Assembly: GCA_046757025.1 (NCBI GenBank)
Contig: JBHHXN010000051.1
Location: 1-31,275 of the forward strand
From: a bacterium
GTDB lineage: Bacteria; Zhuqueibacterota; Zhuqueibacteria; Oceanimicrobiales; Oceanimicrobiaceae
Reading direction: 5' to 3'
DNA length: 31,275 nucleotides
Part shown: piece by piece, positions 1 to 31,275 of the stretch
How the letters are laid out: the number at the start of each line of letters is the position of its first letter
Numbering within the stretch: position 1 is the stretch's first letter
Notes under the pieces: generated by a model
The model's input: only the letters and a program-made list of their open reading frames with translations
What the model was told of the DNA's origin: nothing
The model's database searches: none
Made by a program: the position numbers and the translations under genes

Positions 1-91
1 TCAGCTTGAACTTATTTGTTCTGGTTGAAATTATCTAAGTGCGAAACGTGAGTAAATAATATATCCCTTTGGTTGAGTAAACCTTGCCCGG

Positions 92-1816
92 TTACTCATG
101 GTTTTTTTGTTTTTTTTCGTTGGCTACAGACGGCAAAATCAGCTCCAGCGTCGTGCCTTTGTGGACTTCGCTCTTCACGGAAATGGAGCCTTTGTGAGCT
201 TCCATCATGAGTTTCACGTAGCTCAATCCCAGCCCAAACCCTTTTACGTCATGCACATTGCCCGTGGGCACCCGGTAATATTTATCGAATATGTGTTTCT
301 GTTCTTCCGGCGGAATCCCCATGCCGTTATCTCGAATGAGCATTTTCAGACTTTGATTTTCGTTGGTTGTGGTAACCCAAATCTCTGGAGTTTTACGCGT
401 ATATTTGCAGGCATTGTCCAGGATATTGTGAATGACGTTGCTCAAATGCAGGGCGTCGGCCTGCACTACGGCATTTTCTGCCTGGAAATTACTGTTTATT
501 TTACCGCCCTTTTTTTCGATTTGTAAAGAATGATTTTCGATGACCTTTGCAAGCAATTCGTGTACATTCAGATGCGTGCAGCTCAATTGAAAATCCCCTT
601 CCTCCAGAATCGCCATTTGTAAGATCTTGTCCACCTGCATTCGCATGCGATTATTTTCATCTTGAATAATGCGGTTGTATTGCTGCAGTCTTTTTTCATC
701 TTTTAAGATCACTGGCTTGCTGAGCGTTTCGTTTGCCAAAGCGATAGTGGAAATGGGGGTCTTGAACTCGTGGGTCATATTATTGATAAAATTTGTCAGC
801 CGGGTGGCAAACTCTTTTTGTTTGAACAGGGTGTCGATAATGTAGATGAAGCAAACCACAATCACCAGAATGAAAACGCATGAAATGACTACCAGCGCGC
901 TGATTTGTTTAAAGACATAAAAGCGTTGCTGGGGAAAATAAAAAGTCAGGGCGTTGTTTTCAACAAATACATCGTTCGGAAACAACGTGCTTTTGAATTG
1001 CGACTCCCGAAGCTGCTCTCGAAATTCGGGTTTGTTGGCCATGATCACCGAGTCCTGATTGGCCGCGACTACAACCCCGTAGGCATACGGCGTTTCGATG
1101 GCGCTTGCGCGCAAAGTCGCCGCCACCAGCGAGTCTAAAACCGACTGTCGAATCCGCTCTTCGATTGGCCGCTTTTTCAAGCCGGACATTTCGCGCACAA
1201 TGCGGTTAACTAGAATTCTTCGCTGCTTGTTTGAATTGAATTTTGGTTTCGAATGGTAAGTTTTGTCTGTTTGAATTTTCATCCAGTAAGAAGTACTGTC
1301 AGTGCTGAAATTCAGTTGCACATCCCCCTGGTTAAATTTCGAAGTGTCGAGCTGCACGATGTGACGACCGGCCGGGCGATATTCGTCCACGATTTTATCG
1401 AGAACCTGTCCCAGCGAATCCACAATGCGGATGCGCACGTGCTGCGGCTGTATCAAAATAAACGTCACTCGGCTGCTATCGAAATCAATCTGCGGCGCCA
1501 TATTTAAATACGGTTTGGACAGGCGGGGCGCTTTTCTGCCTTTCAAACTGTCTTTGGCGTCAAAATGGAAGAGCGAGATGTCCGAGCCGGCAACTTCATC
1601 CACATCCACCGACACGTTCAGGTAGGTGGACACCGCTTCCCGAGTCTCGAGTTTTTGCACGATGTTCTTGAGTGCGGTGTTGACGTTTTGCTTAAAAGCC
1701 TGCTGCTTCTGCTGCATGGCATTGGCCAGTAAATATACCTGTATGCCGATCAGCCCTATCAACGCAATGGTCGTTAACAATATCAGCAACCCGACTTTTC
1801 GTTTATTTAACTTCAT
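92..1816 (-). CDS. Membrane-bound sensor histidine kinase (HisKA + HATPase_c, RprX/PhoR-like)
   Basis: Two TM segments flank an extracytoplasmic domain; H-box NNMTHEFKTPIST, N-box NILDNACKY, G1 DNGMGI, F-box IFDKYYR, G2 GFGLGL. Confidence 0.95.
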   Translation of the reverse strand: MKLNKRKVGLLILLTTIALIGLIGIQVYLLANAMQQKQQAFKQNVNTALKNIVQKLETREAVSTYLNVSVDVDEVAGSDISLFHFDAKDSLKGRKAPRLSKPYLNMAPQIDFDSSRVTFILIQPQHVRIRIVDSLGQVLDKIVDEYRPAGRHIVQLDTSKFNQGDVQLNFSTDSTSYWMKIQTDKTYHSKPKFNSNKQRRILVNRIVREMSGLKKRPIEERIRQSVLDSLVAATLRASAIETPYAYGVVVAANQDSVIMANKPEFREQLRESQFKSTLFPNDVFVENNALTFYFPQQRFYVFKQISALVVISCVFILVIVVCFIYIIDTLFKQKEFATRLTNFINNMTHEFKTPISTIALANETLSKPVILKDEKRLQQYNRIIQDENNRMRMQVDKILQMAILEEGDFQLSCTHLNVHELLAKVIENHSLQIEKKGGKINSNFQAENAVVQADALHLSNVIHNILDNACKYTRKTPEIWVTTTNENQSLKMLIRDNGMGIPPEEQKHIFDKYYRVPTGNVHDVKGFGLGLSYVKLMMEAHKGSISVKSEVHKGTTLELILPSVANEKKQKNHE

Positions 1817-1856
1817 AGATTGAATTTACGAAAATTTATCCCAAAATGCTTTGACT

Positions 1857-1896
1857 TTAACATTTATTAACACTTTCTAACACTCTTTAACTATGT
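1857..1896. promoter_or_regulatory. Four tandem 10-bp repeats (YTAAC core) in the divergent promoter; probable response-regulator binding site
   Basis: TTAACATTTA TTAACACTTT CTAACACTCT TTAACTATGT with exact 10-bp period, between the kinase start (1816) and the hydrolase start (1987). Confidence 0.6.
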
Positions 1897-1986
1897 TAAG
1901 TGCGAACAATTTATTATTTTATTACGTCAAATTTGAGTGAACAATTCAAAAAAAATACTCAAATACATCAAATCAAATTTTTTAAT

Positions 1987-3843
1987 ATGAAAAATGCCAT
2001 GCCTATTCTGTCAAACACACTTGTTTTGATAAATCTTTTATTATTTTTGAATTCTGCACATTCCCAATCCATTGAGAATTTACAAAACAAACTACATGAA
2101 TATATGATCAGAGAAACCAATCTCGGTTATTCCGGCACCTTGCTGGTAGCCAAAGACGGCAAGATCATTTTTTCCCGCGGTTACGGTCTGGCAGACCGCG
2201 CACGCGGCATTCCCGTGACCCCGGAAACCATCTTCACCACTGGCTCCATCACCAAACAATTTACCGCGGCCGCTATTCTCAAACTGGAAATGCAGGGTAA
2301 ACTCCGGGTGCCGGATGCGATTTCAAAATATTTCGACCGGGTGCCGGAAGACAAATCGCAAATCACCCTGCATCATTTGCTGACCCATACAGCGGGATTC
2401 CCGCCGGCGCTGGGATTCGATTTTACGGAAATTTCCCGCGAACAATATGTTGAGTTAGCCATGAATTCGCCCCTTGAGCACACGCCCGGTTCGGAATATG
2501 CTTATTCCAATGTGGGCTACAGTTTACTCGCCGCCATCATCGAGCTGGTTGCCAAACAGTCGTACAACGCCTTTGTGCGGGAAAATTTATTCGAACCCGC
2601 CGGCATGACCCAAACCGGTTATGTGGTGCCAAATTGGAATGCGGACAACATGGCGCACGGCTATCGCGGGGACGAAGATTGGGGCACCTTCCTGGATCAT
2701 CCGCGCACCGAAGACGGACCCTACTGGCACCTGCGCGGAAACGGCGGCATTCTGTCCACAGCCGGCGATATGTACCGCTGGCACATAGCGCTGGAAAGCA
2801 ACCGCATTCTTTCCGATGAATACCGGCAAAAGCTGTACAAACCGTATGTGCGGGAAGGGCAACACGCGTCGTCCTTTTACGGCTACGGCTGGTCGATTGT
2901 TGAGACGCCCCGGGGTACGCGGCTGATCACCCACAACGGTGGCAATCCCTATTTCACCGCCGATTTTCTGCGCTACCTCGACGAAGACGTCGTCATCTAC
3001 ATCACCTCCAGCAGCGCAGAAAGGCGGGCCACGCGCATCAGCCAGCAAATCGCTCGCATGGTGTTTGGTTATGATTACACGCTTCCCCCCTTGAAAATCG
3101 AAACCCTGAATCAAGAACAATTGGCGTCCTCGGAAATTGGGCGACGCGCACTAACATTTTTAAAGCTACTCGGCAGTCAGGATGAGCAGAACAACCGTGA
3201 ATTGATAAACGCTCTCTGTAGTTCCCGGCTCTTAAAAAAATATTCACCAGAAAAACTATTGGCCGCACTTCAGGCCGATCAAGAAGAAATCGGTGCGGTG
3301 AATTTTGGCCAGGCAGTCAAAGCCGATGATCTCACACTGGAATTGACCGTACAGTCAAAACAAAGCGGCGATTGGTGGCAAATTCGTTTGCAGTTTGAAA
3401 AACAGGCGCCGTTTAAAATCGACGGCATTGGCATCGTGGACACGTTGCCGCCACTTGCTGCCGGTCAAACCAGAGAACAAAAGCCAACCATGGATTTTCT
3501 CACCGAGAAGTGGGGGCTACCCGATTCCGAAACCGGCCGTCGCGCGGCCGCCATTTTGAACGCTTTTGAAAGCCCAAATGAAGATGAAATTTTTCAATTC
3601 GTTAAATCAAATTACGCAACGCCGCTGCTAAATCAATCACCCGTGGAAGCGCATGTAAAGCGTTTCAAGACCATACAAAAAAAGCTGGGCAAGTTTGCAC
3701 TGACCGGAGCCACTAAAACCGGAGGCTTTTCCGCTAAACTGAGCGTGCAGTCCACAGAAAACGAAAAAGCCTTTTCCATCCGCTTCACCCTTGAGCCGGG
3801 AGCTCCCTACCGCATTCTGGAGTGGCATTTTGAAGAGCATTAA
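1987..3843 (+). CDS. Secreted serine hydrolase, beta-lactamase class C/peptidase S12 family, with duplicated C-terminal domain
   Basis: SxxK (GSITKQF), LLTHTAG, YSN, HNGG motifs. A signal peptide follows ATG 1987; the GTG 1900 extension is AT-rich promoter sequence. Confidence 0.9.
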   Translation: MKNAMPILSNTLVLINLLLFLNSAHSQSIENLQNKLHEYMIRETNLGYSGTLLVAKDGKIIFSRGYGLADRARGIPVTPETIFTTGSITKQFTAAAILKLEMQGKLRVPDAISKYFDRVPEDKSQITLHHLLTHTAGFPPALGFDFTEISREQYVELAMNSPLEHTPGSEYAYSNVGYSLLAAIIELVAKQSYNAFVRENLFEPAGMTQTGYVVPNWNADNMAHGYRGDEDWGTFLDHPRTEDGPYWHLRGNGGILSTAGDMYRWHIALESNRILSDEYRQKLYKPYVREGQHASSFYGYGWSIVETPRGTRLITHNGGNPYFTADFLRYLDEDVVIYITSSSAERRATRISQQIARMVFGYDYTLPPLKIETLNQEQLASSEIGRRALTFLKLLGSQDEQNNRELINALCSSRLLKKYSPEKLLAALQADQEEIGAVNFGQAVKADDLTLELTVQSKQSGDWWQIRLQFEKQAPFKIDGIGIVDTLPPLAAGQTREQKPTMDFLTEKWGLPDSETGRRAAAILNAFESPNEDEIFQFVKSNYATPLLNQSPVEAHVKRFKTIQKKLGKFALTGATKTGGFSAKLSVQSTENEKAFSIRFTLEPGAPYRILEWHFEEH

Positions 3844-3892
3844 AACAGATTAATTTATCCAAGAGGTCCAAATATTTTTTTGGAGGATTTTT

Positions 3893-4706
3893 ATGCAATT
3901 GATGCGCATTTATTGTTTTCTGACCGCAATCGCGAGCTTTACAGCCCCGTCATCGCAGGCTCAGGTTATGCTTAAACGAACGGCTGAAGGCGGGGAAGGC
4001 GTATTCCATTTGCAGGAGCTGCAAACGTTTCTTACCAGCAAAAACGACACCGTCAGAGTGCTCATGGTTCTGCCAACGGATCTGCGACCCAAAGGTTACG
4101 AAGATATCACCATCAAAGAAAGCGATGCCATCCTCATGCTTAACGCCAAACGCGTCAAAACCGTGAAGCAAGTGGAAGACATTTACAACGGTCTGGAAAC
4201 AGGGGCCACGTTAAAAATGGGCATCCGCCGCAACGGTGAATTTTTTATCGAATCGCTGAAAAAGGTCGATCCAAAAGATCTGCCAAAGGATCGCAAGCTG
4301 AAATTCCAGTTGGACACGTCTGGAGAAGGCGCTGAGCACGCAGGCGGCGCCATAGTGAAGAACCCTGAGAATAAGCGCTGGAGGTCAGGGTCAGGCATCC
4401 ACGGGCTTACATCCCTGGTTGGGCACCGGCTTGGCGCTCGGATTTGAAAAAGACAAAATCGTGATCAAGGAAATCATGCAACACACAAAAAGCTCCCTGG
4501 GAGGAGCGGACCTCCAGGTGGGCGACCAGATCACGCATCTCCAGAATCAAAAATTGTCTTCCCTCGAGCAATTATTTGAAGTTTATGATGAAATCACCAG
4601 CGGCAGCGAAGTAAAACTCAGCTATTTGAGAAGTGGTAAAAAAATGCAAACCACGTTCAAGAAAAAAGCCGCCAGCAGAAGAATGATCATCAAAAGGAAG
4701 GAATAA
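3893..4706 (+). pseudogene. Exported double-PDZ-like protein split by a frameshift near 4358-4418 (or a sequencing error)
   Basis: ORF 3893-4447 has a signal peptide and a PDZ-like segment (IKESDAILMLNAKRV). The overlapping frame is open from 4359 to 4706 and encodes a second PDZ (LQVGDQITHLQNQKL). GGAGG RBS before 3893. Confidence 0.65.
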
Positions 4707-4768
4707 TTTCGTTCAAACAAAGATTGTGACGGAAATCGATTTCATCAAATTAATCTACTAAGACGCAC

Positions 4769-6271
4769 ATGCATTTACCAAAATCGACCTGGGTGTTTAG
4801 CTTCCTTATGCAGTTTAGTTTTATCTGCACCGCCGTTGCCCAAACCGGCGTGCCGTTCAACCAGCGCGACGACCAGTATCGCCTGCTGGGCTTGAAACGC
4901 GCCAAAGAAGCCTACGAGTACGCGCAGGCAGAATACCAGCGCAAACAAGAGCTTTTTGAGAAAAATCTCATTTCCGAACTGGACCTGGCACGGGCTCGAA
5001 ATACCTTTGCCGACGCAGAGGTCAACTATCAGCAGTCCCTGCTGGCGGTCCTGTTCGAAGGTCAATATGTGTCGGTGGTGGAGGCTGTGAAATATCAAAA
5101 AGAAAACGGCCGCAAACACGTTCGCTTGAAATTAGAAAACACCTCCGGCGGCGATGCGGAATTCAAAAAATTGCTCCATATCGACGACGAGCTGTTTCGT
5201 TCCTTGCAGCCCGATATCGTCAACGATGTTTATGTTTCTCTGCTCAACGATGAAAATGCTATCATCAGTCAACCTTATGAATTTAAAATTGAGCAGCTCA
5301 AATATGGCCGGCCTGCTACAATCGACTTCGTACTTCTGCAGGATTTAGATGCGGTAACGGTAAATATCGTTTACGGCAACGGATCGCAGCGTTCACCCAA
5401 AATTTACCTGCAAAAAGACGCCACGGTCAACAAAGTGATGGTGCAGTCGGAACAGTTTTCACAGGAAGTTGAACTGGGGGGTACGGCCACCTTTGATTTG
5501 ACTCTGGAGCTGTTCAGCGGGGTAAACAACACCTTTAAACTGGAAGTCGTGAATCTGCCCTCTGCGATCACGCGCTTTTTTAAAGATCCCGGCAGCGATG
5601 CACGCCTGAGCCAATTTAAATTCACCGAAAGCACCAATACGCGCGAAGCGGCTTTACAGGTTTATCTGCCGGACCGACCCACTGACAACGTGCTCATCGA
5701 CCAGCCCATATCCTTTTATGTTCTGGTCATCCCCAGGGAACGGGCCCAAAATTCAAAGAATCGGAAGAATCGGCCATGGAGCCTGGAAGAAATTAAACGG
5801 TTGGGTGTGGGTTACGTGAAATTGGATTTGGTGCCGCGGGGAATGGGTAAATTACTTGTGCGCGCGCCGCAGTTGTTTCACGCCATCAGGCCGGATGGGA
5901 TGGTTTCCATGTATGTGGACGTGGTGAACGAAGGCTCACGCCGCCTGGACAATGTCGAGATCCAGGTGGATACACCTTTAAACTGGACGAAAACGGTTGA
6001 GCCGGCAATCGTTCCCCGATTGGGTATTTCGGAAGAAAAACGGGTAGTTCTGAATTTCACGCCCCCGGAAAACGCGGCAGTAGGCCGATACGAAGTACGC
6101 ATTCGAACCAGCTCGCTTTCAGAGCTTCAACCCATCAACGCCGAAGACAAAACCGTCACCATCGAAATTCAAGCCAAAACCAATTTGTTGGGCACCGCGT
6201 TGATCGTGTTGCTCATAGTGAGTCTGGTAACCGGGATCGTCGCTTACGGCATTCGACTCTCGCGCAGATAA
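4769..6271 (+). CDS. Exported, C-terminally anchored protein with N-terminal alpha-hairpin and NEW3/NPCBM-associated Ig-like domain; probable ABC accessory subunit
   Basis: Signal peptide; MFP/TolC-like hairpin AQAEYQRKQELFEKNLIS..L..A; VVNEGSRRLDNV...PLNW...FTPPENAAVGRY (NEW3-like); C-terminal TM followed by RLSRR. Confidence 0.75.
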   Translation: MHLPKSTWVFSFLMQFSFICTAVAQTGVPFNQRDDQYRLLGLKRAKEAYEYAQAEYQRKQELFEKNLISELDLARARNTFADAEVNYQQSLLAVLFEGQYVSVVEAVKYQKENGRKHVRLKLENTSGGDAEFKKLLHIDDELFRSLQPDIVNDVYVSLLNDENAIISQPYEFKIEQLKYGRPATIDFVLLQDLDAVTVNIVYGNGSQRSPKIYLQKDATVNKVMVQSEQFSQEVELGGTATFDLTLELFSGVNNTFKLEVVNLPSAITRFFKDPGSDARLSQFKFTESTNTREAALQVYLPDRPTDNVLIDQPISFYVLVIPRERAQNSKNRKNRPWSLEEIKRLGVGYVKLDLVPRGMGKLLVRAPQLFHAIRPDGMVSMYVDVVNEGSRRLDNVEIQVDTPLNWTKTVEPAIVPRLGISEEKRVVLNFTPPENAAVGRYEVRIRTSSLSELQPINAEDKTVTIEIQAKTNLLGTALIVLLIVSLVTGIVAYGIRLSRR

Positions 6272-6389
6272 ACTCTTAATCAAGTGTTCGGGCATGCATG
6301 GGAAAATATTAAATTGTTGATTCTTTTTCTGGTTTTGTTTATGTTTCCAGATTTACCAAAAACAATAACAGGAGAAAAGGAAAACGCCC

Positions 6390-7550
6390 ATGCAGAAAAT
6401 GAAGAGCACGTTCACTGCAATTTTATTTAACGGATTTTTAATTGCGGTTTTTCTAATCAGCGGTGGTTGTACAAAACATATTAAAGTCAATACAGCCAGC
6501 TCAAATGTTTCTTCAGTTAAAAATATTATTTTGTTGATCGGAGACGGTATGGGGCTTCCACAGATCAATCTCGCGCGCATTAAAGTCCACGGCGCGGGCG
6601 GCTCTTTAAATATCGATAAAATGCCTGTAGTCGGATTGCTCAAAACGCATGCGGCTGACAAGCTCATCACCGATTCGGCGGCAGCGGCTACGGCCCTGGC
6701 TTGCGGTGTTAAAACCCGCAATGGGGTCATTTCGCGCACACCGGATGGCAAAAACGCGATGACCATTCTCGAAGCTGCAAGAGACAAAGGCCTGTCAACC
6801 GGCCTGGTTGCGACATCAACCATCACCCACGCCACCCCGGCGGTGTTTGCTGCCCACGTGGAATCCCGCCGCCAGCACGCTGAAATCGCGGTTCAAATGA
6901 TCGCGGCAAAAGTGAATATCCTGCTGGGCGGCGGCAAGGCTTACTTTCTTCCTAAATCCAATCCAGCAAGTAAACGAACAGATGATCGCAATTTGCTCGC
7001 GGAAGCACAGGCAAATGGTTACAAGTTTGTAGAAATACGCGAACAATTAGGATCGGCACAGAGCAAGTATCTTTTAGGTCTCTTTCAAAACAACGCCTTA
7101 ACCACACATCCACCCGAGCCGTCCCTGGCAGAAATGACACACAAGGCTTTGAACCTTTTGAACAGAAATCCGAAAGGATTTTTCTTGATGGTGGAAGGCA
7201 GCCAAATCGACTGGCGCAGCCATGACCAAAACGCTGAAGGCTCCGTCGAACAAATGCTCCTGTTCGACGAAGCCATTAAAGTGGCCAGGAAATTTGCTGA
7301 AAAAAACCAAAACACGCTGGTGCTGATTACCGCCGACCACGAAACCGGCGGGCTGACGCTCACCGGTGGCAGCCTGGATGGCGAAGAATTACAAACGAGC
7401 TGGAGTACCGGCGGCCACACCGCTGTGGATGTGCCCATATTCGCCTTCGGGCCGCACGCTGAATGGTTCACCGGCGTTTACGAAAACACCGAAGTCGCAA
7501 AAAAAATGGCGGCGCTGCTGAACGTTCAGCCATTACCAAAATTAAACTGA
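6390..7550 (+). CDS. phoA: Alkaline phosphatase (PhoA family), possible lipoprotein
   Basis: IGDGMG, TDSAAAATA (catalytic Ser), THATPA, VEGSQIDWRSH, TADHETGG, HTAVDVP; possible lipobox ISGGC. Confidence 0.93.
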   Translation: MQKMKSTFTAILFNGFLIAVFLISGGCTKHIKVNTASSNVSSVKNIILLIGDGMGLPQINLARIKVHGAGGSLNIDKMPVVGLLKTHAADKLITDSAAAATALACGVKTRNGVISRTPDGKNAMTILEAARDKGLSTGLVATSTITHATPAVFAAHVESRRQHAEIAVQMIAAKVNILLGGGKAYFLPKSNPASKRTDDRNLLAEAQANGYKFVEIREQLGSAQSKYLLGLFQNNALTTHPPEPSLAEMTHKALNLLNRNPKGFFLMVEGSQIDWRSHDQNAEGSVEQMLLFDEAIKVARKFAEKNQNTLVLITADHETGGLTLTGGSLDGEELQTSWSTGGHTAVDVPIFAFGPHAEWFTGVYENTEVAKKMAALLNVQPLPKLN

Positions 7551-7608
7551 CAATCGAAAATGAGTAAAATCATTCACTTTTGACAATAAAAACCCATTGA
7601 GGTTTGGC

Positions 7609-8421
7609 ATGCAAAATCAGAATCATCAAAATTTATCGACTACGGTTCGAGAAAGTGAATCGGCAGAGAATCATCGGGCCATGATTGAGGCCCGAAATCT
7701 GAGCAAGCGCTATGAAGACGGCGTGCTGGCGCTGGACGAGGTCTCCTTTTCAGTGGAGGCTGGCCAGGTTTACGCCATGCTGGGGGCAAACGGCGCCGGT
7801 AAAACCACCGCCATCAATATCTTTTTTAATTTTATCGAACCCACAGCGGGCGAGGCCCTGGTGGACGGTATTGTGACGCACAAAGCGCCCCTGGAAGCCA
7901 AAGAAAAACTGGCGTTTGTTTCTGAAAATGTCATGCTGTATCCCAATTTCACCGCGTTGCAAAATCTCGATTTTTTTGCCCGACTGGGCGGTAAAAACGA
8001 CTACAGCAAAGAGGATTACAAAAAGGCGCTTCTGCGAGTGGGACTGCAGGAAGAAGCGCATGACAAAAAACTGAAAGGCTTTTCGAAAGGCATGAGGCAA
8101 AAGTGCGGTATCGCCATTGCAATTCTCAAAGACGCGCCGGCCATCTTGTTGGACGAACCCACCGCCGGACTCGACCCCAAAGCGGGGTTTGAGTTCATCG
8201 GATTGTTGGATTCCCTGCGCTCCGAAGGCAAAGCCATCCTCATGTCCACACACGATATTTTTCGAGCCAAAGAAATTGCCGACGTGGTTGGCATCATGAA
8301 ACAGGGCAAACTGATCATGCAAAAAACCCGCGACCAGCTCGTGCGGGAAAACCTGGAAAGTCTGTACATGGCATACATGGCCGGCCATCAGGCACCGGCT
8401 ACGCGAAACGCGGGAATCTAA
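7609..8421 (+). CDS. ABC transporter ATP-binding protein (ABC-2 exporter type)
   Basis: Walker A GANGAGKT, signature FSKGMRQK, Walker B ILLDEPT, H-loop STH. The start could alternatively be ATG 7681. Confidence 0.95.
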   Translation: MQNQNHQNLSTTVRESESAENHRAMIEARNLSKRYEDGVLALDEVSFSVEAGQVYAMLGANGAGKTTAINIFFNFIEPTAGEALVDGIVTHKAPLEAKEKLAFVSENVMLYPNFTALQNLDFFARLGGKNDYSKEDYKKALLRVGLQEEAHDKKLKGFSKGMRQKCGIAIAILKDAPAILLDEPTAGLDPKAGFEFIGLLDSLRSEGKAILMSTHDIFRAKEIADVVGIMKQGKLIMQKTRDQLVRENLESLYMAYMAGHQAPATRNAGI

Positions 8422-8460
8422 ATTTAGCATGCCATCTAATTTTTTGATGGGAATGACTCT

Positions 8461-9876
8461 ATGATAAAACTGATCATCGAAAAAGAGCTGCGCGAAATCA
8501 TCGGTTCCACAAAATTTGCGGTAACCTTTGGCGTGTGTTCGCTATTGATTTTACTGACTTTTTATGCCAGTGCACAAAATCATCAAGTTAACTTGCAGAA
8601 ATACCGGGCCGCAAAAGCTGAAAATTTCCGGCAGTTACAAGGACTGACCGATTGGCTGCGAGTGAACAACTACCGCATCTTTCTGCCGCCGCAGCCTCTG
8701 GAATCGCTTGTTATCGGCATCTCAAACGACATCGGCCGCACCATTGAAATGGCCGGCCGGGGCGAGCTATCTGCTCACGACAGTCGCTTCAACAACGATC
8801 CGATTTTCGCCCTCTTTCGCTTTCTCGATTTGGACTTCCTCATTCAGATCGTGTTTTCTCTTTTCGCGATCTTGTTTGCTTACGACGCCATCAACGGAGA
8901 AAAGGAACGGGGAACGCTCAGACTCACTTTTGCCAACGCCATGGCCCGCGACAAATATATTCTCGGCAAGCTCATCGGCTCGTTCCTGGCCCTGGTGGCG
9001 CCACTGCTCATTCCCATTCTGTTAGGCATGTTAATCCTACCAATGATGGGGCTGCACCTAACCGGCGAGGAATGGCTTCGGTTGCTGTTCATCGTGCTCA
9101 CAGGACTGCTCTATTTTGGGGTATTTCTCACGCTGTCCATTTTCATCTCAGCCATGACCACGCGCTCTTCCAACTCCTTTTTGTTGCTGCTGGTGATCTG
9201 GATTTTTGCGGTTCTGATCATTCCCCGCACTTCGGTGCTGATCGCCGGACGTGCCGTGGAGGTACCATCGGTGGATGAGTTAGCCTCTCAAAAAAATCGC
9301 TTGCGGTCGCAGCTCTGGAACGAAGATCGAAAAAAAATGGCCACGTTTAAACCCGGCAAAACCAGCGATTTCGAAGCCATGCACCAGGAATTCCAGAAAT
9401 TCATGGAAAAGCTTGCTGAGGAACGAAACAAAAAGATGCTGGAGCTGACCGATCGCTTGAATGAAGATCGTCGCAATCGCCAGATACAACAGGAACGCCT
9501 GGCCTTCAGTCTGGCGAAAATGTCACCGACCTCTGCTTTTTCCCTGGCGACGACCAAGTTGACCGGCGTCTCCATCGAGCTAAAGAACCATTTTTTAAAG
9601 GAAGCTGTGGCTTACCAAAAAGAGTACGGTGAATTCATGAAGGAAAAAACCGGTATGAATCCCGGCGGCGGCATGATCATCATGCATTTAAAGCAGGACG
9701 ATGAGGAAGAAGAAAAGCCCATCGACCCCAAAGAGATGCCCGAGTTTAAGTACCATCAAATACCTTTGACAAACTCATTAAATGCGGCTCTGTTTGACAT
9801 CGGGCTTCTGGGATTTTTCAATGTTTTGTTTTTTGCGGGAGCGTTTGTGAAATTTCTCCGTTATGATGTGCGATAA
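8461..9876 (+). CDS. ABC-2 type transporter permease subunit 1
   Basis: Multiple TM helices, YDAINGEKERGTLRL motif, C-terminal FLRYDVR. Confidence 0.92.
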   Translation: MIKLIIEKELREIIGSTKFAVTFGVCSLLILLTFYASAQNHQVNLQKYRAAKAENFRQLQGLTDWLRVNNYRIFLPPQPLESLVIGISNDIGRTIEMAGRGELSAHDSRFNNDPIFALFRFLDLDFLIQIVFSLFAILFAYDAINGEKERGTLRLTFANAMARDKYILGKLIGSFLALVAPLLIPILLGMLILPMMGLHLTGEEWLRLLFIVLTGLLYFGVFLTLSIFISAMTTRSSNSFLLLLVIWIFAVLIIPRTSVLIAGRAVEVPSVDELASQKNRLRSQLWNEDRKKMATFKPGKTSDFEAMHQEFQKFMEKLAEERNKKMLELTDRLNEDRRNRQIQQERLAFSLAKMSPTSAFSLATTKLTGVSIELKNHFLKEAVAYQKEYGEFMKEKTGMNPGGGMIIMHLKQDDEEEEKPIDPKEMPEFKYHQIPLTNSLNAALFDIGLLGFFNVLFFAGAFVKFLRYDVR

Positions 9877-9882
9877 ATTTAG

Positions 9883-9979
9883 ACCTGAACCAAGCGATTC
9901 ATCATCGGCGTGAACACCCACTCTCTAACAAATCGACCCATCTGTGCGAATATGCCGGCTCAAATCGCTCAATTCAGGT
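9883..9979. mobile_element. Possible 97-bp MITE
   Basis: 17-bp imperfect inverted ends (ACCTGAACCAAGCGATT vs revcomp ACCTGAATTGAGCGATT, 14/17), flanked by TAG on both sides. Confidence 0.4.
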
Positions 9980-10060
9980 TAGTGAAACCCAAAAGATAAA
10001 ATGAACATATCAAATGGAATTTAATTGCAATATGTTAGTGGATTTATTGTGTAACTATTC

Positions 10061-10095
10061 AGCTATTGGCATTTAGCTGTTAGCTGTTGGCCATT
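10061..10095 (+). repeat. Left heptamer array (5 units)
   Basis: AGCTATT GGCATTT AGCTGTT AGCTGTT GGCCATT; inverted counterpart of 11698-11739. Confidence 0.8.
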
Positions 10096-10126
10096 GTTCC
10101 TAGCGCGGCGGAGCCGCAAATGTTTA

Positions 10127-10288
10127 AATGACTTGCTTTGTTGTAGTCCAAACCATGGTGCTATTATCAGCCGTCATTAAGCTTCGCTGTCATTGACAGA
10201 GGTGAATTATTGCTGCTGTCTAAAATGACGCCAAAGGCAAATGACCTGATGACTTTATGACGGGTCGTGTCATTCACTTCGCGTCATT
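10127..10288. repeat. Cluster of GTCAT/ATGAC motifs in both orientations
   Basis: Nine occurrences in about 160 bp, several paired as GTCATT-N8-10-GTCATT. Confidence 0.6.
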
Positions 10289-10354
10289 TAGCCATTTTCT
10301 TGTAAAAAAATGCAAAAGTTCAGAAGTAATACTATAAGTTGGTTGCAAACCATG

Positions 10355-11361
10355 TTAGACGTAAGAAATTCAACGATTGAGAAAAGGAATGGATAAATCA
10401 GTAGGTTATATATACATTTTAACATCTCCAAAAACCGATTGTATCAAAATAGGTGGGACGGATTATCCTCCATTAAAAAGAATAAAAGAGATAAACACAA
10501 CTGAACCCTATAAGAGTCTTGGTCCTTGGTCAATAGCTGATTTTCGCCAAGTTAATGATTGGCGAAAAGTTGAACATAATCTGCATTATACATTTAGAAG
10601 CAACTTGGATACGTCAATTGGTCAACAAAAGGAATTATTTCATGTTCCAATTCAAGATGCTTCAAAGAAATTAGATGAAATTGATCCTGAACAAATAGTA
10701 CATAAACCCAAAATAGACAGAATGTTTCAAGATGAGAATTTCTTAAACTATGTTATCAATTTATTTGTCTTTACGGGTTTAATGAATTGGTTAAATCTTC
10801 AAGGTGCGTGGACTTTTGTATTGTTTCCATCAACTTCAGGCGGAAGATATTTCACAATTAATATTGGATCTCATGAAGTGGCATTTAGCACACTTGGAAG
10901 AAAAGATTTAAAACAACAAAATATGATTTTAGTGGACAGATTAATTTTTGATTTTGGGCAGGTCATTAACTGGATAATGAGACATAATGGGACTATTGAA
11001 GTCGATCATTATGCAACAGCATTACCTCGATCGACGTCGATTATATTTGAAGGCTCTTTTGATGATGTGAATGAATTTCTAAGTTTGGATGGAGTGCGAC
11101 GAGCATTAATTGCTTATTGGAATGAAGCGTTGATTAAAATGAAAGAAAAAAATACATCGAGTGTTTATGCAAGATATCACAATTGGAATGCGGTCGCAAA
11201 ATTACATCATCGAATTGAAAATATGGAATAGCTAAAAACGTCTAACATCGCCTGCAGCCGACAGCGGGGCTGTGGATTCTTGGGTCGTTTGGAGCCTATC
11301 GAAAGTTTATTTTTATTAGCAAGTTAAGTGCCCTGAAATCCCGCTGCGGCTGAGGCACGTG
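10355..11361 (+). mobile_element. Integron gene cassette integrated outside an integron
   Basis: Begins G|TTAGACGT (10354-10362), contains one ORF, and ends in an attC whose R'' region ACGTCTAAC (11238-11246) is the exact reverse complement; right junction G|ATAGAT. Confidence 0.88.
10389..11231 (+). CDS. GIY-YIG nuclease family protein (T5orf172/MUG113-like) with uncharacterised C-terminal domain
   Basis: GYIYIL...IKIGGT...KRIKEIN...VEHNLH...KELF; AAAGGA directly before ATG 10389; AT-rich. Confidence 0.85.
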   Translation: MDKSVGYIYILTSPKTDCIKIGGTDYPPLKRIKEINTTEPYKSLGPWSIADFRQVNDWRKVEHNLHYTFRSNLDTSIGQQKELFHVPIQDASKKLDEIDPEQIVHKPKIDRMFQDENFLNYVINLFVFTGLMNWLNLQGAWTFVLFPSTSGGRYFTINIGSHEVAFSTLGRKDLKQQNMILVDRLIFDFGQVINWIMRHNGTIEVDHYATALPRSTSIIFEGSFDDVNEFLSLDGVRRALIAYWNEALIKMKEKNTSSVYARYHNWNAVAKLHHRIENME

Positions 11362-11367
11362 ATAGAT
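11240..11367 (+). other. attC recombination site
   Basis: R'' GTCTAAC. Left arm GCCT[G]CAGCCG[A]CAGCGGG (11250-11268) pairs perfectly with CCCGCTGCGGCTGAGGC (11340-11356) apart from two extra bases. R' reads G|ATAGAT. The left spacer is 4 nt, one shorter than usual. Confidence 0.88.
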
Positions 11368-11739
11368 TTCAGGACTCGGAATATTTGGAAAGTTGGGATT
11401 GCGATCGTTAAACAAGTTTACCGATTAGCAGAATTCCTTCCTGTTCAAGAAAAATATGGCTTAAGAAGTCAGATTTGTCGTTCGGCTGTATCGATACCTT
11501 CAAACATTGCCGAGGGTTGCAGTCGCCGCAGCCAAATAGATTTCAAACGGTTCCCGGAAATGACTTTAGGTTCATCGTTTGAATTCGAAACTCAATTAAT
11601 TATTATTGAAGAACTGTCTATCATCCCATCTGGAGATATCAGAGTAGTTTTGGATCAGTTAAACAAAGAACAAATGATGATAAATAATCTTATCAGCAAG
11701 CTAAAAGCTAAAAGCCAACAGCCAACAGCAAACAACTGA
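11359..11739 (+). CDS. Four-helix bundle protein (23S rRNA IVP / S23 / Avd-like family), possibly decaying
   Basis: EKYGLRSQICRSAVSIPSNIAEG...F..GSSFE.ETQL signature. The current GTG start is created by the cassette junction. Confidence 0.9.
   Translation: MIDFRTRNIWKVGIAIVKQVYRLAEFLPVQEKYGLRSQICRSAVSIPSNIAEGCSRRSQIDFKRFPEMTLGSSFEFETQLIIIEELSIIPSGDIRVVLDQLNKEQMMINNLISKLKAKSQQPTANN
11698..11739 (+). repeat. Right heptamer array (6 units) encoding the C-terminal tail KLKAKSQQPTANN
   Basis: AAGCTAA AAGCTAA AAGCCAA CAGCCAA CAGCAAA CAACTGA. Confidence 0.8.
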
Positions 11740-11782
11740 ACAGTTACTTTATTGTAGTGCAAAACAAATTTGGAGTGAAAAA

Positions 11783-13249
11783 ATGCTCAAAATCTTAATT
11801 GAAAAAGAACTCAAAGCCATTTTTCTCAGCCCCAAATTCATCGCGACTTTTGGAGTGTCTTCAATCCTAATTTTGTTGAGTATCGTTGTGGGTATTCGTG
11901 AATATAAGGCCGCGGTCAAACAATATGAATCCGCAACCCAGTTGGCAGCACAAGAGCTGCGAGAGCAGTCTTCCTACCAGGGTCTGCGAACACGCGTTTA
12001 CCGCAAACCGCATCCCATGCAGATTTTTGTTTCCGGCGTCCAGCATGACGTCGGGCGTTTGTCGGCCATCAGCTCGTTCAGTGCCATCAAATTGACCAAC
12101 AGCGTTTATTCCGACGACCCGATTTTCGCCGTGTTTCGATTTATCGATTTTACCTTCATCGTCAAAATCGTTTTGTCTTTGATCGCGGTTTTGTTTACTT
12201 ACGATGCCGTCAATGGCGAGCGAGAGAAAGGCACCTTAAAGCTGATATTTTCCAACGCCGTCCCGCGCGCGCAGTACATTCTCGCCAAGCTAATCGGTTC
12301 CTGGATCGGCATGGTGATTCCCCTTCTCATTCCGATTTTACTCGGATTACTGCTGGTTTCTTTGTTCGGGATTCCTCTGACTGGCGAACACTGGATCAAG
12401 ATTACGCTGTTGATAGGCAGCGCGATTTTATTTTTCACGTATTTCATCGCTTCTGGGCTGCTGATTTCATCGTTTACCCGGCATTCGGCCATCGCGTTTT
12501 TGATTTTATTGGTAAGCTGGGTGTTCTTTGTGTTGATTTTTCCCAGAGCCGGTGTGATGGCCGCGGGCAAATTGGTTCCCCTGCCATCGGCCGCTGAAAT
12601 TGACGGCCAGCAGGATGGCTTTGCGAAATCCCGCTGGACGCATTTCACGGAAGAAATGCAGACACGATGGCAGAAACGCTCCGCAGCCATGGCCGGCCTG
12701 TCCAAAGAAGAACGCGCAAATTATCGCGATGAGCATCTGTGGGAGTGGATGGAGGAAGAAGACGCCGCCCGCAAACAGGTTGAGGCGGCCATCAACGATT
12801 TTAATCTTAAGTTGCAGGAAGATTTGCGCAACCGTAAAGCCCAGCAGGAGCGACTGGCTTTCACCATTTCTCGCTTTTCGCCCGCTTCGGCGTTTCAACT
12901 AACCGCCATGAATTTAGCCGACACCAACATCCGCCTGAAAACGCGCTACGAAGACGCCATGCAAAACTACCGCACACAATTTATCGAATACAAAGAGAAA
13001 AAACAGAAAGAAACCGGCAGCCGTGGCGGAATTCGCATCACCCTTGACAGTGAATCTGGCATGAAAATCGACACCGGACGGGATAAAGGTCACCTGAATC
13101 TCAGCGACATGCCGAAATTTACCCCACCGCAAACTGCCCTCAACGACGCGGTCGCGCCCACAATCATCGATTTTGGTTTGCTCGCTCTGTTTACACTAAC
13201 CGCCTTTGCCGGAGCATTTGTGGCGTTTCTAAAATATGACGTTCGATGA
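11783..13249 (+). CDS. ABC-2 type transporter permease subunit 2 (paralog of 8461-9876)
   Basis: YDAVNGEREKGTLKL, DDPIFAVFRF, C-terminal FLKYDVR; GGAG RBS. Confidence 0.92.
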   Translation: MLKILIEKELKAIFLSPKFIATFGVSSILILLSIVVGIREYKAAVKQYESATQLAAQELREQSSYQGLRTRVYRKPHPMQIFVSGVQHDVGRLSAISSFSAIKLTNSVYSDDPIFAVFRFIDFTFIVKIVLSLIAVLFTYDAVNGEREKGTLKLIFSNAVPRAQYILAKLIGSWIGMVIPLLIPILLGLLLVSLFGIPLTGEHWIKITLLIGSAILFFTYFIASGLLISSFTRHSAIAFLILLVSWVFFVLIFPRAGVMAAGKLVPLPSAAEIDGQQDGFAKSRWTHFTEEMQTRWQKRSAAMAGLSKEERANYRDEHLWEWMEEEDAARKQVEAAINDFNLKLQEDLRNRKAQQERLAFTISRFSPASAFQLTAMNLADTNIRLKTRYEDAMQNYRTQFIEYKEKKQKETGSRGGIRITLDSESGMKIDTGRDKGHLNLSDMPKFTPPQTALNDAVAPTIIDFGLLALFTLTAFAGAFVAFLKYDVR

Positions 13250-13272
13250 GTCGATTTCGGGCGATTGAAAAA

Positions 13273-13713
13273 TTACTCCAGTTTCTCTAAATCAGCTAAA
13301 TCTTGCAAACGACCGGTTGCTCTTTTATTTTTTTTAAAATTTTCCAAATCGATGAAATTCATCAATATTTCATCAACCTGCACTTCAACTTTGTTAGAAT
13401 AGCAATGGTCAAAATCTACTCCTTTCAGAGCCAGAATAAGGTCAATCCGACTTGGGGGGTAACCGAGTTGAATGATTGTTTCTGGATCAAGAAAGTCTTC
13501 AGGTTGTAAACCTAATGAACCGAATCCGAATTGGTTTATAGCTTTAATCAGGTTTTCTGCATTTACTTTGTTCAGGTAAACCCAAATATCCAAATCTTTG
13601 GTATAACGTGGGTGCCCATGCAAAGCTAATGCATAGCCGCCAACAATCAGGTATCGAACGTCATTTTCGTTTAACGATTGTATAAACTCTTTGAAATCCT
13701 GGTTCAGTACCAT
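13273..13713 (-). CDS. Pol-beta-superfamily small nucleotidyltransferase
   Basis: YLIVGGYALALHGHPRYTKDLD (GG...DxD) and C-terminal NKRATGRLQDLADLE. Confidence 0.85.
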   Translation of the reverse strand: MVLNQDFKEFIQSLNENDVRYLIVGGYALALHGHPRYTKDLDIWVYLNKVNAENLIKAINQFGFGSLGLQPEDFLDPETIIQLGYPPSRIDLILALKGVDFDHCYSNKVEVQVDEILMNFIDLENFKKNKRATGRLQDLADLEKLE

Positions 13714-13861
13714 ATTTCCAGCGGTGATATTCTTGCCGTATTTGTTCTAAAGTGGCAAGGCGGGTTTCGTATGGTTGGGTTTGCCAAAAGGCAAAATCGT
13801 TTTTTTGTTGATCAATTTTTACTTTTTTAAAAACTTTTTGTATTTTAAAAAATGAATTCAC
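13661..13861 (-). CDS. Small basic protein overlapping the nucleotidyltransferase start; candidate partner/antitoxin
   Basis: 66 aa, DFAFWQTQPYETRLATLEQIRQEY...FQRVYTIVKR; 53-bp overlap with the downstream gene. Start uncertain. Confidence 0.65.
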   Translation of the reverse strand: MNSFFKIQKVFKKVKIDQQKNDFAFWQTQPYETRLATLEQIRQEYHRWKYGTEPGFQRVYTIVKRK

Positions 13862-13971
13862 AATTCAATGTAGCTATAATCATCTTATTTTTCAAGGAAT
13901 AAATCGCTGAACAACACAAGTGCTGATCTCCGCGTCATTCGTGCATCGCTCTGCAGAGGTGTTTAAAGCAT

Positions 13972-14985
13972 TCAATCTAAAATGAACTCCGAAATTTGAT
14001 ATTTAAAACTTGAAATGATTAACTGGTTTTTTGTCCACTGAAAAACCCAGATTAAAAAGGACATAAAGGGTGGAATCAATCCTGACAATAGAGCGATAAA
14101 TAATTTATTGCCCATCAAAAAAGACCACAAATTGAGCTCAGAGAAAATCACAATTGGAATGACTACTAAATAATAACAAACAATAAACGGCACAATATTG
14201 ATTAACAATCTCCTTTTTGGAGACAAATAATCTGCGGGGTTCTTTATATCCAGAATCAGATATTCCAGAATTTCAGCCCTTTCCTCAATTAGCTCCTTAA
14301 ACCTTACTGGATTCTCTTCCGCAAATTTTCTTAGTTCTGAAAGGTGACTTATAACGCCATTCAGCCTGTATTTGATGATTCTTAAAATATGCGGCGTAAT
14401 CTCACAATTCGGACTGGTTAAAAGTTTGTCGCCTTTTTCAAGCTTTTCAAGATTTTCAATGTTCGTTTGGATATGTTGTTCAACATCAGTTTCATGAACA
14501 CCATACATCAATTTTGTTTGCAGGCTCCTTAATCCAACACTACATATATAAATGTTGTAAAGATGTATCGATTTCGCTCTTATTTCGTAGAGTATTCGAT
14601 TCTGCCATTCTTTTATTTCCTGAGATATTAAATCTATTTTTGTATTTAATGCACTTCCTTGATCTTCTTTAGTGAAACGTGCAATATCTTTTGCAATTTT
14701 TGTTATGTCACCTAAGACTCTCATACTATTACTTAAAATCTTACACAAATACAAAAAGTTTTCAAACAAATTCTTCGCTTCACGGTCTAAATTCGACCCT
14801 TCTTGCCCTTGGTGTTCTTTGTTTAAAAATGCTCGCATCCGCCAAACGACCTCTGAAATACACGCAAATAATCTTCCTAATTCCCATACCTGGTAGGTTA
14901 TATCGGGCCGCTCCAATTGTTGAGAAAACAATTCTTTATCTTTTTTAGTTAGAGATATCAAATCCATCGAGCGTTTCCTAAACAT
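13972..14985 (-). CDS. Hypothetical helical protein with two C-terminal TM segments
   Basis: 337-aa AT-rich ORF; hydrophobic LLINIVPFIVCYYLVVIPIVIF and LFIALLSGLIPPFMSFLIWVF. Start may be ATG 14967. Confidence 0.7.
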   Translation of the reverse strand: MFRKRSMDLISLTKKDKELFSQQLERPDITYQVWELGRLFACISEVVWRMRAFLNKEHQGQEGSNLDREAKNLFENFLYLCKILSNSMRVLGDITKIAKDIARFTKEDQGSALNTKIDLISQEIKEWQNRILYEIRAKSIHLYNIYICSVGLRSLQTKLMYGVHETDVEQHIQTNIENLEKLEKGDKLLTSPNCEITPHILRIIKYRLNGVISHLSELRKFAEENPVRFKELIEERAEILEYLILDIKNPADYLSPKRRLLINIVPFIVCYYLVVIPIVIFSELNLWSFLMGNKLFIALLSGLIPPFMSFLIWVFQWTKNQLIISSFKYQISEFILD

Positions 14986-15069
14986 TCTTTTTTAGATACC
15001 CGACCACCGCAAATTTCAGCCACCCTGAACGATTAAAATCATTGAACAAACTTGCGGTTGATTGTTTAA

Positions 15070-15594
15070 TCAAGTCTCACGTTTGAATATTTGAATTTTG
15101 ACCTTTTTGGGGAAAAATAATCTAAATGGCTGATTCAACAATTTTAATACAAAAGGAACAATTAATAGGTCCGTCGCTTTCAATCTTAATTTATTACCTA
15201 TTCTGGCCTCGAGAAAAAAATACTCCTGCTCGTCGTTATCGCTTTTCAAGCCTACTTTATGCTTCTTGATTTTGTTTGATAATTGGATAAGCTGAGAATC
15301 CATAAGTTTTTTATTGACAAACACCTTTATTGGAAATATTTGGGTAGGCATTACCTTGATCTGACCTGAATCTGGAATTATTTTAACTGTAAACATCTTC
15401 TGGTTGTCATCGTTAAGAACGTTTATAGTCGATATTTCATTGATCCAATCAGATTCTTCAACATTCGGTACGGGAAATTGATTGATGAGGATTCTTTTCA
15501 ACTCCTGCGTTTGAGCCACTAATAATTGAGAGACACATAGCAGGAAAACAAATAAACTTGATTTAAACAATGGATAAAAATCCTTATTTATCAT
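15070..15594 (-). CDS. Hypothetical exported protein
   Basis: 174-aa ORF with GGGAG RBS and signal peptide ending LVA|Q; no recognisable family. Confidence 0.6.
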   Translation of the reverse strand: MINKDFYPLFKSSLFVFLLCVSQLLVAQTQELKRILINQFPVPNVEESDWINEISTINVLNDDNQKMFTVKIIPDSGQIKVMPTQIFPIKVFVNKKLMDSQLIQLSNKIKKHKVGLKSDNDEQEYFFLEARIGNKLRLKATDLLIVPFVLKLLNQPFRLFFPKKVKIQIFKRET

Positions 15595-16023
15595 TTTTTA
15601 AATCTCCCTTACTAATTTAGTTAAATTTGTTGTATTTTAGAAAATATATTTTTAAGAAGCAATAAATAAAAACAAAGCCAGTCCCAGCCGGCGCTGATGT
15701 ATGGTGCTCAGAGGTGACAGAAATTTTTCTTGTTGTAAAACTCCGCAGACGCGTGAAACTGGATCAATCAAAGTGGAAATAACCGGGTGTCATGCAGAAC
15801 GGATCTGTAAATGCCTGTGTAGCTCGGTTTATTAAAAAGTTTCTCCGAGTGATTTTCGGAAAATGACCATAGCGGTGTGTTTTTTTTGTTGAGGATTCGA
15901 TTTTTCACACGGACCATGAAATTACGCAAGTGCCCGCAATCCAGTGCAAATTTTTGTTGTGCCTGTAAATCAGGCTCTCAGGTTAAGATTTCCATGTCTT
16001 ATTTCACGCCCGTGAAACCCGTT

Positions 16024-18366
16024 TTATTTCTTAGCAAAAGTTTCATATTCAGGGAGGTTCATCCGCAGCAGCAGATCTCGGAAGCGCGGGTCGTCGCGCA
16101 GAGGCTCCAATGCAGGATTCGTTCTGCTCCAGGGGAGCCAGGCGTGGGGCGGCTCGTAAGCGAGCCAGCGGAATGCCTCATCCTTCTGCCCCAGGGCCGA
16201 ATGCAATTCGGCTAATCCCAAAGCATTCCATGAGGTGGCTTCCTGTGCTTCCAACTCAGCCAGTATTCTCCGAGCATCATCCTTCCGGCCAGCCGCTGCG
16301 TAGGTACGCCCGAGAGCGTATTTCCAAAACGGATTGATCGCCACCAACTTTTCGTGCGCTGTGATCGCCTCCTCGTACATCCCCAGTGATGCAGCGCTCG
16401 TTCCCAGAACGAACAACCTGACCGCATTGTCGGGATACCGTTCGACTAACTTCCGGGCTTCGATTAACGCCTCCTCGTATCGCCCCCCATACCAGTACAA
16501 CCCTCCCAGCCATACTGTGTGTAGGGGCGTTAGCGGATCCAGCTCCTGGGCTCGTTTGTGTTCCACTACGGCTTCATCCAGGCGTCCAAACAGGCCAAGA
16601 TACCATGCATAGTGGTAGTGATTCATGGCCAAACTGGGGTTCAGTTCCATCGCACGCTGGAAAGCTTTTTCTGCTCCCTTCCAGTCCCATTCGTAGTAAA
16701 GCTTGATGTCAGCTAAAGCGGCGTAAGCCTCGGCCATCGTTGAATCCAGCGTTACCGCCCTGAGAGCCGCTGCTCGGGCTCGCGGCCAGGCATCCTCTGG
16801 TGGCGCAGGACCATGACCGAGCGTGGCGTAGCCGAGTGCCAGCCCTGCATACGCCATGGCATCCGCTGGATTTTTTTCAACAGCCTCGTTCAGATATGTC
16901 ATGCCTGTTTTGAAATCCGCCGGCGTGGATTTGTTCAGGTAGAACATCCCCTTAAGGTAAGCCTCGTAGGTCTCGGGGTTTACCTGGCGGGCACCGGCAA
17001 GCCGTGTCTCCTCCTGCGGGGTCAGCTTAACCTGAATCTGATCGGCTATAGTTTGGGCAATTTCACCCTGCAAAGTCAAAATATTCCTGAAATCTCGCTC
17101 ATAGTCCTGGGCCCACAAATACTCATCCTTGCGTGCATCGATCAACCTCGCAGAAACCTTGACCTGGTCGCCCATCTTGACAACTGAACCTTCGATCACG
17201 TACTCAACACCCAATTCTTTAGCTATCTCCGATGGCGCCTTGCTTGTTCCCTTATATCGCATCGCTGAGGAGCGAGAAATGACACGTAACCCGCTGATTT
17301 TGGCCATGTCGGTAATCAGAGCGTCGGTCATGCCATCGGTAAACCACGCCTGATCAGCATCATTTGTAATACTCGCCAGTGGTAGCAGAGCGATAGAGAC
17401 AGGAGTTGCCTCTGCGACCTTGCTCTGCCACAAATAAATTCCAAAGACTATTGCCATAAGAACGACTGCAAATACTCGATAAACAGCTCTGCGCTGTTTT
17501 CTCCCCAGCCTGAAGACGCGCGGTTTTCTACGGTGACCCTCTTTGAGCTCCTCGGCCGCATTGTTCAGCTCCACGAGCATCTCTTCCATCGTCTGAAAGC
17601 GCTTCTCGGGACTCTTGGCGAGCGCCTTCTCTAAAATCCTTTTTTCTATTTGCCCCGGCACCTCGCCGCGCATTTTCGTGATAAATTCCGGCTCCTCGTT
17701 CAAAATCGAATACATAACAGCCTGCTCATAGTCCCCTTTGAAGGGGTGTTCCCCTGCAAGCATTTCATATAGCAGGACGCCTAATGCCCAGATGTCTGTG
17801 CGGTGGTCCACGGCAGCACCCTGAGTTTGCTCAGGCGACATGTACGCTATTGTGCCCATGGTCGTGCCCGTCTTCGTTAGCACGGTACGTCCCTTTAACT
17901 TCGCAAGACCGAAGTCGATAATTTTGACCTGTCCATCATCTGTTATCAAAACATTAGCGGGCTTGATATCCCGGTGAATAATGCCTTTCGAATGCGCCTT
18001 AGCGAGACCTTGCGCAATTTGGATGGCAATATCGATGGCTTCCTCGACGGCCAGTCCCGTCTTGCGGGATTCAATCTTTTCTTTTAGCGTTTCACCCTCA
18101 TAGTAAGCCATAGCAATGAAGAAATGTCCTTCGCTTTCGTTAATCTCGTGGATGGTCCCGATATTCGGGTGGTCCAGCGCGGACGCAGCTCTTGCTTCGT
18201 GCACAAAACGTTGCTGCGCTTCTTCGTCGCGGGTCAATTCCAGTGGGAGAAATTTTAGAGCGATGTTGCGTCTCAGCTTTGTGTCCTCGGCTTTGTAAAC
18301 ATCTCCCATCCCACCACTGCCGACCTTTTCTAAAATACGGTACTGGGATATGGTTTTTCCTATCAT
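16024..18366 (-). CDS. Hanks-type Ser/Thr protein kinase with TM, TolB-like domain and TPR repeats
   Basis: GSGGMGDVY, ALK, HRDIKPAN, DFG, GTIAYMSPE, DIWALG; SIALLPL...FTDGMTDALI; TPR helices; LRDDPRF terminus; GAGGAG RBS. Confidence 0.95.
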   Translation of the reverse strand: MIGKTISQYRILEKVGSGGMGDVYKAEDTKLRRNIALKFLPLELTRDEEAQQRFVHEARAASALDHPNIGTIHEINESEGHFFIAMAYYEGETLKEKIESRKTGLAVEEAIDIAIQIAQGLAKAHSKGIIHRDIKPANVLITDDGQVKIIDFGLAKLKGRTVLTKTGTTMGTIAYMSPEQTQGAAVDHRTDIWALGVLLYEMLAGEHPFKGDYEQAVMYSILNEEPEFITKMRGEVPGQIEKRILEKALAKSPEKRFQTMEEMLVELNNAAEELKEGHRRKPRVFRLGRKQRRAVYRVFAVVLMAIVFGIYLWQSKVAEATPVSIALLPLASITNDADQAWFTDGMTDALITDMAKISGLRVISRSSAMRYKGTSKAPSEIAKELGVEYVIEGSVVKMGDQVKVSARLIDARKDEYLWAQDYERDFRNILTLQGEIAQTIADQIQVKLTPQEETRLAGARQVNPETYEAYLKGMFYLNKSTPADFKTGMTYLNEAVEKNPADAMAYAGLALGYATLGHGPAPPEDAWPRARAAALRAVTLDSTMAEAYAALADIKLYYEWDWKGAEKAFQRAMELNPSLAMNHYHYAWYLGLFGRLDEAVVEHKRAQELDPLTPLHTVWLGGLYWYGGRYEEALIEARKLVERYPDNAVRLFVLGTSAASLGMYEEAITAHEKLVAINPFWKYALGRTYAAAGRKDDARRILAELEAQEATSWNALGLAELHSALGQKDEAFRWLAYEPPHAWLPWSRTNPALEPLRDDPRFRDLLLRMNLPEYETFAKK

Positions 18367-18388
18367 CTATATCTCCTCATTACGTATG

Positions 18389-18491
18389 GCTAATCGCGGC
18401 GCTGACCCACGAACACGCAGGCTGGGAGCCCCGCGGGGCGGGCAGCCCGCGCGCGCAGTTGGGTCAAGTGCCTTGTTCCGTCGCGCGGAAC
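18389..18491 (-). other. attC-like site forming a gene-less 96-bp cassette
   Basis: Minus strand: G|TTCCGC gcg ACGGAAC AAGGC ACT[T]GACC ...GC-rich stem... GGTCAGC GCCGC G|ATTAGC. Confidence 0.6.
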
Positions 18492-18505
18492 AATGATTTC
18501 TCCCG

Positions 18506-19462
18506 CTATGCCTCCGATTTTTCTTCTCCAGAAGTAATTGCCGCAAACATGGCCGTTTGCCCGGCAAAAAACAGACAGCGCGTAAAGATGCGACTGACCA
18601 GATAGAATTGGCCTAAAACAAATGTGCCGGCAATAAATACCCAGGAAGATTGCTTGGCGCCCGGGGCAATGAGCCAGTAAACCAGCATAAAAATAATTCC
18701 TAACAAGCCGATAGAAAAATATAATCCAAAAGTTTTACCAATATTGCGAAAAATTAACACAACCGCTTGCAATGGCGCGGTGAGAAAATTTTTGTGATCC
18801 TTAACCACGGTGAGAATTTTGCTGTAATCGAAAAGCAGGTTGACACTCCAGACCACCATCCAGAGAAGCAGGTATTTGATGACGGTATAAGCAAAATGGA
18901 CACGCTCATCGATGGTTTCGCGGGTGAGCTCATCCACCGATTCATTTAACCAGTTTAGTACAAAATGAAACAGCAAGTAGTACAAAACCCCTGCTAACGC
19001 TGCCAGACCCAGAAACCGCGGAAAAAAGAAAGCCGCCTTTTCAAAAAACGAAGTCGTCTCCTGCCGGGCAGAATATATTGAAATAAATCCTGCTGAAAAA
19101 AACGTCCACAGCAGCAGGGTGAGCAAACCGACAGCTACAATGGTTTGATTTCCCTCTCTTAATTCACCCTGTAAAAAAGTATCCAGCCCATTAAAGACCG
19201 CGCCAATACCTACCACACTCGGACTAAATGTTCGGGCCACCCCCTGAACCTGAGTGGAATAGCTGCGATACCAGTGATCGTCCCAACTGGCCAGCATCTT
19301 TTCGCTTGCCAGACTGTTTCCGAACGACTTTTCCAGACGATTTGAAACAAGTGTTCCCAGCATGACGGCCACGGCTAAATTTATTAAATAAACCATTAAA
19401 AGGTATTTTTTCGATTGACTGACCAAGCCAATGCCCGCTTTAAATGCATGGATAATTTTCAT
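18506..19462 (-). CDS. Multi-pass membrane protein of unknown function, co-oriented downstream of the M1 peptidase
   Basis: 318 aa with about 6 hydrophobic segments; GAGGG RBS. Confidence 0.8.
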   Translation of the reverse strand: MKIIHAFKAGIGLVSQSKKYLLMVYLINLAVAVMLGTLVSNRLEKSFGNSLASEKMLASWDDHWYRSYSTQVQGVARTFSPSVVGIGAVFNGLDTFLQGELREGNQTIVAVGLLTLLLWTFFSAGFISIYSARQETTSFFEKAAFFFPRFLGLAALAGVLYYLLFHFVLNWLNESVDELTRETIDERVHFAYTVIKYLLLWMVVWSVNLLFDYSKILTVVKDHKNFLTAPLQAVVLIFRNIGKTFGLYFSIGLLGIIFMLVYWLIAPGAKQSSWVFIAGTFVLGQFYLVSRIFTRCLFFAGQTAMFAAITSGEEKSEA

Positions 19463-19533
19463 ATTCCTACCCTCATTTTCTAGTTTTTAATTTTAGCATG
19501 CGAGAATCAAACATCTCCGGGCCTTTGATTTTC

Positions 19534-21591
19534 TCACGAAAAAAAAGCAAAATACTCCATCAAATTTTGCAGCCAGATCAGCCATTTTGAAGCCCATTTA
19601 ATGGCGGCTTTTTGCGCCTGTGGTTCACGAATCCAGGAGTTGTTGCTGAAGTTCACATCCAAAGTGAGTTTGTGGTCGGGATCCACTTCCACCTGGCTGA
19701 CTTTGGCGCCGCGCACATAATCGAATCGGGCCCAGCGGTTTTTGCCATCCCACTGTTCCATCACCGTCTCCCCATCCCCAAAAGTGACTTTTACCTCCAC
19801 TGGAAAGACGGCCTCGCCCCAACGGCGTACAAAAACGGTCGAACTGAATTGTTTGGTGGAATCAACGTCGTTACTCTCGTTTTGCAAATGGTCTTTAACA
19901 AATGTTAAACCATCTTCTCCAACGGCGTAACCTTTGGGGGCTCTTACCGGCGTGGATTTTACCGAGCCCACAGCGTAATCGAAAACATCGGAGCTGTTGT
20001 ACGTCTGCTCAAAAAACCAGGTCATGTCCTGGCCGCTGACTTCGTTGACAATGGCAAAAAAGTCCTGCGGTTTCGGGTGCCGAAATTTCCAGCGTTTATA
20101 ATAGGTGGACATGATTTTTTGAAAAGTTTCCCAGCCGAGATAATTCTCCAGCGTGCGCAGCATCATGCCGGGTTTCCCGTAGGAATTCAAACCGTAGGCA
20201 CCCGGGCCATACTGCCATGAAAGTGTGGACATTTTATCCAATTTCAGCATGGATCGGAAACCGTCATATTGATTTGCTCCTTGAGTACGCTCGGCAATTG
20301 GGACGCCGGAAAATATGATGGGAATAAACCCTTCAAAATAGCGTCTGGTGAGAACGGGATCAGGATAAGCTACCTCCATGGTGCGCGTGGTGGAATAGGT
20401 GTTGAAACCTTCGTCCAACCAGGCATATTCGAATTCATTGTTCGCTATAATGCCGTACCAGAATTGATGACCGCACTCATGCACGGTTACCCCCTCCGGC
20501 GAGCGCCGTTCGATGGGCGAAAGCCAGCTTGTGCCGCCAGTGAAAAATGTCGGGTATTCCATACCGCCAGAACCTGAGCGATAGGCCGGGTCCACGATGG
20601 TCAGATGATCGTAGGGATACGCTCCCCACCAGGTTCCGTAATATTTCAGCGCGGCTTCGGTGGCGGCAAAATAACGGTCCTTTTTATCGGTGTGGTCCGG
20701 CATGAGCAAGAGGCGCATATTGACACTCGGCAATCCCGGATCTTCGAATGTTTTGTTGTGGACACTGAAATGCGGCGTGGTGACCCAGGCAAAATCATGT
20801 ACATCTTCCTGGTAATATCGATGGCTGGTAGTGCCGTCGCTGTTTTCGGTTTTCTCCATTTCTTTGCCAGTAGCACCAACCACCCAGCCGGCCGGCACGG
20901 TCATTTTCACATCATAAATCCCAAAATCGGCATAAAATTCGGTTTGAATGAATTGATGGCAATTCCATTGACCGTTTGCTTCAAACACGCCGATCTTGGG
21001 AAACCACTGTGCCAGAAAATAATAATCGCCGCGTACGCCGGTGCGGGCAAAGGTGCGCGGCACTTTGGATTGCCAGGCAATCTCCAACCGAATGGTTTCG
21101 CCGGGCGCCACCTGTTTTGGCAAATCAACTTTTAAAACCGTGCGATCGTGCTCATTGCCGTCATCCGGCTGAATGAATTGCAGTTTCTCGGTGAGACTGG
21201 TAGCACTCCAGCCTGGCGCCGGCAGAATTTTCATAGAGCGGACGTCACAATACGCCCAATCGTTGTCGTGATAATCAGATAAATCCCGCGAGCGGTAGCG
21301 CACGGATTTGAGCATGGAACTCTGGTCGTGCATCCAAGCATTATAATAAAGATGAAACCGCAGTTCCGTGGCCGGATACGAAGTGGTGTTTTTCCAGGTC
21401 AGGATTTCCGTGCCATCGACCAAACGTTTGGAAACGTCTAATTTGACATCCATTTCGTAATTCGCAATTCGTTCACTTAACGGAGGTTTGGTGTGAGAAG
21501 CGGCTTCCGCGTTTTGTGAAAAAACGACGTTTGAGTAAGCTGTGAAACAAATTAAACTCAGAACAATGCAGAGCAATCTTTTTGGCTCCAT
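19534..21591 (-). CDS. Exported M1 family zinc aminopeptidase
   Basis: Signal peptide; GGMEYP exopeptidase motif; HECGH-x18-E (WLDEG); catalytic Tyr in SYGKP. Confidence 0.95.
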   Translation of the reverse strand: MEPKRLLCIVLSLICFTAYSNVVFSQNAEAASHTKPPLSERIANYEMDVKLDVSKRLVDGTEILTWKNTTSYPATELRFHLYYNAWMHDQSSMLKSVRYRSRDLSDYHDNDWAYCDVRSMKILPAPGWSATSLTEKLQFIQPDDGNEHDRTVLKVDLPKQVAPGETIRLEIAWQSKVPRTFARTGVRGDYYFLAQWFPKIGVFEANGQWNCHQFIQTEFYADFGIYDVKMTVPAGWVVGATGKEMEKTENSDGTTSHRYYQEDVHDFAWVTTPHFSVHNKTFEDPGLPSVNMRLLLMPDHTDKKDRYFAATEAALKYYGTWWGAYPYDHLTIVDPAYRSGSGGMEYPTFFTGGTSWLSPIERRSPEGVTVHECGHQFWYGIIANNEFEYAWLDEGFNTYSTTRTMEVAYPDPVLTRRYFEGFIPIIFSGVPIAERTQGANQYDGFRSMLKLDKMSTLSWQYGPGAYGLNSYGKPGMMLRTLENYLGWETFQKIMSTYYKRWKFRHPKPQDFFAIVNEVSGQDMTWFFEQTYNSSDVFDYAVGSVKSTPVRAPKGYAVGEDGLTFVKDHLQNESNDVDSTKQFSSTVFVRRWGEAVFPVEVKVTFGDGETVMEQWDGKNRWARFDYVRGAKVSQVEVDPDHKLTLDVNFSNNSWIREPQAQKAAIKWASKWLIWLQNLMEYFAFFS

Positions 21592-21716
21592 AACTCCTCC
21601 TTCCGGATAAATCCTTTTGTGGTTATAAAAATTGAAATCTTATGAGAACCGTCATTCCCGTCGGCGCATGTAAAAAAATCGATGGTTTGAGATAAATAAA
21701 TTTTAATGGCGTTTTA

Positions 21717-21751
21717 CCTCTGCCAGAGAAGGATTGGCAAACTGGCAGAGG
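21717..21751. repeat. REP-like palindrome
   Basis: CCTCTGCCAG-N15-CTGGCAGAGG perfect 10-bp stem with no U-tract in the eno direction. Confidence 0.5.
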
Positions 21752-21857
21752 CAGATTTGATTTGTTTCAAAACAATCATGAAATATAATTTTTCATTTAA
21801 TTTAAATCAAGCAATATCCATTTTAACACGAAAAGCAAATGCACAATTTCGTGCAGG

Positions 21858-23171
<1,314 letters not shown>

Positions 23172-23194
23172 TTAAGTTGAATTACTATTTCTTC

Positions 23195-23225
23195 AACCTT
23201 CCAGGTTTTGAAGACCTGGCAGGTT
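23195..23225. repeat. REP-like palindrome between pyk and eno
   Basis: AACCTTCCAGGT-TTTGAAG-ACCTGGCAGGTT, 11/12 stem. Confidence 0.55.
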
Positions 23226-23241
23226 TAAGTCTGAAAAAAAA

Positions 23242-24654
<1,413 letters not shown>

Positions 24655-24655
24655 T

Positions 24656-25990
24656 TTATTGATTTCCCACGAGCACCAAGCGTAAATCCATCACATTGGT
24701 GTTGGTAGGTCCTGTTATTATTAAATCGTTTAATATTTTAAAAAATGGATACGCGTTGTTTCCATGTAGATAATCCACCGCCTTCATCTGCAGTTTTTCG
24801 GCCCTGGCAATGGTGGTTCCGTCACAAAGAGCGCCAGCAGCATCGGTGGGGCCGTCGGTGCCGTCGGTGCCGGCACTGAGAATCACCACCGATTTCATGC
24901 CGGCGAGGTCTAACGCAGCCGCCAGCACAAATTCCTGGTTGCGTCCGCCCTTGCCCTGTCCGCGCAGGGTTACGGTGGTCTCTCCTCCTGAAATCATGCA
25001 GGCGGGCGCGGTCAAGGGGTGCCCGGTTTGCAGAATTTCTTTGGCAATGGCCGCGTGCACTCTGGCCACGTCCCGGGTTTCGCCTTCTATAAAGGAAGAT
25101 AAGATTAACGTGTGATAGCCCCGCTCCCGAGCTTGGGATTCCGCAGCCAGCACCGCCTGAATGTTGCTACCCACCACCACGTTTTGTGTTTTTGCAAATA
25201 TCGGATCGCCGGCTTTCGGGGTCTCGGGAACCTCTCCTCGCAGCCCTTTTTCCAGGTGTTTCTTAATATGCGAAGGAATTTTCTCCCACAATTCGTAGCG
25301 AGTAAGGTACGCTTTTACATCCTGAAAAGTGGACGAATCCGGCACCGTTGGACCTGAAGCGATCACGTCAAGATAGTTGCCGATGACGTCCGACAGCATG
25401 AGGGTGATGAGGGTGGCGGGATGCGCCAAACGCGCAAGCTGTCCCCCCTTGAGTTGCGACAGATGCTTGCGCACGGCGTTGATTTCGTTGATACTGGCGC
25501 CGCAGGCCAACAGCATTTTGGTCACTTCTTGTTTTTCTTGCAGGGAAATACCTTTTGCGGGCAAAGGCAGCAAAGCGGAGCCACCGCCCGAGATCAAACA
25601 AATGACCAGATCGTTTGCACTGGTCTTTTCCAAAAGTTGAACGATCTCCCGAGCGCCCCGCATGCCCGCTTCGTCCGGTACAGGATGGTCGGCCTCGTTG
25701 ATTTTTACCTTACTCAACTTTTCGGTGTGGCCGTATTTCACGTTGACGATTCCCGAAGTGAGCCAGTCGCCCAGAATTTCTTCCACAGCCGCGGACATAG
25801 AGGCGCCGGCTTTGCCACAGCCCACCACGTAAATATTTTCAAATTGTAAAAGCGGGTATGGTCTTTCAGCGACCGTCAGATTCGTCCCTTGCCGCTGCAG
25901 AAATGTATGCACTGCCGCGATTGGGTCGGCGGCTTTTAAGCCGGCCTGAAATATTTCTAAAGCATCTGCTCTGAGTTTTTCGTGATTCAT
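24656..25990 (-). CDS. Glycerate 2-kinase (MOFRL/TtuD family)
   Basis: GCGKAG, HPVPD, LISGGGSAL, IASGPT, SGGETTV, GGRNQE, GTDGTDGPT, TGPTNTNVMD. Confidence 0.95.
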   Translation of the reverse strand: MNHEKLRADALEIFQAGLKAADPIAAVHTFLQRQGTNLTVAERPYPLLQFENIYVVGCGKAGASMSAAVEEILGDWLTSGIVNVKYGHTEKLSKVKINEADHPVPDEAGMRGAREIVQLLEKTSANDLVICLISGGGSALLPLPAKGISLQEKQEVTKMLLACGASINEINAVRKHLSQLKGGQLARLAHPATLITLMLSDVIGNYLDVIASGPTVPDSSTFQDVKAYLTRYELWEKIPSHIKKHLEKGLRGEVPETPKAGDPIFAKTQNVVVGSNIQAVLAAESQARERGYHTLILSSFIEGETRDVARVHAAIAKEILQTGHPLTAPACMISGGETTVTLRGQGKGGRNQEFVLAAALDLAGMKSVVILSAGTDGTDGPTDAAGALCDGTTIARAEKLQMKAVDYLHGNNAYPFFKILNDLIITGPTNTNVMDLRLVLVGNQ

Positions 25991-26002
25991 AAAACAATCT
26001 CT

Positions 26003-26449
26003 TTATTGAATTCTTCTATTACCTTGATCCGCTAACCAATCTAAACCTAATTCGATAAAAATTCTTTGTTTTAGAATATCTAAACCAAACCCGAAACCCT
26101 TTTCAGGCGACCATTGCACCTCGAGGCCAATACCGCTTGAAATGAGCTGAGCCTTCACATCCTGTTGAATTTCGCCACCGGAAAAGACAATAATTGTGGA
26201 AATAGGCGTTCTTTTTGCGTCCTCAATGGTATAAGTTAGTTTTTGATATGCCGTGCCGGAGGTTTGCTGGGTTTTTGCTTCAATCCCGAGTGTTTTCCCC
26301 CTGTACTCAACAACCACATCGATTTTTCTTTTTTGGCCCACAAACCGGCTGCCGACAAAAGGCTCATCGTAAATTCTCATGTCATCTATTTGCCAACTTT
26401 TGATGGCTTCAATAAGAGCGTCTTTAAAACTCTTGCCTGGATTTGCCAT
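26003..26449 (-). CDS. Small PD-(D/E)XK nuclease, putative restriction endonuclease
   Basis: IDVVV...GIEAKTQQTSGTAYQKL (D...ExK); 8 bp downstream of the methylase. Confidence 0.75.
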   Translation of the reverse strand: MANPGKSFKDALIEAIKSWQIDDMRIYDEPFVGSRFVGQKRKIDVVVEYRGKTLGIEAKTQQTSGTAYQKLTYTIEDAKRTPISTIIVFSGGEIQQDVKAQLISSGIGLEVQWSPEKGFGFGLDILKQRIFIELGLDWLADQGNRRIQ

Positions 26450-26457
26450 AACTAGGC

Positions 26458-27384
26458 CTAATAATTTGTAATCAATAATTCGTTAATTTGCCCACGTTTT
26501 TTTGCATTGGAATTTATCATTCTATTTGCTGATACTTTGTGGATGTGATAACCCTGGTACAGACCATTAAAAAATCGATCTTTTGGATTTTCATTAGTTG
26601 GATCGGAATTACTTAACATCACCTTTGCCCGATTCTTTTTATCTAAACAAGCATAAAAACGACTTAACCGTTTCTGCTCCTCATCACCAAATTCAAATTG
26701 TGAATAAGATGTGAAGTTTGAAGTTTGATTCAGCGGTCTGTAAGGTGGATCAAAATAGACAAAAGACTGCGCATCAGCAATATCGTCACAAGCCTCAAAA
26801 TCTGCGCTTTGAATTTGTGCAATTTGTAGCGCTTGCGAAACTTTTAAAATATTGTCTTCATCTAATATTCTGGGATTTTTGTAGCTGCCGAATGGCACGT
26901 TGAATTCGCCATTGCGGTTTAAACGAAACAAGCCGTTGTAACAAGTTTTATTTAAAAAAATCATCTGGGCGGTTCGGACAAGCCATTTATCGGAAAATCG
27001 TTTGTAATTCACTTCCGTACGTTCGGAATTATAACGATCGCGCACTTCATAATAAAACTGTTTGCGCTCAGCCTCGCCAAACGATTTATACCGCCCGGAG
27101 AGTTTATTTAACAACTCCATCAGCGCTGCTGGTTTTTTTTGAATCACCCGGTAAGCGACTATCAGCTCAACATTGATATCGTAAAGATACACAGACTGAA
27201 TTTGGTAATTTTTCACCACATCGAAAAACACCGCACCGCTGCCTAAGAATGGCTCGATATATTTTTTGATCTTACCCTGTTTCAACTCTAGCGGATAAAA
27301 CTTTCGAAATTGCGAAAGCAGTTGAGACTTGCCGCCGGCCCATTTCAGAAAGGGTTTGGCGCCATTTGGGTTCCGCGTGTTCAT
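26458..27384 (-). CDS. Dam-family (D12 class) DNA N6-adenine methyltransferase
   Basis: PFLKWAGGK, EPFLGSGAV, NKTCYNGLFR.N..GEFNVP, DPPY. Confidence 0.95.
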   Translation of the reverse strand: MNTRNPNGAKPFLKWAGGKSQLLSQFRKFYPLELKQGKIKKYIEPFLGSGAVFFDVVKNYQIQSVYLYDINVELIVAYRVIQKKPAALMELLNKLSGRYKSFGEAERKQFYYEVRDRYNSERTEVNYKRFSDKWLVRTAQMIFLNKTCYNGLFRLNRNGEFNVPFGSYKNPRILDEDNILKVSQALQIAQIQSADFEACDDIADAQSFVYFDPPYRPLNQTSNFTSYSQFEFGDEEQKRLSRFYACLDKKNRAKVMLSNSDPTNENPKDRFFNGLYQGYHIHKVSANRMINSNAKKRGQINELLITNY

Positions 27385-27473
27385 TTCTTTAGATTCGTTG
27401 TTCTGTACTTCTCAAAGATAGTCTCTGACTCTTTATTTATAATGGCTGTGGGATTGATTTCAGGTAACTGACC

Positions 27474-27505
27474 TATTTCACACCCCGACGGGTCGGGATG
27501 AAATA
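27474..27505. repeat. Palindrome upstream of the methylase
   Basis: TATTTCA-cac-CCCGAC-GG-GTCGGG-a-TGAAATA. Confidence 0.45.
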
Positions 27506-27564
27506 TCATGAGAACGCATTTATGGAAAATGAAAGGGGCATTCATAAAGTGCAAATATTTTTGG

Positions 27565-28119
27565 CTAGTTAGAGAATTCAGCTTTTTCAGCCCGGTTTAA
27601 TTTTCTGCGCTGTCCTTTAAATAACGCCCGAATATGGGTAAAAACGGCGTCGTATTCACCGGTTTTAAAATCCGGAAAGGCAAACGGATACGGTTGATAG
27701 CGACCATTTTCAAACCACAAAGTTGGATCCGCGTAGATACCCAGATCGAGATAAATTTTCTGGGAATTGTATTTTGCCGAAGCCAAAATCACCTTGTTAT
27801 AGTCCAGGTAGCCAGGATCTAAGTTGACTTTGCGCTGGCCAGCCACGGCTAATTGTTCTTCGATTTTATTGGTGGCGATTTTTATTTCCGCAATTTCCTT
27901 CGGGTTGATGAGCTTCGTAAATGAAACGAATTTTCGCCAGATGGGTCCGCCCATCTCGGCGCGATAATAATCGGTCTGGTTGAATTTGAATTCCTGGCTT
28001 TTGAAATCCAGACGGCCAAAATTCCCCATCAGAAGAGCAAGTGCTTGTTCGAGGATTTCTGCATCGCTGTACAAAATACCGGTGAAAAGCTTTACCGGTT
28101 CAGGCGCAACTGGTTTCAT
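27565..28119 (-). CDS. DUF4416 family protein
   Basis: F.QTDYY..EMG, IK..TN.IE, R.VNLDPGYL, KIYL..GIYA, PFAFPDF match my recollection of this family. Confidence 0.8.
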   Translation of the reverse strand: MKPVAPEPVKLFTGILYSDAEILEQALALLMGNFGRLDFKSQEFKFNQTDYYRAEMGGPIWRKFVSFTKLINPKEIAEIKIATNKIEEQLAVAGQRKVNLDPGYLDYNKVILASAKYNSQKIYLDLGIYADPTLWFENGRYQPYPFAFPDFKTGEYDAVFTHIRALFKGQRRKLNRAEKAEFSN

Positions 28120-28225
28120 GACAAACTGAATTTACCCCCTAATCTGATAAATAATCTGTTGAACTAAAGACGATTTCTTGCTCAAAATGCACCCTCCAGA
28201 AAAATTAGCCGTCGATCTGATCCTT

Positions 28226-29119
28226 TCAGGTCACGGGTTTGAGCAGCCATTTTTCCGGCGCGTCCTTTTCGCCGTTTGCCATTTTCATGGCTAGGTTTTC
28301 CGTCAGGGCAGCCCGGGCTTGCTCGATCACTTGCGGGTCGATGCCAAAATACTTCTGAATGGAAGCGTGATAATTTTTTCGGATATTGTGATTTTTCTTG
28401 CCTTGAAACGTGGTTTCGCGCATGAAATTTTTTCGAACGTACAGAAGTCCGCCGGGCATAATTCGGGTCAGACATAGGCCGTTCATGGAATTCCAACCGA
28501 ATGAAGCCAACCAGTGTTGTAAAAATTCTTCAGGCGGCACGGGTCGGTCTTGAAACCGATAGCGCCACTTTGTACTCATTTTGTCGAACGTGAATAAATC
28601 GTAGTGTTGATTTTGAACATGGTAGCGCAATTCAACACCCGTGAACTCACCGCGGAAAAGCCGCGGTTTTGTCGGGTTTAATTCCATCGGCCGGGTAAGA
28701 AGGTAGCCGGGATCCACCAAATATTTCACTTCGTCCAAGACCACAATTAAGCAGCAATGGATATTTCGCCCGGCGCGCATGTCGGCCATGACCGGATACG
28801 TATCAAATCCGTGTTGTGCCAAAATCGAGTGCAGGAAGAATGTCAGCGAAAAGCAAGTGCCGCCAAGTTTATGTGAAATATGCTCGTGCATCACCTCGGC
28901 AGGCAGACGAATTATCGGTCCGCGCTGGTGGTGATATTGATTTAGCTTTATGATCTTGCTGACATTCTCATAAGGAATATTTGCATAATGTTGCAAAATA
29001 TCTTCTAAAAATAGGAGACTCGGTTTTTGGGCTCTTAGCTTAAAAAAATCCGTGAACTCCCACACGCCTTCCGACTGGCCGTGAGGATCTAATTGAATAT
29101 TGTGTTTGATCTCTGTCAT
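28226..29119 (-). CDS. Arylamine N-acetyltransferase family protein
   Basis: IPYEN, GGTCF (Cys), NIHCCL (His), YLVDPGY (Asp) triad. Probable start is ATG 29119; the upstream extension in the ORF track is spurious. Confidence 0.88.
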   Translation of the reverse strand: MTEIKHNIQLDPHGQSEGVWEFTDFFKLRAQKPSLLFLEDILQHYANIPYENVSKIIKLNQYHHQRGPIIRLPAEVMHEHISHKLGGTCFSLTFFLHSILAQHGFDTYPVMADMRAGRNIHCCLIVVLDEVKYLVDPGYLLTRPMELNPTKPRLFRGEFTGVELRYHVQNQHYDLFTFDKMSTKWRYRFQDRPVPPEEFLQHWLASFGWNSMNGLCLTRIMPGGLLYVRKNFMRETTFQGKKNHNIRKNYHASIQKYFGIDPQVIEQARAALTENLAMKMANGEKDAPEKWLLKPVT

Positions 29120-29360
29120 AAACTTCAATACAATTGAAATAATATAAAGAAAAAATGATCGGAAATCAAAAGAAATTGTGGTACTAAAATAAAATGGATA
29201 AAGCAAAAAATTCCATTGCAAAGTTGTAAAATACTTGCTATACTTTTGGTCAAATCTTTTACGTTGTGCATAGAAAATGAAATTGAAAACCACTGGGGGA
29301 GTCTGGTAAAAACAATGACTACGGACCATATCAACTAATCGCAAGCAACTGGAGGATAAA

Positions 29361-31190
29361 ATGCAGAAAATCGTGGAATGTGTGCCGAATTTTTCAGAAG
29401 GCAGAGATACGAGCTTGATCAAGAAAATTACCGACCAGATCGAATCGGTGCGCGGGGTGCAGCTTTTAGACGTGGATCCGGGCGAAAGCACGAACCGTAC
29501 CGTCGTGACTTTCATCGGGGAACCGCAGGCCGTCAAAGAGGCGGCTTTTCGCGCCGTCAAACAAGCGGCGGAGTTGATCGACATGTCCACACACCAGGGC
29601 GAACACGCCCGCATGGGCGCCACCGACGTCGTGCCTTTTGTGCCCGTGAGCGGCGCCACTATGGAGGATTGCGCGGAAATGGCGCGGGAAGTGGGTAAAC
29701 GCATCGGCGAGGGGCTCAACATTCCGGTGTATCTCTACGAACATGCAGCCGCAAGACCTGAGCGGCAAAACCTGGCCGCAGTTCGTGCGGGGGAATATGA
29801 AGGGCTGGCGCAAAAGTTAGCCGACCCTGAATGGAAACCCGATTTTGGACCTGCAAAATTCAATCCCAAAAGCGGCGCCACTGCAGTTGGAGCGAGAGAA
29901 TTTCTCATTGCCTACAACATCAATTTAAATACCATGGATCGCCGTTATGCCACCGACATCGCTTACGAGCTGCGCGAACGCGGGCGCTGGAAACGAGTGG
30001 GAAACATCACCCCTTTTTATTACAAAGGTCAGGTGGTCTATTTTGAAAAAGACAGATTTCCTTGTGGAGTTTGTGACCACATTGGTAAAACATTTTCAGA
30101 ATTAGCTGAACATTACCAGGAGACACATGGCGGCAATTTATACGCGCGCTATAAATCCATCGGACTGGATGTGAACAATTTGACCGGCCGGCCGGTTTAC
30201 AAGGACGGCAAATTCACCCACGCCAAAGCCGTGGGCTGGGTGGTAGACGATTACAAACGCGCACAAATTTCCATCAATCTCACCAATTACAAGATCACGC
30301 CGCCACACGCGGTATTTGAAGAGGCGAAACAATTAGCCCTCGAACGCGGCATCGTGATCAGCGGTTCGGAAATCGTCGGCGTGGTGCCGTTCGACACCAT
30401 GATGATGGCGGGCAAGTTTTATTTGAAGCGCATGCAAAAATCCACAGGGGTCCCCGTGCAGGACATTCTCGAAACCGCGGTGCAGTCCATGGGACTGCGT
30501 GAGGTCGCGGAATTCGAAATCGACAAAAAGGTGATCGGCATCCCTCAGAGAACGGGCGTGCTGGTGAATCAAAAAGTAGCGGATTTTGTGGATGAGGTGT
30601 CGCGGGATACGCCGGCGCCGGGCGGCGGCTCGATTTCCGCTCTGGCAGGCGCCCTGGGGGTGTCGCTGGCTTCCATGGTAGCCAACCTGTCTGTGGGCAA
30701 AAGCGAGTTCGATGACCAGTATGAAAACCTGTGTGAACTGGCCGAAGAAGCGCAAAAATTTAAAGATGATCTCCTGCTGGCGGTGGACGCAGATACCGAA
30801 GCTTTCAACGAAGTTTTGGACGCCATGCGCCTGCCCAAAGACACGCCAGCGCAGATATCCACCCGCGACGCCGCCATGAGTGCGGGCTACAAATCCGCTG
30901 CCCGGGTACCGTTGCGTACCGCTGAATTGTGCCGGGATGCGTTGCAGCTCTGCCTGCGCGCCGCACAAATCGGCAATGAGGCCGTGATGAGCGACGCCGG
31001 CGTGGGCGCGCTGATGGCGCTGGCGGGCGTGCAAGGCGCCATTTACAATGTGCGCATCAATCTGCCGCACACAAAAGACGCTGCGTTTGTGGAAGAAATG
31101 AGCAGAACTCTGAACAGCTTGTTAAATGAAGCAAAAGAAACTTGCGAGGCGGTGCAACGGGAAGTGGAGAAGAGTTTGGGGAAATTATAA
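29361..31190 (+). CDS. ftcD: Bifunctional glutamate formimidoyltransferase / formiminotetrahydrofolate cyclodeaminase with an internal insertion
   Basis: VECVPNFSEGRD, H.GEHARMGATDV.PF.P, GAREFLIAYNINL, TPAPGGGS, SDAGVG, NVRINL; GGAGG RBS. Confidence 0.96.
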   Translation: MQKIVECVPNFSEGRDTSLIKKITDQIESVRGVQLLDVDPGESTNRTVVTFIGEPQAVKEAAFRAVKQAAELIDMSTHQGEHARMGATDVVPFVPVSGATMEDCAEMAREVGKRIGEGLNIPVYLYEHAAARPERQNLAAVRAGEYEGLAQKLADPEWKPDFGPAKFNPKSGATAVGAREFLIAYNINLNTMDRRYATDIAYELRERGRWKRVGNITPFYYKGQVVYFEKDRFPCGVCDHIGKTFSELAEHYQETHGGNLYARYKSIGLDVNNLTGRPVYKDGKFTHAKAVGWVVDDYKRAQISINLTNYKITPPHAVFEEAKQLALERGIVISGSEIVGVVPFDTMMMAGKFYLKRMQKSTGVPVQDILETAVQSMGLREVAEFEIDKKVIGIPQRTGVLVNQKVADFVDEVSRDTPAPGGGSISALAGALGVSLASMVANLSVGKSEFDDQYENLCELAEEAQKFKDDLLLAVDADTEAFNEVLDAMRLPKDTPAQISTRDAAMSAGYKSAARVPLRTAELCRDALQLCLRAAQIGNEAVMSDAGVGALMALAGVQGAIYNVRINLPHTKDAAFVEEMSRTLNSLLNEAKETCEAVQREVEKSLGKL

Positions 31191-31275
31191 GAAAGAATGG
31201 CGTCATTTATTAATTGACAATAATCACTGTTGTCCCGACGTTGCGAAAAATCATTTGAGTTAAGTTATTAACATA

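Follow-up and report, generated by a model that had tools for sequence, protein, structure and literature searches.

Mobile insertion cassettes, of which MIC231 (derived from IS231/IS4) is an example, are described as transposase-less elements that carry passengers, are mobilised in trans and range from 0.7 to 3 kb (PMC6199540). IS66 ends around a passenger gene are found in the tIS66 elements, such as ISPa75-fosZ, which as described retain their transposase genes and are of a three-ORF type (PMC12888890). In the ISBst12 group of the IS66 family, ISDge4 has been observed transposing; it is reported to have a single ORF, an 8-bp repeat and the end GTAACTGCTCAGCA (PMC12898284). Transposase-less ends also occur around integron parts; in the account of the MITE-flanked integrons and of IMU, two whole MITE copies flank the integron (PMC3575428). 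Integron cassettes can occur alone, and the SALIN is described as one gene with one attC and no integrase nearby, while insertion at attG uses an integrase target with the consensus 5'-GWT-3' (10.1101/2022.09.11.507474). Finally, ORF-bearing 23S rRNA intervening sequences are described as encoding the PF05635 protein family within RNA-pairing ends (PMC4990558).

The feature that we describe here is real, and its components are all of known kinds. It is a mobile insertion cassette with ISBst12 ends, inside which lie a solitary integron cassette and another non-autonomous element. The window is the whole stretch of DNA that was analysed, 31,275 nt long (GCA_046757025.1, contig JBHHXN010000051.1, positions 1 to 31,275, forward strand; contig C51 below). 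It comes from a bacterium with the GTDB lineage Bacteria; Zhuqueibacterota; Zhuqueibacteria; Oceanimicrobiales; Oceanimicrobiaceae, whose draft genome (G000) is 5.96 Mb and 94.8% complete. The element occupies 10051-11747 (1697 bp), begins with GTAACTATTCAG and ends with CTGAACAGTTAC. The two copies of the target duplication, TTTATTGT, lie at 10043-10050 and 11748-11755 with no strand assigned, and are recognised from the sequence itself and from a genome-wide peak at 8 bp. The left terminal inverted repeat (10051-10062, forward strand) is of the ISBst12-group IS66 type, judged by the consensus at the ends of IS66 transposase loci and by the published end of ISDge4 (PMC12898284), and the right one (11736-11747, reverse strand) reads GTAACTGTTCAG inward. 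Runs of heptamers stand just inside both ends, inverted relative to each other. The left arm (10062-10092, forward strand, TTAGCTG/TTGGC-type) is complementary to the right arm (11698-11735, forward strand, AAGCTAA/AGCCAAC); the arm-arm RNA duplex has an energy of -35.9 kcal/mol, against -17.0 +/- 3.5 in 300 shuffles, and the pairing is also present in the folded 1697-nt form. Within the 1697 bp only two ORFs reach 50 aa, one a T5orf172/GIY-YIG gene and the other a four-helix-bundle gene, and neither the ORF list nor profile searches found a transposase gene inside the element. The original prediction had named the IS66-like ends, the 8-bp duplication, the length, the missing transposase and the heptamer arrays that adjoin the ends around the four-helix-bundle gene, and these were verified in the sequence.

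Two ABC-2 permease genes, both intact, flank the spacer that holds the element, and an ABC ATPase gene precedes them. Permease 1 (8461-9876, forward strand) lies upstream, and permease 2 (11783-13249, forward strand) starts 27 bases past the duplication. The insertion is thus intergenic, and the ABC operon, which had been thought split, is stretched and not broken. The two permease genes adjoin in several relatives, where the six spacers that were examined measure about 20-200 bases. This unit is absent from all six, and several of them have other repeat arms.

The element consists of three nested layers with exact junctions: a 456-bp core, a 234-bp repeat element and a 1007-bp cassette. Taking out both inserts restores the ends, the heptamer arms, the leader and an open bundle gene. 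It had been proposed that the element without its cassette is a 690-bp non-autonomous unit. Non-autonomous it is, but the 690 bp include a separate 234-bp element that had been overlooked, so that the unit is really 456 + 234 bp.

The ends identify the transposase group. They read GTAACT(A/G)TTCAG and match the consensus of 31 complete transposase elements. A PF03050 search of 20 same-family genomes gave matches in 7, and among the 30 loci examined one, L047, from a same-family genome, had the end. L047 encodes a complete single-ORF IS66 transposase of 505 aa (NF033517, 324 bits, cut-off 180); the element begins GTAACTATTCAGC, and the stop codon of the transposase overlaps its right end. Another locus, L070, has both end variants of the window together with an 8/8 duplication. 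Relatives of the transposase with such ends were found in 4 further genomes of the phylum, and the strict end was present at 62 of 80 related metagenome transposase loci (0 of 80 for the reversed control). An IS66 transposase with the same ends therefore exists, and the IS66 assignment of the original prediction can be narrowed to the single-ORF ISBst12 group. Distant relatives of the transposase are annotated ISGka4 and ISGst1 in plasmid records. Among 86 loci examined, 31 are complete autonomous elements with distinct flanks, 1508-1898 bp long. A perfect 8-bp duplication flanks 6 of the 31; the remaining 25 match at 6/8 or fewer, and the flanks of L047 do not match each other. Collapsed assembly repeats or rearrangement could explain the missing duplications. 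No complete IS66 transposase was found in G000 (no PF03050 match, and one short NF033517 fragment). This N-terminal fragment, which shares 34% identity with L047, lies where contig C354 ends and has no GTAAC end in the stretch examined.

The element shares with the ISBst12 group the GTAACT-R-Y-TCAG ends, the 8-bp duplication and a similar total size. It differs in having no transposase and in its interior, which consists of a small gene, heptamer arms and two secondary inserts. Since it has the ends and the duplication but no single ORF for a DDE transposase, the element is a non-autonomous derivative of the group; it behaves as one, but it is not an IS. The tIS66 elements likewise have IS66 ends around a passenger gene, but as described they keep transposase genes of the three-ORF type (PMC12888890). 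In plan the element resembles MIC231, which is described as two inverted repeats without a transposase around at least one coding sequence, with interchangeable passengers (PMC6199540). Here too, IS-type repeats without a transposase enclose a coding sequence, and the same ends are found with different passengers. In contrast to MIC231 as described, the ends are of IS66/ISBst12 and not of IS231, the 456-bp core falls under the 0.7-3 kb range, and the passengers of the family are small repeat-armed genes that are often broken (PMC6199540). Nor is the core a MITE in the strict sense of an element with no protein-coding gene, as it has a full-length bundle ORF; many smaller members of the family have no such gene.

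The ends of the window belong to a family with many copies. The 12-mer GTAACTRYTCAG occurs 56 times in G000, against once for the reversed control, and is patchy over 167 genomes of the phylum, with 100-456 copies in 6 of them. In a looser search (132 end matches in G000, partners within 3.5 kb), neighbouring ends formed 20 inward-facing pairs, 3 outward-facing pairs and 2 pairs in the same direction. The flanks of the pairs agree best at a length of 8 bp (identity 0.77, against 0.25-0.50 at other lengths). The target duplication matches at 8/8 in 5 of the 20 pairs and at 7-8/8 in 11; with partners shuffled 10,000 times, pairs at 7-8/8 averaged 0.59 and never exceeded 5. One pair, C224, with a 1/8 match, is probably due to chance and was retained among the 20. 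By these counts, the pair of ends in the window is more than a chance arrangement. The pairs span 59-1697 bp, and the 19 besides that of the window are all 782 bp or shorter. Their cargo differs: the interiors fall into several unrelated classes, among them two 463-bp units (C28, C129) with a GIY-YIG relic and a 782-bp unit (C123) with a PDDEXK_3 relic. Three small gene families, the four-helix bundle, GIY-YIG and PD-(D/E)XK, thus occur between the same ends.

The gene of the 456-bp core encodes a protein of the 23S rRNA IVP family. Its ORF (11359-11739, forward strand, 126 aa) matches TIGR02436 at 102.8 bits (cut-off 24) and PF05635 at 100.8 bits. It is open and is severed from its ATG and leader; its present start is a GTG made by the last bases of attC. 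The ORF in the window extends beyond the usual stop. The protein family is that of the ORF-bearing 23S rRNA intervening sequences as described, but the element lies outside any rRNA gene, between ABC-2 permease genes, and is bounded by transposon ends and a duplication (PMC4990558). A sibling in the same genome, C92, has neither insert and shares 94.7% identity with the core over 323 aligned bases; the bundle genes of C92 and of a second sibling, C14, are broken. Sibling units of 448 bp stand at other sites in 3 other genomes, with duplications that match at 7/8 (L107), 7/8 (L260) and 5/8 (L252). Such copies are no more than an indirect sign of transposition in trans. The L107 unit is 76.9% identical to the core, and its bundle gene has a stop. 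A further unit, L254, is 438 bp long and has a duplication match of 0/8.

The unit was originally credited with spreading four-helix-bundle genes. Copies of it do stand at other sites, but most of the bundle genes examined lack its ends. GTAAC-type ends were found around none of 22 aligned family bundle loci (30 loci in all, less 8 that do not align to the query). They are also missing from 12 of the 17 closest relatives of the bundle gene, though most of these show heptamer runs, and in G000, 6 of the 9 bundle genes show different heptamers, with no end of this type in the flanking stretches examined. These counts, and the other repeat arms in the orthologous operon spacers of relatives, are what one would expect if the heptamer-armed bundle unit moved by a mechanism of its own, with the GTAAC ends here being incidental or a mere frame. 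Such a mechanism may account for the older bundle cassettes. It does not account for this insertion, as here, in L107 and in L260 the breakpoints coincide exactly with the GTAAC ends and have 8-bp duplications, and we regard it as very improbable at this locus. As most bundle loci lack the ends, we conclude that the heptamer-armed gene unit is older and that a single lineage of it is enclosed by ISBst12 ends.

The second layer is the 234-bp element (10100-10333, no strand assigned), a non-coding, high-copy sequence that is delimited by its copies in the genome and by its absence from sibling C92. Downstream of it, positions 10334-10354 (forward strand) hold the remainder of the leader of the four-helix-bundle gene up to its original ATG at 10352-10354, as read from siblings C92, C14, C20, C90 and C206. 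The genome has 22 near-full copies of the 234-bp element, most of them 99-100% identical, and the copy in the window is 100% identical to one on C30. There are 31 complete units (153-234 bp) with the same asymmetric ends, 28 of which sit in a C|ATAA target. The family has neither a terminal inverted repeat nor a target duplication, and a search of 20 same-family genomes found its end motif in 9. It is a separate and apparently active family. None of its end motifs lies beside the ISNCY-like, IS110 or Y1 transposase matches of G000, no transposase was recognised by eye upstream of 20 of its end loci, and no autonomous partner was found in viral contigs, plasmids or 11 genomes of another class. 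An IS91 search for its enzyme gave no match, as did the controls of that search. We also considered whether the 234-bp element supplies a promoter; it has 5 promoter-like sites, where 7.0 +/- 2.4 are expected by chance, and none serves the cassette.

The third layer is a solitary integron-type gene cassette of 1007 bp (10355-11361, forward strand, TTAGAC ... G), present in a single copy in the genome. Its GC content is 0.35, against 0.49-0.50 for the permeases. The attC site (11240-11361, forward strand) comprises R'' GTCTAAC at 11240-11246, L'' at 11252-11259 and L' at 11348-11354, and its last base is the G of R'. When the cassette is circularised, the attC is 128 nt long, with R'' GTCTAAC, R' GTTAGAC, spacers of 5 and 6 bases and one unpaired base in L''. 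In this form it is fully paired end to end, with a fold of -24.8 kcal/mol on the bottom strand. In relatives, the bases that follow homologous attC sites are GTT or GCT. The left junction of the cassette is the G of the original ATG of the bundle gene (10352-10354), and the restored target, ATG|ATA, is the start of that gene, that is, G|AT; the crossover position could shift by two bases.

This cassette has the R''-L''...L'-R' hairpin geometry, a single attC with no integrase or other att site nearby, and a GWT site at its junction. Judged by its sequence, the junction fits both the SALIN definition and attG insertion at GWT. Since GWT is a common trinucleotide and the siblings read ATG-AGA, not ATG-ATA, the G|AT target supports attG insertion without proving it. 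An integron cassette had been predicted to be captured by the unit. The attC cassette is genuine, but its junctions fit insertion by an integrase at a GWT site, not capture by the unit. Contig C51 has one attC-like match and no integrase match. No integrase in G000 exceeds the cut-off (4 partial matches only), while 11 of 20 same-family genomes do have integrases that pass it. A further 15 attC-like sites were found in G000, some of them weak and several near contig ends. They come from a profile built on one own and several related sites, used in place of an initial heuristic that was too strict (4 matches), and its weaker matches (E up to 0.03) are uncertain. As in the MITE-flanked integrons and IMU, transposase-less ends here surround integron parts, but where two whole MITE copies are described as flanking an integron (PMC3575428), this is one element, with no intI or attI recognised, whose own ends enclose a single internal cassette. 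It also departs from the SALINs and attG insertions as described in that the cassette has its target within a transposable unit whose ends are intact, potentially a second way to move (10.1101/2022.09.11.507474).

The cassette gene (10389-11231, forward strand) encodes 280 aa from its ATG, or 284 aa from a TTG at 10377. Its N-terminus is T5orf172/GIY-YIG-like (PF10544, E 6e-11), and its conserved C-terminal domain has no Pfam match. It has 451 homologues at E<=1e-30, and those with a named source come from distant phyla. Within the phylum, a relative was found in 1 of 166 other genomes (L204), with no attC match at that locus. The N-terminus has a weak PADLOC match to PDC-S57, a candidate defence family; a defence role is conjecture. 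All of the inserts are co-directional with the operon and no terminator was found, so read-through could express the putative nuclease-domain gene.

We consider it quite likely that this is a transposase-less, ISBst12-ended element of three layers, in which the 456-bp unit landed between the permeases and the 234-bp element and the cassette followed as later, independent insertions. First, a lineage of the heptamer-armed bundle gene would have become enclosed by ISBst12 ends as a unit of about 450 bp. This unit would then have been copied in trans by an ISBst12-type transposase into the A+T-rich spacer, with duplication of TTTATTGT. Next, an integron integrase may have joined the attC of a circular cassette to the GAT of the ATG-ATA start in an attG-type event, which would have left a solitary cassette and severed the bundle gene from its leader. 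Last, the 234-bp element would have landed 21 bases upstream of the cassette at its usual C|ATAA target; it is probably the youngest layer. That the inserts arrived late is likely, given the single copy of the cassette, the lack of any other enclosed attC, and a 234-bp copy that is identical to another. The simplest reading is that the core inserted and then took two hits in place, and the composite is most probably selfish DNA that has accumulated in a spacer where it is tolerated.

It was suggested at the outset that such a unit is a route for moving attC cassettes by transposition. The cassette would then have joined the unit elsewhere and the loaded unit transposed here, with ISBst12 ends moving an attC without an integron. 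The two ends are undamaged, the duplication matches perfectly at 8/8, the 1697-bp composite falls within the size range of the autonomous elements (1508-1898 bp), ends of this type hold several cargoes, and MITE-flanked integrons and transposition of IMU in trans have been published (PMC3575428). However, the assembly holds neither a donor nor a second copy of the cassette, the other 19 end pairs are all 782 bp or shorter, and cassette-free siblings stand at other loci. GTAAC ends enclose none of the 15 other attC-like sites in G000 and none of 9 attC loci in relatives. With a single-copy cassette and no other checked attC enclosed, the transposition route is unsupported, and we rate it as unlikely for this locus. 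We keep to the reading in which both inserts reached a core that already stood at this site.

Three repeat families meet at this locus and no contig of 4 public runs covers the whole stretch, as might be the case if the nesting were an assembly chimera of several repeats. Yet the matching duplications lie in unique flanks, and removing each insert restores the sibling sequence. Contigs of the 4 runs also join the left flank to the left arm (to 10079), the 234-bp element to the cassette (10309-11353), and the bundle gene to permease 2 (from 11658 or 11627); these runs contain most of the stretch, but they are from one study, which may be its source. A chimera is a most improbable explanation, and we take the three layers as nested in the genome. 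Contig depth in four of the runs (X1-X4) was about 3-8 over the cassette and about 6-15 over the flanks, a difference that A+T bias or a cassette-free subpopulation may explain, depth being no measure of copy number. The original prediction had also called for a search for relatives with adjacent permeases and a single TTTATTGT. Adjacent permeases were found, in other genera at 64-71% identity, but an empty-site allele was found neither among 40 relatives nor as a joint in 6 public runs (2 of which held a small share or nothing). No joint of an excised form of the cassette was found in public contigs. Joints that skip both inserts do occur in these contigs; they carry sibling letters and were read as other loci.

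It is tempting to speculate that, across the phylum, small selfish genes with repeat arms (four-helix bundle, GIY-YIG, PD-(D/E)XK) have a general shuttle in the ends of the ISBst12 group. The units are numerous and lie in tolerated spacers, so they would serve as landing pads for attG insertion of cassettes, and loaded units, their ends intact and their size that of an ordinary ISBst12 element, would be re-launched by transposition. We hold this wider view to be rather improbable. If it is true, loaded units would give an integron-free route for spreading gene cassettes, possibly including defence nucleases. Should loaded units move again, they would couple transposition to integron recombination with no integron involved, which one locus cannot show. 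The locus also offers a natural example of a solitary cassette: comparison with siblings gives its target base by base, and that target fits the attG model. In the literature covered, which takes in few subscription journals, no ISBst12-derived cargo element, no cassette inside one and no such combination of parts was found described. A very common and unexplained 12-mer, with up to 456 copies in a relative, is now tied to a named transposase group, and the shared ends around three small gene families partly explain the scatter of such genes.

The 234-bp element at positions 10100-10333 of the window is one member of a non-coding family whose two ends differ from each other; copies are found throughout the genome of this bacterium (G000) and at loci L216, L218, L221-L224, L231, L233 and L234. 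One end combines a tetramer with a GC hairpin, the opposite end is an A+T-rich box of 26 bases, and insertion occurs at the target C|ATAA without duplication. The interiors are interchangeable, measure about 120-240 bp and often contain heptamer runs. No enzyme for the family was found among the ISNCY-like, IS110 and Y1 transposase matches of G000, viral contigs, plasmids or 11 genomes of another class. The family is possibly an undescribed non-autonomous class.

At C28:34069-34769 in G000, a 463-bp GTAAC unit (a transposase-less element with inward-facing IS66 ends) has a 234-bp element exactly at its left edge, which accounts for the absence of a duplication around the unit. Several further 234-bp-element copies come after sequences resembling element ends. 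The four-helix-bundle unit that the window carries also survives as a relic with an internal deletion, into which a 124-bp GTAAC unit (C332:2167-2290, 7/8 duplication) has inserted. The bundle genes of two sibling copies are split by an identical 33-base palindrome (approximately C92:19850-19885 and C14:10235-10270), at slightly different positions within the gene.

The spacer between the two permease genes, which houses the composite element, holds a further short inverted-repeat segment (window 9883-9979), part of which has four weak copies elsewhere in G000. Differing repeat arms or palindromes occupy the orthologous spacers of three of the six relatives compared (L035, L036 and L039), and the spacer therefore looks like a recurrent landing site.

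Elsewhere in G000, two attC-like sites share one contig (C197:1225-1352 and 2830-2934), which suggests a cassette array, with no integrase in the assembly.

Among other window genes, the one at 1900-3843 encodes a serine hydrolase of 647 aa that falls in the beta-lactamase Pfam family but scores far under every class C beta-lactamase cut-off. Four ORFs of 146-337 aa, at 13273-15594 (minus strand) and 3893-4447, have no Pfam match.

Finally, the 12-mer end GTAACTRYTCAG occurs in bursts of 100-456 copies, with forward and reverse counts about equal, in six genomes of the phylum (G067, G142, G007, G159, G046 and G161). These genomes are a good source for a cargo catalogue.

Follow-up and report, generated by a model that had tools for sequence, protein, structure and literature searches.

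The window, that is, the whole 31,275-bp stretch of DNA that was analysed, contains a solitary integron-type gene cassette of 1007 bp at 10355..11361 (+ strand), which is part of a nested insertion between a pair of ABC-permease genes. In all six relatives that carry both of these genes on one contig, the genes are 69-196 bp apart, as compared to 1906 bp here, and the gap in the window holds a four-helix-bundle unit, a 239-bp repeated element and the cassette. The unit is bordered by a left run of 7-bp repeats (10062..10092, +) and a right, inverted run of 7-bp repeats (11698..11742, +). Its original leader and ATG, which are conserved in the paralogues, lie at 10338..10354 (+), and the four-helix-bundle gene now occupies 11359..11739 (+), where it would start at a GTG from the cassette end. 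The 239-bp element (10099..10337, +) is non-coding and represents an insertion of its own, with 17 bp between it and the cassette downstream. This nesting within a repeat-flanked unit between the ABC genes had been missed by the sequence-only reading of this DNA that preceded the present analysis. In the same intergenic gap, a further short repeat was observed at 9878-9990, with partial copies on contigs C30 and C34. Elsewhere in the window, two low-G+C (34%) minus-strand genes at 13972-15594, with no Pfam family and no attC, are probably another acquired piece. At 26003-27384, a PD-(D/E)XK nuclease gene (PF20472) is located directly behind a putative methyltransferase gene, which we take to be of the Dam type from the way it reads; the two genes likely form a restriction-modification pair.

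The 239-bp element is present in 18 full-length copies in the assembly, which are about 99% alike, and it also occurs in relatives. It has a G+C hairpin near its left end and an A/T hairpin near its right end, and sister elements of 158-183 bp share both ends with it and have other middles (65 left ends and 53 right ends). As compared to the empty paralogue, no target duplication was seen at the element. Judging from its ends, the element is presumably moved by a single-strand (HUH-type) transposase. As a mobiliser, no long copy with a gene and no partner gene were found; an IS200-type gene on contig C146 was rejected, as its ends differ, and a Y2 transposase search gave no match, controls included. 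Inspection by eye within 45 bp of 68 right ends of the element revealed no other cassette start of the G|TTAGAC type. At a contig end (G000 C309:3307-3416), an attC-like site is apparently interrupted by the left end of the element.

The cargo gene of the cassette (10389..11231, +), as characterized by Pfam and a structure model, encodes a protein of 280 aa, or 284 aa from the TTG at 10377. The N-terminus, about 100 residues, is a GIY-YIG domain of the T5orf172/MUG113 type (Pfam PF10544 and PF13455), and the C-terminus is an alpha/beta domain without a Pfam family. The best fold matches of the structure model (pLDDT 88) are HIGLE (Z 7.6, rmsd 2.2, 88 aligned) and Slx1 (Z 6.6); these scores are middling and agree with the Pfam assignment. 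For the C-terminal half, only a weak fold match to the C-terminal domain of T4 MotA was obtained (Z 5.5, rmsd 4.6, 101 aligned). The cargo is thus a predicted GIY-YIG nuclease. The protein has 438 relatives, and the PADLOC candidate PDC-S57 matches it with 41 bits over 101/212 positions. There was no match among the PDB sequences, no family in NCBIfam and, for the model, nothing in Foldseek at E <= 0.001; Atlas yielded leads only (best 0.82), a plasmid collection one distant match (43.5%), and 30 relatives of this genome no match to the cargo gene DNA among the matches listed. The G+C content of the cassette is 35%, as compared to 47% for the genome.

Both junctions of the cassette lie exactly where the sequence-only reading had placed them. 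The left junction (10354/10355) reads ...CAAACCATG|TTAGACGT, and here the target G is joined to the R' box of the cassette itself (G|TTAGAC; 10354..10362, +). The right junction (11361/11362) reads ...CACGTG|ATAGATTTC, and from its sequence we infer that G|AT at 11361..11363 (+), where the paralogues have GAG or GTG, is the core of an attG target. The cassette encodes no transposase, and TG is all that its ends have in common. Since this TG is common to both junctions, the sequence alone places the crossover only within two bases, and the crossover point is placed by the G|TT rule. In silico deletion of 10355-11361 reproduced the restored M-I-D-F start that had been described, and the frame reads on as M-I-D-F-R-T-R-N-I-W. 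A contig from run X1, possibly the source sample, covers 10309-11353, from the 239-bp element through the left junction, with zero differences, and therefore confirms the left junction. The right junction is not bridged by any contig among the matches listed for the four runs, and none of the listed matches is to an RNA run. In runs X1-X3, the contig depth of the cassette was 7.7, 7.1 and 4.9, as compared to 10.6-14.9 for the flanks; the shallower cassette contigs could reflect a mixed population, which contig depth is unable to show.

The attC sites of integron cassettes have an R'' box of the consensus RYYYAAC just behind the gene, complementary to an R' box of the consensus GTTRRRY. In the window, the R'' box GTCTAAC (11240-11246) starts 9 bp past the cargo stop and the complementary GTTAGAC lies at the left junction, with 10354-10362 being the exact 9-bp complement of the R'' region 11238-11246. 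A GTTRRRY R' box is also given in the literature (PMC10127599). The attC as present is a hybrid of 128 bp (11240..11367, +), with L'' at 11252-11259, L' at 11348-11354 and a hybrid R' box, GATAGAT, at 11361-11367. Its bottom strand forms a hairpin in which the L''/L' boxes pair at 7/7 positions and two single bases are bulged, while the R box pairs at 5/7 positions, with a T:T mismatch next to the cut. The folding energy of this bottom-strand hairpin (11240-11367) is -20.5 kcal/mol (z -2.6; 2/200 shuffles as good). At the junction of the circularised piece, the R box is fully paired and the energy reaches -24.8 kcal/mol. The full attC that the sequence-only reading had derived from the circle, with its 9-bp complement and two single bulges, was thereby recovered.

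A rule-based attC scan, independent of any family sequence, gave 9 sites in 5.96 Mb, with the window site in the joint top score, and 0 sites in 2.92 Mb of shuffled DNA. That an attC covariance model would recognize the site, as had been anticipated from the sequence, was borne out by a covariance model (CM) of our own, built from 15 other attC sites with the window site excluded. The window attC scored 113.4 bits (E 1.7e-29), and the next match in the window 10.4 bits, in a test that is not fully independent, as 3 of the training sites were first found by their likeness to the window site. The stem of the attC family covaries, with changes on both sides in 13/15 pairs (0/500 shuffles as high), and its pairing amounts to 92%, as compared to 33-49% in slid controls. 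Neither the CM nor the rule-based scan detected a second attC in the 31,275-bp window, and an Rfam search of the window returned no family. Thus, 10355-11361 is confirmed as a real integron-type cassette with a real attC.

The empty form of the target can be read from the paralogues. We compared 10 paralogue starts in this genome, after excluding one internal partial match and two pattern matches behind which the sequence is unrelated. In these 10 starts, the leader is continuous with the gene start, with no insert, and the joined flanks of the window align with the paralogue on contig C92 across the junction, with 3 mismatches around it. The concern that uninterrupted copies might have another upstream sequence did not hold, as the paralogues carry the same leader and gene start. 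At the junction, the empty starts read GAG (ATG AG.) in 9/10 cases, GTG (ATG TG.) in 1/10 and GWT in 0/10, and the sole copy with a T at the junction base is the copy holding the cassette, as the GWT rule predicts. The empty allele that had been postulated was thus found in part: the leader joined to the gene exists in the paralogues, but the GAT form was not found in the 10 starts, nor in 21 family genomes (0/21, as compared to 4/21 with the GAG form), in 125 loci or in viral contigs. Likewise, of the proposed GAT insertion site, the present junction does read G|AT, but no empty copy reads GAT; as judged from the present junction, GAT is the putative target. In the contigs of the four runs, no joint of the leader to ATG ATA was found, an absence that is unproven, as contigs drop rare variants. 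Run joints that skip both insertions were rejected and taken as paralogues, since their leaders differ from the window copy and their sides are short.

On the right side of the cassette, the in-frame GTG at 11359-11361 opens 126 codons that match PF05635 (100.8 bits) and TIGR02436 (102.8 bits), in agreement with the claim that the target frame survives the insertion. This GTG is the putative new start of the gene, and a GAGG lies only three bases ahead of it. In all uninterrupted copies that were read (9/9), translation from the ATG yields 1-32 aa, and the cassette-bearing copy is the only long open frame among the four-helix-bundle copies checked. The gene had been described as cut off from its original upstream signals, and its upstream region is broken twice, by the 239-bp element and by the cassette. 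A promoter consensus scan upstream of the cassette found no + strand site, and 5 sites as compared to 7.0 in shuffles. GWT has a frequency of 0.069 per bp (about 1 per 14 bp). Since GWT is this common, and a cut after the G of an ATG keeps the frame, landing on the start codon needs no special cause. Among the 21 attCs of this genome, the ends of 6 read GTG or TTG at the cut.

We examined 12 loci with cargo homologues (6 genome and 6 metagenome loci). At locus L072, positions 1048-2020 are 92% identical in DNA to window positions 10354-11367 and start at the same G|TTAGAC, a boundary that the sequence-only reading had proposed to look for in other copies. The likeness ends at the first five bases of R'', and the context is another one, with peptidase-like and transposase-like genes on either side. 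This cassette is likewise solitary, at a G|TT site. It has the same gene and left boundary, but its attC-like tail is shorter and differs from that of the window copy, so that copies of one cassette have apparently exchanged their attC. One protein in its 90% cluster is labelled Deltaproteobacteria. At L037, the homologue lies directly behind an attC, with a second attC upstream, and thus belongs to an array; at L074 and L077, complementary R'/R'' heptamers are found around the homologue gene, and at L075 a hairpin (z -8.5) lies behind it. Together with the L072 copy, these loci agree with the earlier expectation that homologous genes occur as cassettes. The scans found no attC at 5/6 genome loci, and none of the 6 metagenome loci matched in the rule-based scan or with the CM; at the metagenome loci, the case for cassettes comes from boxes read by eye and one fold, and the folds at L072 and L074 are no better than shuffles (z -0.8 and -1.2). 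Not every cargo homologue is a cassette.

No intI is present in the ORF list of the window, as had been stated, and in the assembly (94.8% complete, 374 contigs) the best TIGR02249 match reaches 83 bits, as compared to the cut-off of 265. Matches over the cut-off were found in 14/30 relatives, and in 11/18 within the family. At 3/14 intI loci, attCs of the window's family adjoin intI, so that an integrase gene with similar attCs, which the sequence-only reading had proposed to locate, does exist elsewhere; all three are CM training sites. At the other 11/14 intI loci, no attC of this family was found nearby. The CM detected 21 attCs on 18 contigs in this genome, and matches in 18/18 family genomes, spread over many contigs (1 to 61 each). 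Sixteen contigs of this genome carry a single attC, 8 of them with enough flank to judge. The 21 attCs end in GTT (9), GAT (3) or other trinucleotides (9, including GAA, GTG, GCT and GTA), and G|AT ends were seen in 2/24 attCs at the loci of relatives. Array pieces are represented by 3 attCs on C197 and 2 on C238, and the cassette on C93, one of the 8 contigs with enough flank, was rejected as a second solo cassette, as it follows another attC and is therefore an array piece. The CM misses a second attC family, observed in tandem at C93:1-345, C93:19847-19906 and C173:5842-6248 with little or no coding sequence between the sites, as array pieces with apparently empty cassettes. At G000 C300:3055-3734, an attC is located about 300 bp from a tyrosine recombinase gene in convergent orientation, of which only the 3' part is present before the contig ends.

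The window cassette consists of one CDS and one attC, with no other att site or integrase gene nearby, and so has the composition of a SALIN. It is not a complete integron, being without an adjacent intI and having as its left flank the gene leader common to the empty paralogues instead of an attI, and it is not a CALIN, which has at least two attCs close together. The cassette at G000 C101:1810-2778, with a 268-aa gene, a perfect R'/R'' match, a G|TT end and ordinary genes on both sides, is likely a second clean SALIN. No paralogue giving the empty site was found for the C101 or C93 cassette.

Very probably, the locus arose when an integron integrase inserted a lone cassette directly behind the ATG of a copy of the repeated four-helix-bundle gene, ahead of its second codon, by attC x attG recombination at G|AT, yielding a SALIN. 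This event had also been proposed in the sequence-only reading, and it is supported by the attC model match, by the existence of homologous cassettes and by the paralogues with the same leader and gene start. The bottom-strand attC hairpin of the circular cassette would have been cleaved at AA|C and linked to the double-stranded target immediately behind the G of the ATG, where the window copy would have read ATG ATA instead of the ATG AGA of the paralogues and so become a GWT target. The integrase may have been an IntI of the type found in the family, now unassembled, lost, or present only for a time. Such a reaction would leave the cassette R' on the left and the hybrid attC on the right, and the promoterless cargo would be read from upstream transcription. 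At +6 to +9, where attG hotspots have the motif CRGM, the sequence is TTTC, and the window site is not classed as an attG hotspot; every other sequence feature fits attG insertion. Since excision would need the mismatched attC and a non-attC partner, exact excision is likely rare and the cassette poorly excisable, as far as its sequence indicates. According to the accessible part of one report (PMC12901181), IntI1 excises at unusual sites, and excision of the window cassette therefore need not be zero.

The same cassette and integrase could instead have used a G|AG target, with the T arising later by mutation or by copying from the other hairpin arm. We regard this as unlikely, even though GAG is the form of 9/10 uninterrupted starts, with none reading GAT, and of 4/21 family genomes, with 0/21 reading GAT. 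In its favour, a G-to-T change at the junction base would, from the fold, add one R-box pair, and other attC ends in this genome read GAA, GTG, GCT or GTA, but those odd ends may be products of decay. Moreover, the consensus measured for genomic insertions is GWT, with GNT as the minimal motif for insertion (PMC10127599), and the sole T copy is the copy that was hit, with only two other differences from C92 nearby. It seems distinctly unlikely that the cassette entered G|AG outside the GWT/GNT rule and that the hybrid attC regained the T as a copy from its own hairpin; if such entry were true, the integrases of this uncultured family would be less strict about their targets than those that have been studied, and landing sites would tend to evolve back in the direction of functional attCs.

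Array pieces on C197 and C238, the second attC family upstream of the C93 cassette, and the fact that the CM misses some attC families, so that a site may have been missed, could be taken to mean that an integron or array (CALIN) once stood here and left the cassette as its last trace, or that the leader of the unit is specialised for docking in the manner of an attI. This is very improbable, since the empty paralogue accounts for both flanks base by base, with no room for an attI or attC, and two methods detected no further attC within 31 kb. We rejected the idea that the leader is targeted recurrently, as 121 class genomes have no second cassette there, the 3 other pattern matches all being unrelated sequence; the regions upstream of the relatives' intI are, by eye, unlike the window leader. 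The remnant or docking-site reading is thus largely refuted. It is hardly credible, too, that the arrangement results from repeats having been joined in the assembly, or that a transposase or illegitimate recombination made the insertion instead of an integrase. Three repeat families do meet at the site, in an assembly of 374 contigs whose right junction is unbridged in contigs among the matches listed, but the X1 contig runs without a difference from the 239-bp element across the left junction as far as 11353, and a misjoin would not bring back the sequence of the paralogue base by base. The insert terminates precisely where the integrase would cut its own attC; it encodes no transposase, and its ends have only TG in common. 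Insertion by an integron integrase at G|AT remains our preferred reading.

The route itself is known. In the accessible part of a preprint (bioRxiv 10.1101/2022.09.11.507474), IntI1-3 are shown to bring attC cassettes into genomic GWT sites, which are cut between the G and the W; attG is shown experimentally to be a double-stranded target whose bottom strand is cut by IntI; CRGM at +6 to +9 defines attG hotspots only; and attG-inserted cassettes are expressible near promoters, with occasional excision, notable for two clones. As the mechanism is already published, with natural examples in print, the window case changes no model; the cassette illustrates a known route cleanly in nature and does not represent a new system. 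In the literature searched, from which most subscription papers were absent, we found no report of a cassette in a four-helix-bundle gene. An attC match alone is the basis on which most SALINs are called, whereas here both junctions, the cassette boundary in another organism and the empty target are all readable. The window site is therefore well suited for checking the laboratory attG model against nature, the sole GAT gene start having taken the cassette, and an uncultured family with scattered attCs is a place to measure the arrival of accessory genes by this route.

With regard to the cargo, the N-terminal ~100 residues are like those of T5orf172/MUG113 GIY-YIG proteins, and the fold resembles the nuclease domains of HIGLE and Slx1. 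The likeness to PDC-S57 is confined to the common nuclease half, whereas the C-terminal domain differs and is without a family. As compared to complete integrons and CALINs, the window cassette has the same anatomy, and the same attC family stands beside intI in three relatives, but the window has no intI, no attI and a single attC. Natural single cassettes at secondary sites include dfrA14 in strA (PMC11213556, PMC4500777) and aadB in RSF1010 and pRAY (bioRxiv 10.1101/2022.09.11.507474), as described in the accessible parts of these sources. In these cases, too, a whole cassette with its attC lies outside an integron and the empty form of the site is known; they are resistance cassettes on plasmids, and dfrA14 breaks strA, whereas the window cassette encodes a predicted nuclease, is on a chromosomal contig and leaves the target frame open. 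As far as the accessible text of Loot et al. describes SALINs, the window cassette is like them in having one CDS and one attC, with no attI, second attC or intI nearby, in its insertion after the G of GWT and in its orientation in the sense of the surrounding genes. The accessible part of the preprint gives 3400 SALINs in 2469/21,105 genomes, 1847/2469 with only one (bioRxiv 10.1101/2022.09.11.507474). The SALIN-bearing genomes of Loot et al. mostly carry one SALIN, whereas this genome has 21 attCs on 18 contigs of a fragmented assembly, so that the counts are not comparable one to one. The window event further differs from the SALINs in that part of their account in being natural, in an uncultured organism, with an empty site readable from paralogues in the same genome and with no hotspot motif.
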